Source of the DNA: a virus
IMG/VR virus record: IMGVR_UViG_3300028384_000657
Span: 10,152-74,151 of that record
Length of the DNA stretch: 64,000 bases
Strand: one strand, 5' to 3'
Part shown: piece after piece, positions 1 to 64,000 of the stretch
Layout of the letters: each line of letters opens with the position of its first letter
Numbering within the stretch: the first letter of the stretch is position 1
Translations under genes and position numbers: made by a program
Notes under the pieces: model-generated
Database searches by the model: none
What the model was told of the DNA's origin: nothing
The model's input: only the letters and a program-made list of their open reading frames with translations

Positions 1-103
1 GCATATTGACGGCGATTCAAAAACCGAGTATAATTATATTAAGTCTAGAATTGAATCAAATTCTAGGAATGTCCAACGCCGAGATCAACGTCGCGAATCC
101 TGA
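1..103 (+). CDS. gp55: 3' end of late-transcription sigma factor gp55 (partial)
   Basis: Frame 2 reads HIDGDSKTEYNYIKSRIES...* to TGA at 101-103. Lies directly upstream of gp47, the usual cyanomyovirus order. Confidence 0.55.
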   Translation, partial: HIDGDSKTEYNYIKSRIESNSRNVQRRDQRRES

Positions 104-106
104 TTA

Positions 107-1141
107 ATGAAAGTCCTCCTGATTACTGATCAACACTTTGGTGTTCGTAACGACAATCAGTTTTTTATAAATCATTATAAAAAGTTTTATGGTGAAATTG
201 TAATTCCTTTTTTGAAAGCATCTGGTATCTCCACAGTCATCTGTCTTGGAGATACCTTTGATCGTCGTAGATCAATTAACTTTATGTCTCTAGATGAGGC
301 GAAGAAGATGTGGTTTGATCCTCTAGAGGAAATGAGTGTCAAAATGCACATGCTTGTAGGAAACCATGATATCTACTACAAAAACACTTTACGAGTTAAC
401 GCCCCAAGTGAATTACTTGGACAGTACAGCAACATCACAGTCCACGATAGACCTACTACCATTGACGTTGATGGTCTTCCTATACTTCTTTTGCCTTGGA
501 TATGTGACGAAAACTACGACGAATCCTTACGATCTATTACAGAAAGTCCTGCTACTGTCGTTATGGGCCATCTTGAGTTTAACGGGTTTGAAGCACATCC
601 TGGTCATATGATGGAAACGGGAATGGATCATTCCATTTTCAAAAAGTTTGATAAAGTGTTCAGTGGGCACTATCATATGAAGTCGAAGCGTGATAATGTA
701 GTCTATCTTGGTAATCCATATCAACTGTATTGGAATGACTACGCATCAAAAAGAGGATTCCACGTCCTCGACACTGACACTCTCAAAACTACTTTTTACA
801 GAAATCCCTTTACTACTTTTCATAAGTTGTATTATAATGACGGGGTTGCTATACCAGATCACCGAGAACTGGAGGGAACATTCGTCAAACTAATCGTAGA
901 AGATAAGGGAGACTATGCTAAGTTTGATTATGCCGTGAATCAACTTCAAAGCATGGGTTTAGCAGATCTAAAAATTATTGAAGATCTCAGTCTGGACCTT
1001 GAAAACGGCAATGCTGTGGTAGAATCCGAAGATACTTTGTCTTTGTTAGATAACTACATAGATGAGATAGACCTTAAAGTTAACAAGGGAAATGTCAAAT
1101 CTGTTATGCGTTCACTCTACATGGAAGCATCGGAGCTATAA
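107..1141 (+). CDS. gp47: Recombination endonuclease subunit (Mre11/SbcD-like)
   Basis: Metallophosphoesterase motifs DQHFG, GDTFD, GNHD, SGHYH; upstream of gp46. Confidence 0.95.
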   Translation: MKVLLITDQHFGVRNDNQFFINHYKKFYGEIVIPFLKASGISTVICLGDTFDRRRSINFMSLDEAKKMWFDPLEEMSVKMHMLVGNHDIYYKNTLRVNAPSELLGQYSNITVHDRPTTIDVDGLPILLLPWICDENYDESLRSITESPATVVMGHLEFNGFEAHPGHMMETGMDHSIFKKFDKVFSGHYHMKSKRDNVVYLGNPYQLYWNDYASKRGFHVLDTDTLKTTFYRNPFTTFHKLYYNDGVAIPDHRELEGTFVKLIVEDKGDYAKFDYAVNQLQSMGLADLKIIEDLSLDLENGNAVVESEDTLSLLDNYIDEIDLKVNKGNVKSVMRSLYMEASEL

Positions 1142-1402
1142 ATGTTTATTTTAACAGAAGAATCCACTGGCGGAGTCTTTGCTGTACAAGACAAACGGAA
1201 CGAATTTAAAAGAATCGTTCAATGTTTTGAAGATAAAGATGACGCTGAAAGATATCTGGTATTATTAGAAGGTGATAACTATCCAGATCAATTACAAATT
1301 ATGGAAGTAGAACCAGAAGTCATCGCTTTTAATTGTGTAAACCATGGTTATGAATATACTGTTGTAACTCCTAACGACTTTGTGATCCCCGACATACTAT
1401 GA
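1142..1402 (+). CDS. Hypothetical protein (DUF3110-like)
   Basis: FEDKDDAERY motif; between gp47 and gp46. Confidence 0.6.
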   Translation: MFILTEESTGGVFAVQDKRNEFKRIVQCFEDKDDAERYLVLLEGDNYPDQLQIMEVEPEVIAFNCVNHGYEYTVVTPNDFVIPDIL

Positions 1403-3120
1403 TTGTATTTGAAACTATCCGCTGGAAGAATTTTTTATCTACAGGTGACCAGTGGACAGAAATTAAACTAGACGAAACAACATCAACGTTGATCGTCGGA
1501 CAGAATGGTGCTGGAAAATCGACTATGCTCGATGCACTGTGTTTTGGTCTGTTCAATAAACCATTTAGAAAAATCAACCGTGGACAGTTGGTAAACAGTA
1601 TCAACGAAAAGGGTCTGAAGGTTGAAGTGTGCTTTACTATAGGTCGTGATGATTATCGGGTATTCCGAGGAGCAAAACCAAATGTCTTTGAACTTTATCG
1701 AAACAATAAACTGGTCGATCAGGACGCTGCTGCCAAAGACACGCAGAAGTACTTGGAGCAATCAGTGCTCAAACTCAATTTCAAAAGTTTCACTCAAGTC
1801 GTTATACTCGGATCATCAACTTTTGTCCCCTTCATGCAACTCCCTGCCTCTCACAGGCGAGAAGTTATTGAAGATCTACTTGACATCAACATCTTCTCAA
1901 ACATGAATTCTTTGCTGAAGGATCGTATCCGAACAGCACAAGGACAGAGTAAAGATTGCGTTCATATGTTGAGTCTTGCAGAAGAGAAAGTTAATAGTCA
2001 AGAGAGACTAATTGAATCTCTCCAGCAAGTTAATAATACACGTCAGAAAGAGAAGTTAGAAAAATATACCAACAATAAGAATTTAATTGCTGAACACCAG
2101 CAAGCAAAAGTATCTAAAGAGAATGAACTTTCTGAGTTAGAATCTCAGATCAAAGACGTTACTAGTCACAAAGAACTCTTGAGTAGTTTGAGACAGTCAC
2201 AGTCTGATATCAACTCGGAACTGAAATCTGCTGCCAAAGAATTAAAGTTCTTTAAATCACATGACGAGTGCCCTACTTGCTCTCAGCAGATTGAACCTGC
2301 ATTTAAGAATGCTGTAATCGGTGGTCTTGAGGGTAAAGGTAAGAACCTAACTAAGCAGTTTAAGTCTATCACCACCGAGATTGCTGATGCTGTATCGATT
2401 GTAGAAAAGATGGAAGATCTTTCTACCAATTGTCATAATGTTCGATCTCAGATTAGTTCTTCTGAGAGAGAAGTTGTACGTCTAGAGATGGAGAATCTTC
2501 AACTTGATAAGGAGATGATCGAACTACAAACTAACACTCCTAACCTTGATAAGGAAAAATCATCTCTGGTTGAGTTTGAAGGTCAGTTGAAATCTACAAA
2601 AAACGACTGTAGTGAGATCAATCAAACCTTAGATGAGTATCAGGTTGTGTCATCTTTGTTGAGAGATTCTGGAATCAAAAGTCAGATTATCAAAAAATAT
2701 GTGCCTGTATTCAATAATCTTATCAATAAATACCTGCATAGCATGGATTTCTTTGTCAACTTTACCCTTGATGAAGAATTTAATGAAGTTATTAAAAGTA
2801 GATTTCGTGATGAGTTCTCATATGCTTCCTTCTCTGAGGGAGAGAAGCAAAAGATCGATCTCGCTTTGCTTTTTACATGGCGAGAAGTCGCTAGGATGAA
2901 AAATAGTGTTGCCACCAATCTACTCATACTTGATGAGGTATTTGATAGTTCTCTCGATACAGAGGGCACTAATGAACTGTTTAAGATTTTGCGTAGTCTT
3001 GGGAGTGATACTAATGTCTTTGTTATTTCGCACAAAGGGGATATTCTTGTAGATAAATTTTTAAGGACAATCAAATTTGAAAAAGTCAATGACTTCTCAA
3101 AAATGTCAGACGATTCGTAA
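1399..3120 (+). CDS. gp46: Recombination ATPase subunit (Rad50/SbcC-like)
   Basis: Walker A GQNGAGKS, zinc hook CPTC, signature FSEGE, Walker B LILDE. Confidence 0.95.
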   Translation: MIVFETIRWKNFLSTGDQWTEIKLDETTSTLIVGQNGAGKSTMLDALCFGLFNKPFRKINRGQLVNSINEKGLKVEVCFTIGRDDYRVFRGAKPNVFELYRNNKLVDQDAAAKDTQKYLEQSVLKLNFKSFTQVVILGSSTFVPFMQLPASHRREVIEDLLDINIFSNMNSLLKDRIRTAQGQSKDCVHMLSLAEEKVNSQERLIESLQQVNNTRQKEKLEKYTNNKNLIAEHQQAKVSKENELSELESQIKDVTSHKELLSSLRQSQSDINSELKSAAKELKFFKSHDECPTCSQQIEPAFKNAVIGGLEGKGKNLTKQFKSITTEIADAVSIVEKMEDLSTNCHNVRSQISSSEREVVRLEMENLQLDKEMIELQTNTPNLDKEKSSLVEFEGQLKSTKNDCSEINQTLDEYQVVSSLLRDSGIKSQIIKKYVPVFNNLINKYLHSMDFFVNFTLDEEFNEVIKSRFRDEFSYASFSEGEKQKIDLALLFTWREVARMKNSVATNLLILDEVFDSSLDTEGTNELFKILRSLGSDTNVFVISHKGDILVDKFLRTIKFEKVNDFSKMSDDS

Positions 3121-3334
3121 AGCGTGGCGAGTCTGGGCAAAAGCATTAGGGCAGAAAGATGGACGAAACGACAGAGAGGCTGATACTATTGCTGGCATAC
3201 GCACCCTTATTTTTGTTTCTTACATGGTTACAAACATCGCTATTGTGGCTAATGCAGTAAGACATTGGGACAATCGACAAACTGTCCCCATGGTGGACCA
3301 TGCCATTGACGATCGTGTTATACTTAACAAGTAA
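3077..3334 (+). CDS. Small hypothetical membrane protein
   Basis: WRVWAKALG motif plus one hydrophobic segment; true start may be further downstream. Confidence 0.6.
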   Translation: MKKSMTSQKCQTIRKAWRVWAKALGQKDGRNDREADTIAGIRTLIFVSYMVTNIAIVANAVRHWDNRQTVPMVDHAIDDRVILNK

Positions 3335-3346
3335 TCGAAAGAAAGC

Positions 3347-5506
3347 ATGATCAACACCGAAGTCAAAGGAACCCTCGCCAAATTGTTGGCAACCGAAAAT
3401 CTGACTGTGGAACACCGCAAAGTCAGTACTGCATACTTTGATGTTGATGAACGGGTTCTGTGTCTTCCTATCTGGGAGCGTGCTTCTAGCACTGTATATG
3501 ATCTCCTGGTAGGTCATGAGGTTGGTCATGCTCTCTACACCCCTCCAGAGGACTACTCAGACGCTCCTAAGGCGTTTATGAACGTCCTAGAGGATGCTCG
3601 TATCGAGCGTATGATGAAGCAGACATATCCTGGTCTTCGTCAAACTTTCTTTGAAGGTTACAAAGAATTGTGGGAAGATGATTTCTTCGGAGTCTCGGAA
3701 GATGAACTTCCCTACATCCCATTCATCGATCGTATCAACCTGTATTTCAAAGGTAATAACCTGGTTGAATTTTCTGATGAAGAGATGCCATATGTTGTAC
3801 GTGCTGGACAAACTAAGACTTTCCGAGAAGTTATTGACCTTGCTGTAGAGATCTATGAGTTCTCTAAGCAGAAGCAAGAGGAAAAGGATGATGATTTCCA
3901 AACACCTCCTGAACGAGATACTGATAATAACACCACTGCAGATGATGAAGTTCAGGTAGGTAATACTGAGGATGAAGATAAAGAGTGGCCTACAGAGAGC
4001 GATCCAGAAAGTGATCATCGTAGTGATCGAGACTTTTCTGATGATGAGGATCCCGATTTAGATACTCCTAGTTACAGTCAGGAGGAGACTGGTGGTAGCG
4101 ACTTTGATGAAACTGAAAGTATCACCGACAGCGCACTTCAAGAGTCTCTGTCACGTCTTATCTCTGATGATGCTAAGGAATGGGTCTATCTAGATCTGCC
4201 TCAGTTCAATTATCGTGACTTTACTGAAGGATATGATGACATTCAAAAAGATCTGAAGAAGTGGTTTGATCGTAGTATTGACGGATTTGTTGATATTGAC
4301 AACTATGATTACTTCCATAAAAATGTTGCATACGCCGTAGACAAATATACTTCCTTTAAGAAAGATGCACAGAAGTCTGTGAACTATCTTGTTAAACAGT
4401 TTGAGATGAAGAAGTCTGCTGATGAATACAAGCGTTCTGCAACTTCTAAGACAGGTGTTATTGATACAAATAAACTGTTCAAATATAAGTTGACTGATGA
4501 TATCTTTAAGAAAGTTACTGTTGTGCCTGAAGGTAAGAACCATGGTTTGGTGATGTATCTGGACTGGTCTGGTTCTATGCAGTATCAATTGCTTGATACA
4601 TTAAAGCAAACTTACAACCTCATTTGGTTCTGTCGCAAGGCAAATATTCCCTTCCGTGTGTATGGATTCCAAAGTGGATTGCGTCCAGAACAAGCTCCTC
4701 CCGTTAATCATAATAGGGGTGTTGGTATTACTCTTGCTGAGGACTTCAAACTTTTTGAGTTCTTCTCTTCTCGTCAGAATCGACAGTCCCTGGATGAATC
4801 CATGCGACTAGTTTGGACTCAAGTATTTGCTTTTGCTGGTCATCGTATTCCATATTGCAACAAGTACACACTTGGCGGAACTCCTTTGGTCGAAGCGGTT
4901 CTTTGCACTCGTCAGATTGCACAAGAACTTAAAAAGGTTGAACAAGTTCAGAAGGTTACTATCATCTCTCTTACTGATGGTGAGTCTAATCCAATGATGT
5001 TTGCTCAGAAAATTGACGCTAGTAATGATTATCTTGGCAGAGAATATAAGAACACCTATCTGTGTCATCAGATCAGTAAAGTCTTTATTCTTCGTGATCC
5101 TGTTACTGGGTATTCTCGTAAAATCAATCCCTCTGCATATTACACTACTAAAGAGATTGTTTCTTTCTATAGAGAGATTACTGATTACAATTGGATTGGT
5201 ATTCGTATCTGTAATAAAGGTGAACTCACACGTCTAATTCGTTACTTCGATATGCAAGTTGATGAAGATGCCATCGATAAGCAGTGGAGGAAGGATAAGT
5301 TTGCCTCTCTGAAGAATGTTGCTGGATTTACTGAGTCTTTCTATATGCCTGATAAGAATACGGGCATGGGAACTACAGAACTTAATGTCAATCAGAAGAG
5401 TGAAGTTGCTACTAAATCTGAGTTGACTCGTGCTTTCAAAAAGCATATGGGTTCTAAGATGATGAACAAGACTGTTCTGAATGCATTCATAGACCAGATC
5501 GCATAG
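3347..5506 (+). CDS. Zn-metallopeptidase / vWA (CobT-like) protein
   Basis: HEVGH (HEXXH), NVLEDARIE, acidic linker, MIDAS DWSGS and TDGE; upstream of a MoxR-type ATPase. Confidence 0.8.
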   Translation: MINTEVKGTLAKLLATENLTVEHRKVSTAYFDVDERVLCLPIWERASSTVYDLLVGHEVGHALYTPPEDYSDAPKAFMNVLEDARIERMMKQTYPGLRQTFFEGYKELWEDDFFGVSEDELPYIPFIDRINLYFKGNNLVEFSDEEMPYVVRAGQTKTFREVIDLAVEIYEFSKQKQEEKDDDFQTPPERDTDNNTTADDEVQVGNTEDEDKEWPTESDPESDHRSDRDFSDDEDPDLDTPSYSQEETGGSDFDETESITDSALQESLSRLISDDAKEWVYLDLPQFNYRDFTEGYDDIQKDLKKWFDRSIDGFVDIDNYDYFHKNVAYAVDKYTSFKKDAQKSVNYLVKQFEMKKSADEYKRSATSKTGVIDTNKLFKYKLTDDIFKKVTVVPEGKNHGLVMYLDWSGSMQYQLLDTLKQTYNLIWFCRKANIPFRVYGFQSGLRPEQAPPVNHNRGVGITLAEDFKLFEFFSSRQNRQSLDESMRLVWTQVFAFAGHRIPYCNKYTLGGTPLVEAVLCTRQIAQELKKVEQVQKVTIISLTDGESNPMMFAQKIDASNDYLGREYKNTYLCHQISKVFILRDPVTGYSRKINPSAYYTTKEIVSFYREITDYNWIGIRICNKGELTRLIRYFDMQVDEDAIDKQWRKDKFASLKNVAGFTESFYMPDKNTGMGTTELNVNQKSEVATKSELTRAFKKHMGSKMMNKTVLNAFIDQIA

Positions 5507-5572
5507 TGGCACATGGGGTGGTCACACCCCACATACATCTGCTATAATTAATTCATACAAACAAACAATCCA

Positions 5573-6652
5573 ATGCCTTTCGCCCCAAATCCTGTTACTA
5601 CCGAAGACCTTGTTCAGTATCTCAATGAGCATGTCGGAACTGAAGTCGGATGTAAGAACATCCGTGAGGCAGCAAAGCAATTGAACGTATCTTACGCTAC
5701 TGCTTGCAAACGTCTTAAATCTTATAAATCAGGTACGGGCAAGTGGAACCTGACCGCTCAAGAAATTGAGCGAGCATATGATGCTCCTTCTGCTCAACCT
5801 GCCGTCGAAATCTCTTACATCCCTGACACCGATGATTCCTACGTCCAGTTTGGTAACTTCGCTACTGTTAAAAAAATTATTCAGTCCCGTCTATTCTACC
5901 CTGCATTTATCACGGGTCTCTCGGGTAATGGTAAAACGCTCTCTGTTGAGCAAGCGTGTGCCTCAACAAAGCGAGAGTTGATTCGTGTCAACATCACCAT
6001 CGAAACGGACGAAGATGATCTTATTGGCGGTTTCCGTCTCGTCAATGGCGATACTGTTTGGCACAATGGTCCTGTCATCGAAGCTCTGGAGAGGGGAGCT
6101 ATTCTTCTTCTAGACGAGATCGACCTTGCCTCTAACAAGATTCTCTGTCTTCAGTCTGTCCTTGAGGGCAAGGGAGTGTTCCTCAAGAAAATTGGTAAAT
6201 ATGTAAAACCCGCTAAAGGATTCAATGTTATTGCAACTGCAAATACTAAAGGTAAAGGCAGCGATGACGGTCGCTTTGTTGGAACCAATGTTCTTAATGA
6301 AGCATTCCTTGAGCGTTTCCCAGTCACCTTCGAGCAAGATTATCCCGTTGCCTCTGTTGAGACAAAGATCCTTTTGAACGCTGGTGCTGACCAAGACTTT
6401 GCTGATAACCTGGTCAAGTGGGCAGGTGTGATCCGTAAAACTTTCTTCGATGGTGGGGTTGATGAAGTCATTACCACTCGTCGTCTAGTTCATATTGTTC
6501 AGGCATTCGGTATCTTTGGTAATCGCTTGAATGCAATCAAGGCATGTGTCAATCGTTTTGATGATGACACTAAGCAATCCTTCCTGGATCTTTATACAAA
6601 GGTTGACGCAGGAGAGGAAACAGAGTACAATGATGAAGATGAATCCATCTGA
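5573..6652 (+). CDS. cobS: CobS-like MoxR AAA+ ATPase
   Basis: Walker A GLSGNGKT, Walker B LLLDEID, ATANTKG, NEAFLERF. Confidence 0.9.
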   Translation: MPFAPNPVTTEDLVQYLNEHVGTEVGCKNIREAAKQLNVSYATACKRLKSYKSGTGKWNLTAQEIERAYDAPSAQPAVEISYIPDTDDSYVQFGNFATVKKIIQSRLFYPAFITGLSGNGKTLSVEQACASTKRELIRVNITIETDEDDLIGGFRLVNGDTVWHNGPVIEALERGAILLLDEIDLASNKILCLQSVLEGKGVFLKKIGKYVKPAKGFNVIATANTKGKGSDDGRFVGTNVLNEAFLERFPVTFEQDYPVASVETKILLNAGADQDFADNLVKWAGVIRKTFFDGGVDEVITTRRLVHIVQAFGIFGNRLNAIKACVNRFDDDTKQSFLDLYTKVDAGEETEYNDEDESI

Positions 6653-6654
6653 TT

Positions 6655-6933
6655 ATGAAATACAATGAAGAGGAGCTCCTTAAGGAGATCCGAGACTATA
6701 TCATTGGCACTTACAAACAGCACTATGCAACTGATAGTATTCAGACGCTAGACTTGATTGATGCCTGTGGAGACGCTGAAGCATTCTGTCGGAGTAATAT
6801 TCTGAAGTATGCATCTCGATATGATAAGAAGGGAACTGCTCGTCGTGATATCATTAAGATCCTTCACTACGGTCTTCTCCTTCTTCATTTCAACGACAAA
6901 TACGCATCCCCTACTGAAACTTATCCTCAATGA
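6655..6933 (+). CDS. Conserved hypothetical protein (DUF3310-like)
   Basis: HY...NILKYASRYDKKG...DIIKILHY pattern. Confidence 0.65.
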   Translation: MKYNEEELLKEIRDYIIGTYKQHYATDSIQTLDLIDACGDAEAFCRSNILKYASRYDKKGTARRDIIKILHYGLLLLHFNDKYASPTETYPQ

Positions 6934-7595
6934 CCGTAATTTCCCGCCCAACAATTGAAGTCCTTAAGAACTTTTGTTCAATCAATAAATCGATCGTTAT
7001 CAAACCTGGTAATCAAGTTGCCACTCTCAGCATCAACAAAAACATTCTTGCTATTGCTGAAGTAGAAGAACAGTTTGATTCGCAGATTTCTATTTACGAT
7101 CTGGGTGTATTCATTGGAGGTTTGTCTCTCTTTAACGAACCCAAGATCGATACAACTCAAACTAACTTTATCACTGTAAGTGATGAGAGGGGTAAGTCTA
7201 AGACTCGTTATTTCTACGCTGATCCTGATGTTATTGTTCAACCTCCTGAGAAAGAGATCTCTCTACCCTCTGTAGATGTTGAATTCACTCTCTCTTCTAA
7301 CACACTGGCACAATTGCAGCGAGCGGCATCTGTGTATGCTCTGCCAGATCTCTGTCTGTATGGATTCAATGGATCGTTGCAACTTTGTGTGACTGACAAA
7401 AAGAATGATACCTCTAATAGTTACTCTGTTGAAGTTGGTGAGACCAACGACAATCAGTTCTGTTATTGTTTCAAAGTAGAGAATCTCAAACTTCTTCCTG
7501 GTGACTACAAAGTTTCTATCAGTAAGCAAAACGTAGCACTCTTTGAAGGTGAAAACATCAAGTACTATATCGCACTTGAACCCTCTGTTTCCTGA
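6930..7595 (+). CDS. gp45: Sliding clamp
   Basis: LKNFCSINKSI N-terminus, YYIALE C-terminus; synteny with gp44. Confidence 0.93.
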   Translation: MTVISRPTIEVLKNFCSINKSIVIKPGNQVATLSINKNILAIAEVEEQFDSQISIYDLGVFIGGLSLFNEPKIDTTQTNFITVSDERGKSKTRYFYADPDVIVQPPEKEISLPSVDVEFTLSSNTLAQLQRAASVYALPDLCLYGFNGSLQLCVTDKKNDTSNSYSVEVGETNDNQFCYCFKVENLKLLPGDYKVSISKQNVALFEGENIKYYIALEPSVS

Positions 7596-7609
7596 TTTAT
7601 TTTTTTATT

Positions 7610-8551
7610 ATGAATGATTTCCTCTGGGTAGAAAAGTATCGTCCTCAGAAAGTTGAGGAGTGCATTCTACCCGAATCTGTGAAGCACACCTTCCAGAGTT
7701 TTATTGATCAGGGTGAGATTCCTAATCTCCTGCTTTCTGGAACTGCTGGTGTTGGTAAGACTACTATTGCTAAAGCACTCTGTAACGAACTAGGAGCAGA
7801 TTATTATGTTATCAATGGGTCCGATGAAGGTCGATTCCTGGATACTGTACGCAATCAAGCAAAAAACTTTGCTTCTACTGTGTCTCTCACTGCTTCTGCT
7901 CGTCACAAGGTTCTTATCATCGATGAGGCAGACAATACAACACCTGATGTTCAACTTCTACTCAGGGCGTCGATTGAGGAGTTTCAAAAGAACTGTCGAT
8001 TCATCTTTACTTGTAACTTCAAGAACAAGATCATCGAGCCGCTACATAGTAGGACGACTGTCGTAGAGTTCAATGTTCGTGGACAGACTAAGCAAGAGTT
8101 GGCAGGTGCTTTCTTCAATAGGTGCCAAGATATCCTCAAACGCGAGGAGGTCGCCTTCCAACCTAGAGTTGTTGCTGAAGTCGTACAGAAATACTTCCCC
8201 GACTTCCGACGCACCCTCAACGAACTCCAGCGATATGCAAGCACAGGGTCTATCGACACTGGCATTCTGGCGACGCTAGGTGATGCAAACATCAACACCC
8301 TGGTCGATAGTCTCAAGAACAAGAAATTCAACGATGTAAAAAAGTGGGTAACACAGAACCTTGATTCTGATCCCACATCTATCATGCGTAAACTCTATGA
8401 TAATCTGTCTACTGTGATGGACGGTCCTAGTGTTGCCGCTGCTGTTCTAATTATTGCTGAGTATCAATACAAGTCTGCATTTGTTGTAGACCAAGAAATT
8501 AATCTGCTCGCTTGTCTTACTCAACTAATGCTGGAGTGTAATTTCAAATGA
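7610..8551 (+). CDS. gp44: Clamp loader large subunit
   Basis: WVEKYRP, GTAGVGKT, IIDEAD. Confidence 0.95.
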   Translation: MNDFLWVEKYRPQKVEECILPESVKHTFQSFIDQGEIPNLLLSGTAGVGKTTIAKALCNELGADYYVINGSDEGRFLDTVRNQAKNFASTVSLTASARHKVLIIDEADNTTPDVQLLLRASIEEFQKNCRFIFTCNFKNKIIEPLHSRTTVVEFNVRGQTKQELAGAFFNRCQDILKREEVAFQPRVVAEVVQKYFPDFRRTLNELQRYASTGSIDTGILATLGDANINTLVDSLKNKKFNDVKKWVTQNLDSDPTSIMRKLYDNLSTVMDGPSVAAAVLIIAEYQYKSAFVVDQEINLLACLTQLMLECNFK

Positions 8552-8844
8552 AAGATGTGAAACTGATTAGGATGATCACTGGAGAGGAGATCATCGCTGA
8601 AGTCCTTGATTGGAAAGATGGTGTTCTTACTATCAAGAATGCCTTGCTAGTAATTCCTCAGCAGAATCAAGTTGGGTTTGCTCCCTGGGCAACGGTAATC
8701 GATCCAGAGCATCCCGAGATTGGTCTTGATATGAAACATGTTATCTACAGTGTTGAGGTAGCACCAGCAGTTGCAGACCAGTACAATCAAATCTTTGGCA
8801 ACAAAATTATTACTACTCCCGAAGAGAAGAAACTTATTCTATGA
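8548..8844 (+). CDS. Conserved hypothetical protein (Sm-like fold suspected)
   Basis: KLIRMITGEEIIA motif typical of small T4-like phage proteins. Confidence 0.6.
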   Translation: MKDVKLIRMITGEEIIAEVLDWKDGVLTIKNALLVIPQQNQVGFAPWATVIDPEHPEIGLDMKHVIYSVEVAPAVADQYNQIFGNKIITTPEEKKLIL

Positions 8845-9674
8845 CCGCTCTGAAAACTCCCCTTCGTTATCCTGGTGGGAAGTCTCGTGCTGTCAAAAAG
8901 ATGGCACCCTTCTTTCCGCTCTTCAAAGACTATACTGAATATCGTGAACCATTTCTCGGTGGTGGTTCTGTAGCACTTTATATCACTCAGATGTATCCTC
9001 ATCTAGATATTTGGGTGAACGATCTCTACGAACCGCTTTACAATTTCTGGCGTGAACTACAGGAGAATCCTGATGAAATTAGGTCCCAACTCATCCAACT
9101 TAAACAAAGGCACCCTGACCCCTCTTCCGCAAAATATCTTTTCAAGGAGTCTAAAGAGTATCTCGGGAATGACCCCCGACGCTGTGATGCTACGGCTCGT
9201 GCTGTCAGTTTCTATATTGTTAACAAGTGCTCTTTTTCTGGTCTCACTGAATCCTCGTCCTTTTCAAAACAGGCGTCCGATAACAACTTCTCCTTCAGGG
9301 GATTTGACAAACTGCCATACTACTCACAAGTCATCAGAAACTGGAAGATCACAAATCTTTCTTACGACGCCTTGATGACCGATGACAAAAAAACTTTTGT
9401 TTATCTAGATCCTCCGTACGATATTAAGTCAAACCTGTATGGTAAAAAGGGTGACATGCATAAAGGGTTTGACCATGACGAATTTTATTATACTTGCGAT
9501 CGATATACCTGCGATCAAATGGTCTCCTATAACTCTTCTAATCTTATTAAGTCTAGATTTATTGACTGGAAACCTCTTGAATACGATCATACTTACACCA
9601 TGCGATCCGTTGGTGAATACATGCAAGAACAACAAACCCGTAAAGAACTCCTGCTCCTAAATTATGTCGTATGA
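8841..9674 (+). CDS. dam: DNA adenine methyltransferase (D12/Dam class)
   Basis: RYPGGKS, EPFLGGGS, YLDPPY. Confidence 0.9.
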   Translation: MTALKTPLRYPGGKSRAVKKMAPFFPLFKDYTEYREPFLGGGSVALYITQMYPHLDIWVNDLYEPLYNFWRELQENPDEIRSQLIQLKQRHPDPSSAKYLFKESKEYLGNDPRRCDATARAVSFYIVNKCSFSGLTESSSFSKQASDNNFSFRGFDKLPYYSQVIRNWKITNLSYDALMTDDKKTFVYLDPPYDIKSNLYGKKGDMHKGFDHDEFYYTCDRYTCDQMVSYNSSNLIKSRFIDWKPLEYDHTYTMRSVGEYMQEQQTRKELLLLNYVV

Positions 9675-10065
9675 TGAAAGGTATCCTCTTAAGGATTATC
9701 TAAATACCATCAATCAAACTAAACAGTATTTGATGGATGAAGATCCTGGTTGGGAAAAGAACTATCCTGCTTATGTAATTAATAAGTGTATGTCGCAACA
9801 CATGGACACCATCATGTATGCGAATGAAATGAATCAGTATCAAGGTCTAGACAAGAAATTACAATATGATTTCTTTATAAATATCGTCAGACCCCGCAAG
9901 AGATTCTCTCCTTGGGGTAAGAAACAAAAGGTGAAAGATCTTGAACTTGTCAAGCAATATTATGGTTACTCAACCGAAAAAGCATTGCAGGCATTGCGGA
10001 TTCTATCTCCTGAACAACTTGAAATTATCCGAGATAAATTGAATAAAGGGGGTAAGACCAGATGA
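9664..10065 (+). CDS. gp62: Clamp loader small subunit
   Basis: YANEMN, LQYDFF, YYGYS motifs; directly before regA. Confidence 0.9.
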   Translation: MSYDERYPLKDYLNTINQTKQYLMDEDPGWEKNYPAYVINKCMSQHMDTIMYANEMNQYQGLDKKLQYDFFINIVRPRKRFSPWGKKQKVKDLELVKQYYGYSTEKALQALRILSPEQLEIIRDKLNKGGKTR

Positions 10066-10493
10066 GTGAACTTAACGAAGTTCAGTGGACAAAAGATGAT
10101 ATGGTTGAGGTGAACCTAAAGGAACCAGATGATTTCCTGAAGGTCCGTGAAACTCTTACCCGTATTGGTGTCGCGTCGAGAAAAGAAAAGAAACTTTATC
10201 AATCCTGCCATATCTTACATAAGAAGGGTCAGTATTATATCGTTCACTTCAAGGAACTATTTGCGTTGGATGGTAAGAAAGTAAATCTTTCTGAAAATGA
10301 TGTTCAACGTAGAAATAGAATTGTAAAACTTCTTTCCGACTGGGGATTGGTAGAGATTGTAAAGGAGGCAGTTGTCTCTGATGCTGCTCCACTCAGTCAG
10401 ATTAAAGTGATCGCCTATAAAGATAAGGGCGAATGGATTCTAGAATCCAAATATAACATTGGGAAGAAACGTCAAACAAATGAGCACTCATGA
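10062..10493 (+). CDS. regA: Translational repressor RegA
   Basis: DDFLKVRETLTRIG, LYQSCHILHK, YYIVHFKELF. Confidence 0.95.
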   Translation: MSELNEVQWTKDDMVEVNLKEPDDFLKVRETLTRIGVASRKEKKLYQSCHILHKKGQYYIVHFKELFALDGKKVNLSENDVQRRNRIVKLLSDWGLVEIVKEAVVSDAAPLSQIKVIAYKDKGEWILESKYNIGKKRQTNEHS

Positions 10494-11121
10494 ATTTGAA
10501 ATCAAACCACACTGGATACAACAACCAGGATGGTTATACGCAGTTGTTCCTGACTCAGTTAAGGAAGAACTGATTAAATCCATGGAGACCCCTGGAGAGG
10601 ACGCTAGAAGCACTCTCAGGGGTCATCTCAAAGAAGAGTATTCACTTCCTCTAACCGAGGAAGTTTCTCAGTTTACACGGTTCCTATCGTATCAGTACAT
10701 CGAAACCTTTGGTGTGCAAGCGAATATGGGAATCCAAGAAGATTTTCAAAGAAAGGATCCTGACTTTGAGTTAGGTCAACTATGGGTTAACTATCAAAGT
10801 AAGTATGATTTTAATCCAAGTCATATTCATTCGGGAGTTTTTTCATTCGTTATCTGGGTGAAGCTCCCTTACAATTGGCAAGAAGAGAGAGAAAGATATC
10901 CAAAAGCAAATGGTAATGAGACTGCTGCATTTTATTTTACATATAGCAGTCCTATGGGAGGACTAGATGCACATTACATCAACTTAGATTCTGCATGGGA
11001 GTGGTCTATGGTGTTCTTCCCTGCCAGAATGTATCATGGCGTGAACCCATTTTATACATCTGACGAGAAACGCATATCGATCTCGGGTAATATATACGTT
11101 GTAGACAAATCATATTCCTAA
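10480..11121 (+). CDS. Putative 2OG-Fe(II) oxygenase
   Basis: LWVNYQ, HIH, FFPARMYHGV, RISISGN. Confidence 0.75.
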   Translation: MSTHEFEIKPHWIQQPGWLYAVVPDSVKEELIKSMETPGEDARSTLRGHLKEEYSLPLTEEVSQFTRFLSYQYIETFGVQANMGIQEDFQRKDPDFELGQLWVNYQSKYDFNPSHIHSGVFSFVIWVKLPYNWQEERERYPKANGNETAAFYFTYSSPMGGLDAHYINLDSAWEWSMVFFPARMYHGVNPFYTSDEKRISISGNIYVVDKSYS

Positions 11122-11145
11122 ATAGAGCTGCCACGCTATCTACTA

Positions 11146-11436
11146 ATGAAAGATACAAAACCTCAGGTAGATGAGAAGGGAGATGACGATGATAAGAGTG
11201 AAGTTCTTGGTAACTTAGTTAAAGTTGTTGTTCTTATATGGTCTGCCTCTCTACTAACGTTCTCTTACGTTAGACTTCCTAACGGTCAAAAAATTCTAGA
11301 TTTTGATCCGACGTTTATAGCCTCGGTATTTTCTGGATCTTTAGCTGCGTTCGGATTGAGTCCTGCTAAAAATGGTAGTTCTGCTAAGAAAGCACCCGAG
11401 ATCAAGAAAAAAGAAGAAGTTGAACCAAAGGTATAA
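11146..11436 (+). CDS. Hypothetical membrane protein (2 TM)
   Basis: Two hydrophobic segments; DPTFIASVFSGSLAAFG. Confidence 0.7.
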   Translation: MKDTKPQVDEKGDDDDKSEVLGNLVKVVVLIWSASLLTFSYVRLPNGQKILDFDPTFIASVFSGSLAAFGLSPAKNGSSAKKAPEIKKKEEVEPKV

Positions 11437-11438
11437 TT

Positions 11439-11681
11439 ATGCAAAAAATTATTAATACACTAGCAGTGCTCTCTTTCATCGGTGTCTCAGGCATCGTCGG
11501 TGGTGGAGCATATGTTTATTTCCAAAGAGATGCACTGATTGAATCCGCTAAGGCGAAGATCACTGCAGCGGCAGCAGAGGCGCTTACAGGAGCACTTCCT
11601 GGTATGTTAGATAGCGCAGTTCCTAAGGCTATGCCTGGGGCGACAGGTCTGCCTGTTCCCGTTAAACTACCAGGACAATGA
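11439..11681 (+). CDS. Hypothetical membrane-anchored protein
   Basis: N-terminal hydrophobic helix. Confidence 0.65.
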   Translation: MQKIINTLAVLSFIGVSGIVGGGAYVYFQRDALIESAKAKITAAAAEALTGALPGMLDSAVPKAMPGATGLPVPVKLPGQ

Positions 11682-12238
11682 AACCCCTACACTGGTTCGC
11701 AGGTGGGCTCGGTGTCATTCTTGGCATTGGGCACATTGGCATGATTGGGATGATTGCTCGTAATAATACGTTTCCAACTATCAATCCACCTGTAGGAGAG
11801 TACTCTTCTTATAAAGCAAAGGTTGGACCTGATGGATATGAGATCGATTACAAAGGTAACGATCCTAAAACCATGGAGGTTGAAAAGTTTGTCGATAAGA
11901 AGAATGGATTCTTCGGTATCGGTGGTAAATCTGTTGTAACCTTCAAAGAAGAATATACTATGGATGGTCAACGCCACCTAGGAGGTAACGGCGAGGGAAA
12001 GTTAACCGCTGCCAAACTCGCATGTATCGAAACGGTGGGAGGTGGCAAACAGACTGGTCGTGTCGTCGGCGCTAGCATGGGTGCCGCTGCTGCTCCTGCT
12101 GTGACGGGGATACCCTTCGTAGGACCCGTTCTAGGCGGTCTGGTTGCTATCTTCGCATCTGATAAGGGTGCTGAGGTTGGTGGTGAAATTGCTACTGAAT
12201 TAAGTGAGGACTGTGAGGATGGAGATACCAAAGATTAG
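11678..12238 (+). CDS. Hypothetical protein with glycine-zipper-like C-terminus
   Basis: N-terminal TM segment; GxxxG repeats flanked by two Cys. Confidence 0.65.
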   Translation: MKPLHWFAGGLGVILGIGHIGMIGMIARNNTFPTINPPVGEYSSYKAKVGPDGYEIDYKGNDPKTMEVEKFVDKKNGFFGIGGKSVVTFKEEYTMDGQRHLGGNGEGKLTAAKLACIETVGGGKQTGRVVGASMGAAAAPAVTGIPFVGPVLGGLVAIFASDKGAEVGGEIATELSEDCEDGDTKD

Positions 12239-12998
12239 TATTCCCCGTAGGGAGATTGGCGTTAAGCAGATCCCTAGGGTATACACTCCACAATGGTTAA
12301 AGGAAGCACCTACGGTTATTCCTCCCAATCCTCCAGTAACTAGTCAGATTGGTGTGCCTATCATCAATCTGCCTGGTTGTGTTGAAGCACATGAACAGAA
12401 TAGTGGTAAAGAGAAGAGTGGTATTCTTTCTGCAGATGACCCTAAAGGTGTTAAGGTCTTCTGTGACTCTGGTGTGCCATCTTTCAATCCTATTGATTAT
12501 GACAAAGATAAATTAAAGTTTCCTCCGAAGAAAACAGAACCTCCGAAGATTGCACCACCAAAACCTCCAGAGACTAAAACACCAGAGGTTCCCAAAACAG
12601 AGAAACCTGAGTGTCCTACAAAAGTGCAGAAGATTGAAGCACCTGTAGGTACGTTGACTGATGCTGGTAAGAAAAAGATTGTAGAGTATAGACTGGTCGA
12701 GAAGCAGTGTGTTGCGATCAAAGAAGATTTAAAAATACCTGATCAAATTGTCAAAGCAATTCCATCAGTAGGGCAGGTTACAACTACAGCAGGTATCACC
12801 ATCATTGCAACTGCTGCAGCAACTGCAACACCATTCTTACTGAAAGTTGTTAAACCTATTGTTAAACAGATAATCAAAAAAATTAAGAAGGCACTCGGAA
12901 AAGAACCTCCTAAGTTATCTCAGAGCGAAGTTCGTGCCAATAAGTATAGAGAAAAGAAAGGGTTGCCTGAACTCAAGCAACCCAAAAAGAAGAAGTAA
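12219..12998 (+). CDS. Hypothetical Pro-rich protein with C-terminal hydrophobic segment and basic tail
   Basis: Long ORF; ATG at 12219 overlaps the upstream gene. Confidence 0.65.
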   Translation: MEIPKISIPRREIGVKQIPRVYTPQWLKEAPTVIPPNPPVTSQIGVPIINLPGCVEAHEQNSGKEKSGILSADDPKGVKVFCDSGVPSFNPIDYDKDKLKFPPKKTEPPKIAPPKPPETKTPEVPKTEKPECPTKVQKIEAPVGTLTDAGKKKIVEYRLVEKQCVAIKEDLKIPDQIVKAIPSVGQVTTTAGITIIATAAATATPFLLKVVKPIVKQIIKKIKKALGKEPPKLSQSEVRANKYREKKGLPELKQPKKKK

Positions 12999-13886
12999 TT
13001 ATCTCTTTTTCTCTATAGGAGGACCTAAGTCCTCTGCTTTTGTAGAAACTTTTCGGGGAATCTGATGAACGTGTGGTGCAATAGCATTTTTATTTTGCAC
13101 TACGATATCTTGGCACAGACGATAATAAGGACTCCATGATGCGAAGGAGATACCTTTCTGTGCCATTTCACCGCACTTGGTTAATCTTGTAAGCTCAAAT
13201 TCCAATCTACGATTAGCAGTCATTTGACTACGCAATTCATTATGGTGTTGTGCAGCTTCTTTACAAAGTTGTTGTTGCTTTCTATCTAATGGCCAAGAGA
13301 TAGTAGCAGAGAAACCTGCGTTCCAGTTATAGTTATCTTTCTGACCAGTTCTTATTCTTCGATGATATAATATCTCTCCTGGGCGATCGGGAATTCCATC
13401 CCCAACTGCATTTCCATCAGCATCAAAATCACCTTCTAGATCCAGTACATTATATACAGGATCATCATAGTGAGATTCAAATGGAAACTGCCAACTATAG
13501 CTTCGTGTCACATATGGAGTCACATTAAGTGTAGGACCCTGACAACTAATGCCGTCTCCGTAAGTGTTAGTGATATAAGGACCTTGTAAAACCTGAATGG
13601 CTTGATTGGTCACTGAGCCAGAGCTATTCGCGACTGGAGCTGCTGTTGCACTTACACCCCCTACAGTTTCCGCCAGTGTGGCAGGGGCAGTCGCAATTGA
13701 TGTTAGACATAGTGCTATTGGGTAAAGATACTTGTGGTGTCTGTTACGCTTTGAATTTTTGTTGTTCTCTCGATAATTGTATGGTTCGAGAGACCTGGAG
13801 CCATGTAAGATTCTACGAACGAGAATTGTCCTCCAGGAGTTGTTTGACTCCATGTTGGTCTCGTTCCCATATTCAATCCTGTCCAT
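12999..13886 (-). CDS. Hypothetical secreted protein (start uncertain)
   Basis: Internal signal-peptide-like KYLYPIALCLTSIATAPATLA; conserved-looking Cys pattern. Confidence 0.65.
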   Translation of the reverse strand: MDRIEYGNETNMESNNSWRTILVRRILHGSRSLEPYNYRENNKNSKRNRHHKYLYPIALCLTSIATAPATLAETVGGVSATAAPVANSSGSVTNQAIQVLQGPYITNTYGDGISCQGPTLNVTPYVTRSYSWQFPFESHYDDPVYNVLDLEGDFDADGNAVGDGIPDRPGEILYHRRIRTGQKDNYNWNAGFSATISWPLDRKQQQLCKEAAQHHNELRSQMTANRRLEFELTRLTKCGEMAQKGISFASWSPYYRLCQDIVVQNKNAIAPHVHQIPRKVSTKAEDLGPPIEKKR

Positions 13887-14197
13887 GTCGAAGAAATACC
13901 ATTACTATTAGTTGTTGATGCAGGAGCTCTTACGCTCTGCTGTTCTGTTCCCGAAGGGGCAATATTGCCGCCAGAAGGTTTTACCCCATGACCACTTACA
14001 GAATATGTATATCCTGTGTTGTAGTCCATCGAGTTAATAACCTCAACCACCTCAGATGTCGTCTCTGTGTGAGTCGTCATTTGGCCCTGCTGGAAATTTG
14101 GGACCACGGGGACCGCCTGGGCAGGTGCAGCAGAAATTAAGACTACCACCGCACTTGTCGCAGTAAATATGAAGGTCTTTCCAGAAAGGATGCTCAC
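13715..14197 (-). CDS. Hypothetical secreted Ser/Thr-rich protein
   Basis: Signal peptide ending AQA, then VPVVPNF. Confidence 0.7.
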   Translation of the reverse strand: MSILSGKTFIFTATSAVVVLISAAPAQAVPVVPNFQQGQMTTHTETTSEVVEVINSMDYNTGYTYSVSGHGVKPSGGNIAPSGTEQQSVRAPASTTNSNGISSTWTGLNMGTRPTWSQTTPGGQFSFVESYMAPGLSNHTIIERTTKIQSVTDTTSIFTQ

Positions 14198-14208
14198 GAG
14201 GATTCTCC

Positions 14209-14694
14209 TTACTTGATGAGGAGCTCACTAGAGAACTGTCCGATTGCAGATGTTCCTGCGCCGCCAGCTGTCAGTGACATTGTTCCTGACGAATCGATCG
14301 TTCCAGCTAAGGATCCAGCAGATCCAGCTGCATTACTCGTCATGATACCGAAGTTTTGAACTTCTCCAGTAGTCGCTGCGCTTGTGGGGATGGCGTCAGC
14401 TTGTGTGAACGAGGCAGTGAAAGAAAATGCTTCTCCAGCAGTTGCTTGGGTTGCTGAAATAGAACCAGGAGAATATACACCAGACGTGATACCGCCAGTA
14501 GAGATTGTATTGACAGTTGTACCGTCTGTAGTGTTTACATTATTACCTGTGATACTGTATGAATTTCCTAATCTCGTCGCTTGTGTTGCTGCTGAATTCA
14601 CTTGCAGTTGAACACTAGAAGATAGTCGATGGGTGATATCAGCGTGTGCTGGTGCTGCCATCAAGAGCATAACGAATGGTAAAATTTTACGCAT
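14209..14694 (-). CDS. Hypothetical secreted Ser/Thr/Gly-rich beta protein
   Basis: Signal peptide MRKILPFVMLLMAAPAHA. Confidence 0.7.
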   Translation of the reverse strand: MRKILPFVMLLMAAPAHADITHRLSSSVQLQVNSAATQATRLGNSYSITGNNVNTTDGTTVNTISTGGITSGVYSPGSISATQATAGEAFSFTASFTQADAIPTSAATTGEVQNFGIMTSNAAGSAGSLAGTIDSSGTMSLTAGGAGTSAIGQFSSELLIK

Positions 14695-14736
14695 TTTTCC
14701 ATCGATGAGGGTGCTATTCTATATAGGGAATTTAGC

Positions 14737-14765
14737 TTGACATACCCTGTTCAAGATGCTACCAT
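14737..14765 (+). promoter_or_regulatory. sigma70-type promoter
   Basis: TTGACA-17 bp-TACCAT. Confidence 0.65.
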
Positions 14766-15271
14766 ATGTGAGTAACGCAACGGACCCTGCCTTGGACTCC
14801 ACCACACTCCCCGAAATCAACTACGATGAGGTCTACCAGTTTGATCTGACTAGTCAAGTCAAGTTCTGGAAACTGCCTCAAGAAGAAGTCTTTGAACTCT
14901 TCCGTGATGGTCGAACTGCGTCTCGTTTTCTTGAGCGCATGGTCCCTCGTCTCTTTGCTGACTTTAAGTATGTTGATGAGAAAGGTTATGATTGGTTGCG
15001 TAGGGCGATTGAAAAGGTAGAAGGTAAGTGTGTGACCAAGAATGGTTGTAAGTTCGCTCCTTCTGCTATGGTTGGATCTGGTCGTAAGATCATTCCTGAA
15101 GAAGTAAAGGAACATATTGAAGAGAATGACCTTGACTATATCCTCATGGATATTGTAGAATTCCCTTTGGTTCGTATGCGATTTGTGAAGGGTAGCGATC
15201 TGATTGCAACTCATCCTAATTGTGATATCTCCAAAGCAAAGAAGTGGCGCACCAAGTATTTCAACGTATGA
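14756..15271 (+). CDS. Putative PD-(D/E)XK restriction-endonuclease-like protein
   Basis: FLE...GYD...VEGK spacing; ATGA overlap with a methyltransferase; true start probably downstream of 14756. Confidence 0.5.
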   Translation: MLPYVSNATDPALDSTTLPEINYDEVYQFDLTSQVKFWKLPQEEVFELFRDGRTASRFLERMVPRLFADFKYVDEKGYDWLRRAIEKVEGKCVTKNGCKFAPSAMVGSGRKIIPEEVKEHIEENDLDYILMDIVEFPLVRMRFVKGSDLIATHPNCDISKAKKWRTKYFNV

Positions 15272-16056
15272 TTTATTTGAAAGATTGTCTAGAAGGAATG
15301 AAAGAACTGGAGGATGGAAGCATTGATGCTATCATCACTTCTCCTCCGTACAATCTCAATATTAAATATGGAAGGTATTCTGACAACAAACCTCGTCAAG
15401 AATACCTTTCTTGGTTGGTAGATATTTTTCGTGAAGCAAAACGTATTCTTGCAGATGATGGTCATCTGTTTGTCAATATGGGATATTCTAATATCGATCC
15501 TTGGATTGGTATGGAAGTAGGTCTTGCACTTCGCGAAGACTGGATTCTCCAGAATCATATCAACTGGGTCAAATCTATTCATGTAAATGGAAAGACCTCT
15601 GGACATTTCAAACCAATCAATAGTAAAAGGTTTGTATGTCCTACCTGGGAACATCTGTTTCACTTTACCAAGGATGGTAATGTTGAGATCGATCGTCTCT
15701 CTGTCGGTGTTCAATATGAGTACTATGAAGCAAACATTCGCGGCAACAACACAGCAGAAACAAAACCAAATCTACGAGACAAGGGTAACTGTTGGTTCGT
15801 GCCGTATGAAACTATTAACAGTAAAGAACTCAGAGGAAAGCATCCTGCCACCTTCCCTGTCAAACTTGCTGAAGACTGTCTGAAACTCACTGGAAAGGAT
15901 ACTGGTATTGCTCTAGATCCTTTTATGGGCACAGGCACGACTGCTGTGGCAGCACAGATCCTTGGATGGGATTGCATTGGTTATGACATTGATGAAGATT
16001 ATATTAAGTTTGCTAATAATCGACTGAATCGGGGATTGACATCCTTCTTAAGTTGA
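15268..16056 (+). CDS. Beta-class N4-C/N6-A DNA methyltransferase
   Basis: TSPPY near the N-terminus; HPATFP and DPFMGTGTT near the C-terminus. Confidence 0.9.
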   Translation: MIYLKDCLEGMKELEDGSIDAIITSPPYNLNIKYGRYSDNKPRQEYLSWLVDIFREAKRILADDGHLFVNMGYSNIDPWIGMEVGLALREDWILQNHINWVKSIHVNGKTSGHFKPINSKRFVCPTWEHLFHFTKDGNVEIDRLSVGVQYEYYEANIRGNNTAETKPNLRDKGNCWFVPYETINSKELRGKHPATFPVKLAEDCLKLTGKDTGIALDPFMGTGTTAVAAQILGWDCIGYDIDEDYIKFANNRLNRGLTSFLS

Positions 16057-16064
16057 TATATAGT
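16036..16064 (+). promoter_or_regulatory. sigma70-type promoter
   Basis: TTGACA-17 bp-TATAGT. Confidence 0.7.
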
Positions 16065-16126
16065 TCTGTTGCTGCAATGGACAACTGTCCGCAGTGATTT
16101 CACTACTATATCCATAGGAGGATATC

Positions 16127-17191
16127 ATGACTCGAAAGAGAAAGACGATGGAAGATATCGTCACGGGATTGAACGTATCCCAAAATCCTGGTTCGACAGG
16201 TAGACCACTGAAGATCGAAGAGTGTGATAGAGAAAAAGCACTTCGTTTCTTCGTTGACCCTTTGTACCAACGACTTATTTCCCCTGCGAAACTGCAGAGT
16301 TATGGGCAGTTAGATTTTAATCTGCTTGTTCCTGTTGTTGTATCGCGCCGCCCTCTGTCTCTTGGTGAACTGCTTGCAGGTGACCACGTTATTGATGGGC
16401 AAAATAAAGTCGCCAAGTTTCTCCTGAGTCTGGTAGAGACTGGGTTGACTATTGCTATCTTGGAGCATGATGAAGATGCAACTTATGAAGAGGTGCTGGA
16501 AAAAGAAGCACTTGTCTTCAATCGCCTGAATACCTGGCGCAAGAAACTAACTACCATTGACAACCTTCGTTCTGAAGTTTGTTTTGGTGATCCTACTGCA
16601 TGTCACATTGAGAATGTTATGAAAACTCTCAATGTTGTTGCACAACCAGATACCTTTGGTTCTGACAAAAAGAATGCTTTCCCTGTAAAGTCTTTCACCC
16701 ACTTCTACTATTGTGTGAAGGATGACTATGATCTTAGTGAAGATGGAACACTGGCTCTTTCCGAAGGGTATGAGTTCTGGAAGTCCATTTATGGTTATGC
16801 TGGTTCTAGTGATGTTGTAAGCATCATTCCTGCTGCTTTCATGCATGGAACTGCATTCCGTGCTATCTGTTTCCTCAGAGAGTTTATTGAGAATGGTTTA
16901 CACAACGGTAAGCAGTCTCTGTTCCGTCAGTGGTGCCAGTCTCGAATTCCATTTATTTGGACGCAAGCAAAACTCGTTAAGGGTTTTGGATCTTTTGCAT
17001 CTCCTCGTTGGATCCTGTATCGTATCATCGAAAAGTATAATGAGGAAATCTCTATTAATGGTTCTGGAGCACAGACACTTGGACCTAAGACTTTGGTCGA
17101 AGCATCCCGAGTGAACTTTGACTTCTCACATCCTGATGAAGATCAGTGGCAGCGTATTGTTAACCCTCCAAAAAAGAAGGACGCTAAATAA
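16127..17191 (+). CDS. ParB/Srx-like (DGQHR-related) domain protein
   Basis: VDPLYQR, VVSRR, VIDGQNK, EALVFNRLN motifs; SD ggagg upstream. Confidence 0.6.
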   Translation: MTRKRKTMEDIVTGLNVSQNPGSTGRPLKIEECDREKALRFFVDPLYQRLISPAKLQSYGQLDFNLLVPVVVSRRPLSLGELLAGDHVIDGQNKVAKFLLSLVETGLTIAILEHDEDATYEEVLEKEALVFNRLNTWRKKLTTIDNLRSEVCFGDPTACHIENVMKTLNVVAQPDTFGSDKKNAFPVKSFTHFYYCVKDDYDLSEDGTLALSEGYEFWKSIYGYAGSSDVVSIIPAAFMHGTAFRAICFLREFIENGLHNGKQSLFRQWCQSRIPFIWTQAKLVKGFGSFASPRWILYRIIEKYNEEISINGSGAQTLGPKTLVEASRVNFDFSHPDEDQWQRIVNPPKKKDAK

Positions 17192-17269
17192 TATTGTCGC
17201 CTTCGTGCGCGACCGCTACAAACGGAATATACGCTACTATGAGACGGGTTTCACCACCCGTCTTTTTTT
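17191..17269 (+). ncRNA. Candidate small RNA ending in an intrinsic terminator
   Basis: TAAATA at 17185-17190; hairpin GTCGC/GCGAC; two CGCTAC copies; terminator AGACGGG/CCCGTCT plus T-run at 17242-17269. Confidence 0.4.
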
Positions 17270-17344
17270 GTACAATCTGTTAAATACTATTGGTTGCCTT
17301 CGGGGACCACACAATCAAACTCGCTTACAAAAGGAGCATAACAA

Positions 17345-17791
17345 ATGACTGGACTTAGAAAGTTCACCAGTAAAGATCTTGGTGCCATCGTAGACGCTGC
17401 AGAAAGATATAGCGTCGGACTCGATGATGTTTTTTATAGATTACATTCCTATGGAATGGGAACAGCAAACAATGCATATCCTCCATATAACTTAGTACAG
17501 GAATCAAATATTAAATGGAGGATTGAAGTAGCACTTGCTGGTTGGTCGAAGGACGAGATTGAAGTCTCTACAGAATCGAACGTCCTCCTAATCAGGTCTA
17601 AGACAGCGAAGAATAAAGGAGAAGAGGAATACATGCACAGAGGTATTTCTACTCGCACCTTCGCTAGAGGTTTCAACTTGTCAGACGATGTTGAGATTGG
17701 TGATGTGGCATTTAATAATGGAATGCTGACAATTGAGTTAAAGAAAATTATCCCAGAGCACCAGAAACTTCGTGTCTATGACATAGACTAA
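17345..17791 (+). CDS. hsp20: Small heat shock protein
   Basis: YPPYN, EVALAG, HRGIS, NGMLTIEL. Confidence 0.93.
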   Translation: MTGLRKFTSKDLGAIVDAAERYSVGLDDVFYRLHSYGMGTANNAYPPYNLVQESNIKWRIEVALAGWSKDEIEVSTESNVLLIRSKTAKNKGEEEYMHRGISTRTFARGFNLSDDVEIGDVAFNNGMLTIELKKIIPEHQKLRVYDID

Positions 17792-17853
17792 TCAAAGTTT
17801 ATTGATACCTTAAACTACCCATAACTCAATTGTAGCAGTAAGTATGCTATATT
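17787..17853 (+). promoter_or_regulatory. Putative Pho box (PhoB/SphR) plus -10 element
   Basis: YTTAAYYW-like units at exact 11-bp period (17787, 17798, 17809 CTTAAACT, 17820 CATAACTC); TATATT at 17848-17853; heads the pstS operon. Confidence 0.55.
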
Positions 17854-17903
17854 ACTTGGGCGATCGATCGGGGTCGCTTAAGTATACTTCACATGTAAAA
17901 GAA

Positions 17904-18278
17904 ATGAAAAAAGCACTGGCACTTTCTGCCCTGGCAGCACTCTCCGCTGCTTCCGTAGCACCTGCTATGGCTGGTCCTTACCTCACCACCAAAGTCGGAG
18001 TCAAGGGCGAAGGAAGCGAATTTGATAAGTCCTATGTAGAAACTCGTGTTGGTTATGAAACCAAGATGGGTAACCTTAAGCCTTATATCGAAGTTGGTCC
18101 CGCATGGGAAACTGGTAATGGTGAGGAGACTGAGAACTTTGGTCAACTCGAAGTTGGCACCAAGATCAAACTGACGGACAACCTGTCTTCTAAAGTCAAG
18201 GCAGAGTTCACCAACGCATTTGAGTCTGGTACAGATATGGAATGGAAGTACGAAGCAACTCTAACTTACGACTTCTGA
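17904..18278 (+). CDS. Small outer-membrane beta-barrel (porin-like) protein
   Basis: Signal peptide ...AMA-GPY, alternating beta pattern, C-terminal YDF. Confidence 0.65.
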   Translation: MKKALALSALAALSAASVAPAMAGPYLTTKVGVKGEGSEFDKSYVETRVGYETKMGNLKPYIEVGPAWETGNGEETENFGQLEVGTKIKLTDNLSSKVKAEFTNAFESGTDMEWKYEATLTYDF

Positions 18279-18320
18279 TCTATTAATATTTTCCTGTAAA
18301 CACTTCCTCACGAATCTAAA

Positions 18321-19286
18321 ATGAAAGCAATCGCCGCTATTGCTCTGGGAGCCACCGCTATGGTCGCTCCTATGGCAGCTCAAGCAGGATCGTTGGACGG
18401 TGCTGGAGCATCGTTCCCTGCTCCAATCTATCAACGTTGGTTCAAGGATTATACCGATAAGACAGGCAACCAAGTCAACTATCAAGCAGTTGGTAGTGGT
18501 GCTGGTGTCCGTCAATACAAAGCAGGCACTACCGACTTCGGTGCGTCTGACAAAGCAGTTTCTGATAAGAAACTTGCTGGCATCTCCCGTCCTATGGTTC
18601 AGATCCCTATGACTGGTGGTGCAATCGCTGTTGCATACAACAAGCCTGGTTGTGACCTCAAACTGTCCCAAGTCGAACTCGCTAAGGTCTTCTATGGACG
18701 TATTGATAACTGGTCGCAGCTCGGTTGTGCTGCAGGTCCTATCACTGTCGCTGTTCGCTCTGATGGTTCGGGCACGACCGCTGGTTTCACCAACTCTCTT
18801 TCTGCTTTCTCGCCTTATTGGGCAATCAAAGTAGGACGTGGTAAGTCGGTTGCATGGCCCGCTGCTGGCACTGTTGGTGGTAAGGGTAACTCTGGTGTTG
18901 CTGGTGTTATCAAGAACACCCCTGGTGCGATTGGTTACTTGAACTATGGTTATGTTGTTGGTGGCAAGTTCCAACAGGCTGCTGTTCAAAACAAAGCAGG
19001 TAACTATGTGAAAGCAAGTGGAGAAACCTCTGCTGCTGGTCTGTCCCAGATCAAACTGGACAGCAAACTGCGTGGATCCGACGCTAATCCCGCTGGTGCT
19101 AACGCATTCCCTATCGTTTCTCTGACCTGGATCCTTGCTGAACCTGGTCATAAGACCGATGCAGTCAAACCTGCTCTTCGTTATATGCTGAGTGAAGAAG
19201 CACAAGGTATTTCAGATTCTCTGGGATATGTACCTCTCCCCGAGTCTCTTCGACAGAAGTCCCTTGCTGCTGTGGAGGGTCTTTGA
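18321..19286 (+). CDS. pstS: Phosphate-binding protein
   Basis: GAGASFP, YQAVGSGAG, DFGASD, RSDGSGTT. Confidence 0.97.
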   Translation: MKAIAAIALGATAMVAPMAAQAGSLDGAGASFPAPIYQRWFKDYTDKTGNQVNYQAVGSGAGVRQYKAGTTDFGASDKAVSDKKLAGISRPMVQIPMTGGAIAVAYNKPGCDLKLSQVELAKVFYGRIDNWSQLGCAAGPITVAVRSDGSGTTAGFTNSLSAFSPYWAIKVGRGKSVAWPAAGTVGGKGNSGVAGVIKNTPGAIGYLNYGYVVGGKFQQAAVQNKAGNYVKASGETSAAGLSQIKLDSKLRGSDANPAGANAFPIVSLTWILAEPGHKTDAVKPALRYMLSEEAQGISDSLGYVPLPESLRQKSLAAVEGL

Positions 19287-19287
19287 T

Positions 19288-20547
19288 ATGATTATTGAGC
19301 TCCTCAAACTGGTAGCAGTACCAGTAGCAATTGGTGGAGCATTGGTTGGGGCGGATATCACCGCCCTTTCTAGTGCTATCGCTGGACCTGCTTTTGAGCA
19401 GGTTGGTCAGTATGGAGTCGGTGAAGATTCCGCTGCTGAAATTATTGCATCTGATGGAAAAAACCTCGCATACACCAATTCGGATAAAGGAAGTGTTGAC
19501 TTCGTTAACATTTCTGATCCTTCTAACCCTACCGCTATCACTGCTGTGGATGTCGGCGGTGAACCAACCAGTGTGGCGATCCACGACGGATATGCGGTTG
19601 CGGCTGTTAACACCTCATCATCCTACACGAATCCATCGGGCAAGGTGGTAGTGATTGATATGTGGGACTATAAAGTAGTAAAGGAGATTTCTCTTGCTGG
19701 TCAACCAGATGCTGTGTCTATTAGTCCCGATGGCAAGTTTGCTGCTATTGCTATTGAAAATGAACGAGACGAAGACCTCAACGATGGACTGATTCCTCAG
19801 TATCCTGCAGGTAACGTCGCTATTGTAACTCCTGGGGGTGAAGTAACTTATGCAGATGTTCGTGGTCTCGCTGGCATTGCTCCTAGCGATCCTGAACCTG
19901 AGTTTGTTGACATCAATGACAAAGGTGAAATTGTTGTTACTCTTCAAGAGAACAACCATATGGTTGTTCTTGATTCCAGTGGTAATGTCATCTCCGATTT
20001 CGATGCTGGCAAGGTAGACTTGTATGATATTGACGACACCAAAGACGGTTATTATATGCCTGTTGGTTCTCGTCAGGGTGTACGTCGTGAGCCTGATGCT
20101 GTTGCTTGGATCGACAACGATCACTTTGTTACTGCTAATGAAGGTGACTATAAACTGAAGCGTCGTGGTGAGCACAAGCGTGGTGGATCCAGAGGGTTTA
20201 CAATCTTCCATAAGGATGGTAGTATTGTGTATGACTCAGGTAACACCTTTGAGAATACTCTCGCCAAGGCAGGTTACTGGAACGACAAGCGTGCTGAGAA
20301 GAAAGGTGTTGAACCTGAATCCGTCACGGTTGGAACTTACGGTGGCACTCGTATGCTGTTCGTAGGTGCTGAGAGAGCAAACGCTGTTGGTGTTTATGAC
20401 ATCACTGACCTGTCTGCTCCTAAACTCCTCCAGATCCTCCCTACGGGTAAGGCACCTGAGGGTCTTCTCGCTCTAGAAGATGAAGGTCTCTTCATTACTT
20501 CTAACGAGAAGGATGCCAAAAACTCTATTTCTATCTTTAAATTCTGA
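19288..20547 (+). CDS. phoA: Putative alkaline phosphatase (choice-of-anchor I beta-propeller type)
   Basis: DPEPEFV, TLQENN, EPDAVA, TANEGD, GVEPES, APEGL motifs; directly after pstS. Confidence 0.75.
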   Translation: MIIELLKLVAVPVAIGGALVGADITALSSAIAGPAFEQVGQYGVGEDSAAEIIASDGKNLAYTNSDKGSVDFVNISDPSNPTAITAVDVGGEPTSVAIHDGYAVAAVNTSSSYTNPSGKVVVIDMWDYKVVKEISLAGQPDAVSISPDGKFAAIAIENERDEDLNDGLIPQYPAGNVAIVTPGGEVTYADVRGLAGIAPSDPEPEFVDINDKGEIVVTLQENNHMVVLDSSGNVISDFDAGKVDLYDIDDTKDGYYMPVGSRQGVRREPDAVAWIDNDHFVTANEGDYKLKRRGEHKRGGSRGFTIFHKDGSIVYDSGNTFENTLAKAGYWNDKRAEKKGVEPESVTVGTYGGTRMLFVGAERANAVGVYDITDLSAPKLLQILPTGKAPEGLLALEDEGLFITSNEKDAKNSISIFKF

Positions 20548-20756
20548 TGAATTGTGACCCCAAGTGGAAGAAGTGGTGTATTGCCTGCTGCTCATCGCAA
20601 CTATGGATATTCCCAATGCTTCTACTTGGGATTCTTATTGTTATTGAAGGTGTTCATACCGATGCTCACCGAAAGATGGAAATGGATGTTCATAACTATT
20701 GCAAACAAAATGCAGAACATCAAGAGAATTTGAAATTTAATGATGATGATTGGTAA
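20547..20756 (+). CDS. Small hypothetical membrane protein
   Basis: TGATG coupling to phoA; one TM segment. Confidence 0.55.
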   Translation: MNCDPKWKKWCIACCSSQLWIFPMLLLGILIVIEGVHTDAHRKMEMDVHNYCKQNAEHQENLKFNDDDW

Positions 20757-20777
20757 ATGTATACATAATACATAATT

Positions 20778-20802
20778 AAAGAGACCCTCAGGGTCTCTTT
20801 TT
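20778..20802 (+). terminator. Intrinsic terminator ending the pstS operon
   Basis: GAGACCC-TCA-GGGTCTC plus T-run. Confidence 0.85.
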
Positions 20803-20815
20803 ATTTGAGGTTAGT

Positions 20816-21046
20816 ATGAACATTTATCTAAACCTAAAACCGAATAACTATGATGGAGAATCAGATCTCCTAACACTAGACTTGCCGCAAAATTATCTTG
20901 ATGATATAATGAGGTATGTTCGTCCTATTGCTGAACAAAAAGAAACTTCAGACATGAAAGTTCTGAAGGAATTATTTAAAGAAGCAGCATTTGAAATTTC
21001 AAGGAGATCCAATGAGCGTAAAAATCGTAAGAACAAAAGGCGGTGA
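20816..21046 (+). CDS. Hypothetical protein
   Basis: ORF with SD gagg. Confidence 0.6.
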   Translation: MNIYLNLKPNNYDGESDLLTLDLPQNYLDDIMRYVRPIAEQKETSDMKVLKELFKEAAFEISRRSNERKNRKNKRR

Positions 21047-21386
21047 AGACATCATCTGCGACTTACACGAAGTTGTAACCAAAGATGAACAGCAAAGTGT
21101 TGTAGGTTTTCAATTCAGTAAACCATATTCGGTTTATCTGGAAAGTGCAAATCAACGTGAGTTTCTGATTGAGGGCGACAGTCCAATTCAAGAGGAAGCA
21201 GAACCTATTCTGATGATGGAACCCTGGGTTCCTCTTGCAGCAAAGCAGCACGTTATCGTTCGAGCAGATGAGGTTGTCACCGCATATGACCCTCTGCCCG
21301 AAGTAATTAACAAGTACAATGAATTAGTGGAGGCAACCCATGGAAGAGTCACAGGTGAAATTGATCCTGTTGAAAACAAGGAATGA
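21012..21386 (+). CDS. Conserved hypothetical protein
   Basis: KIVRTKGGEDII motif; SD aggag. Confidence 0.65.
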   Translation: MSVKIVRTKGGEDIICDLHEVVTKDEQQSVVGFQFSKPYSVYLESANQREFLIEGDSPIQEEAEPILMMEPWVPLAAKQHVIVRADEVVTAYDPLPEVINKYNELVEATHGRVTGEIDPVENKE

Positions 21387-21585
21387 GTATCTGATTGGTA
21401 AAGTTACTCAACTGGATGAAGAACCAAGTTGTTTGATTGAAAACTGTATGCAAGTGACGGAAGACGACACCCTGGTGCCATTTCCTCGCTTCACAGAACA
21501 ACGTGACATGTTCTTGACTTCTGACATGATTCTGACTATACTGGATCCGAGTCCTAAAGTCTTGGAAACATACAAGAACGCATGA
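21340..21585 (+). CDS. Conserved hypothetical protein
   Basis: ATGA coupling to gp43. Confidence 0.6.
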   Translation: MEESQVKLILLKTRNEYLIGKVTQLDEEPSCLIENCMQVTEDDTLVPFPRFTEQRDMFLTSDMILTILDPSPKVLETYKNA

Positions 21586-24080
21586 GTTCCTTCTATACAA
21601 ACATTCAACTGGCAGGAGATACTATCCTTTATCGGGGATACGAGAACGGCGAACCAGTTCAGTTTCGCACACAGTTCTCTCCTACTCTGTATGTCTTGTC
21701 TAATAAGAAGGAAGAGTTTCAAACACTGGATGGGCGATATGTGTCTCCCATTCAGTTTGGTGTAGCAAGAGAAGCACGGGACTTCATCAAAAAGTATGAG
21801 GGTGTGCAAGGATTTGAAGTTCATGGATATGAACGTTTTGTATATCAATACATCCGACGTGAGTTTCCTGGTGAAGTTCAATATTCAATCCCTCAGATGA
21901 AAATCTATGCACTGGATATTGAGGTCCAGTGTGAGAATGGATTCCCTGATGTAGAAGCGGCAGCAGAAGAAATGCTGTCGATCACTGTTAAAGACATGGT
22001 GTCCAAGCAATATTATTGCTGGGCAATGAGAGAGTTTACACCACCTGAAGGTGTCAAGCATAAAATTTTCTGGACAGAAAATGAAATGCTGCAAGACTTC
22101 ATTACCTGGTGGTCACATAATACACCTGATATCCTTACGGGTTGGAACGTGAATCTTTATGACGTTCCATACATCGCCCGTAGGGTTAATCGTGTACTTG
22201 GGGAGAAATGGATGAAGAGTCTATCTCCCTGGAACCGAGCAAACGAAAGGGAGGTCTATGTCCAAGGTCGTAAAAATTATGCTTACGATATCTCTGGTGT
22301 CAATATTCTTGACTATCTGGATCTATATCGAAAGTTTACGTACTCAAGTCAAGAGTCTTACCGACTTGACCATATCGCTTTCATCGAACTTGGGCAGCGA
22401 AAAGTTGATCACTCTGAATACGAAAACTTCAAAGACTTCTATACCTCTGATTGGCAGAAGTTTATGGAATACAACATCCAAGACGTTGAACTGATTGACC
22501 GATTGGAAGATAAGATGAAGTTGCTTGAACTTGCCATCACGATGAGTTACGATGCCAAGGTCAACTTTGAAGATGTGTATAGTCAGGTCCGCATGTGGGA
22601 CACCATGATCTATAACTATCTCACCGATAGAAAAGTTGTAGTTCCCCCCCGTAAAGGTGCTAAGAAGGATGAGAAATACGCAGGAGCATATGTCAAGGAA
22701 CCGATTCCTGGAAAGTATGATTGGGTTGTCTCTTTTGACCTCAATAGCCTTTATCCTCATCTTATCATGCAGTACAATATCTCGCCAGAGACACTCATTG
22801 ATGCGAGACATCCCTCAGCAACGGTTGATCGAATCCTTGAGGAAACGCTAGATATTGATGGGGAATATTGTGTATGTGCTAACGGTGCTCAGTATCGTAA
22901 GGACATCCATGGTTTCCTTCCAGAAATGATGCAGAAGATTTACGATGAACGAACCATTTACAAAAAGAGGATGCTTGCCGCTAAGCAAAATCTTGAACAT
23001 GCCACCACACCTGCAGAGACCGCATCATTACAAAAGGATGTGTCCAAGTTCAACAACATCCAAATGGCAAGAAAAATCCAACTCAACTCTGCCTATGGTG
23101 CCATCGGAAACCAATACTTCCGATACTACAATCTGGCAAATGCTGAGGCAATTACCCTCTCGGGTCAAGTCTCGATTCGTTGGATCGAAGGAAAAGTAAA
23201 CCAGTATCTAAACAAACTACTTAAAACGGAGAACAAAGATTATGTTATTGCCAGTGATACTGACAGCATCTATATCTGTCTTGATATACTTGTTCGCTCT
23301 GTATTTGATTCACAAGATGTTTCTTCACAGAGGATTGTCAGTTTTCTCGACGCGGCGTGTCAGAGTAAGATCGAACCATTCATCGACAAGTCCTACAAGG
23401 AACTAGCAGACTATGTTGGTGCCTATGAACAGAAGATGTTCATGAAGCGAGAGAACATCGCTAACAAGGGCATCTGGACTGCTAAGAAGCGATATATCCT
23501 CAACGTCTGGGACAGCGAGGGTGTTCGTTATGAGAAACCCAAACTCAAGATCATGGGTCTTGAGGCAGTTAAGTCTTCTACTCCTGCTGCTTGTCGCACT
23601 GCAATTAGAGATTGCATGAAAGTGATCATGAACAAAGATGAGAAAGCGGCACAGAAGTTCATCGCTGATTTTAAGGATGAGTTTTCGTCATTGCCAATCG
23701 AAGATATTTCTTTCCCACGCGGTTGTAATGGAATAAATAAATGGTCGCATCCAGCGACAATCTATAGCAAGGGCACACCTATTCACGTTAGAGGAGCATT
23801 GCTTTACAACTTCCATAACAAGAAGAACAAACTTACTCATAAGTATCCTCTTATTCAGGACGGTGAGAAGATTAAGTTTGTGTACTTGAAAACACCCAAT
23901 AAAATTGGGGAGAATGTGATCAGTTATCTGGGCACATTCCCGAAGGAGTTCGGTCTTGACAAACAGGTAGACTATGATCTACAATTCTCAAAGTCGTTTC
24001 TAGATCCTATTAAAGTAATCATGGACGTTATGGGGTGGCAACCCGAAAAAGTAGCATCACTGGAGTTTTTATTTGGATGA
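21582..24080 (+). CDS. gp43: DNA polymerase (family B)
   Basis: ExoI DIE, SFDLNSLYP, KIQLNSAYG, DTDS. Confidence 0.98.
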   Translation: MSSFYTNIQLAGDTILYRGYENGEPVQFRTQFSPTLYVLSNKKEEFQTLDGRYVSPIQFGVAREARDFIKKYEGVQGFEVHGYERFVYQYIRREFPGEVQYSIPQMKIYALDIEVQCENGFPDVEAAAEEMLSITVKDMVSKQYYCWAMREFTPPEGVKHKIFWTENEMLQDFITWWSHNTPDILTGWNVNLYDVPYIARRVNRVLGEKWMKSLSPWNRANEREVYVQGRKNYAYDISGVNILDYLDLYRKFTYSSQESYRLDHIAFIELGQRKVDHSEYENFKDFYTSDWQKFMEYNIQDVELIDRLEDKMKLLELAITMSYDAKVNFEDVYSQVRMWDTMIYNYLTDRKVVVPPRKGAKKDEKYAGAYVKEPIPGKYDWVVSFDLNSLYPHLIMQYNISPETLIDARHPSATVDRILEETLDIDGEYCVCANGAQYRKDIHGFLPEMMQKIYDERTIYKKRMLAAKQNLEHATTPAETASLQKDVSKFNNIQMARKIQLNSAYGAIGNQYFRYYNLANAEAITLSGQVSIRWIEGKVNQYLNKLLKTENKDYVIASDTDSIYICLDILVRSVFDSQDVSSQRIVSFLDAACQSKIEPFIDKSYKELADYVGAYEQKMFMKRENIANKGIWTAKKRYILNVWDSEGVRYEKPKLKIMGLEAVKSSTPAACRTAIRDCMKVIMNKDEKAAQKFIADFKDEFSSLPIEDISFPRGCNGINKWSHPATIYSKGTPIHVRGALLYNFHNKKNKLTHKYPLIQDGEKIKFVYLKTPNKIGENVISYLGTFPKEFGLDKQVDYDLQFSKSFLDPIKVIMDVMGWQPEKVASLEFLFG

Positions 24081-24232
24081 ACAGAACACGATTTGTAGTC
24101 ACATATCAAAATGCTTTTGGATTCTCTCCTAGAGAAGAAAAAGTTTTTGAAGATCATAAAGAAGCAGAATGGTTTGAACGTGCCATGAAACGTTCTAATT
24201 ACATCACAACATTATTGGAGGTTAAAGAGTGA
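24077..24232 (+). CDS. Small hypothetical protein
   Basis: Coupled on both sides, between gp43 and uvsX. Confidence 0.55.
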
Positions 24233-25239
24233 ATTTTTTACAGGATGTAGCAAAGGAGATTGGTAATGAGTATGCAGGACTTGTCAGCGATGGTGTCGCA
24301 GCAGGAGACACTTCTGATTTCATTGACACTGGTAGTTACATTTTCAATGCTTTGGTTAGCGGTTCAATCTACGGTGGAGTCCCCTCAAACAAGATCACTG
24401 CTATCGCTGGTGAGTCTTCTACTGGCAAGACTTTCTTTTGCCTTGGGATTGTCCAGCATTTTCTTGACAGCAATCCCGACGCTGGGGTAATTTATTTTGA
24501 GTCTGAGTCTGCTATCTCAAAGCAGATGATTGAGGATCGTGGTATTGATTCTTCTCGTATGATGATCGTGCCAGTTGCAACCATTGAACAGTTCCGAACT
24601 CAGTCTTGCCGTATCCTTGACAAGTATATGGAGCAGGATGCTGCTGACCGCAAACCTCTGATGTTTGTCCTGGATTCTCTGGGTATGCTCTCCACTGAGA
24701 AGGAGATTGCAGACGTTGCTGCTGACAAGCAGGTTCGTGACATGACTAAGAGTCAGTTGATCAAGGGTGCCTTCCGTGTGCTAACGCTCAAATTGGGTAA
24801 GGCAAACGTTCCAATGCTTGTTACCAATCATACATATGATGTAATCGGAAGTTATATTCCCACAAAAGAAATGGGAGGAGGAAGTGGACTCAAATACGCT
24901 TCATCGACAATTATATATCTATCAAAGAAGAAGGAAAAGGATGGTACGGAGATTGTTGGTAATATTATCAAATGCAAAGCACAGAAATCTCGATTAACAA
25001 AGGAGAACTCACAAGTTGAAACACGTCTTTATTACGATCGTGGACTTGACAGGTATTACGGACTACTGGAACTGGGTGAGAAATACGGAGTCTTCACCAA
25101 GCGTGGGAATCGCATCGTCGTTGGTGAATCTACTGTTTATCCTAAGTCTATTCTCTCTGATCCGCAGAAGTATTTCACCCCCGAAGTGATGGAACAACTC
25201 GACGAAGCTGCAGCAAAGGAATTTCGTTATGGAACTTGA
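24229..25239 (+). CDS. uvsX: RecA-like recombinase
   Basis: [23 protein letters not shown]. Confidence 0.95.
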
Positions 25240-25789
25240 GTCTTATGTTAGAACGTATGATAATGTTCTTGTTCCAGATGTATGTAAATCTATCATCGAA
25301 GCATTTTCTAAATCCAACAGCGAGTATATTGATCGAGAGCAGCGACCTGCCTTCACGCACTTAAACATATCCAGACCATATAAAGAAAATGACATTCTAT
25401 GGGTGAAACATCATGACACTATTATGAATGTCTTTGATGAATACATTGAACAGTATGTCACTTCACTTGATTGTGGTCCTGATTTTCCATTCAATTCTTC
25501 ATATGAAGAATTTCGTATGAAACGATATGTAAATGATGGGCATGATCAGTTTAAAGATCATGTTGATGTTCAGGATCACCCAACTTCTCGTAGAATGTTG
25601 GCTATGTTCATATACTTAAATGATGTATCGGAAGGTGGTGAGACATATTTCCCTAAACTTGACTTGAAAATCACACCCAGGTGTGGTAAACTCTTGATAT
25701 TCCCACCTCTTTGGATGTTTAGACACGCAGGACTTCCTCCTGTGTCAAACGAGAAGTACATTATCGGATCGTATTTGCACTACCTATGA
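25229..25789 (+). CDS. 2OG-Fe(II) oxygenase (prolyl 4-hydroxylase-like)
   Basis: HVD, IYLNDV, GGETYF, HAG, KYI. Confidence 0.85.
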
Positions 25790-27165
25790 ATCTTGAAGTC
25801 ACAATCCTCAGTAATCTTCTCTATAATGAGAAATATGTGAGGAAGGTATTGCCTTTCTTGAAGGTTGATTATTTTACTGATCGATCTCATAAGGTTATCT
25901 TTCTCGAAATTCATGAGTATGTGAGTCAGTATGATGCACTACCCAGTCTGAACGCAATTGGTATAGAATGCCAAGAACGAATTGATCTCACCGAGGATCA
26001 GTTCAAAGATATTATTGGAGTTTTGAATGTCCTTTCCGATGATCCCACAGACCACGATTGGCTCGTTGATACTACAGAAAAGTGGTGTCAAGAGCGTGCG
26101 ATCTACCTATCTCTTATGGAATCTGTCAAGATTGCTGACGGACAGGATACCAAGAGGGATAAAGGCGCTATTCCTCAAATCCTTTCGGAAGCTCTTGGGG
26201 TTACGTTTGATCAAAATGTAGGTCACGATTACGTTTCAAACGCAGAAGAACGCTATGAGTTCTACCACAGAAAAGAAGACAAAATCCCCTTCGATCTTTC
26301 GTTCTTTAATAAGATTACGAAGGGCGGTCTTTCTAACAAAAGTCTTAACATCGCACTCGCTGGCACTGGCGTGGGCAAGTCTTTGTTTATGTGTCACTGC
26401 GCCGCTGCAGCACTCCTTCAAGGCAAGAACGTCCTTTATATCACACTGGAAATGGCAGAAGAGAAGATCGCTGAACGCATTGATGCGAATCTACTCAACG
26501 TCCCGATCCAAAAACTAGCAGAACTTCCTAAGGCAATGTTCGATAAGAAGATTGCAACTCTTGCTAAGAAGACTCAGGGCAAACTTATAATTAAAGAATA
26601 CCCAACAGCATCTGCACATGTTGGACATTTTAAATCTCTTGTTAGTGATCTTGCTCTTAAGCGGTCTATCAAACCCGATATTATCTTTGTGGATTACCTT
26701 AATATTTGTGCGTCCGAAAGATATAAGAGTAGCGTTGTCAACTCGTACACCTATGTTAAATCTATCGCAGAAGAACTTAGGGGTTTTGCTTGTCAGTGTG
26801 GAGTTCCTATTGTCTCTGCTACACAGACCACTCGTTCAGGTTATGGTAGCACTGATGTTGATCTTACTGACACTAGTGAGTCCTTTGGTCTTCCTGCTAC
26901 TGCTGATCTTATGTTTGCCCTTATTAGCACGGAAGAACTTGAGGGTATGAACCAGATTATGGTCAAGCAACTCAAGAACAGGTACAATGATCCGACAATG
27001 AACAAAAGATTCTGTGTAGGTATTGACAGAGCGAAGATGAGGTTGTATGATGTGGAGGAATCTGCACAGGAAGATCTTCAAGATTCTGGGCAGGAAAGCG
27101 AGAAAGTCGATCTCGTAAAACGATTTACAGCAAAGAAAACATTTCAAGATCTAAAGTATGATTGA
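25786..27165 (+). CDS. gp41: Replicative helicase
   Basis: AGTGVGKS, LEMAEE, IFVDYLNI, ESFGLPATAD. Confidence 0.95.
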   Translation: MNLEVTILSNLLYNEKYVRKVLPFLKVDYFTDRSHKVIFLEIHEYVSQYDALPSLNAIGIECQERIDLTEDQFKDIIGVLNVLSDDPTDHDWLVDTTEKWCQERAIYLSLMESVKIADGQDTKRDKGAIPQILSEALGVTFDQNVGHDYVSNAEERYEFYHRKEDKIPFDLSFFNKITKGGLSNKSLNIALAGTGVGKSLFMCHCAAAALLQGKNVLYITLEMAEEKIAERIDANLLNVPIQKLAELPKAMFDKKIATLAKKTQGKLIIKEYPTASAHVGHFKSLVSDLALKRSIKPDIIFVDYLNICASERYKSSVVNSYTYVKSIAEELRGFACQCGVPIVSATQTTRSGYGSTDVDLTDTSESFGLPATADLMFALISTEELEGMNQIMVKQLKNRYNDPTMNKRFCVGIDRAKMRLYDVEESAQEDLQDSGQESEKVDLVKRFTAKKTFQDLKYD

Positions 27166-27559
27166 CCCTAACAAGTATCTGGAGTTTGTAGATGCCGTTA
27201 CGTCGGAACCATCGAAAGACCATGAAGCATTCATTTATCGTCTTCAAGAACTCGAAGGCGAGGAGTTTCCTGCCGAGCGATTGCTTACTGCTTCTGTAGG
27301 TATGTGTGCTGAGGCAGGTGAGTTTACCGAAGTGGTAAAGAAGATTGTCTTTCAAGGCAAACTTGTCAACGAAGATAATCTGTTTCATCTGAAGCGTGAA
27401 CTCGGTGACATCATGTGGTATGTTGCTCAAGCATGTATCAGTCTGAATATCAGTCTCGATGAAGTTCTTGCTATGAATGTAGAGAAACTCTCTGCTCGAT
27501 ATCCTGCAGGAACTTTTGACGTTCATTTTTCAGAAAACCGTAAAGAAGGAGATGTATGA
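27158..27559 (+). CDS. mazG: MazG NTP pyrophosphohydrolase
   Basis: EAGEFTEVVKK, ELGDIMWY. Confidence 0.92.
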   Translation: MIDPNKYLEFVDAVTSEPSKDHEAFIYRLQELEGEEFPAERLLTASVGMCAEAGEFTEVVKKIVFQGKLVNEDNLFHLKRELGDIMWYVAQACISLNISLDEVLAMNVEKLSARYPAGTFDVHFSENRKEGDV

Positions 27560-27702
27560 CTAAAAAACAACATATAACCAAGTCTGGAGACACCTTTGAG
27601 TGGGAAGAGACTGATGAAGTTCGTGCCGCAGTAGAAAGACTGCATCAAACCATTCGCGAACTTGAAAAGAAAAACGCACCTGATTATGGAGTTGGAAAAT
27701 GA
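27556..27702 (+). CDS. Small hypothetical protein (48 aa)
   Basis: ATGA overlaps on both sides; not in the ORF track. Confidence 0.55.
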   Translation: MTKKQHITKSGDTFEWEETDEVRAAVERLHQTIRELEKKNAPDYGVGK

Positions 27703-27917
27703 AACTACTCACACTTGAAGATTATCAACAGGCAGGAGAAACATTCTGGCCAAAGTATTGGTATGTTGCCAAAGAACTTGGTGAAGATGTAAAACCTGAG
27801 CAAGTCTTGAAAGTCATGGAAGCGGTAGGTGGTCTTGCACTGAAACTTGCATTGGAAAAGAAAGAAAAAGAAGGACCGTTTGGTTTTAACAAACAATCTG
27901 GAGAATTTAATGAGTGA
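27699..27917 (+). CDS. Hypothetical protein
   Basis: FWPKYWYVAKELG...GPFGF. Confidence 0.6.
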   Translation: MKLLTLEDYQQAGETFWPKYWYVAKELGEDVKPEQVLKVMEAVGGLALKLALEKKEKEGPFGFNKQSGEFNE

Positions 27918-28254
27918 AGAATCTTTGATCTATCCTGGCAAGATGCTAGGAGAACTTGCTATTGCACTTGAGAAACTAGGTTGGGACTACGGTGACGATG
28001 TTGCTGTAGAAATTGCTGGCACTCAAATCTATGAGATTGAAGGTGCAGGCACTAAGTGGGCACCTGTCAAAGGCACCCGTAAGTACAATAAAGATGCCTT
28101 CATTGTCATCAAAAATAGATCCCGAAATCCATTCGTCCCTTCGCAAGCACCTAAAGATGACCCAGAACGACTACAACACCATTCCAAGGTGGAAGCAAGC
28201 AAGCAACAAAGCGATAGCGGAGAACCTGCTAACGAGCATAGCGGAGCTGGTTGA
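27910..28254 (+). CDS. Hypothetical protein
   Basis: SD ggag; KWAP..GTRKYNKDAFIVIKN. Confidence 0.6.
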   Translation: MSEESLIYPGKMLGELAIALEKLGWDYGDDVAVEIAGTQIYEIEGAGTKWAPVKGTRKYNKDAFIVIKNRSRNPFVPSQAPKDDPERLQHHSKVEASKQQSDSGEPANEHSGAG

Positions 28255-28390
28255 TGGAAGATGGTATCGAACCGAAACCCTCGACTACAAAGGACACAGA
28301 ACTAGAAAATACATCATCGAGCACGACATTACCGAAGGACCCGATAGTGCCGAGTCTAATGTTTCTGGGAGTGATAGCAGCGACACTTAG
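28157..28390 (+). CDS. Hypothetical protein (overlaps both neighbours)
   Basis: Protein-like composition MTQNDYNTIPRWK... Confidence 0.4.
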   Translation: MTQNDYNTIPRWKQASNKAIAENLLTSIAELVDGRWYRTETLDYKGHRTRKYIIEHDITEGPDSAESNVSGSDSSDT

Positions 28391-28460
28391 TGTGATCGTT
28401 GCTGGTTACTTTAAGGGTAACATGCACATTGAGGCAGTATGGAAAACTCTCCATAGTTAA
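28251..28460 (+). CDS. Small membrane protein
   Basis: TM segment followed by GYFKGNMH. Confidence 0.5.
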   Translation: MMEDGIEPKPSTTKDTELENTSSSTTLPKDPIVPSLMFLGVIAATLSVIVAGYFKGNMHIEAVWKTLHS

Positions 28461-28479
28461 TAAATAGTCAAAAAGAACA

Positions 28480-29616
28480 ATGGCAGCAGAAAAGATTGAT
28501 GCTAATAGAGGGGATTTATTTGAAGCATTCTTTGCTGCTGCCGTAGCAGCACGGTTTATTAAACGTGCAAAGAGTAAAACTGAAAAAGTTCTACCTAAGA
28601 TTACAGCATCTGATTGTGACCTGGTGCTGACTGAGATGATGAAGAAAGGATTTACAAGGAAGGTAAATGATGTTGGTAGTGCAGTTATTGACACTGTGAC
28701 TGTCAACGTTTCTATTCCAAAGAAAGCAAGTGCATTTCTTTCTACTAGAAATAATTGGTCGAAAGTTAGTGACCTTAGAACAGGTGCTGTAAACTTTGCT
28801 AATGGTCACTCTAGACTGAATGCTCAGGCACGAGGTTTGTCAATTAATAATAGAGAAGACATTATCAAGATTACTGCTGCTGGTACAGAAGATCAGAAGG
28901 GAACAAAAGCAGACGTTAAGGTAGAAGTTAACTCTCCTACTAATCCAGATAGAAGATTCCGAAATATTGATTACTCTTTGAAGGTTACTGGCGGTGAACA
29001 ATTTCACCAAGTATCTGGTCTTGGGTTTGATAAGTTTGTAAATATCTTTGCTGAGATGGGATTGGATGTAAGAGAGATCGGACCAAAATATGAAAAGCAG
29101 TTAAGTGAATTCTTTGACAAGGAAGTATATACTAAAAAGTATACGAGTAGAGATCAAGCACAAAGAACTGGTGGTGGAGATAATTTAAAAGCATCTGCTC
29201 GACTTGTGTATGAATATGCAAAAGAGAAACTTCATAAAGGATTGAATGATCCTAATCAGAATGATGTCAAGAAGAAGTTTGCTGATTATATTATCTTTGG
29301 ATTATCGAGAAATGTTAAGACCGAACTTGTAAAATTTGCAGGAAATGGTCAGGTAAAGACAAGAGTAGCAGACAGAGCATTTAGAACTGTTTTGATTGGT
29401 AAAAGATTTGTTTGTGAAATGAAACCATCTGGCGATCCAAAGATTGAAATTTATCTTGCTGATGAAGAGGGTAAGAAAATGCCAGGTAAAGATGCATTCA
29501 TCATGCAAATCAGATATAAACTTGAGGTTGCTAGTGGTAAGTCTGCTGGTATGAAAGTATATAAGTTTTATCCAAGGAACTACCTGGAAGCCCAGGCAGG
29601 TATGTTCAGTATCTAA
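28480..29616 (+). CDS. Hypothetical protein, possible PD-(D/E)XK-variant nuclease
   Basis: GDLFE...KADV...YSLK; preceded by TAAATA. Confidence 0.55.
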   Translation: MAAEKIDANRGDLFEAFFAAAVAARFIKRAKSKTEKVLPKITASDCDLVLTEMMKKGFTRKVNDVGSAVIDTVTVNVSIPKKASAFLSTRNNWSKVSDLRTGAVNFANGHSRLNAQARGLSINNREDIIKITAAGTEDQKGTKADVKVEVNSPTNPDRRFRNIDYSLKVTGGEQFHQVSGLGFDKFVNIFAEMGLDVREIGPKYEKQLSEFFDKEVYTKKYTSRDQAQRTGGGDNLKASARLVYEYAKEKLHKGLNDPNQNDVKKKFADYIIFGLSRNVKTELVKFAGNGQVKTRVADRAFRTVLIGKRFVCEMKPSGDPKIEIYLADEEGKKMPGKDAFIMQIRYKLEVASGKSAGMKVYKFYPRNYLEAQAGMFSI

Positions 29617-29683
29617 ACTGGCACACTACATTATGGACTCGACTTTAACCTGCTATAATAACGGTATAGAGACAGAGGAATCC

Positions 29684-30607
29684 TTGCCCAACACTCACCT
29701 AGATCACCTGGAAGATCTTATCTTCACGGGTCGTGGTCAGTTGCTCAATGCTCTTCGTGAGATCTATTCTGGTGTTCGTCTCTCTGTGAAGTGGGACGGT
29801 GCTCCTGCTATTGTTTTCGGTACTGATCCTCGTAATGGCAAATTTTTCGTGGGAACAAAGTCAGTCTTCAACAAAGTCAAAGTCAAAATCTGCTACGACC
29901 AGGAAGACATCGACAAATATTATAAGGGGAATGTTGCGGACATCCTTCGTCTATGTCTGTGCCATCTGCCTCGCCTCTCTGGCATTATCCAAGCTGATTG
30001 GATCGGGGTCGGTGGCGGCAGTGTTTACTGCCCTAATACTGTGGAGTATCGCTTTTCCTCTAAAACTTGTCGTGATATTATCCTTGCTCCACATACTTAC
30101 TATGACGAAATTTCTCCGAATGCTGTGGGGCGGGGTGGCGTTAGTCTTCCTTCTGCACTTGGCACTCAGTTCCTAGGACACGAAGAAGCACATGCTGTGC
30201 TTCGTAAGAAGGTAGGATTCAACTGGATTAAATTTATGTATCGTCTTGCCCGTTGTAAGGTGCCTAGCGAGAAGGCACGTCCTCATATTCTCAAGAATAT
30301 CAACGCATTTATTCGTATTGGTAGTCTGCCTTCTATGGATGTAATCTACTCTACGTTAGATGATAAATACAAGTGTGAGATTAATGTTACAACTTTAGAG
30401 GTGTGGCACCAAATCTTCCAACTGAAACAGCGTCTACTCGATGCTATTGTCGTTAATGGAACAGTTGATTGCTACATCGATGGACATCCCTCTCAACACG
30501 AAGGGTTTGTAACTGTTTCTGATAACCCAGTAAAACTAGTAGACCGACTGACTTTTAGTAAAGCAAACTTCAACCTTAATAAGAATTGGAAGAATGAAAA
30601 AGTTTAG
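29684..30607 (+). CDS. RNA-ligase-fold nucleotidyltransferase-like protein
   Basis: KWDG, EGFV and KLVDR motifs; TTG start after SD gagga (the ORF-track ATG at 29633 lies within the promoter). Confidence 0.6.
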   Translation: MPNTHLDHLEDLIFTGRGQLLNALREIYSGVRLSVKWDGAPAIVFGTDPRNGKFFVGTKSVFNKVKVKICYDQEDIDKYYKGNVADILRLCLCHLPRLSGIIQADWIGVGGGSVYCPNTVEYRFSSKTCRDIILAPHTYYDEISPNAVGRGGVSLPSALGTQFLGHEEAHAVLRKKVGFNWIKFMYRLARCKVPSEKARPHILKNINAFIRIGSLPSMDVIYSTLDDKYKCEINVTTLEVWHQIFQLKQRLLDAIVVNGTVDCYIDGHPSQHEGFVTVSDNPVKLVDRLTFSKANFNLNKNWKNEKV

Positions 30608-31754
30608 TGCTTTTCTAAACGAAGCCGAGAAATCATTCGCAGCAAAATCTGCAGAGAAATTAAATCTTAAGCATATTGGTTACGGTAGATATGCAGACCC
30701 TTCGGGGAATGTAACCCATATGAGTAAGGATGGAAAGCTTGTAAAATTAACACCAGGATCAGACACAGGAGAACGTCAGCAGAATGGAGGAGAAGAAACT
30801 GCAGATGGCTCGGGTAAGGTCGATCAAGGTGCAATATCTGTTACATTTGGAAGATTTAATCCACCTACTGTTGGACATGAACGTCTCATAGCAAAAGTAG
30901 CACAAGAGGCAAAATCCAATGGAGGAGAGTATAGAATATACCCCTCAAGGTCGCAGGATCCTAAGAAGAATCCCCTCGACCCAGGCACTAAAATTAAATT
31001 CATGCGCTTGGCTTACCCTGATCATGCCAATGCGATTGTCGATAGCGACAATATGCGTACTATTTTTGATGTTCTCACCGCCCTCGATTCTGACGGGTAT
31101 AGTTCAGTTAATATTGTGGTGGGAGGCGACAGGGTTTCTGAGTTCAATTCGCTCGCAACAAAATACAACGGCAAGTTATATACATTCGATGAAATCAAAG
31201 TAACATCTGCAGGTGGACGTGATCCTGATGCTGATGGTGTGGAGGGTATGTCTGCATCTAAGATGCGTAAGGCAGCAGTCGAAGGAGACTTTGATACATT
31301 TGATGACGGTCTTACTAAAGACTTGTCTAAGAAAGATCGAGAAGCATTATACTTGACACTTCGTCAATCTATGCAAGTAGAAGAATCTTACGATGATTTT
31401 GCTGAAGCATCTTATGCTGTTCATGAGATTGCTCCTAAGTTAGATCCTCAAGGTCTTCGTGAAGCATACTTTGATAGTGATATGTTTCAGGTAGGATGTT
31501 TTCTTGAAAATCTTAACACAGGGATCATTGGTAAAGTCGTTAGTCGTGGTAGCAATTATGTCATCTATATTGATGAGCATGATAATGTATTTCGTTCCTG
31601 GTTGAAAGATCTGGTAGAGCGCAATGATATCAAGTATTTTAATTTCACTCCTGCTGGTGAAATGGGTACAGATAAATTAGCAAACTACATGAGAAAATTA
31701 ACTCCTGGTGAGTTCATAAAGAAGATAAATAAAAAGGACAAGGTTACTGAGTAA
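30594..31754 (+). CDS. Cytidyltransferase-like (HIGH) nucleotidyltransferase
   Basis: [25 protein letters not shown]. Confidence 0.85.
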
Positions 31755-31755
31755 G

Positions 31756-33429
31756 ATGAACTTAAACGAATTACCTGATATGTCTGCTGCACTGAAGAAG
31801 GTTCAGCAGTTCGATGAAAAGAAAAAATTAGATCCTGTTGGCAAGGAAGATTCCGATGTCAATAATGACGGGAAGGTAGATAGTAGTGACTCTTATCTTA
31901 AGAACCGAAGAAAAACTGTAAAGGCAGCGATTGCTAAAGAAGAGACTGAGCAAATCGATGAGATGATGCCTATCAGTATGATGAGAAATATGGGAATGAG
32001 TGGTAGTCAAATGGGTATTAAACCTGGTGGTGGTAATCCCCTTGGACTTACTGGCGGTAAAACTGATGCTGGTGGCGGTAAAACATTTACCAATAACGCT
32101 CGTTTGTTAGCAAGAAACCCTGCTAGTTATACTAGAGGAACCGTTCCTGGTAAGTCCAAAGGTGGTAAGGTAAAAACCCGTAAGGAAGCATGGGAGTATC
32201 TCGACAATAATGTTGATGAGATTCTGGAATGGTTTGATACTGAAGGTGTAGATGTTGAGGCACTGACCGAAGAGCAACTGCAGGAACTCCTCGGCGGTAT
32301 CGCTGGTGGACTCATGAACATGGGTAAGAAAGGCGGATTCATGAAGGGTGCTAGCACTGGTATTGGTGGTCTTCTTGGCAAGTCAATGGGCAACAGTCTG
32401 TTGGGATTCTCCAAGGGTGGTAAAGTCAAGAAAAAAATGAAGAAAGAAGCATTTGCATTTTCCGAAGAGGAAGAAGCATTGCTTGAAGAGCATGGTGCTG
32501 AAATCGATGAACTTACCGATGAGCAACTGGTTGACTTCTTTGTAGAAGCAATCGAAGATCTTGCTGTTGATGAAGAGGATCTGCTTGAGATCTGTGAAGA
32601 ACTGGAAGCAGTAGAACTTACTGAGGCAAGTGATAAGTATTATGATTCTGCAGTCAAGGCATCCAAGGATGCTGCTAAGAGACAACGCCCCTCTCGCGTT
32701 GAGCGTATGAAGGGTGCTGCTAAGAAGGCAGCAGGTGCAGTTAAGGCAGGCGTTAAGGGTGCTGCTAAGAAAGCAATCGGTGCTGGTGCTCGTGCTGCTG
32801 GTCATGCCAAGGGTGAGTTTGAAGCGGCTCGTATTAAGTCGAAGCGTGCTTCAATGGAGAGAACTCCTAAGAAGAAAGAAGATAAGAAAGATGACGATGG
32901 TACAGGTGGTAAGTTAGACGCACTGCTGAAGGATACCAGAGGCACCTCCAGTAGCAGTTCTTCCTCTGGTGGTGGCGGGGAAAGAGACGCAGGTTCTGAA
33001 GCAAGAGAGCGTATCAAGTCTAAGAAGAAGGGTCCTGGTCTCTTGAGCAGGATTGGTGGTGCAGTTAAGAAGGGTCTGAAGAAAGCGGTTGGTAAGACTG
33101 CTCGTGCCGTATCTAGCGGTAGCGACAAACTCGCTAAGCGTATGAACGAAGACTACGATAAGATTGCACATCTGCATGAGTCTGGTTTGTTCTCTATCGA
33201 AGAGATCGAGAACGTTATCGAAGAGGGTTACAAGCCCATCGATAAAAAGAAAGAAAACAAGATGTATCGCAGAGCAGGTAACCTGAGTCGTGAAGCACTT
33301 AGTAAAGGAATGAGTACTAAGGAAGGTTCTAAGGCACAGGACAAGTCTGGTAAGATTGTAAGCGCAATCTCTCGTCAAAAAGAGAAAGAGCGTTTCGATA
33401 AAATGGTAGACCACGACGCGAGGAAATGA
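31756..33429 (+). CDS. Putative internal head protein with alternating acidic and basic blocks
   Basis: DVNNDGKVD loop, many I/L-x-E sites, two SKGGKVK repeats. Confidence 0.65.
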
Positions 33430-34358
33430 TGTTATCTTTTAACGAACTACAAGAAAAAAAATCCAAGATCAAGATCAATCCTAAAAAAGATGATGTCATG
33501 GAAGGTTCTTGCGGATCCTACTCTAAGGGTGGTGAAGTAAAGAAGAACCATGGTGAGGATTGTGATTGTCAGAAATGCGAAAAGAAACGTCGCAAAGAAG
33601 ATCTTGGTGATGAAAAAACAGTATCTACGGAGGAATTAGCTTATGACAGTCAGGAAAAAGTTTCAGAAGAAGGCAATCAAGAAATCGCAGAAACTGAAAT
33701 TAAAAACCTCCTGACATTCGACGAACTTCAGTACGCGAAGACGTTGAACGAAGAACAACTTCAAGAGTTCCTCAAAGGTCTCTTTGGTGGTGGTAGCAAA
33801 CCTACTTCCAGCAGCAGTGGTCAAATGCCTAACCATAGTGGTCTTGCTAGTAAATTAGGTCAGCGTCGTCAGATGTTGAATAAGGCAATGGGCAAACCAG
33901 ACAACAAAGTTCTTGGTTTCTCCAAGGGCGGTAAGGTCAAGAAAGAAGAAGTTGAGCAAGTTAATGAGATCCTCGGTGGTATGTCTAAACCTGCTCCTGG
34001 TGGAAAAGGTGGTGGAGGTGGTTCTACCATGTCTAAACCACCTATCTCTTCTGGAGCACCAGATTCATCTATGGCTGCATTGAAATTATCGAAAGGTGGT
34101 AAAGTTAAGAAGAAGTCGTACAAAGAATCGTTAGAAATCTTTGGAGAAAGAAAGGAACTATCAATTGCTGATCAGATGAAAATCTCTCGCGAAGCAGCAG
34201 CGAAGAGAAAACCATATCAACCTGGTGATCGCGAAAAGCAACGTGCTGCTCAAATGAGAAATGCTGCTAAGAATGCGAAGAAGGATACTAGAACTGATGC
34301 TGAAAAGATGACTGATGCAACGGGTCCAAGACCTGGATCACGTTATAGAGGTGACTGA
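33426..34358 (+). CDS. Putative internal head protein with the same cassette type
   Basis: Three SKGG(K/E)VKK repeats; EQLQE and EQVNE sites. Confidence 0.65.
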
Positions 34359-34394
34359 GCATATATAGGATAGACCCCTTTATAGGCAAAAATT

Positions 34395-34601
34395 ATGTTA
34401 GTATCTTTCCTTCTCCCATTTGCTAAAAAGATTGTAGCAGATGCAGTTTCCAAGATTCCTGATGATGCGGAACTTGGTGAAAAACTGATTGATATCTGTA
34501 TCATGGTTCTGGAGAAAGCAGTCAAACTCACGAAGACAACTGCTGACGATAAACTGTTAGAAGCAGTGAAGAAAGCACTGGTCACTCGTGACGGTGAATG
34601 A
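34395..34601 (+). CDS. Small hypothetical protein
   Basis: T..TADDKLL motif. Confidence 0.6.
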   Translation: MLVSFLLPFAKKIVADAVSKIPDDAELGEKLIDICIMVLEKAVKLTKTTADDKLLEAVKKALVTRDGE

Positions 34602-34603
34602 TT

Positions 34604-34611
34604 TATAAATA
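34604..34611 (+). promoter_or_regulatory. T4-type late promoter
   Basis: TATAAATA. Confidence 0.75.
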
Positions 34612-34641
34612 ACTAATACGGAATACAACGTCGGAGAAACA

Positions 34642-35223
34642 ATGTCTTTATACGGAAGAGTTGACTCCACTGCTAACCAGACCGCTGTCGGTCTTACTAT
34701 TGGTAACAGCGGTGGGTCTGTAACAAAAACAATCGTCTTTGTTGACGAAACTGAAGCAGGTCTTGATGAGAACAAATCTCGTGGCATCACTGCTCCTGGT
34801 TGGTGGGCATATCACACCTATACTGATGTATCTGGTGCAACCCGTCACCGTGCAGAGCACCTGATGTTCCTCACGAATCCTGAGGCTAACGCTGATGAGA
34901 CCCTGAGCGACGACACCATCGCAGCAGACGTAACCAACACGATTGCATTCACCACCAATAACACCGACAAGACTGCATCTGGTGGCGCAGCAACCTTCCT
35001 GGTCGCTGTTACCGTTACCAACTCTGGCACCGCTACCTTCCAATGGCAGCGCCGCACCAGCAGCACTGGTCGCTTCAGCAATATCTCTGGTGCAACCAGC
35101 ACATCTCTGGCACTTACAGGTCTTACCACTGACGAAAACGGATACCAGTATCGCGTTAAAGTCAACTCCGACAATGGTGCTGAAGAGGTAATCTCCGACG
35201 TAGCAACACTGACAGTTAGCTAA
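34642..35223 (+). CDS. Virion structural protein with C-terminal Ig-like domain
   Basis: GITAPGWW; FQWQ...GYQYRV...SDVATLTV. Confidence 0.7.
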   Translation: MSLYGRVDSTANQTAVGLTIGNSGGSVTKTIVFVDETEAGLDENKSRGITAPGWWAYHTYTDVSGATRHRAEHLMFLTNPEANADETLSDDTIAADVTNTIAFTTNNTDKTASGGAATFLVAVTVTNSGTATFQWQRRTSSTGRFSNISGATSTSLALTGLTTDENGYQYRVKVNSDNGAEEVISDVATLTVS

Positions 35224-35585
35224 TGAAATTTGACGAACTGAATGAGTCTAACTACGTTCTGTTCGCCATTAAACATTATGAAAACCCTCATTGCGTAACA
35301 CGCGATGACTTTGATGAAGACATGAAACGCTTCAAGTATCTGAAAAGACTCTTGAAGCGTTATCTGCGAAGAGGTCCATTAAGGATTCATTTAATTATAA
35401 ATCATCTAATAATTTTGTATAATGTTTTTGGCGAAGCAGCGACTCCGCTATTATTTTTTAAGTTTGAACAAGAGTATTGGGGTATACTAAAGACGTTCTT
35501 GGTATACTTGAATAAATACCCCATAGGAATGTTACCTGAAATAGAAATTCAGGGAGAAATCTTAGAACAACTAGAAAGGATATGA
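35223..35585 (+). CDS. Conserved T4-like hypothetical protein
   Basis: FAIKHYENP, LIINHLIILYNVFG. Confidence 0.75.
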   Translation: MKFDELNESNYVLFAIKHYENPHCVTRDDFDEDMKRFKYLKRLLKRYLRRGPLRIHLIINHLIILYNVFGEAATPLLFFKFEQEYWGILKTFLVYLNKYPIGMLPEIEIQGEILEQLERI

Positions 35586-36139
35586 CCATGATGACTGCTG
35601 GCACTGGTGGATTTAGCGGGAGTGCTCCTGCTACAGGTCCCAATGCGGGTTTCGATCCGATTATGAAGTTTCGCAAGAAATTAAAAAAGACCAAAGTTAA
35701 ACTTGCTGGCGGCAATACGAACGAATCGTTTAGTGAATCTAAGGAAAATCCTAAGGCACCATCTAGGTTGTTTCAATACAAGGTAAAACTCCCTGAAGTT
35801 GGTGAGACTATTGTGTATGCATCTTCTCCTGCGGAACTAGCACGAAAACTTCGTATGGTTATCGCTCCTGGACATAGAGGAGATATTGAAATTGAAAGGG
35901 TACTGCCAGCAGCAGCAGGTAAGTTCTTTATGGACAAGCGCACAAAGCACATGCGAAATATTATGGGCGAAGAGGCGGACGGTGCTAGAGATGCTAAAGA
36001 AATGGCAGATGAAAGAGTTCGTGCTGAAAGAAAGAGAGCAGCGATGAAGAAGCAGGAACTTCAAAAAAGATTACAGACAAAGACCAGACAGTTGAAAAAG
36101 TCTGCTGCTGCAGGTCAAGCTCCGCCAGAGGAGAATTGA
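35582..36139 (+). CDS. Hypothetical protein
   Basis: ATGA-coupled ORF. Confidence 0.6.
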   Translation: MTMMTAGTGGFSGSAPATGPNAGFDPIMKFRKKLKKTKVKLAGGNTNESFSESKENPKAPSRLFQYKVKLPEVGETIVYASSPAELARKLRMVIAPGHRGDIEIERVLPAAAGKFFMDKRTKHMRNIMGEEADGARDAKEMADERVRAERKRAAMKKQELQKRLQTKTRQLKKSAAAGQAPPEEN

Positions 36140-36140
36140 T

Positions 36141-36569
36141 ATGGCATTCGGTCTAGGTAAACTTGCTGTTCTAGAAAGCAAGTTAGATATTTACGAAGAC
36201 TTATCCAAAGAAATGTTGGATAAGTTAGAACGTGCTTTAACAACACTTTCAGAGAATAGTAATAAAATCTCTATTGTGTTGGAGAGGCATGAGAACCGAT
36301 TGGAAGAAGGTGATAAATCTAATCTATTGATTATTAAAATGATCGAAGAGATGAAGGGTCAAGAAGAGAAGAATCATAAAGTCCTTCATGACAGAATCGA
36401 TAGAATACAAAAGAAAGTAGATGCTAACCAAAGGTTTGTAATTGGTGCAGGTGCTGTGCTAGCAACGCTAGGTCTGGTGGCACAGATTGCATTTCCTATT
36501 TACAGAACCTTGACAACCTCCACTCAAACGAGTATGATGGACGCACCAGCGATCCATCGAGTTGTCTGA
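36141..36569 (+). CDS. Coiled-coil protein with C-terminal TM segment
   Basis: Heptad pattern followed by a hydrophobic helix. Confidence 0.65.
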   Translation: MAFGLGKLAVLESKLDIYEDLSKEMLDKLERALTTLSENSNKISIVLERHENRLEEGDKSNLLIIKMIEEMKGQEEKNHKVLHDRIDRIQKKVDANQRFVIGAGAVLATLGLVAQIAFPIYRTLTTSTQTSMMDAPAIHRVV

Positions 36570-37551
36570 ATTTGTAGATGAGCATTACGTCAATCTTCTT
36601 TCTGGTCGTCTAGATAAGTTTTCTAGAAAGAAGAACGGACTATATAATTTTCGGTGTCCTTATTGCGGTGACTCTCAGAAGCATCGTAACAAGGCACGAG
36701 GGTATTTCTTTCGCCTCAAAGCGGATATGGTATACAAGTGCCATAACTGTGGCGTAGGTAGAACGCTGCCAAACTTTCTTAAGGATCAGGCACCTGATCT
36801 CTATGATGAATATATCATGGAGAGATACAAGAGTGGAACGACAGGTAAAGGATCTTATGTTCCCAAACCAAAATTTGAGAAACCTAAGTTTAAGAAAAAA
36901 GGTGAACTACAATCGATTGCCGATCTAAATAGTGATCACCCAGCAAAAGGATATCTACTTGGCAGAAAAATCCCTGAACAATTTTTTAAAGAAATTTTCT
37001 ACGCAGAAAGATTCTGTACATGGGTTAACACACAAAAACCATGTTTTGAAGAGGTCACTCGCGATCACTCTAGAATCATTATCCCGTTCATCGGAAGAGA
37101 TAACGAATGGTTTGGATTCCAAGGACGATCCCTCCGACCAGATGACAAACTCAGATACATAACTATCATGTTGGACGAGAATCGTCCAAAAGTGTATGGA
37201 CTAAATCGTGTTGATTTCAACAAAACGATCTATGTCACCGAAGGACCATTCGATAGTCTATACATAGATAACGCAATCGCCATGGCAGGTGCTGATGTAG
37301 ATTGGAACTTGCTTGAAGGGAGAGATGCTGTCTTTGTTTATGATAATGAACAGCGAAACAAACAAATCATCGACCGTATTAGTCAAACAATTGATAAGGG
37401 ATACGAAGTCGTTATTTGGCCAGATAATCTAGAAGAGAAAGATCTCAATGACATGTATATCGCTGGACATAACGTTCAATCTCTGGTAGAATTCAACACA
37501 TACTCAGGCTTAGAGGCACACATTAAATTAACTGAATGGAAAAAGGTATGA
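36562..37551 (+). CDS. gp61: DNA primase
   Basis: CPYCGDS, CHNC, EGPFDS, DNE, KDLND. Confidence 0.95.
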   Translation: MSEFVDEHYVNLLSGRLDKFSRKKNGLYNFRCPYCGDSQKHRNKARGYFFRLKADMVYKCHNCGVGRTLPNFLKDQAPDLYDEYIMERYKSGTTGKGSYVPKPKFEKPKFKKKGELQSIADLNSDHPAKGYLLGRKIPEQFFKEIFYAERFCTWVNTQKPCFEEVTRDHSRIIIPFIGRDNEWFGFQGRSLRPDDKLRYITIMLDENRPKVYGLNRVDFNKTIYVTEGPFDSLYIDNAIAMAGADVDWNLLEGRDAVFVYDNEQRNKQIIDRISQTIDKGYEVVIWPDNLEEKDLNDMYIAGHNVQSLVEFNTYSGLEAHIKLTEWKKV

Positions 37552-39845
37552 AAGAAATTCATGTAATCAAGCGTAGTGGTGAGAAAACACCCCTAGACCT
37601 TGATAAGATCCATGCAATGGCAGAACACGCCTGTAGAGGTCTTGCAGGTGTCTCTGAGAGTCAGGTTGAGATGAATGCCAACCTGCAATTTTTTGATGGT
37701 ATTAAGACTTCGGACATTCAAGAAATCTTGATCCGTTCGGCAAATGATTTGATTTCCCTGGAGTCTCCAAACTATCAGTTTGTTGCTGCTCGTCTTCTCT
37801 TGTTTAGTTTGAGAAAGGCAGTGTACAATGGTCATCCTGATGGGCACCCTCCTTTACTAGAGCATGTCAAAAAGTGTGTGGACATGGGCGTCTATGATGA
37901 TGGTATTCTCAGCAAATACTCTGAGGAGGAGTGGGAGAAACTGAATAGTTTCATGGATCATGACCGAGACTATTTGTTTACATATGCTGGCATTAGACAA
38001 GTAGCAGATAAATACCTTGTACAAGATAGAAGCAGTGGCGAAGTTTACGAAACGCCCCAGTTCATGTATATGATGGTGGCAGCGACACTGTTCCAAGATG
38101 ATGATAAGTTCTATCGTCTCGAATACGTCAAAAAGTATTATGACGCAATCTCCAAACACCGACTCAACATTCCCACACCTATCATGGCAGGGGTGCGAAC
38201 TCCACTTCGACAATTTGCGAGCTGTGTTCTTGTTGATGTTGATGACACCCTCGATAGCATCTTTAGTAGCGACATGGCTATTGGTCACTACGTTGCACAA
38301 CGTGCTGGTATCGGCATCAACGCAGGCAGAATCAGGGGTATCAACGCTAAAATCAGGGGCGGTGAAGTTCAGCACACAGGCGTTATTCCATTTCTCAAAA
38401 AGTTTGAGGCAACTGTCAGATGCTGCACTCAAAATGGAATCCGAGGTGGATCAGCTACTGTCCACTTTCCAATCTGGCACCAAGAAATCCAAGACATCAT
38501 CGTCCTAAAGAATAATAAAGGAACTGAGGACAACCGAGTCCGTAAGTTAGACTACAGTATTCAGTTCAGTAAACTCTTCTATGAGCGATTCATCTCCAAC
38601 GGTATCATCTCCCTCTTCAGTCCTCACGACGTGCCAGGTCTTTATGATGCTTTTGGTACTGATTCATTTGATAGTCTCTATGTGGACTATGAATCAGATC
38701 TCTCTATTCCAAGACAGACTATCGGCGCTCAAGAACTCATTCTTAGTCTCCTGAAGGAGAGAGCAGAGACTGGTCGTATTTACATTATGAATATTGACCA
38801 CTGTAATACTCACTCGTCCTTTAAGGATAAGGTTACTATGTCTAACCTTTGTCAGGAGATTACTCTTCCGACTGATCCTATCAATCATATTGATGGGTTG
38901 GGTGAGATTGCTTTGTGTATCCTGTCTGCTATCAACGTTGGTAAACTGAAGTCTCTTGATGAACTGGATGAACTGTGTGAACTGGCAGTTCGTGGTCTGG
39001 ATGCTCTGATTGACTATCAGCAATATCCTGTTAAGGCAGCAGAGAATAGCACTAAGAATCGTCGCTCTCTTGGTATTGGGTTCATTGGTCTGGCACATTA
39101 TCTTGCTAAGCATGGTGCCAACTATGATTCGCAGAAGGCGCATGACCTCGTTCATAAACTCACTGAGAGGTTCCAGTTTGCTCTTCTAACAGCGTCTAAT
39201 CGTATGGCAATGGAGAAGGGTCCTTGCGGTTATTTTGGTAAAACCAAATACGCTGATGGAATACTTCCTATCGATACATATAAGAAGGAAGTGGACGAAA
39301 TTGTACCGAATGATCTTTCATGTGATTGGGAATATCTCAGGGGACGGATTGTTGAGTACGGACTACGGCACAGCACGTTGTCCGCACAGATGCCTTCGGA
39401 GAGCAGCTCCGTTGTGTCAAACGCTACCAATGGAATCGAGCCGCCTCGCGACTACTTGTCCGTTAAGAAATCAAAGAAAGGACCTCTTAAGCAAATTGTG
39501 CCATCTTATACAACCCTCAAGGGAGCATACACCCTCCTCTGGGACATGCACAACAACGACGGATACATCAAAGTTACCGCCGTAATGCAGAAGTTCTTTG
39601 ATCAGGCAATTAGTGGTAACTGGAGTTACAATCCAGAGAATTATTCTGATAATGAAGTGCCTGTTTCTGAGATGGCAAAAGATCTTTTGACCACTTACAA
39701 GTATGGTTGGAAGACATCTTATTATCAAAACACATATGATAATAAGAAAGACGGAGAAGAGGTTGAACAAACTCCATCCGTAGATAATTTAATTGACCAA
39801 CTTATCACAGAAGAGGAAGATGACTGCGAGTCCTGTAAAATCTGA
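37548..39845 (+). CDS. nrdA: Ribonucleotide reductase class Ia alpha subunit
   Basis: ATP cone, ASCV, SNLCQE, SYY, C-terminal CESC. Confidence 0.97.
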   Translation: MKEIHVIKRSGEKTPLDLDKIHAMAEHACRGLAGVSESQVEMNANLQFFDGIKTSDIQEILIRSANDLISLESPNYQFVAARLLLFSLRKAVYNGHPDGHPPLLEHVKKCVDMGVYDDGILSKYSEEEWEKLNSFMDHDRDYLFTYAGIRQVADKYLVQDRSSGEVYETPQFMYMMVAATLFQDDDKFYRLEYVKKYYDAISKHRLNIPTPIMAGVRTPLRQFASCVLVDVDDTLDSIFSSDMAIGHYVAQRAGIGINAGRIRGINAKIRGGEVQHTGVIPFLKKFEATVRCCTQNGIRGGSATVHFPIWHQEIQDIIVLKNNKGTEDNRVRKLDYSIQFSKLFYERFISNGIISLFSPHDVPGLYDAFGTDSFDSLYVDYESDLSIPRQTIGAQELILSLLKERAETGRIYIMNIDHCNTHSSFKDKVTMSNLCQEITLPTDPINHIDGLGEIALCILSAINVGKLKSLDELDELCELAVRGLDALIDYQQYPVKAAENSTKNRRSLGIGFIGLAHYLAKHGANYDSQKAHDLVHKLTERFQFALLTASNRMAMEKGPCGYFGKTKYADGILPIDTYKKEVDEIVPNDLSCDWEYLRGRIVEYGLRHSTLSAQMPSESSSVVSNATNGIEPPRDYLSVKKSKKGPLKQIVPSYTTLKGAYTLLWDMHNNDGYIKVTAVMQKFFDQAISGNWSYNPENYSDNEVPVSEMAKDLLTTYKYGWKTSYYQNTYDNKKDGEEVEQTPSVDNLIDQLITEEEDDCESCKI

Positions 39846-40986
39846 AGTAGAAGGAATGACCGTATTTAACAAAACCAAAGTAGACACAAAAAATCAACCT
39901 ATGTTCTTTGGGCAACCTCTTGGTGTCCAAAGATATGACGAATATAAGTATCCTGTATTTGACAAATTGACCCAGCAGCAACTGGGATATTTCTGGAGAC
40001 CAGAAGAAGTATCATTACAAAAGGACCGCAGTGATTACCAAACTTTATCGGAACAGCAAAGGCACATTTTTACCAGCAATCTTAAATACCAAATCATGCT
40101 GGATTCTGTACAAGGGCGCGGTCCTGGGATGGCTTTTATCCCTTACTGCTCACTCCCTGAACTAGAAGCATGTATGACAGTATGGGAATTTATGGAGATG
40201 ATCCATAGTCGTTCCTATACATATATTATTAAGAATGTATATTCTAATCCTGGTGATGTCTTTGACACTATCTTGGATGATGAGAATGTAATGTCTCGTG
40301 CCTCATCAGTTACTGAATCGTATGATAGTTTCATCGAACATGCTCATCAGTATGATGGCAGCACTATGTGGGATCTTGCAAGAGAAGGTCACCAGGGTGG
40401 ACAATGGGAACGCCGTGAGTTGAAGCGTAAACTCTATAGAGCAATTGCTAATGTCAATATCCTCGAAGGAATCCGTTTCTATGTGTCGTTTGCGTGCTCG
40501 TTTGCTTTTGGCGAGAATAAACTTATGGAGGGCTCGGCTAAGATTCTCTCTCTTATCGCTAGAGATGAAAGCCAACACCTGGTTATCACGCAAAATATCC
40601 TCAGAAAATGGTCAGAAGGAGACGACCCAGAAATGAAACTGATTGCTCAGGAGGAGCAATCATATGTCACTGAAATGTTTAAGCGTACTGTAGAAGAAGA
40701 GAAAGCGTGGGCTAATTATCTTTTCAGAGATGGTAGTTTGATTGGACTTAACGATCGTTTGTTGTATAACTATGTTGAGTGGATTGCAAATCGTAGGATG
40801 AAGGCAGTCGGTATCAAACCGATTTACGACATTCCTGCAAAGAACAATCCTCTTCCTTGGACTGAGCACTGGCTCAATTCTAAGGGACAACAAAACGCAC
40901 CTCAGGAAACGGAGATTGAATCGTATGTCGTCGGAGGAATTAAACAAGATGTCACAGCAGGAACCTTCGCTGGATTCTCTTTGTGA
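39820..40986 (+). CDS. nrdB: Ribonucleotide reductase beta subunit
   Basis: FWRPEE, EMIHSRSY, EGIRFY, RDESQH, APQETE. Confidence 0.97.
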   Translation: MTASPVKSEVEGMTVFNKTKVDTKNQPMFFGQPLGVQRYDEYKYPVFDKLTQQQLGYFWRPEEVSLQKDRSDYQTLSEQQRHIFTSNLKYQIMLDSVQGRGPGMAFIPYCSLPELEACMTVWEFMEMIHSRSYTYIIKNVYSNPGDVFDTILDDENVMSRASSVTESYDSFIEHAHQYDGSTMWDLAREGHQGGQWERRELKRKLYRAIANVNILEGIRFYVSFACSFAFGENKLMEGSAKILSLIARDESQHLVITQNILRKWSEGDDPEMKLIAQEEQSYVTEMFKRTVEEEKAWANYLFRDGSLIGLNDRLLYNYVEWIANRRMKAVGIKPIYDIPAKNNPLPWTEHWLNSKGQQNAPQETEIESYVVGGIKQDVTAGTFAGFSL

Positions 40987-41230
40987 AGATGCTATCTATG
41001 ATGCAGCAGAACATGGTTGGGATGATCTTTTAGATAAGACAGACCAACCTGGTAACCCCTTTGCAGAAGACCTTTGGGAAATGGAAAAGAAAAAAGCACA
41101 ACAGCAAGAACGTAACACTCGACACAGTGTTGATAAGGGTAAAGATTTTATTGAATCTGGTATGACCCTTATCACTGATGTAGAATCTGACAAATACTTA
41201 AACAGAAATCGTAAAACGGTATCAGATTGA
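40949..41230 (+). CDS. Hypothetical protein
   Basis: Acidic ORF; start uncertain. Confidence 0.5.
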   Translation: MSQQEPSLDSLCEDAIYDAAEHGWDDLLDKTDQPGNPFAEDLWEMEKKKAQQQERNTRHSVDKGKDFIESGMTLITDVESDKYLNRNRKTVSD

Positions 41231-41254
41231 ACTACATTTATTGTGAATTCATGG

Positions 41255-41262
41255 TATAAATA
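41255..41262 (+). promoter_or_regulatory. T4-type late promoter
   Basis: TATAAATA. Confidence 0.7.
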
Positions 41263-41277
41263 TAAATGTAGCAATAC

Positions 41278-41293
41278 TGTATTAGTCGCTACA
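41278..41293. promoter_or_regulatory. Putative NtcA binding site
   Basis: TGTA-TTAGTCGC-TACA matches TGTA-N8-TACA exactly. Confidence 0.55.
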
Positions 41294-41310
41294 ACTTATA
41301 CGTTCATCCA

Positions 41311-41511
41311 ATGTTTAGTATCTTACTGGCATTGACCCTTGCCCATCATAATGACGGGTCACCTTATGGGTGGCACATGAGTTGTGAAAGGTTTCTACAG
41401 AGAAGAGTTGAAATCCTTATGGATGACAACTTAGATCGTCGCACCAAGTATAACCTTATTGGTTATCTTAAGTCGAAGGTAGAAGGTCAGTGTGATAGTA
41501 TGCTAATCTAG
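41311..41511 (+). CDS. Small protein inside riboswitch loop 1 (66 aa, C-x35-C)
   Basis: ATG 2 nt after CGTTCATCC; TAG overlaps GGACGCAA. Confidence 0.65.
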   Translation: MFSILLALTLAHHNDGSPYGWHMSCERFLQRRVEILMDDNLDRRTKYNLIGYLKSKVEGQCDSMLI

Positions 41512-41546
41512 GACGCAAGTAAGTCGCGGAACGGAGCGTTCATCCC

Positions 41547-41708
41547 ATGTTTGAGTTATTACTCTATTCTAATATTGCTTGTGCTGATGCTATCGAAATG
41601 ATCGAGCGTATCAGCAAACATGAGCATATGGAAGCAGCAATCAGGACAGAGCTTATTGAAGTAATTCAAGAAGCAACCCCCGAGTGTCCATGGGACGCAA
41701 ACGACTGA
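41547..41708 (+). CDS. Small protein inside riboswitch loop 2 (53 aa, C-x34-C, ends WDAND)
   Basis: MFELLLYSNIACADA...ECPWDAND*; below the ORF-track size cutoff. Confidence 0.65.
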   Translation: MFELLLYSNIACADAIEMIERISKHEHMEAAIRTELIEVIQEATPECPWDAND

Positions 41709-41774
41709 AGGAACGGGTAACGGATCCTCCGAGAGGAGAGAAGGTTAATCACCCTATTATTTCAGGAGTCAATT

Positions 41775-41942
41775 ATGAACACCCTCAATCTCATTAGAAA
41801 GCAGATCAATAAAGCATCTGCCCTTCACGACGCACAGATCTTTCATACCACATACCGTGGTGTCAAGTACGATGTAAACTGTGCTGAGCAAAAGGATGCC
41901 CATGGCACCTATTGCTATCGTGGACATGTCTATATCAAGTGA
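41775..41942 (+). CDS. DUF4278-like YRG peptide (55 aa)
   Basis: SD aggag; TYRGVKY and CYRGHVY. Confidence 0.75.
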   Translation: MNTLNLIRKQINKASALHDAQIFHTTYRGVKYDVNCAEQKDAHGTYCYRGHVYIK

Positions 41943-41949
41943 GGTAGAC

Positions 41950-42045
41950 ATGTTAGCACTACAAACAGTCGGATTGGTGTCTGTTGGATGTGTAGCATTC
42001 ATCGGCATGATCTATGGAGAACTTATCCTTTTACAAAGAGTATAA
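41950..42045 (+). CDS. 31-aa hydrophobic peptide
   Basis: SD gaggt; single TM segment. Confidence 0.55.
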   Translation: MLALQTVGLVSVGCVAFIGMIYGELILLQRV

Positions 42046-42057
42046 GGAGTAGGACAA

Positions 42058-42216
42058 ATGCTGAAGGTCAGACTCGAATATGACCTTCCAGAATTTGATC
42101 CAGCGAAACACGATCCAGATAAAACGTTCGCGTTTTTAACTTATCGTGGCATACACTATGCTAAATGGGTTAATCTAAAACCCTTTGGTAGCAAATCCTG
42201 GAAGATCAAATTTTGA
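42058..42216 (+). CDS. YRG peptide (52 aa)
   Basis: SD aggag/agga; LTYRGIHY. Confidence 0.7.
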   Translation: MLKVRLEYDLPEFDPAKHDPDKTFAFLTYRGIHYAKWVNLKPFGSKSWKIKF

Positions 42217-42225
42217 TTTCCACAC

Positions 42226-42250
42226 AAAGGACCCAAACGGGTCCTTTTTT
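42226..42250 (+). terminator. Intrinsic terminator
   Basis: AAAGGACCC-AAAC-GGGTCCTTT plus T-run. Confidence 0.85.
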
Positions 42251-42286
42251 GCTATCCTAAATAGGTACAACCTATACAGGAGAGTC

Positions 42287-42943
42287 ATGAAACTATTTCT
42301 GGACTGTTCTGACCCAGAACTTATTGCCTCTGCCTTCGAGACTGGTTTAATTGATGGAGCTACTACAAACCCCAGTCTTATGCTGAAAGCGGGTAAAGAC
42401 CCGATGCAAGTAATCAAAGAAATTTCCTCTATCTTCCCTTGGAATGCTTCAGTATCCGCTGAAGTTGTTGGAGATACTGCAGAGGAAATGCTTGATATGG
42501 CAGAAGATTATCTGGAGATCGGACCAAACATTACTATCAAAGTTCCCTGCACTATAGAAGGTCTAAAAGCATGTAGAGAACTTGCAGACGACGATGTACC
42601 TGTAAACGTAACACTAATTTTCAGCACGGCACAAGCATTACTAGCTGCGAAAGCGGGAGCAACATATGTTTCTCCTTTCGTTGGTCGTGTATTTGATCAA
42701 CACTGGGATGGAATTCACCTTATTGAGGAGATTGCAGATGTCTTCGCTACTCATGAACTCAAGACAGAAGTTCTTGCCGCTTCTATTAGAGAACCTGTTC
42801 AAGTCTCCGACGCTTTTAGAGTGGGAGCTGATATATGTACTCTACCGCTTCCCATCTTTTACAAACTCTATAAACATATTCTCACTGACAAGGGTTTAGA
42901 ACTCTTTGATCAGGATTGGAAATCGCTTCAAGAAAAATTGTGA
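42287..42943 (+). CDS. talC: Transaldolase (TalC/Fsa family)
   Basis: MKLFLD, GATTNPSL, IKVP, YVSPFVGR, AASIR. Confidence 0.95.
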   Translation: MKLFLDCSDPELIASAFETGLIDGATTNPSLMLKAGKDPMQVIKEISSIFPWNASVSAEVVGDTAEEMLDMAEDYLEIGPNITIKVPCTIEGLKACRELADDDVPVNVTLIFSTAQALLAAKAGATYVSPFVGRVFDQHWDGIHLIEEIADVFATHELKTEVLAASIREPVQVSDAFRVGADICTLPLPIFYKLYKHILTDKGLELFDQDWKSLQEKL

Positions 42944-42951
42944 GAAACTCT

Positions 42952-43101
42952 ATGACTAAAGAAGAAGTCGAAGTTCGGATTCTAAAGTTAAAGAATGAAT
43001 TATACGATGGATCCTGGAGTGCCAGGAATGGTGACTGGCATGATGGTGCCCACACAATGCTCAATCGAGTGTTGGATATTATACAAGAGTATCGTCTATG
43101 A
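42952..43101 (+). CDS. Small hypothetical protein
   Basis: WHDGAH..LN motif. Confidence 0.55.
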   Translation: MTKEEVEVRILKLKNELYDGSWSARNGDWHDGAHTMLNRVLDIIQEYRL

Positions 43102-43262
43102 ATAAAAAAAATTTAAAGACCCTCATTCATGACCTTGAGATCGCGATCACTGAACTCAAGGCAGAAGTTTACGCTGATCCCTCTGCTTACATAGATAAAA
43201 GTAGCGAGAGGACAGCGAGTAGCTACATTGAACAAAACGACGACGACGGAGACCCCGACTAA
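43098..43262 (+). CDS. Small hypothetical protein
   Basis: ATGA-coupled; ELKAEVYAD. Confidence 0.55.
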   Translation: MNKKNLKTLIHDLEIAITELKAEVYADPSAYIDKSSERTASSYIEQNDDDGDPD

Positions 43263-43683
43263 TTATGAAAACCCCTGGATTTTTAACGGACACCCTTTTC
43301 TATCTGAGGACATTGACGACCATTTCGGTTTTGTCTATTGCATTACAAACACACTCACTGGTAAGAGGTACATCGGGAGGAAGTACTTTCACCAATTACG
43401 AAAACCTAGAGGTGGAGGTAGGAGAGTTAAAAGTGAAAGCGACTGGAAAAAATACTACGGAAGCTCTAGTGAACTTACTGAAGATCGCAAACTCCTCGGA
43501 AATCTGGTCTTCAAACGAGACATTTTAAGCCTACATAAAACAAAGGGTCTCACAAACTTTGAAGAGACCCGACAATTATTTCTCAACAACGTACTTACGG
43601 AGGCTATGACAGATGGAACGCCTGCTTTCTACAACAGCAACATACTCGGTAGGTACATGCGAAAAGATTATTTCAACCCTTGA
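43228..43683 (+). CDS. GIY-YIG-like endonuclease family protein
   Basis: GFVYCITN...RYIGRK...YYGSS. Confidence 0.7.
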   Translation: MNKTTTTETPTNYENPWIFNGHPFLSEDIDDHFGFVYCITNTLTGKRYIGRKYFHQLRKPRGGGRRVKSESDWKKYYGSSSELTEDRKLLGNLVFKRDILSLHKTKGLTNFEETRQLFLNNVLTEAMTDGTPAFYNSNILGRYMRKDYFNP

Positions 43684-43708
43684 CCTAAGACCCTGAACCT
43701 GCTATACT
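43680..43708 (+). promoter_or_regulatory. sigma70-type promoter
   Basis: TTGACC-17 bp-TATACT. Confidence 0.7.
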
Positions 43709-43731
43709 TACAGGGTAGTTGAGGGACACCA

Positions 43732-43896
43732 ATGCACATCGACTTTGAACCTGAAACTGAAACCTCTCTTGAGGAACAGTATCTAGATCAACTCATCGAT
43801 CAACTTCACACTCTCGCTGAGAGAGGATTTGAAGAAGACGCTAAGCGTCTCAATGTGTCTATCAACTCTGCCCATAAGATTCTAATGGGTCAGTAG
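43732..43896 (+). CDS. Small hypothetical protein (54 aa); stop codon lies within the tRNA
   Basis: SD gaggg; MHIDFEPE...LMGQ*. Confidence 0.55.
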   Translation: MHIDFEPETETSLEEQYLDQLIDQLHTLAERGFEEDAKRLNVSINSAHKILMGQ

Positions 43897-43959
43897 TTCA
43901 GCGGATAGAACAACGCTCTTCTAAAGCGTTTGTCGGGGGTTCGATTCCCTCCTGACCCG
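43887..43959 (+). tRNA. tRNA-Arg(TCT)
   Basis: Acceptor GGGTCAG/CTGACCC; anticodon loop CTTCTAA; T-loop GGTTCGATTCC; no encoded CCA. Confidence 0.93.
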
Positions 43960-43998
43960 TTGCCCTTAAGGGCAAAACGGTCCATTGAGGAAAAGCAC

Positions 43999-44114
43999 AT
44001 GACTACAACACAAAAGTTCTCGTCCTGTCTCGAAATTCTTTATGAAGCTGTTGACAGGCAAGTGACACTTGACACCTTACTAAACTTGAACAAGACCTTT
44101 TTTATTATGATTGA
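43999..44114 (+). pseudogene. Internally deleted or frameshifted small hypothetical gene
   Basis: MTTTQKFSSCLEILYEAVDRQVTLDT in one frame; LTKLEQDLFYYD* in another. Confidence 0.45.
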
Positions 44115-45132
44115 ATCAGTTCTAAAGAACGAACTTTACATGGGTTACATCTTCGGTATCATGATACTTGGAGGTTTCATCCGAGAGTATCATGCGCTAG
44201 AAGATGTGTATTCTCTTGCTAAGAGATACATTACAGACAATAGAGTTCTGATTATGATTACCTCCCTACTGGGAGGTATTTTACCTATCCCTGGACGTGT
44301 TGCTCTTTCAGCACCACTCCTTGATGCCATCGCCCCGCCTGATAAGAAAAAGCGTTCTGCTTTCGGTGTGATTGATTACCTATCTACACACCATTACTAT
44401 TGGTGGTCTCCTCTGGAGAAAACTGTTGTTCTTCCGATGGCAGTCATGGGTATCACATACTCAGCATGGTTGGGTATGGTTGCTGTTCCTCTGATTATCA
44501 CTGTGGGATACACATGGTGGTATATCTTCAGCAAAGTTGACCCTAACAACTTAGATGTTCTCCAGAATGTTCGTGAGTTTAACTGGCGTCGTGCCCTTAG
44601 AGGTTGGGCTCCATTAATTGCTACAGTTATTCTCTTGCTGAATACAGGTAAGAGTGGTGCGATTTTCTTTTTCCCATGGTTTGGTATGATGTGTGCTTAT
44701 TACAGCATCATCTACAAAGATTGGAAGTGGGGACGCTGGATCGATGGTAAGTTTGCTATCGTTGCTACGATCGTCCTTGCCTTCAGTGGCATCGTTGGAC
44801 AACTCAACGGACCTGTCAAGGAATACTTGGCAAACGCACCTGTTGATGCTATACTACCAGCATCCCTGGTGGCGGCAGTCGCTGCTTTCATCATGGGTTC
44901 CTCTGGTAAGTATGCTGGCATGGCATCCATCTTGATCAAGGTCTTCGGTCCTCAGTATCTTGTCTGGTTCCTTGCCACTGAGTATGCTGGTTACCTCCTA
45001 TCACCAGCACACAAGTGCCTTATGATTGGGCAGCAATACTTCGGCACTCCAATCCGTAAATACTACAAAGTCATTGGCGGATTGTGTGCTATACTGATTG
45101 CATACGCAGGTCTCACTACCTTCCTTCTATGA
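44107..45132 (+). CDS. Multi-pass membrane protein, DUF401/IT-superfamily permease-like
   Basis: About 9-10 hydrophobic segments; GILPIPGRVALSAP; LLSPAHKCL. Confidence 0.7.
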   Translation: MIESVLKNELYMGYIFGIMILGGFIREYHALEDVYSLAKRYITDNRVLIMITSLLGGILPIPGRVALSAPLLDAIAPPDKKKRSAFGVIDYLSTHHYYWWSPLEKTVVLPMAVMGITYSAWLGMVAVPLIITVGYTWWYIFSKVDPNNLDVLQNVREFNWRRALRGWAPLIATVILLLNTGKSGAIFFFPWFGMMCAYYSIIYKDWKWGRWIDGKFAIVATIVLAFSGIVGQLNGPVKEYLANAPVDAILPASLVAAVAAFIMGSSGKYAGMASILIKVFGPQYLVWFLATEYAGYLLSPAHKCLMIGQQYFGTPIRKYYKVIGGLCAILIAYAGLTTFLL

Positions 45133-45602
45133 ACAAAGTTGAAGTTCTTCTTGAACGATTCCCCTATCGGTATGTCTCTGTTGGGGTGCTCGAAAACGGG
45201 CACCCTGACTACCGAATCCAAAAATTCGATGAATGGACTAAACGATACAAAGACATGTATCTTCTAGACAATTCAATTCAATTGGATTATGCCATGGAAG
45301 ATTTTGAATACACGAAATGGTTAACCATGACATCTTATCAAAAAGCAATCAAAGCACTCGAAAAATGCGTCAAAGACGCAATGGAGAATGATGTTGACCC
45401 TGGTCTCCAAATGGAAATCTGGCGTCATTATCAAGGCATGAAGGCAGTTGATCGTCAACTTCCTAAACCTCCTCGCTTCTCTTTCAAACTTGATGGAGTA
45501 GATAGGGTCTTTGATGAATATGATCCTGACTATAATATCCAAGCAGCACAACCAGTTGACTTGGGTGATACATATGGTAAGGACGTAATCACGTTCTCTT
45601 GA
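45129..45602 (+). CDS. Apparent fusion of two small hypothetical genes
   Basis: ERFPYRY...EYTKWL is in frame with a second ATG at 45327 (MTSYQKAI...). Confidence 0.55.
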   Translation: MNKVEVLLERFPYRYVSVGVLENGHPDYRIQKFDEWTKRYKDMYLLDNSIQLDYAMEDFEYTKWLTMTSYQKAIKALEKCVKDAMENDVDPGLQMEIWRHYQGMKAVDRQLPKPPRFSFKLDGVDRVFDEYDPDYNIQAAQPVDLGDTYGKDVITFS

Positions 45603-45700
45603 TCTTTGCCAATAGATCTAAAACTAAATGGTTTTAGGCGCGACAGAAGCAAATATTCCTAGTTTACTAACTAGGTGGTGGAGTCAAGTTGACCCTTATC
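45601..45700 (+). ncRNA. Candidate structured (pseudoknotted) ncRNA
   Basis: Hairpins GATCT/AGATC and CCTAGTT/AACTAGG, each followed by TGGT able to pair with the loop; ends at a terminator. Confidence 0.45.
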
Positions 45701-45701
45701 T

Positions 45702-45726
45702 GGGACGCTATATGCGTCCCTTTTTT
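45702..45726 (+). terminator. Intrinsic terminator
   Basis: GGGACGC-TATAT-GCGTCCC plus T6. Confidence 0.85.
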
Positions 45727-45728
45727 AT

Positions 45729-46289
45729 ATGAACTTATCTACATTTCTCTTAGATAAAATTGGATTAATTTGTGAGCAGATTCCTCCTGAAGAATTTGAG
45801 GAACTAACTGAATGTGCGTATGAAGGATTAGAAAATAAAATTCCTCTTGGTGATAATCAATCGATATCAATCAAGGAAGAGTATAAGATGCGTATTCCAA
45901 GAAGGTTTTCTGCTTGGATGACTAATACGGTTCATGAAAAGATGACACGTCATTGTCGTGAGTATGGTTTCTACAACATGCCAAGAGAGGGACTATTCAT
46001 TCCTATGATGTGGGTGAATAGAATGAAAAAGGGTGACCAACATCAAGTGCATCAACACAATAATTCATTGTACTCCTTCAGTGCATACATTTCATGTAGT
46101 GATAATGATGCTCCATTCTTTTTTATGCATTCGGATCACATTGAATATCTTCAAATCAATGAGTACAGTCGTGGGAATACTCTGATATTCCCATCTTTAT
46201 TGCCGCATAGTGTAGCAATGAAGACTAGTGACGGAGAAAGAATCAGCGTTTCAGGAAATATTGTTTTTGATTGGGGCTTGACAATGTAA
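45729..46289 (+). CDS. Putative 2OG-Fe(II) oxygenase
   Basis: MWVN, HQH, IFPSLLPHSV, RISVSGN. Confidence 0.75.
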   Translation: MNLSTFLLDKIGLICEQIPPEEFEELTECAYEGLENKIPLGDNQSISIKEEYKMRIPRRFSAWMTNTVHEKMTRHCREYGFYNMPREGLFIPMMWVNRMKKGDQHQVHQHNNSLYSFSAYISCSDNDAPFFFMHSDHIEYLQINEYSRGNTLIFPSLLPHSVAMKTSDGERISVSGNIVFDWGLTM

Positions 46290-46329
46290 AGAAATGCTAT
46301 ATAATAGTAACAGTTCTTTACATAAGACA

Positions 46330-46548
46330 ATGACCGTTACAACCAACGAACATGGTCAGAACAATATGTTCGCCCGCGAGCCGCAAATGTACATCGACAA
46401 GACCGAAGCAGAACGCTACGGTTATGAAACATATGCAGAACGTGCCGAGAAACTGAATGGTCGCACAGCGATGCTCGGTTTTGTGGCAGCACTTATTTCA
46501 TATGCTACTACTGGTAGTATCTTTTTCTTTGGTGCCTTCGGCATCTAA
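46330..46548 (+). CDS. hli: High-light inducible protein
   Basis: AEKLNGRTAMLGF; promoter TTGACA (46278)...TATAAT (46300). Confidence 0.92.
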   Translation: MTVTTNEHGQNNMFAREPQMYIDKTEAERYGYETYAERAEKLNGRTAMLGFVAALISYATTGSIFFFGAFGI

Positions 46549-46592
46549 TGATTCCCTCACTTTTATCACTAAATTTTTATAGGAGATTTACA

Positions 46593-46700
46593 ATGACACC
46601 TGAAGCAGAAAAGTTTAACGGTTGGGCAGCAATGATTGGTATTATTGCAGCATTCGGAGCATACGCAACTACAGGACAATTGATTCCTGGAGTATGGTGA
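46593..46700 (+). CDS. hli: High-light inducible protein (35 aa)
   Basis: AEKFNGWAAMIG...TGQLIPG; SD aggag; not in the ORF track. Confidence 0.92.
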   Translation: MTPEAEKFNGWAAMIGIIAAFGAYATTGQLIPGVW

Positions 46701-46705
46701 ACGAT

Positions 46706-46840
46706 ATGTTGGTCATAGCAGCGTCTCTCATAGGAGGATTTATAGTCGCATCCCTATTGAATGAGGACGTAGATGATGATGATCACCATGATGGCGGAAT
46801 GTTACAACCATTACCAGTCCAAGCACCTAACCCTACCTAA
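46706..46840 (+). CDS. Small membrane protein
   Basis: TM segment followed by DDDD..GGMLQP. Confidence 0.55.
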   Translation: MLVIAASLIGGFIVASLLNEDVDDDDHHDGGMLQPLPVQAPNPT

Positions 46841-46860
46841 ATAATTTCTTTGTATAGGAA

Positions 46861-47001
46861 ATGCTGACCGATCTCTATCAAGACATGGAAACCCTGAACG
46901 CTCTTTATGAAGAGTTATGCTGGAATCCAGAAACACCCTTAGAGTTTAAAGCAGATTACGAGAACGATCGTATTATCATCACGCTAAACAAAGATAAATA
47001 A
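46861..47001 (+). CDS. Small hypothetical protein (46 aa)
   Basis: DMETLNALYEELCW. Confidence 0.55.
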   Translation: MLTDLYQDMETLNALYEELCWNPETPLEFKADYENDRIIITLNKDK

Positions 47002-47066
47002 AACTGAATATCGTCGTCGCATGACAACGGGGTAACTGGCACAATCCAGTTGACACCCCGTTTTTT
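47001..47066 (+). ncRNA. Candidate small RNA / terminator hairpin (possibly abiF-like motif)
   Basis: TAAATA at 46995; ATCGTCGTCGC; long hairpin AACGGGGT-AACTGG...CCAGTT-ACCCCGTT plus T-run. Confidence 0.4.
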
Positions 47067-47092
47067 ATGCATTATACTATGAAGGTAGTCTC

Positions 47093-47683
47093 ATGAAACT
47101 AATGTCTATCGCAACAACTATTGGTGCCCTTACGATAGGAGCAGGTGCTCTTACTATAGGTATCCAGTCTGTTCCTGAGGCACCACCGCCAGTGGTTGAG
47201 ATTACCGTCGATGAATATGAACCTAGATGGACCTTACCTGGCGGTAGTCCCAACGAAAAATATGTCCTCGAACAACTACAAGAACACACCCAAATCACCG
47301 ATCGTAACGCTCTTGCTACAATCATGGGTAACATTAAACAAGAGAGCAAGTTCATTCCCAACATATGCGAGGGAGGGGATAGAGTTTCTTACTCTGATTG
47401 CCGTGTCGGGGGTTATGGTCTTATTCAATGGACAACCCTAGGACGCTATAATAATCTCGGTAAGTTCTGTGAGAAGTATGGTTGTGACCCTAGCAGTTTG
47501 GAAGGTCAAACTCGCTACATGATCAACGAATCTGTATTCCAAAAGGTTCTTCCTGATTTTGAAGGTCATGGGCAAACTGTTAGACAGTACATGGTGCCCT
47601 CTTACTACTGGTTAGGTTGGGGTATCAAGGGCAATCGTGAGGTCTATGCCTACGAGTATGCCCAAAACCTAGTTAAATTATGA
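47093..47683 (+). CDS. Phage tail-lysozyme-like cell wall hydrolase with signal anchor
   Basis: IMGNIKQES, GYGLIQWT; promoter TTGACA (47050)-17 bp-TATACT (47073). Confidence 0.75.
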   Translation: MKLMSIATTIGALTIGAGALTIGIQSVPEAPPPVVEITVDEYEPRWTLPGGSPNEKYVLEQLQEHTQITDRNALATIMGNIKQESKFIPNICEGGDRVSYSDCRVGGYGLIQWTTLGRYNNLGKFCEKYGCDPSSLEGQTRYMINESVFQKVLPDFEGHGQTVRQYMVPSYYWLGWGIKGNREVYAYEYAQNLVKL

Positions 47684-47706
47684 GTATTAATACTCTAATT
47701 TTTGTC

Positions 47707-47740
47707 TTGACGGGAAAATCGAACTCCTGTATAATAAATA
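47707..47740 (+). promoter_or_regulatory. Composite sigma70 and late promoter of psbA
   Basis: TTGACG-17 bp-TATAAT overlapping TAAATA. Confidence 0.8.
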
Positions 47741-47779
47741 GGTAAACAAATGTAAAGCACATCGCTTTTCCTTTATACT

Positions 47780-47885
47780 ACTCCCCGCAAACCGAGACCT
47801 CTAGGGAGTCAAAATTACGTCTCTCATACCTCTGCTTAGGGTGCAGAGGAATAGTAACTCCACCATGTCCCTGATGGTCTTACTT
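47780..47885 (+). ncRNA. PhotoRC-II-like RNA in the psbA 5' UTR
   Basis: ACTCCC/GGGAGT with GAGAC/GTCTC pseudoknot; CCTCTGC/GCAGAGG; ACCAT/ATGGT; AGGG/CCCT loop complementarity. Confidence 0.75.
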
Positions 47886-47898
47886 ATTCTTATTCAAA

Positions 47899-48978
47899 AT
47901 GGCTAGTTCAACTCTGTCACGCTCTGGCGTGTCTAACTGGGAATCCTTTTGCGATTGGGTTACCAGCACTAACAACCGTCTGTATGTCGGTTGGTTCGGC
48001 GTTCTGATGATTCCTACGTTGCTTGCAGCAACCATCTGTTTCATCATCGCCTTCGTCGGTGCTCCTCCTGTGGACATTGACGGTATCCGCGAACCCGTTG
48101 CTGGTTCGCTCATGTATGGTAACAACATCATCTCAGGTGCAGTTGTTCCTTCTTCTAATGCTATTGGTCTTCACTTCTATCCCATCTGGGAAGCAGCAAC
48201 CCTCGATGAGTGGTTGTATAATGGTGGTCCTTTCCAACTCGTAGTTTTCCACTTCCTGATTGGCATCTATGCTTATATGGGTCGTGAGTGGGAACTCTCT
48301 TACCGTCTTGGTATGCGTCCCTGGATCTGTGTTGCATACTCTGCTCCAGTCGCTGCAGCATCTGCTGTATTCCTCGTCTATCCTTTCGGTCAAGGTTCTT
48401 TCTCTGACGCGATGCCTCTTGGTATCTCTGGTACATTCAACTACATGCTTGTTTTCCAAGCAGAGCACAACATTCTGATGCACCCCTTCCATATGCTCGG
48501 CGTTGCTGGCGTATTTGGCGGTTCTCTGTTCAGTGCAATGCACGGTTCTCTGGTTACTTCTTCGCTGGTTCGTGAAACCACCGAAACTGAGTCCCAGAAC
48601 TATGGTTACAAGTTCGGTCAGGAAGAAGAGACCTATAACATCGTCGCTGCTCATGGTTACTTCGGTCGCCTGATCTTCCAATACGCTTCCTTCAACAACT
48701 CCCGTTCGCTGCACTTCTTCTTGGCAGCATGGCCTGTTGTAGGTATCTGGTTCACTGCTCTTGGTGTTAGCACCATGGCATTCAACCTGAACGGTTTCAA
48801 CTTCAACCAATCCATCCTTGATGGTTCTGGTAAGGTTCTGCCTACTTGGGCAGACGTTCTGAACCGTGCTGGACTTGGTATGGAAGTCATGCACGAGCGC
48901 AACGCTCACAACTTCCCTCTGGATCTTGCTGCTGCAGAATCCACCCCCGTCGCTCTGACTGCACCCGCTATCGGTTGA
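47899..48978 (+). CDS. psbA: Photosystem II D1
   Basis: NRLYVGWFG...HNFPLDLA; uninterrupted. Confidence 0.99.
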
Positions 48979-48999
48979 TAGTCTAACGACATACACTCT

Positions 49000-49022
49000 A
49001 AGGACCCTACGGGGTCCTTTTT
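49000..49022 (+). terminator. Intrinsic terminator
   Basis: AAGGACCC/GGGTCCTT plus T-run. Confidence 0.85.
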
Positions 49023-49043
49023 ATTTCCTTGCTATGTAAAGTT

Positions 49044-49274
49044 ATGTCTCACGATCTACTAGAACTACTTACCTACTATGTAATCGTCGCTGTTGTATTT
49101 GTTGGTGCTCCTGGAGTCTTCTTCTTCATTGTCTTCATGCCTGCTCTTCAGAATACAAAAGGTCGTATGGTGGGTTACAAAGATCACAAGACCTACGGTG
49201 ATTCGTCCATCTACGAGAATACACCTAGTGATACCTCAAAATTCTTCTTACAAGTTAGCGGAAATAATTCGTGA
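49044..49274 (+). CDS. Small membrane protein
   Basis: TM segment followed by MPALQNTKGR. Confidence 0.6.
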   Translation: MSHDLLELLTYYVIVAVVFVGAPGVFFFIVFMPALQNTKGRMVGYKDHKTYGDSSIYENTPSDTSKFFLQVSGNNS

Positions 49275-49312
49275 TACTTGGCCTCAATTGTACTATCTAA
49301 AAGGAATGAAAA

Positions 49313-50368
49313 ATGGTCGCTTCAACACTAAGTCCCCCACGGAGGGGGTGGTTCGATGTCCTCGATGACTGGCTTAAACGAGATCGTTTCGTTTTTGTTG
49401 GTTGGTCTGGACTTCTTCTTTTTCCCACTGCTTATCTTGCTATTGGCGGTTGGCTTACTGGGACTGCTTTCGTCACGAGTTGGTATACTCATGGGTTGGC
49501 AAGTTCCTATCTGGAGGGTGCAAACTTTCTTACTGCGGCAGTTTCTACTCCAGCAGACGCTATGGGTCATTCTCTTCTGCTTCTCTGGGGTCCTGAGGCT
49601 CAAGGGGATTTCGTCAGGTGGTGTCAACTTGGAGGACTCTGGAATTTTGTGGCGCTCCACGGGGCTTTCGCTCTAATTGGTTTCATGCTTCGCCAGTTTG
49701 AACTGGCACGTCTCATCGGTATCCGTCCGTACAATGCAATCGCTTTTTCTGGTCCTATTGCTGTCTTCGTTAGTGTCTTTCTCATCTACCCTCTGGGTCA
49801 ATCGAGTTGGTTTTTCGCTCCATCTTTCGGGGTCTCAGCAATCTTTCGATTCCTTCTCTTCCTACAAGGATTTCACAACTGGACTCTGAATCCATTTCAT
49901 ATGATGGGTGTCGCAGGTATCTTGGGTGGAGCATTGCTTTCTGCCATTCATGGTGTTACAGTAGAAAATACTTTGTATGAAGATGGTGAGCAGGCAAATA
50001 CTTTTAAGGCATTCGATTCTACTCAGGAAGAAGAGACTTATTCAATGGTTACGGCTAACAGATTCTGGTCACAGATCTTTGGCATTGCTTTCAGCAACAA
50101 ACGCTGGCTTCATTTCTTTATGCTATTCGTTCCAGTTATGGGACTTTGGACATCATCGATTGGCATCATTGGTCTGGCTCTTAATCTTCGTGCTTACGAC
50201 TTTGTTTCTCAGGAGATCAGAGCGGCAGAAGATCCTGAGTTTGAAACTTTCTATACTAAAAACATCCTTCTCAATGAAGGACTGAGAGCATGGTTAGCAC
50301 CAGTCGATCAACCTCATGAGAACTTCGTGTTCCCTGAGGAAGTACTTCCCCGAGGTAACGCACTGTGA
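49313..50368 (+). CDS. psbD: Photosystem II D2
   Basis: [14 protein letters not shown]...[10 protein letters not shown]. Confidence 0.99.
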
Positions 50369-50500
50369 ACCCATTCTTTGTTGTCAGCACCTGAACCTGG
50401 TGAAGAAGTGATGTATGTTGATGTATCTGAAATGAATAGTCAACAATTCAATGATACTAAGCAATCATTAGAAGATCTTTACAGACAAGATGATGATTGA
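50365..50500 (+). pseudogene. Deleted or frameshifted DUF2973-like gene
   Basis: GTG-NPFFVV stops at 50394; APEPGEEVMYVD...DDD* continues in another frame. Confidence 0.5.
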
Positions 50501-50506
50501 TATAAT

Positions 50507-50530
50507 AGGGGTCTTCGGACCCTTTTTTTT
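50507..50530 (+). terminator. Intrinsic terminator (UUCG loop)
   Basis: GGGGTC-TTCG-GACCCT plus T-run. Confidence 0.9.
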
Positions 50531-50544
50531 ATCTAAATAATATT

Positions 50545-50778
50545 ATGAAACTGCCTAAAATTCCAAATGATAACTTGACTCCCGAACTTAGGGAGGTAGT
50601 TGGTGATGGCGATTTGGAATTTGAATCGATTGTAGACCCGATGGATATTATGGACATTCAGATTGATCCTGATTCTTATTATGAAGATCGTCTACATGCA
50701 GCGAAGTTACTCGTAGAATCTAGGAATAATTTAAATGAGATACAAAGACACCATAAAGGGAGCAAAAAAGATCCTTAA
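50545..50778 (+). CDS. Hypothetical protein
   Basis: ORF after TAAATA. Confidence 0.55.
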   Translation: MKLPKIPNDNLTPELREVVGDGDLEFESIVDPMDIMDIQIDPDSYYEDRLHAAKLLVESRNNLNEIQRHHKGSKKDP

Positions 50779-50967
50779 AATAGCAAAGCAACGTCCTGAA
50801 TACTATACAAAAGACGAATTACTATATGTACGTCTGATTAAAAAGCAAGCACAGAGAGCATTAGAATATAAACAGTCTAAACTTGACGGTAATCAGTAAT
50901 CATTCGGTAACATTTATAAGTGTTAATGCTTATAAATATTCCTCGTAACGTTACTAAATTGTAACAC

Positions 50968-51050
50968 TTGCCTTCTCTCCAAGGTTGTGTTATAATCGTT
51001 CCAACGCAGACGTGTCGAGTCTGCTTTCATCTGCGGGTAATCACTCCGCA
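50968..51050 (+). promoter_or_regulatory. sigma70 promoter and two-hairpin 5' UTR
   Basis: TTGCCT-17 bp-TATAAT; GCAGAC/GTCTGC and TGCGG/CCGCA hairpins. Confidence 0.6.
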
Positions 51051-51077
51051 AGTAAAAACAAAACGAGGTATTTTCAA

Positions 51078-51449
51078 ATGATTAAAACTGCTTTCGCAGC
51101 TGCTGCTGCTCTCTCCATGTCCGCTGGCGCTGCTGTTGCAGGTCCGTACGTCAACGTGGAAACCAATGCAGGTTGGACGGGATCGGATTACACTGGTGCC
51201 GCGACAGATTTCCATGTAGGCTACGAAGGTCCTCTGGGTGATACTGCTTCCTACTATGTTCAAGGTGGCGGTACTCTGGTGACTCCTGACAGTGGCACTG
51301 ACGATTTCGTTCCTTCTGGTAAGGCAGGTGTCGGTGTTGCTCTGAGCGATGCCCTGGGCGCATATGGTGAAGTCTCCTTCGTCGGTTCTGGCGATGAGGA
51401 CATCGACCGCGGCTATGGTGCTAAACTGGGTCTGAAGTATTCCTTCTGA
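51078..51449 (+). CDS. Small outer-membrane beta-barrel protein
   Basis: Signal peptide ...AVA-GPY; C-terminal KYSF; resembles 17904-18278. Confidence 0.7.
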   Translation: MIKTAFAAAAALSMSAGAAVAGPYVNVETNAGWTGSDYTGAATDFHVGYEGPLGDTASYYVQGGGTLVTPDSGTDDFVPSGKAGVGVALSDALGAYGEVSFVGSGDEDIDRGYGAKLGLKYSF

Positions 51450-51472
51450 TTCCTGTCTATATAAGATAAATT

Positions 51473-51497
51473 AAGGGACTCCTGGAGTCCCTTTTTT
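51473..51497 (+). terminator. Intrinsic terminator
   Basis: AAGGGACTC/GAGTCCCTT plus T-run. Confidence 0.85.
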
Positions 51498-51518
51498 ATT
51501 CTTTCGCACACATCAACT

Positions 51519-51758
51519 ATGACTAATTTTGCTGTATACACCAAACCTGGTTGTCCATACTGCACAAAAATCAAACAAGTCTTAGAGGGGAAAGGATTTT
51601 CTTATCGTGAGTATCAATTAGATAAGGACTTTGATAGAGAATCTTTTTATGGTGAGTTCGGTGAGGGTAGCACATTTCCCCAAGTTCTGCTAAACTCAGA
51701 AAAGCTCGGCGGTTGCGTCGATGCTGTTAAATACATGCGACAAAAAAATCTTATCTAA
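51519..51758 (+). CDS. nrdC: Glutaredoxin
   Basis: CPYC, TFPQV, GG. Confidence 0.92.
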   Translation: MTNFAVYTKPGCPYCTKIKQVLEGKGFSYREYQLDKDFDRESFYGEFGEGSTFPQVLLNSEKLGGCVDAVKYMRQKNLI

Positions 51759-52096
51759 TGAACGAAGAGTTTTACGACCTTATTGAACGATCAATTGATG
51801 TTGCGTTTAAGGATAACAAGTATCTGTTTAGATGCTACAACTACTTACTGACATCAAAGGCTACTCGTAAAGAAGTTCGTGAATTTATCCAGTCTCCAAC
51901 TGCGAATAATGTCAATGGATTGGTTTCTGAACTTGATGGTTATATCAAGGGTGGTAACAAACAACTTCGTGAAGCATATGGACATTTAGGAAAACCTCAT
52001 GCACGAAAGATCAAAAACTTCTTAGAAACTCTTCTAGAAGATGCATCTCGATACGAGCATGATCGCCGTCCAGGACGTAAAAAACGTTCTAAATAA
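51758..52096 (+). CDS. Conserved hypothetical protein
   Basis: LREAYGHLGKP.ARKI. Confidence 0.7.
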   Translation: MNEEFYDLIERSIDVAFKDNKYLFRCYNYLLTSKATRKEVREFIQSPTANNVNGLVSELDGYIKGGNKQLREAYGHLGKPHARKIKNFLETLLEDASRYEHDRRPGRKKRSK

Positions 52097-52161
52097 TGTC
52101 AGAGTTCACACATGGGAGGTTGGTTTCCATATTATTTTTTGAAAACATAGGGGAGGAAGCC

Positions 52162-52392
52162 ATGTTAATTGCACTAGCAGTTTTAGTTACAATCGGTGCG
52201 TTCATTCTAGGAATCACCGTTTCTTGGTTAGCAAAAGGGTATGTCGAAGATTTTATCGAGAATGCTGCTTATGCTAAATCAGTCACCCATCCAGAAATGT
52301 TTGACCAGGATGGTAATATGTTACATGATGAATTGATTTACATCAGACCTGAGACTAATCTTTGGGAACTTGATGATGATGATGATGATTAA
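52162..52392 (+). CDS. Small membrane protein
   Basis: SD ggagg; TM segment followed by HPEMFDQDGN. Confidence 0.7.
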   Translation: MLIALAVLVTIGAFILGITVSWLAKGYVEDFIENAAYAKSVTHPEMFDQDGNMLHDELIYIRPETNLWELDDDDDD

Positions 52393-52404
52393 TTAACGGA
52401 GTTT

Positions 52405-52875
52405 ATGATGCCTACACGATCTATTGAAAACAGCAACTCAAGATTGCTACTTAGTGAGATTCTTAGAAAGGTCTCTAATGCAAAAACGAAGGCAGAGAAA
52501 ATTTCTCTCCTTCAGCGGTACAATTCTATCGCTCTTCGTCAACTATTGATTTGGAACTTTGACGAGAGCGTTGTTTCTATGATTCCTGAAGGGGAAGTAC
52601 CATACACACCCAATGATGCACCAGTGGGCACAGACCACACTCGCTTGGAGCAGGAGTATAGAGGTTTCTATCGCTTCGTAAAAGGTGGTCAGGATCGTCT
52701 CCCTGCAGCAAAGAGGGAGTCAATGTTCATTCAATTGCTTGAAGGTCTTTCGGCAGAAGAAGCAGAACTTGTTTGCCTAGTCAAAGACAAAAAGTTGAAT
52801 AACAAGTATAAAAGAATTACTAAAGCAGTGATCCAAGAAGCATTTCCCTCAATCACCTGGGGAGGGCGCAGTTGA
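52405..52875 (+). CDS. Conserved T4-like hypothetical protein
   Basis: PEGEVPY, KRESMFIQLLEGL. Confidence 0.75.
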   Translation: MMPTRSIENSNSRLLLSEILRKVSNAKTKAEKISLLQRYNSIALRQLLIWNFDESVVSMIPEGEVPYTPNDAPVGTDHTRLEQEYRGFYRFVKGGQDRLPAAKRESMFIQLLEGLSAEEAELVCLVKDKKLNNKYKRITKAVIQEAFPSITWGGRS

Positions 52876-53135
52876 GTAAGGTCAGAATTTTACAGCAAGG
52901 ATGTGATCCCAGTGCTGCTGAGGACACATCTCTACCATACACTACGTACTTGGTTGAATACCTTCAAGATGGTATTACCAAGTTTGATATTGTCATTGCT
53001 TCAAAGCAAGTCGATATCTTTGATTATTATTGGGATCTGTATCGAAATGATTTCGTGACATTTAATCAAACTAATGGTAGAATTAATCCGAAGCTATGGA
53101 ATGATCCCTCAAAACCAAAAGGTAAAAAGAAATGA
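52872..53135 (+). CDS. Conserved hypothetical protein
   Basis: IFDYYWD, GRINPKLW. Confidence 0.7.
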   Translation: MSKVRILQQGCDPSAAEDTSLPYTTYLVEYLQDGITKFDIVIASKQVDIFDYYWDLYRNDFVTFNQTNGRINPKLWNDPSKPKGKKK

Positions 53136-53413
53136 CACACAGTATTTACGTCAGTAAACAAGGTCCTACACAGGAAGAACTTGAAGAGCAGCAAGCAGAA
53201 GCTGCTGCCGCTGCAAAGAAAGCAGAACAAGAGAAGAATGTGAAAGCAGTTGCCAAAGGTGTTGCTGCACTTGTCAAACCTTTGGTTCTTATGTTAGTAT
53301 GGAACTGGTTAATGCCAGGTCTCTTTGGTTTACAAACCATTGGGTATCTCAAGGCATTCGGAATGATCATTATTACAAGTATTCTCTTTAAGAATGACGA
53401 ATCAGAAAGTTGA
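53132..53413 (+). CDS. Small membrane protein
   Basis: WNWLMPGLFGL. Confidence 0.65.
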   Translation: MTHSIYVSKQGPTQEELEEQQAEAAAAAKKAEQEKNVKAVAKGVAALVKPLVLMLVWNWLMPGLFGLQTIGYLKAFGMIIITSILFKNDESES

Positions 53414-54038
53414 ATTAGTATCCGTTACCCCAGAAGCAGAGAAGACTATGGGGTATGTTGCACGAGTCAGCAACCCCTCTAACCAGGATAATCCTAAGGT
53501 TGCAGGTCTTCTCAAGTATTGCATCAAACACGGGCACTGGAGCGTCTTTGAGCAGGCGTTCATGACGCTTGAGATTCATACTACCAGGGGACTCGCAGCT
53601 CAACTGCTCCGTCATAGGAGTATGACATATCAAGAATTTTCACAACGCTATGCTGATTCTTCCCTACTCACGGAGGAGATCTCTCTACCTGAACTACGCC
53701 GTCAAGACACCAAGAATCGTCAGAATTCTATTGATGATATTGACCCGTTTGTCAGGCAAGAGTTTGAGATCAAAATGAGGCAGCACTTTGATGCTGGCAT
53801 GAAACTCTACAAAGAGATGCTCGATGCCAATATCGCAAAGGAGTGTGCTCGTTTTGTGCTTCCTCTCGCCGTGCCAACAAAGTTGTACATGACGGGATCT
53901 GTAAGGTCATGGATCCACTATATAGATCTACGATCTGGACATGGAACCCAGAAAGAACATATGGAGATTGCTAACATGTGTAAGGCAATCTTTGTAGAAC
54001 AATTTCCTATTTGTGCTGAAGCAATGGAGTGGAACTAA
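53394..54038 (+). CDS. thyX: FAD-dependent thymidylate synthase
   Basis: HWSVFE, RHRS...SQRY, TQKEH. Confidence 0.95.
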   Translation: MTNQKVELVSVTPEAEKTMGYVARVSNPSNQDNPKVAGLLKYCIKHGHWSVFEQAFMTLEIHTTRGLAAQLLRHRSMTYQEFSQRYADSSLLTEEISLPELRRQDTKNRQNSIDDIDPFVRQEFEIKMRQHFDAGMKLYKEMLDANIAKECARFVLPLAVPTKLYMTGSVRSWIHYIDLRSGHGTQKEHMEIANMCKAIFVEQFPICAEAMEWN

Positions 54039-54271
54039 TGCCAACATACAACGTAAAAAATCTCAAGACGGGAGAGAAAAAAGAATTCCGTATGACAATG
54101 AAAGAGTATTGTCAATGGAAGGAAGAGAATCCTGATTGGGATAAGGACTGGGAGGCAGCATCGCCAACAGGCACTATTTACGGCAAACCCAAACCCGACC
54201 AGGGTTTTAAAGAAGTAATGTCTAAAGTCCAAAAAGCACATCCCCGTGCAAACCTGAGTCGATACACCTAA
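54038..54271 (+). CDS. Conserved hypothetical protein
   Basis: MPTY...TGE...WKEENP. Confidence 0.65.
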   Translation: MPTYNVKNLKTGEKKEFRMTMKEYCQWKEENPDWDKDWEAASPTGTIYGKPKPDQGFKEVMSKVQKAHPRANLSRYT

Positions 54272-54274
54272 ACT

Positions 54275-55036
54275 ATGGCAAGAGCAAGAAAAAGGAACAC
54301 CACCAGTAATCCTGTCCCTCCTCACATGACTGCAAAACAAATCAAACGGAAAAAACCAATTGATAAGTCATACATGGTTCCTATTAAACCATTGACTGAG
54401 AATCAGACTGTTGCCTTTGAACAATATTCATTGGGTAAGAATCTGTTACTCCATGGTGCTGCAGGAACTGGTAAAACATTTATCACTTTGTACCTTGCTC
54501 TGCAAGAAGTACTTGACGAAAGCACACCTTATGATAAAATCTATATTGTAAGGTCTCTTGTGCCGACTCGTGAGATTGGTTTCCTTCCTGGAGACCATGA
54601 AGATAAGTCTGCACTTTATCAGATTCCATATAAGAACATGGTTAGATACATGTTCAGTATGCCTGATGATAATTCATTTGAGATGCTTTATGATAACCTC
54701 CGAGCGCAAGAGACTGTTAGTTTCTGGTCTACGTCTTTTATCCGTGGCGTCACTCTTGACAACGCTATTGTTATTGTTGATGAGTTTTCAAATCTCAACT
54801 TCCATGAACTTGATTCGATGATCACCCGTATTGGTGAAGATTCTAAGATTATGTTCTGTGGAGATATTACACAATCTGATCTAGTAAAAGAAAACGAGAA
54901 GACTGGTATTGCAGACTTCATTCGTATCCTTCAGAGTATGCAAGAGTTCTCTTGTATTGAATTTGGTATCGATGATATCGTTCGCTCTGGTTTGGTTAAG
55001 TCTTACTTGATCTCCAAATATAATTTAGGATTTTAA
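54275..55036 (+). CDS. phoH: PhoH-like ATPase
   Basis: GAAGTGKT, IGFLPG, RGVT, GDITQSD. Confidence 0.95.
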   Translation: MARARKRNTTSNPVPPHMTAKQIKRKKPIDKSYMVPIKPLTENQTVAFEQYSLGKNLLLHGAAGTGKTFITLYLALQEVLDESTPYDKIYIVRSLVPTREIGFLPGDHEDKSALYQIPYKNMVRYMFSMPDDNSFEMLYDNLRAQETVSFWSTSFIRGVTLDNAIVIVDEFSNLNFHELDSMITRIGEDSKIMFCGDITQSDLVKENEKTGIADFIRILQSMQEFSCIEFGIDDIVRSGLVKSYLISKYNLGF

Positions 55037-55719
55037 TGTTTAATTTTGTTGATGTCGCCCTTGATAATCATGTTGAGGTCGAAGCAGTTGATCGAGATGG
55101 AACTCGTTTCTACCCCATCCCTGGGGCAGATAAATATTATCCAAGTGTGACCTCTATCACATCGTTTAAGAACGCGCAATTTTTCCAGAAGTGGAGATCT
55201 AGGATTGGTGAAACAGAGGCAAATCGAATTACTGCTAGAGCAACACAGAGAGGCACTGCCTTTCACGCACTATCGGAAGATTATTTCAAAGACGAACTAA
55301 ACATCGACAAGTACTTGGAAAATAATCCATTATCTGTTAGAATGTTTCAGTCAGCAAAGTCTACGTTAAATCGGATAGACAATATTCATTGTCTAGAGAC
55401 TTTCCTTTATTCCCATTATCTTGGTTTAGCGGGTCGAGTAGACTGCATTGCTGAGTTTGATGGCGAGTTAGCGGTAATTGATTTCAAAACTTCAACTAAG
55501 GAAAAGAAGGAAGATTGGATTGAACATTACTTTGTTCAAGAAACTGCATATGCAGCAATGTTCCTCGAACGTTCAGGTTTAGAGGTAAAGAAAATTGTCA
55601 CCCTTATCGCCACTGAAGATAGCACTATTCAAGTGTTTGAGAAGTACAATCTTGATGACTATTTACAACTACTTAAGTCCTATATTGAAGAGTTCGTCTC
55701 CTACCATGCCAAAAGATAA
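55036..55719 (+). CDS. PD-(D/E)XK exonuclease
   Basis: YPSVT, RGTAFH, AGRVDC, IDFKT, Q..AY. Confidence 0.85.
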   Translation: MFNFVDVALDNHVEVEAVDRDGTRFYPIPGADKYYPSVTSITSFKNAQFFQKWRSRIGETEANRITARATQRGTAFHALSEDYFKDELNIDKYLENNPLSVRMFQSAKSTLNRIDNIHCLETFLYSHYLGLAGRVDCIAEFDGELAVIDFKTSTKEKKEDWIEHYFVQETAYAAMFLERSGLEVKKIVTLIATEDSTIQVFEKYNLDDYLQLLKSYIEEFVSYHAKR

Positions 55720-55960
55720 TCCCCTAGAGGACAAGTTCCTAACACCGACAAGGTTCTCTCAGGAGATTGAACGTATGGTGAAGACCAGCAACGGACTGAT
55801 CACATACATTGAAGCAGTAACTACATACTGCTCTGAGAATGAAATTGAAATCGAAACAGTTCCCAAACTGTTATCGAAACCACTGAAAGAACGTCTGCGC
55901 CACGAGGCAATGCGTTTGAATTATATGAAACAATCGTCTAAAGGAGTCTTACCATTGTGA
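55706..55960 (+). CDS. gp33: Late transcription co-activator
   Basis: FSQEIE, YIEA, SKPLKERL; synteny with gp59. Confidence 0.85.
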   Translation: MPKDNPLEDKFLTPTRFSQEIERMVKTSNGLITYIEAVTTYCSENEIEIETVPKLLSKPLKERLRHEAMRLNYMKQSSKGVLPL

Positions 55961-56553
55961 CTGGATTTGAAGTGTATAAGATGTATCTCGCACTCAAACA
56001 ACACTTCACCAAGCAGGATTACGATTATTTCAAATATAGAGGTAAAGTTCGCGCTAATGAAAACTCATTTGAGCAGCGGCGCGATCGTTACTTCTTCAAA
56101 AAATTAGCGACGAAGTACTCAGATGCTGAACTCTTGAGTTACTTTGTCGCTAATTTTGTAAATGACTCTAAAGGTTATCTACAATCTTTTAGTAAGGATA
56201 TCTACACCGACTGGAAGATCAATCAAGAGTCTTTTACATATAAATTTAAACAGGATGTCAATACTCTACTAGATGACTATCAAATTCCATACGATCAAGC
56301 ATTTGAAAAACTGTTTGTAGTCGAATGTGGACATCCTCCAATCATTAAACATTATTTGGGTGGCAGTATATCTTTAGAAACTTTGGTTGTATTTGAAAAG
56401 TGTCTTGGTTTTGTTTCTAACTTCGACAAGAAACTATCAGACCCTATATGGAAAGAAGTTAGAACAAAGACATTAAAATACAAACCATTTTTAAAAATTG
56501 ATTGTCAAACCTACAAGCGTGTGTTACTAGAAACTATACGAACGAAGTTATGA
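55957..56553 (+). CDS. gp59: Helicase loader
   Basis: YLALKQHF...YDYFKY, ISLETLV. Confidence 0.88.
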   Translation: MTGFEVYKMYLALKQHFTKQDYDYFKYRGKVRANENSFEQRRDRYFFKKLATKYSDAELLSYFVANFVNDSKGYLQSFSKDIYTDWKINQESFTYKFKQDVNTLLDDYQIPYDQAFEKLFVVECGHPPIIKHYLGGSISLETLVVFEKCLGFVSNFDKKLSDPIWKEVRTKTLKYKPFLKIDCQTYKRVLLETIRTKL

Positions 56554-56873
56554 GTTTTTTTCAATCAGAACAAGTACAAGATAACTTACAAGACATCTTC
56601 AACACCTATCAAAAACTATCATACATGACATCTAGACTTCCTACGATGAATAGGGATGAGAAGATGGATCATATTGAAAATTGCAAGAGTTTGATCGACA
56701 AACAGAAGACTTTTTATGGTAGACTGTGCCTTGCTGCATCCGAAGACAAGGACGCAGCAGATATGAAGACGAGGATCAACGCTCTTGCCAATGCCTTTGG
56801 ATATGAGAACCTCGCTCTCTGCATGGACGCTATGGTCAGCACTTTAGAACAAGCAGCAGAGAGAGAAGGTTGA
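56550..56873 (+). CDS. DUF1825-like protein
   Basis: FFQSEQV...LIDKQKTFY.RL. Confidence 0.7.
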   Translation: MSFFQSEQVQDNLQDIFNTYQKLSYMTSRLPTMNRDEKMDHIENCKSLIDKQKTFYGRLCLAASEDKDAADMKTRINALANAFGYENLALCMDAMVSTLEQAAEREG

Positions 56874-56949
56874 CACCCCATACATAGTATGCTACGATTA
56901 TCCAGTAGCAAACAAACAAACCTACACATTCAATACGGAGAATACGATT

Positions 56950-57906
56950 ATGTCATTCGCATCCCTCAAGAAAGCGTCTTCTGAAGGAAATACTCTTTCC
57001 AAACTGACGCGAGAGATCGAAAAACTAAACCAACCTGCTCAGGGCAGTGGTGCTGATGAGCGCCTCTGGAAACCTGAACTGGACAAGTCTGGTAATGGAT
57101 TTGCCATTATCCGATTCCTTCCCGCTCCCAATGGCGAAGATCTGCCTTGGGCAAAGATCTGGTCTCACGCTTTCAAAGGTCCTGGTGGACAGTGGTATAT
57201 TGAGAACTCTCTCACCACTCTCGGTAAGGATGATCCTGTTGGCGAGATGAACCGTGAACTTTGGAACAGCGGTCGTGACAGCGATAAGGAGATTGCTCGC
57301 GCACAAAAGCGTAAGTTGTCTTATTACTCCAACATCTATGTTGTGAGTGATCCTGCTCACCCTGAGAACGAAGGCAAAGTCTTTCTGTACAAGTTCGGAA
57401 AGAAGATCTTTGACAAACTGACTGAAGCAATGCAACCTGCATTTGCAGACGAAACTCCTATCGATCCGTTCAACTTCTGGACTGGTGCTGACTTCAAACT
57501 GAAGATTCGCAAGGTCGAAGGATACTGGAATTATGATAAGTCTGAGTTTGCCTCTGCTGGCACTCTTGGTAACTTTGAAGATGATAAACTGGAAAGCATC
57601 TGGAAGCAAGGATATTCCCTTGCAGAGTTTGAGAATGCTAAGAACTTCAAGACCTACGAGCAACTTAAAGCACGTTTGAACTTGGTTCTTGGTAAGACTG
57701 CACCTGCTGCACGTCCTATTGATGAGTCCCTTGAGGATGAATCTGAAGGTCGCGGTTCTTTCAATGCTCCTGACATCACTCCTTCTCCTAGGGAAGGATG
57801 GGGTGAAGAGGTTGCATCTTTCAGAGAGAAAGCAGTTGCTGCCTCACCTGTTTCTGATGAAGAAGATACTCTGTCTTACTTCGCTAAACTCGCTGAGGAA
57901 GACTAG
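56950..57906 (+). CDS. gp32: Single-stranded DNA-binding protein
   Basis: IRFLP, WYIENS, acidic tail LSYFAKLAEED; promoter TTGACA at 56870. Confidence 0.95.
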   Translation: MSFASLKKASSEGNTLSKLTREIEKLNQPAQGSGADERLWKPELDKSGNGFAIIRFLPAPNGEDLPWAKIWSHAFKGPGGQWYIENSLTTLGKDDPVGEMNRELWNSGRDSDKEIARAQKRKLSYYSNIYVVSDPAHPENEGKVFLYKFGKKIFDKLTEAMQPAFADETPIDPFNFWTGADFKLKIRKVEGYWNYDKSEFASAGTLGNFEDDKLESIWKQGYSLAEFENAKNFKTYEQLKARLNLVLGKTAPAARPIDESLEDESEGRGSFNAPDITPSPREGWGEEVASFREKAVAASPVSDEEDTLSYFAKLAEED

Positions 57907-57994
57907 TCATAGACGGTCATATATCTGTCACAGGGGAGTCACACATGCTCCCCTTTCTGGAGTATACTTATTACATACACACAGAGGTTACACC

Positions 57995-58444
57995 ATGAAA
58001 CTTGCACTCGCTGCACTCCTTCTCTTTAGTTCTGTCCCTGCTGCTCAAGCATATGAGTCGCAGAGTGGATATGCTAAAGAACAAAAATGTTTCAAGAAGG
58101 TGTATCGTGAACGTTACATCCCTGGAACTATGAAGAATCCTGGATATGTAAAGACTGAAAGGAAGCGTGTTCGCGTTCCTTGTCAAAAGATGTTTGGTGA
58201 AGACATCTGGCGTGAACCTGCACACGAAGAGATGTATTACCCCACTCCTCGTCGCACTTATCGCCCCGCACAACCAGTTAGGAATCATGTAGATAATAAT
58301 GATTGCTCTGGTGGTACTGTTGCTGGTGGTATTCTAGGTGGTGGCGCTGCCGCTGCTATGTCCAGAGGCGATGGTCGCTGGTGGGCAATCCCTCTCGGAG
58401 TTGTTGGTGGTGCAATGGTAGGGTGCCAAATTGATGGGGGTTGA
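57995..58444 (+). CDS. Secreted protein with glycine-zipper C-terminus
   Basis: Signal peptide; D.NDC..G...GG..GG; WAIPLG. Confidence 0.7.
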   Translation: MKLALAALLLFSSVPAAQAYESQSGYAKEQKCFKKVYRERYIPGTMKNPGYVKTERKRVRVPCQKMFGEDIWREPAHEEMYYPTPRRTYRPAQPVRNHVDNNDCSGGTVAGGILGGGAAAAMSRGDGRWWAIPLGVVGGAMVGCQIDGG

Positions 58445-58446
58445 TA

Positions 58447-58665
58447 ATGTCCAATCGATTCGACGAGATCAAACCGTCACATCATCCAACCAAAGAAGAA
58501 GTTCAGGAGATGATTGATGATGCAATACGCAGACACAATCGTAACGCTTCAATTATTAGTTTTTGTGTTGGTTGGGTTGTTCTTGCACTTTTTGCTGAAG
58601 GTCTTCTTCGACTTATTGGAGTTATAGAACCAATCTTCCCATGGCTCAAAATTACATTGAACTAA
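58447..58665 (+). CDS. Small membrane protein
   Basis: MIDDAIRRHNRNA followed by a TM segment. Confidence 0.6.
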   Translation: MSNRFDEIKPSHHPTKEEVQEMIDDAIRRHNRNASIISFCVGWVVLALFAEGLLRLIGVIEPIFPWLKITLN

Positions 58666-58832
58666 TTGGAACGATTACTATAGGTGTCCTTGGTGTGATT
58701 CTTATCTGCCAAGGACACTTTATCATGTTTGGAAAGCATGGTTATAAGCATACTGAAAGAGAGCAGCACAAACTAGCGACCATGCGTAAGAGGGTCGAAG
58801 AATTGATGGGCAAAACGAAAAACGACCTTTGA
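58641..58832 (+). CDS. Small membrane protein
   Basis: TM segment followed by GKHGYKH. Confidence 0.55.
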   Translation: MAQNYIELIGTITIGVLGVILICQGHFIMFGKHGYKHTEREQHKLATMRKRVEELMGKTKNDL

Positions 58833-58875
58833 TTCCCAAAAAGTCGAAAAAAAATCTCCGCCAAAAAATTGACTC

Positions 58876-59067
58876 CTAAGGTTTTTTAAACTGTTGCTCC
58901 AGCATTATCCGTAGCAGGTTATCTTTCATTTGAACCAGTGCCTCTTGCTCTAATGGATGACCACCTGGCCATTTTTCCAGATGAAAACAGACGGACTTGT
59001 ACATAAGTGCTAGTCCGTCTTTTGATACATACATATCAATAACGTCTTCTGGATTAATATCCTCCAC
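58876..59067 (-). CDS. Small hypothetical protein
   Basis: KWPGGHP.EQE motif; GTG start overlapping the end of gp53. Confidence 0.6.
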   Translation of the reverse strand: MEDINPEDVIDMYVSKDGLALMYKSVCFHLEKWPGGHPLEQEALVQMKDNLLRIMLEQQFKKP

Positions 59068-59977
59068 CGTATCCTCCTCCACCAGAACTACCGCTACTAC
59101 CAGAACTTCCACTAGAACCGCTAGAACTAGAAGAACTAGAGGAACTGGAGGAACTAGATGATGTGCTAGTTGATGTGGAAGTTGTAGTCGTAGATGTAGT
59201 TGTAGTCGGTGTAGTGCTTGAAGTAGCAACTCCTACAGCAGCACCAGTAGGACCGAAGTCAAACGATGTAACTGCCTGAGTGCCTTGAGTTACAGTTACA
59301 CTACCACTGACATATCCTGCCTGATCTAAGAATCTAGAAATGATACTGAGTTCAGTCTTCTTATCACCAAATTCATCTAATTCAGGATGTGGTGAATAAG
59401 CGAGTTTGCTCCTCATATCAGTGAGCATTAATTCAACTATAGGTGGAGTGGGAAGGAGAAGAAATCTCTTCTTCTCATTCTCGAACTCTTCATGCTCATA
59501 GTTGGTTACTGGATATACTGACTCATTTTTTGTCTTTTGAGTACCATCTGGCATTACAACTCTAAAACTCTCATTGACAATCCTACCTTTTTCCATAAAG
59601 ACAATGTTTTCGTCTTCTAAGATCACTTCTTGAGTTTCCCAGTGGTGAATAGCATCAGGATCGGCGTATTTTTGAGTAACTCTTTGATACAGTAATTTCT
59701 GTTCTATTGGCCACTGTTCATAGACATCAGTAATATTATTAGAAAGTAGAATAACCCAATCTAGGAATGGGTCTGAGTAAAATCGCATTGCCACATCTGA
59801 AGGTCTAAGTCCATCGGGTATGGTAAAGAGTTCTGTCAGAGAGACATACTGCTGCATGTCTTCTCTAATTTTTAATCGTCTGAATATATTTTTTGCTAGA
59901 CGATATTTAAATTGTTCATCATCGGCAATACCTTCACCGATATAAACATTTGGAAAATATGAAAAATAAGAAGCCAT
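59054..59977 (-). CDS. gp53: Baseplate wedge subunit with S/T/G-rich tail
   Basis: YFSYFPN, RP..VA..FY, WVILL.NNI, HHWET. Confidence 0.88.
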   Translation of the reverse strand: MASYFSYFPNVYIGEGIADDEQFKYRLAKNIFRRLKIREDMQQYVSLTELFTIPDGLRPSDVAMRFYSDPFLDWVILLSNNITDVYEQWPIEQKLLYQRVTQKYADPDAIHHWETQEVILEDENIVFMEKGRIVNESFRVVMPDGTQKTKNESVYPVTNYEHEEFENEKKRFLLLPTPPIVELMLTDMRSKLAYSPHPELDEFGDKKTELSIISRFLDQAGYVSGSVTVTQGTQAVTSFDFGPTGAAVGVATSSTTPTTTTSTTTTSTSTSTSSSSSSSSSSSSSSGSSGSSGSSGSSGGGGYGGGY

Positions 59978-61092
59978 TAATATCCTGCTGCAGCATCTGC
60001 TGCGGTGAGAAGTCTAGTTTCTGCAAATGAACATGTCATAACGACAGAGGGAACGTCCAGACCTCGACGGTCTGGTCTTTTCAATGCAACATACTGATTA
60101 TCTGGTGTATAATTAACTTGAATACCAGTACAAACTGAAGGATATATTTTAAAGTGTAAATCTCTTCTATCATCTGGGTCTAATCCATTGAAATCCTTAT
60201 TAGAGTCACCTCTTCCAAAACGAACAAATCTCAGTTGGAAACGATCTGGAATATTGAAGTATCTGTCATTTGAAGCATAGTTGTCGAATGCTTTACCTTT
60301 AAGATTACTATAAACGGTGTCATCACCACCGATTTTGGAGAAAATATCATCATATCCTTCTTTTCTGAAGATATCTTCGCCAAATGTCTTACCTTCAACG
60401 TTTTTCTTACCTGGTTGATCAAACTCGTCTCTTGTATTGATAAAGAAATCGTCAAAATCACCAGATTTGATTCTGGGCAAGGATCCAATTTTGATATAGT
60501 TGATAATTCTTCTAATTTCTCTGGATTCTTCTGCAGATCTAGCAAAAAACTTAAAAGCAAAGTTATGCGTCCTAAATCCAACACCCTGGAAGATTTGCTC
60601 ACTATATGGGTTGAAAATTTGACCCGATTGTAAGTTTTTGATTGAGTTTAAGTCTAATTGACCTTGCAATCCAACAAATTGGTTAGTTGCATTGATCATT
60701 GATAAGACAGCAGCAGTAGAGAATTCTGGAATTGCTGCTTTTGCACCATCTTGTAGTGCTTCTGCCATTTTGGTAAAATCATCACCTCCTGCCATCATAC
60801 CCAGTGCAGATATACCACCTACACCAATATCAGCACGTCTAAATGCTGGTGTATATGATGTTGCGATTTGAGGTGGCATTGCAATATAGCACCTGTCCTT
60901 GTGCTCTTTAGACTTGGCACTATTGCCAGGAACTCTTCTGCTATAGAAAGCAGGGACATTCTTATCTTCATACTTATAACGTTCTCTACGCAGCATCAGA
61001 TAATCAACTGCTTCAGTTGGTTGTTCTACCAAACCTTCATCATCGTTAAAACCAGCATTAGGGTGTTTCAATGGATATCTAAAAACTGCCAC
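59977..61092 (-). CDS. gp48: Baseplate tail-tube cap
   Basis: FNPYSEQIFQGVGFRTHNF, VNYTPD. Confidence 0.85.
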   Translation of the reverse strand: MAVFRYPLKHPNAGFNDDEGLVEQPTEAVDYLMLRRERYKYEDKNVPAFYSRRVPGNSAKSKEHKDRCYIAMPPQIATSYTPAFRRADIGVGGISALGMMAGGDDFTKMAEALQDGAKAAIPEFSTAAVLSMINATNQFVGLQGQLDLNSIKNLQSGQIFNPYSEQIFQGVGFRTHNFAFKFFARSAEESREIRRIINYIKIGSLPRIKSGDFDDFFINTRDEFDQPGKKNVEGKTFGEDIFRKEGYDDIFSKIGGDDTVYSNLKGKAFDNYASNDRYFNIPDRFQLRFVRFGRGDSNKDFNGLDPDDRRDLHFKIYPSVCTGIQVNYTPDNQYVALKRPDRRGLDVPSVVMTCSFAETRLLTAADAAAGY

Positions 61093-61129
61093 TCGTTATG
61101 CCTAAATAAGGTGTAATCATTATTTATTT

Positions 61130-61549
61130 ATGAGATATCAGGGTAAATATACACCTAGCTTTCCTCGTAAGTACAAAGGTGACCCCAGTAACGTGATTTA
61201 TCGCTCCTCATGGGAGTATAAATTTATGAAATGGTGCGATGTTACTCCTTCTGTTCAAGAATGGGGCAGTGAAGAAATCATTATCCCTTATATTTCACCT
61301 GTTGATGGAAAACGGCATCGCTATTTTCCAGATTTTTATGTTAAAATTGACAATAGGAAATATCTAGTTGAGGTAAAACCGCTTAAACAGACCAAAGAAC
61401 CTAAAACACAAAAACGAATGACTAAACGTTATATTAATGAGGTCGTTACTTGGAGTGTCAATAAAGCAAAATGGAAAGCGGCAGAAGAGTTTTGTAAGGA
61501 CCAAAATTGGGAATTTATGTTAATAACAGAAAAGGAACTTAAAGTATAA
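61130..61549 (+). CDS. gp4: Head completion nuclease
   Basis: YRSSWE, WGSEE, YFPDF, EVKP, NKAKW, ITEKEL. Confidence 0.9.
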   Translation: MRYQGKYTPSFPRKYKGDPSNVIYRSSWEYKFMKWCDVTPSVQEWGSEEIIIPYISPVDGKRHRYFPDFYVKIDNRKYLVEVKPLKQTKEPKTQKRMTKRYINEVVTWSVNKAKWKAAEEFCKDQNWEFMLITEKELKV

Positions 61550-62358
61550 TGTCTATCCCACAAAATATAAGAGAATCTGGTGGATACATGTACCAGGATG
61601 AGATGTTTATGCTTCTCAAGAATGCAAACAGCTCACCTAGCCTTACAAACTTATGGTATCTTAGGTTTAACACTCCTGAAAACTTCGATAAATTTAATGT
61701 AAAACGATTCGATAACTTGGGTAAGGGTAGAACCCATGAAATATTGAATTATTACGCTCAAGCAGTTAACTTACCGAGTAAGCAGTTAACTACTGGGCAA
61801 GTTTCTAACGTTGGTGTTCCATACAAGTATGCTACTGGACAGGCATTCAGTCAAATTAGCATCACATTTGTTACTCCTCGAAATCAATTAACTCGTGCTA
61901 TCTTTGAAAGATGGATTGCTAGTATTACTGGCGATGGCGATCAATATATTGATTATTATGAAAATTACGTTTGCCCAGAACTAAGAATTTTTAAATATGA
62001 ACTTGGTAGTGGAAAAAGAGCAGATGAAGAAGTAGATCCAAGAGCAACTAGTTTAATTAGAAACATGACTTTGGGTAGTAGTAAAGCTACTCAAAGACAA
62101 CTTAGAGAAAAGCAGAGAATGCCTAAACTGAGATCTGTTTATGAACTTAGGAATATATTTCCTACGAACATTGGTTCTATGCAGTTAAATAACACAGAAC
62201 CAAGACTTGCGACATTTACAGTTGCATTTTCTTATGAACGTTATAAATTCTATAACGATGGTCCTGATATTAATCAAACTAGAAAGGTTAAAACCGATCC
62301 AAGAGACTTCCCAGGACATGAAGGTTTCGGTGATTTCTTAACTGAAAGGAACCGATGA
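61549..62358 (+). CDS. Baseplate/tail-tube initiator (gp54-like)
   Basis: VNLPSKQ, FERW, L.NIFPTNIG, VAFSYE. Confidence 0.65.
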   Translation: MSIPQNIRESGGYMYQDEMFMLLKNANSSPSLTNLWYLRFNTPENFDKFNVKRFDNLGKGRTHEILNYYAQAVNLPSKQLTTGQVSNVGVPYKYATGQAFSQISITFVTPRNQLTRAIFERWIASITGDGDQYIDYYENYVCPELRIFKYELGSGKRADEEVDPRATSLIRNMTLGSSKATQRQLREKQRMPKLRSVYELRNIFPTNIGSMQLNNTEPRLATFTVAFSYERYKFYNDGPDINQTRKVKTDPRDFPGHEGFGDFLTERNR

Positions 62359-62394
62359 TAACCCCCTAAATACTATTACTGAATTGATTTCCCT

Positions 62395-63108
62395 ATGGCA
62401 TTACCTAAATTAAACGCCCCGAAATACAAAATGAAACTACCTTCTGATGGTAGGACTGTGAACTTTAGACCGTTTCTTGTGAAAGAAGAAAAACTTCTTC
62501 TGGTTGCAACTGAAACAGGTGGACAAGATGGTTTGTTTGAAGCAATTAAGACTATTATTCAAGAATGTACAGATATCGCAAATGTTGAGGATCTGGCAAC
62601 TTTCGATATTGAATACGTCTTCCTTCAGATTCGTACAAAATCTGTTGGTGAAACTGTAAATGTTCAGGTTACTTGTCCTGATGATAATGTAACTACAGTT
62701 GAAGCGGAAATTCCTTTGGATGACATCAAAGTCAAGAAAACCAGAGGTCATAAAGCAGAAATCAAACTGGATGACAGTATCATTGTTACCATGAAGTATC
62801 CGAACCTGGATACCTTTGTTGAAATGAATCTTGGTGACTCTGAGGATCAGGGTGTTGAGCAAATCTTCAAAATGGCAGCAAGTTGCATTAAAACGATTGC
62901 TGATACTGAACAAGTTTATGATTGCGCTGATAGCACGGATGTAGAAATCATGGAATTCTTTGAATCTTTGACTTCTACTCAATTCCAAGAAATTCAAAAG
63001 TTCTTTGAAACCATGCCTAAGTTAGCGTACACCCTAAAGGTTGAAAATCCCAATACTGGTGTTGAAAGTGATGTTGAACTTGAGGGTCTAGCAAGTTTTT
63101 TCGCATAG
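62395..63108 (+). CDS. gp26: Baseplate hub subunit / assembly chaperone
   Basis: MALPK, RPFLVKEEK, FFETMPKL, LEGLASFF. Confidence 0.9.
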   Translation: MALPKLNAPKYKMKLPSDGRTVNFRPFLVKEEKLLLVATETGGQDGLFEAIKTIIQECTDIANVEDLATFDIEYVFLQIRTKSVGETVNVQVTCPDDNVTTVEAEIPLDDIKVKKTRGHKAEIKLDDSIIVTMKYPNLDTFVEMNLGDSEDQGVEQIFKMAASCIKTIADTEQVYDCADSTDVEIMEFFESLTSTQFQEIQKFFETMPKLAYTLKVENPNTGVESDVELEGLASFFA

Positions 63109-63296
63109 CACTCCTCCACAATACTCTGGAGAATTACTTTCAGACTAATTTTGCATTGATGCACCATCACAAATGGGACATCCAGTATATAGAGGAGTTG
63201 ATGCCTTGGGAAAAGGACGTATATCTCATGATGTTGACTGACTTCCTTAAGGAAGAACAGAGGCGAATGCAAGAACAGCAAAACCAAAGAAGATAA
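63096..63296 (+). CDS. gp51: Baseplate hub assembly catalyst (probably reached by -1 frameshift; first ATG at 63159)
   Basis: LENYFQTNFALMHHHKW...LMPWEKDVY. Confidence 0.75.
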   Translation, partial: FFRIALLHNTLENYFQTNFALMHHHKWDIQYIEELMPWEKDVYLMMLTDFLKEEQRRMQEQQNQRR

Positions 63297-64000
63297 GTGG
63301 CAAAAATCGATGCATATAAACTAACAGGAAGGGGGGATAGTAGCTCGTCAGCTATGTCCCCTGTTGCTGTTCATGCAGCGAGAGCAAACATAAAAGCATT
63401 TGCAGGAATTCAATATTCTCTGACAGGAATACAATCGACTTTAAAGTCGATGGAGAAGGTTGAAATTAGCCTGATCGAGAATGATAAACTGCGTGTCATC
63501 GCAGAAAGAAGAAAAAGAAGAAGAGAATTAGATCGTCAAGCAGAGGAGAGAGCGGAGACACCATTAGCAGGTGCTTCTTCTGCGGCAGCAAAAGGAAAAT
63601 TAAACGGTAAAGATAAGAAGAAAGCAGATAGTTTATTCAGTAAACTATTTGGTGGATTAGAAGGTCTTGCACTTATAGCGGGTAAGTTTTTTCTTAAACT
63701 TATTGGTCTTTTAGTTGTAAAAGAAATTTTAAAATGGGTTGCTAATCCTGAGAATAGACAAAAACTTATTACGTTTTTTCAGAAAACAAAATTTGTTTTT
63801 GATAAGATCTATGGATTTACTAAATGGTTAGTTGCAGATAATCTGCTACCTGGAATAACTAAAGCATTCGGAAAAGATAGTACTTTTGGTGAAAGAGTAA
63901 GTGGTCTGTTTAAGATCATGGTTGCCATTGGAGGAATGGCGGCTTTACTCAATCCATTCGGTATGATGGATGCTATCCTCAGTTTACTGGGGTTAGATTT
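63297..64000 (+). CDS. Large tail/baseplate protein, tape-measure-like (partial)
   Basis: GTG directly after the gp51 stop; coiled-coil then hydrophobic helices; appears open to the window end. Confidence 0.55.
   Translation, partial: MAKIDAYKLTGRGDSSSSAMSPVAVHAARANIKAFAGIQYSLTGIQSTLKSMEKVEISLIENDKLRVIAERRKRRRELDRQAEERAETPLAGASSAAAKGKLNGKDKKKADSLFSKLFGGLEGLALIAGKFFLKLIGLLVVKEILKWVANPENRQKLITFFQKTKFVFDKIYGFTKWLVADNLLPGITKAFGKDSTFGERVSGLFKIMVAIGGMAALLNPFGMMDAILSLLGLD

Follow-up and report, generated by a model that had tools for sequence, protein, structure and literature searches.

A 64,000-nt stretch of DNA (the window) from a T4-like cyanophage was found to carry a putative glutamine-sensing RNA switch with two interlocked sensor cores, the strands of which alternate with small genes. 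The features of this region are listed in Table 1. The module (positions 41301-42180) moves as one unit and occurs in two genome contexts.

Table 1. Features of the putative composite riboswitch and of the adjacent genes (positions within the window)
Feature	Position	Strand	Remarks
Strand a, 5' strand of outer P1 (CGUUC)	41301-41305	+	pairs with 41711-15; invariant in alignment A4
CGTTCATCC	41301-09 and 41537-45	+	two copies
Outer P2, 5' strand (UCC)	41307-41309	+	pairs with 41511-13 across ORF1
ORF1, 66 aa, in P2 loop	41311-41511	+	hydrophobic N-terminus, two invariant Cys
Outer P2, 3' strand (GGA)	41511-41513	+	
GGACGCAAGTAAGTCG	41511-26	+	
CGC (C17-G18-C19 ligand-site equivalents) and AAGUA (E-loop 5' half)	41514-41521	+	invariant
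P3, 5' strand (AGUCG)	41522-41526	+	partner 41702-06, beyond the inner core and ORF2
GGAACG; GAG	41528-33; 41534-36	+	
Inner P1 hairpin: strand b GGAACG, loop GAG, strand c CGUUC	41528-41541	+	
P2', 5' strand (UCCCAUG)	41543-41549	+	contains ORF2 start codon, 41547-49; TCCCATG stands opposite CATGGGA, 41689-95
ORF2, 53 aa, in P2' loop	41547-41708	+	ends WDAND-stop, TGA within CUGAAG
P2', 3' strand CAUGGGA, then inner CGC and AAA joiner	41689-41701	+	
CGACT; GAAG; GAACG	41702-06; 41707-10; 41711-15	+	
P3 3' strand CGACU, E-loop 3' half GAAG, strand d GAACG, G41716	41702-41716	+	
Platform helix GGGU/ACCC	41716-41754	+	encloses optional module: ACGGAUC, 4-bp stem with GNRA loop (41727-38), AGAAGGUUAAU
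Switch strand UUUCAG (41760-65)	41760-41768	+	overlaps ORF3 Shine-Dalgarno AGGAG (41764-68)
ORF3, 55 aa, two YRG motifs	41775-41942	+	phrog_545, E 6e-32
ORF4, 52 aa, LTYRG motif	42058-42216	+	phrog_6192
Terminator-like hairpin ending the module	42226-47	+	terminator scan

Comparison of hundreds of cyanomyovirus sequences revealed three near-invariant blocks (41301-09, 41511-49 and 41691-41716), separated by ORF1 and ORF2, whose pattern of variation is that of coding DNA. Seven named phages show no change in the central block (38 nt) or in either flanking block. The exact central block was identified in at least 120 IMG/VR stretches, and the block is present in 303 GenBank cyanophage records and also in hundreds of IMG/VR contigs. 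The strong evidence for these blocks is comparative; within the single window, counts of such short words are only modestly above chance (CGTTCATCC was found twice, compared to 0.41 expected). All of the coordinates given for these elements in an earlier note on this DNA proved to be correct.

The predicted products of the two embedded genes match known phage protein families over their full length: ORF1 belongs to phrog_6471 (66/66 HMM positions, E 2e-38) and ORF2 to phrog_504 (53/53 positions, E 2e-23). The codon-position entropies are 0.52/0.37/0.98 for ORF1 and 0.92/0.52/1.25 for ORF2; in the latter, third-position variation falls to zero in the last five codons, and the final codons (TGG GAC GCA AAC GAC TGA) are themselves aptamer strands. 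The ORF1 family and ORF2 are homologous according to hhalign (94.4 %, E 9e-8). The PHROG matches, the codon periodicity and the hhalign result bear out the earlier claim that both loops hold real conserved genes and, judged from their sequences, ORF1 and ORF2 are distant paralogues encoding small two-Cys proteins. An AF2 model of ORF2 (pLDDT 81.6) is a two-helix hairpin, for which a Foldseek search of the PDB retrieved nothing at E<=0.001. Pfam searches with ORF1 and ORF2 gave sub-threshold noise only, and a protein atlas search for their function returned only unnamed viral clusters.

A protein search with the single ORF1 sequence identified 80 homologues, all of which are embedded and have CGTTCA immediately 5' of the ATG. 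A Shine-Dalgarno sequence of its own was found for ORF1 in 0/46 cases. In the case of ORF2, the sequence GGAG (41533-36), built from aptamer bases, is the likely Shine-Dalgarno; the GAG loop from which it is formed is present in 135 of the 143 loci with ORF2 and in 8 of the 40 loci with a hairpin instead (Fisher p 7e-21, kinship ignored). With few exceptions the AUG lies at a fixed offset of 10 from C1, and CUGAAG, one strand of the switch helix, contains the ORF2 stop codon at almost every locus. The start and stop codons overlap the stems, as had been proposed: the ORF2 AUG is part of P2', and the TAG of ORF1 shares one base with the GGA strand of P2.

The outer aptamer has the main elements of a Glutamine-I riboswitch. 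P1 (CGUUC/GAACG, 41301-05/41711-15) closes a three-way junction. In nine relatives strand a reads CGUUU and strand d GAAACG, a compensatory change to U:A at C5:G36; PMC6698751 reports variation in the ligand helix at just two pairs, of which this is one. P2 follows directly after A6 and shows covariation, with many stem variants in the ORF1-bearing class: its position 3 is paired in 37/37 unique ORF1-bearing loci (C:G in 21, U:A in 16), and the observed stem length was reached in 0/5000 permutations, in which loci were treated as independent of kinship. In compact relatives, the counterpart of 41514-21 falls on the consensus of RF01739; the roles of the bases equivalent to CGC and AAGUA were taken from PMC6698751. 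The E-loop (AAGUA/GAA) lies beside P3, and the alignment of compact relatives likewise places its two parts (41517-21 and 41707-10) on consensus positions. GAAG has a G-to-A variant, seen in 31 of 127 loci (the first ones collected). The closing pair of P3 covaries between G:C, A:U and U:A (AGUCG/CGACU in 126 loci, AGUCA/UGACU in 72 and AGUCU/AGACU in 3), and a search for variants at position 4 of this helix found none. By analogy with the linchpin described in PMC6698751, from which a C:G version can be inferred, G41716 is a candidate partner of C41516. P3 is not a short hairpin, as it is in Glutamine-I; it encloses a second core (34-38 nt in compact forms) and, in the window, also ORF2.

The pattern of compensatory changes places at the end of P3 a second, circularly permuted aptamer core, composed of the P1 hairpin 41529-41, P2' and its own CGC. 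Strand b in the form GCAACG is accompanied by strand c in the form CGUUG in 66/66 loci, 47 of which have CGUUC as strand a and GGAACG as strand d. Position 4 of the P2' stem is C:G in 69 loci, U:A in 15, U.G in 3 and unpaired in 1 (n=88), and this stem also exceeds all 5000 permutations (again with loci treated as independent of kinship). Its positions 6-7 are paired in only about one third of the loci, so many loci leave the ORF2 AUG incompletely paired. Covariation supports all of the variable helices, i.e. P2, P2', P3 and both P1 helices. These changes, in which a goes with d and b goes with c, uphold the nested fold proposed in the earlier note. Every base described in PMC6698751 as a ligand contact (C1:G40, G2:C39 with G18, and C19:G41) has an identical counterpart in each core. 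The inner core has no E-loop and the equivalent of C19 is A in a minority of relatives, which suggests that it may not bind ligand everywhere.

When imposed on 41 double-ORF sequences, the nested structure was 90.2 % paired, compared to 86.6 ± 0.3 % for shuffles (0/500 reached the observed value) and 29-52 % when it was slid along the same sequences. The unconstrained minimum free energy fold (-145.8 kcal/mol) contains the inner P1, P2' (all seven pairs) and the switch helix; with all of the nested fold formed, the value is -137.2 kcal/mol, a gap that the ligand would have to pay.

Rfam analysis of the window revealed no glutamine riboswitch hit, either at the gathering cut-off or at E<=10, and no match above cut-off to RF01739 or RF01704 was obtained in five complete phage genomes or in the assembly from which the window comes. 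Natural compact variants, used in place of a loop-deleted window sequence, provided the explanation. Short-loop relatives with an identical core score 43.6-46.4 bits on RF01739 (cut-off 35), and no score was obtained for 11 ORF-bearing loci and the window; the failure of the window can therefore be attributed to its long insertions. Recognition of the compact relatives by RF01739 substantiates the earlier assignment of the blocks to glutamine-aptamer strands.

The window represents the class with genes in both loops, which comprises 44 of the 189 unique loci and to which the isolates Syn19, Syn2, S-IOM18 and S-CAM1 belong; the other combinations found (first/second loop) are hairpin/ORF (86), hairpin/hairpin (34) and ORF/hairpin (5). 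Screening of the cellular genomes of 185,579 species with a 17-base pattern gave 34 hits, of which only 5 contained the element; the two of these records that were tested are cyanophage contigs, mis-binned or contaminating, and no cellular copy was found. A literature search found no published description of a nested or ORF-bearing glutamine riboswitch, a mention in Ames & Breaker 2011 still being possible, nor did a search bring up a transcriptome paper on Syn9.

The region downstream of the aptamer resembles an expression platform. All four pairs of its inner hairpin covary (4/4), the outer helix is 67 % paired, and the optional module is present in about one quarter of relatives. The switch strand UUUCAG (41760-65) can pair with CUGAAG (41705-10), which is the aptamer 3' strand, to form a 6-bp switch helix that is 98.4 % paired on alignment A4. 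Its key position is G:C in 74, A:U in 73, G.U in 30 and A.C in 0 of 177 loci. This helix, placed at the ribosome-binding region of ORF3, looks like a glutamine ON switch. ORF3 shows similarity to Pfam DUF4278 (PF14105), the domain linked with IF17-like inactivating factors of glutamine synthetase, at 21.5 bits (E 3e-4), below the cut-off of 25.3; the YRG motif of downstream peptides is documented in the supplement of Weinberg 2010.

The arrangement recalls several known systems. Like the cyanophage element, leader-peptide attenuators such as those of trp and his contain a short ORF on which ribosomes decide the RNA structure. Attenuator peptides, however, do nothing beyond sensing, and no ligand-binding aptamer takes part. 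In the group I introns of T4-type phages, homing-endonuclease ORFs are looped out of peripheral stems, so that here too an RNA fold closes around a complete gene, and translation and folding interfere. These introns are ribozymes carrying mobile endonucleases, in contrast to the predicted metabolite sensor with its small two-Cys proteins.

Among the closest systems is Glutamine-I (RF01739), known from the Synechocystis gifB/IF17 leader (PMC6212724) and from a Synechococcus structure (Ren et al. 2015, cited in PMC6698751). It shares with the phage element the CGUUC/GAACG P1, A6 with P2 directly after it, the CG(N) ligand strand, the AAGUA/GAAG E-loop and the P3 helix, as well as a downstream YRG/DUF4278-like gene and a switch helix at the ribosome-binding site. 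The phage element differs in having a second aptamer core, in place of a loop, at the end of P3, a C:G long-range pair (G:C in Glutamine-I) and P2 loops that hold genes of approximately 200 and 140 nt, the window being invisible to the Rfam model. Glutamine-II (Downstream-peptide, RF01704; PMC6698751) has the same ligand-site bases (CGUUC, CGC, GGAACGG), the same kind of C19:G41-type linchpin, a marine picocyanobacterial setting and a downstream YRG peptide. The type-II P2 helix is, however, absent from the phage element, the ligand helix of which is a plain hairpin with a GAG triloop and not a pseudoknot. Two homologous cores on one transcript are also found in tandem glutamine doublets or triplets (Sherlock et al. 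2022, PMC9481103) and in the tandem glycine riboswitch. The published glutamine doublets are side-by-side, pseudo-cooperative units, and the words "nested" and "phage" do not occur in the text of PMC9481103; in the phage element one core lies inside the P3 of the other and shares this helix. A sharper or cooperative response is the likely result of having two cores on one transcript.

Taken together, region 41301-41768 is best read, with a probability of roughly 0.6, as the leader of a small phage operon that constitutes one composite glutamine riboswitch with reciprocal control. From this we infer that glutamine is bound, that the embedded genes are repressed by it, and that folding and ribosomes compete on one RNA. 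Without glutamine, the switch helix would form and ORF3 would be poorly translated; the aptamer strands would be open, and translation of ORF1 and ORF2 could begin. Binding of glutamine, probably as one molecule in each core, would lock the nested fold, freeing the Shine-Dalgarno of ORF3 (ON) and burying the leader and AUG of ORF1 in P1/P2, as well as the GGAG and AUG of ORF2 in the inner P1/P2' (both OFF). Ribosomes on ORF1 or ORF2 would melt the stems, and translation would thus feed back on sensing. Against this reading, the 3' strands of P2 and of the outer P1 are transcribed only after the ORFs, so ribosomes could load before the fold exists; the ORF2 stop codon, moreover, is inside CUGAAG, so ribosomes that finish there could melt the switch helix whether or not glutamine is present.

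In an alternative arrangement, which we consider rather unlikely, the switch would control only the downstream YRG gene; ORF1 and ORF2 would be passengers of insertion-tolerant loops, translated independently of glutamine, and only ribosome-free copies would switch. The existence of all four loop combinations, which shows that the ORFs are dispensable for the RNA, fits this arrangement, as do the several unrelated-looking subfamilies occupying loop 2 and the full pairing of the ORF2 AUG in only about one third of loci. Passengers would not, however, account for the fixed distance of the start codon from C1, for the embedding of every ORF1 homologue detected, for the lack of a separate Shine-Dalgarno sequence in ORF1 or for a GGAG made of aptamer bases that tracks the presence of ORF2. 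Moreover, a ribosome needs approximately 30 nt of open RNA at the AUG, which includes the P1 and P2 strands, making complete independence physically unlikely. The fixed position of the ORF2 stop codon and the shortness of the switch helix (just 6 bp) could also reflect translational coupling, whereby ribosomes ending at the ORF2 UGA open this helix, ORF3 expression follows that of ORF2, and glutamine modulates untranslated copies only. This is improbable: the switch helix and the platform are both retained in relatives that have two plain hairpins, so the platform works without ORF2, and the invariance of the ligand-site bases even at synonymous sites argues that ligand sensing matters in the ORF-bearing forms.

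The earlier note had also allowed for a tandem fold, in which strand a pairs with b and c with d to give two side-by-side Glutamine-II-like aptamers. Each unit alone does contain CGUUC, a stem, CGC, an 11-nt joiner and GGAACGG, and the inner unit of a compact relative (L017, positions 8336-8422) obtained 25.9 bits on RF01704. That score is, however, below the cut-off of 33, the P2 columns of the model being deleted from the alignment, and no hit was obtained with the window. A tandem fold would leave mismatches in the 47 loci that combine GCAACG/CGUUG (b/c) with CGUUC/GGAACG (a/d), and in the nine in which CGUUU/GAAACG (a/d) accompanies a G:C pair between b and c. The side-by-side doublet was thus contradicted by the a-d and b-c changes and rejected as highly improbable. 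It is scarcely credible that the element is a relic, i.e. a riboswitch broken by gene insertions, or that its repeats serve only for shuffling small genes. The two genome contexts of the module, its mosaic ORF content and a single truncated copy (L285) might be expected of such a cassette, but the ligand-site bases are perfectly conserved in hundreds of loci, synonymous sites included, compensatory changes are found in five helices, and the expression platform covaries.

Within the favoured composite riboswitch, glutamine and ribosome traffic might both act as inputs, as in a riboswitch-attenuator hybrid. ORF1 and ORF2 would then be made at low glutamine and the YRG/IF17-like peptide at high glutamine, the cores being cooperative via the shared P3; we put forward this more detailed proposal tentatively, at somewhat less than even odds.

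Riboswitches have been thought rare in phages, and only two glutamine aptamers were reported in cyanophage genomes by McCown et al. 2017; the central block alone recurs in the 303 GenBank cyanophage records and the hundreds of IMG/VR contigs mentioned above. Most copies are invisible to Rfam because of the genes in their loops, which implies that covariance-model searches have a systematic blind spot for aptamers whose loops carry very long insertions. If the proposed reading is true, the element would be a nested two-core glutamine sensor and a natural coupling of metabolite sensing with the translation of embedded genes on one RNA. The small phage proteins of phrog_6471 and phrog_504 gain a testable regulatory context, and the element points to phage control of host nitrogen status via IF17-like peptides.

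Sequence comparison shows that the element at positions 41301–41716 is a nested fold with two cores of the glutamine aptamer type and genes in its loops, and that a switch helix accompanies it. A double glutamine riboswitch with one whole gene per loop had been proposed here in the earlier note, every coordinate of which proved exact. Rfam searches revealed no glutamine riboswitch in the window, whether with the gathering threshold or with a limit of E≤10; the assembly it comes from and five whole genomes of related phages gave none either. The window derives from a T4-like cyanomyovirus; among named phages, Syn2 and Syn19 are closest to it (89% identity). The segment 41301–42180 moves as a module and is found in two genome contexts, nrdB-talC and rnh/petE-thyX; a terminator-like hairpin downstream of ORF4 closes it. 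ORF4 has no aptamer of its own, and its LTYRG motif is typical of peptides located 3′ of glutamine aptamers. A tRNA and a PhotoRC-II RNA were also detected downstream of the module.

Features of the riboswitch module and its surroundings (window coordinates)
Feature	Position	Remarks
nrdB	39793–40986	
TATAAATA	41255–62	
Leader hairpin GTAGC...GCTAC	within 41255–41291	after TATAAATA, ahead of the aptamer
CGTTCATCC	41301 and 41537	two copies
ORF1	41311–41511	embedded; phrog_6471
GGACGCAAGTAAGTCG-C-GGAACG-GAG		between ORF1 and ORF2
ORF2	41547–41708	embedded; phrog_504
CUGAAG	41705–10	P3 end and E-loop strand; complementary to UUUCAG
CATGGGACGCAAACGACTGAAGGAACGG		3′ of ORF2
Optional platform module	41720–41750	ACGGAUC, 4-bp stem with GNRA loop, then AGAAGGUUAAU
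UUUCAG	41760–65	overlaps the AGGAG Shine-Dalgarno of ORF3
ORF3	41775–41942	phrog_545
ORF4	42058–42216	phrog_6192; LTYRG motif
Terminator-like hairpin	42226–47	3′ of ORF4
Transaldolase	42185–42943	
tRNA	43887–43959	+ strand; 68.6 bits
PhotoRC-II RNA	47768–47862	+ strand; 78.9 bits

The distance from CGTTCA to the returning aptamer strand is bimodal, either about 20–56 nt (plain hairpin) or about 180–240 nt (ORF). Among 189 unique loci, the classes (loop 1/loop 2) were hairpin/ORF (86 loci), ORF/ORF, as in the window (44), hairpin/hairpin (34) and ORF/hairpin (5). These natural variants answered the question of whether the element would score against the Rfam models once its loops were deleted: three fully compact forms (L017, L021 and L108), with a core identical to that of the window, reached 43.6–46.4 bits with the Glutamine-I model (cut-off 35). 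The entire compact element aligns as a single Glutamine-I aptamer whose P3 carries an insertion of 38 nt, and its inner unit alone scored 25.9 bits with the Glutamine-II model, under the cut-off of 33. In the same scan with the glutamine riboswitch models, all 11 of 11 ORF-bearing loci were missed.

The helices spanning the genes are maintained by compensating changes. Across ORF1, P2 is formed in unique ORF1-bearing loci by stems such as UCC/GGA, UCUCAUG/CAUGAGA, UCUUAUG/CAUAAGA and UCCGAUG/CAUCGGA; its third position is paired in 37/37 loci (C:G 21, U:A 16), the identity of the ORF1 stop codon (UAG versus UAA/UGA) co-varies with the 5′ strand, and none of 5000 permutations reached the observed mean stem length. 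At position 4 of P2′, across ORF2, 69 loci have C:G, 15 have U:A, three have U.G and one is unpaired. P3 is AGUCG/CGACU in 126 loci, AGUCA/UGACU in 72 and AGUCU/AGACU in three.

The element has two CGUUC strands (a and c, in 5′ to 3′ order) and two GGAACG strands (b and d). The earlier note had allowed a tandem arrangement besides the nested one. In a topology scan whose only constraint was that one base of strand b not be G, GCAACG in this strand was accompanied by CGUUG in strand c in 66/66 loci (47 distinct sequences), with a (CGUUC) and d (GGAACG) unchanged in 47 of the 66; nine loci combine CGUUU in strand a with GAAACG in strand d. Because the changes compensate between b and c and between a and d, the nested fold is upheld and the tandem fold is ruled out. 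The varying pair is equivalent to C5:G36; according to the crystal-structure paper (PMC6698751), the ligand helix has just one other pair that is not conserved. Pairing in the nested structure amounts to 90.2% over 41 aligned double-ORF sequences, compared to 86.6±0.3% for shuffles (reached by 0/500) and 29–52% for slid controls.

Both cores contain CGC and GGAACGG, which make the long-range pair C:G, as is typical of type II (Glutamine-II). A minority of relatives have CGA in place of the inner CGC, with loss of the C19 equivalent, or UGC in place of the outer one; some lineages may therefore have an inactive inner ligand site. Two further loci hold rare aberrant copies: L285:236-560 is broken after unit 1, the element ending with GGAACGGAGCG and giving way to an unrelated gene, and in L255:587-1010 both strands of P3 read AGCCGACU, as though one were a copy of its partner.

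The claim that the loops hold genes was borne out by full-length matches of ORF1 and ORF2 to PHROG families and by the periodicity of codon-position entropies (0.52/0.37/0.98 and 0.92/0.52/1.25, respectively). Each family has two invariant cysteines, and comparison of the family profiles aligned them Cys-to-Cys (probability 94.4%, E 9e-8). ORF2 is predicted by AlphaFold to form a two-helix hairpin (pLDDT 81.6); further searches found no function. CGTTCA directly precedes the ATG in 80/80 ORF1 homologs identified by protein search, and where the available sequence is long enough the returning block of the aptamer follows, in slightly varied form; one copy, L285, is broken after unit 1. Almost all loci have their start codon 10 nt from the first aptamer base (C1). 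In some relatives of ORF1 the reading frame continues through GGA CGC AAG UAA and ends in GRK*, and the ORF2 C-terminus is always the aptamer-encoded (W)DAND*, with no synonymous variation in the final codons. A Shine-Dalgarno sequence was found for ORF1 in 0/46 cases. For ORF2, the inner hairpin has a GAG loop that creates GGAG 10 nt upstream of the AUG; this loop is present in 135/143 loci with ORF2 versus 8/40 with a plain hairpin (p 7e-21, ignoring kinship between loci).

The central block of 38 nt is one of three blocks invariant in seven named phages, in which the intervening ORFs differ mostly at wobble positions. It was matched exactly in at least 120 IMG/VR stretches, with 82 additional stretches bearing the P3 variant and 66 the inner-P1 variant, and in 303 GenBank phage records, nearly all of Synechococcus phages. 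A related 17-base pattern revealed the element in five carriers among 185,579 prokaryote species, and both tested carriers were cyanophage contigs. Cyanophage DNA was noted in several records of the prokaryote collection (L383, L361, L384, L389 and L376): a 188-kb contig filed as Nonlabens xiamenensis 1Q3 shows 98% identity to cyanophage P-TIM40, a Synechococcus MAG includes a 194-kb contig similar to S-H9-1/ACG-2014h, and a Euryarchaeota TMED129 MAG carries the element on two contigs. In the literature searched, cyanophage glutamine aptamers figure only as canonical Rfam hits, and McCown 2017 found two; no description of nested or ORF-bearing forms turned up there. The 157 side-by-side doublets of Sherlock 2022 come with no mention of nested forms or phages, and the one ORF-bearing sequence in Weinberg's raw glnA alignment has its 3′ part left, without comment, as unaligned flank.

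The switch helix between CUGAAG and UUUCAG is 98.4% paired on the alignment, its key pair being G:C in 74 loci, A:U in 73, G.U in 30 and A.C in none. The unconstrained minimum-energy fold of 41298–41780 (-145.8 kcal/mol) has the inner P1, P2′ and the switch helix, and the energy becomes -137.2 kcal/mol when the whole nested fold is imposed. The unconstrained fold also pairs GUUCAU of the aptamer 5′ strand (41302–41307; repeated at 41538–41543) with AUGAAC at the ORF3 start (41775–41780). This could be a second way of hiding that start while the aptamer is open, or it may be coincidence, since the downstream genes of other loci start differently. The optional platform module occurs in about a quarter of relatives, with 4/4 covarying stem pairs, conserved flanks and the words AACGG and GAAGG, similar to aptamer strands. 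ORF3 contains the YRG motif twice and matches DUF4278 below threshold; peptides like ORF3 and ORF4 have been tied to glutamine aptamers (Weinberg 2010, Klähn 2018), whose types 1 and 2 were shown to be ON switches (Klähn 2018).

In most relatives a sigma-70-type promoter (TTGACT-N17-TATAAT), with its -10 inside a small hairpin, ends 4–9 nt before C1; there the RNA begins directly with the aptamer. No such promoter was found at the module in the window, where TATAAATA resembles a T4 late promoter. Expression timing may differ between genome contexts.

The main rivals to the favoured mechanism are a model in which the embedded genes would be passengers and translational coupling via the ORF2 stop. 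Under the favoured mechanism, glutamine would lock the nested fold, freeing the ORF3 ribosome-binding site (ON) and burying the ORF1 leader and AUG together with the GGAG and AUG of ORF2 (OFF). Ribosomes on ORF1 and ORF2 would open the stems and thereby work against sensing.
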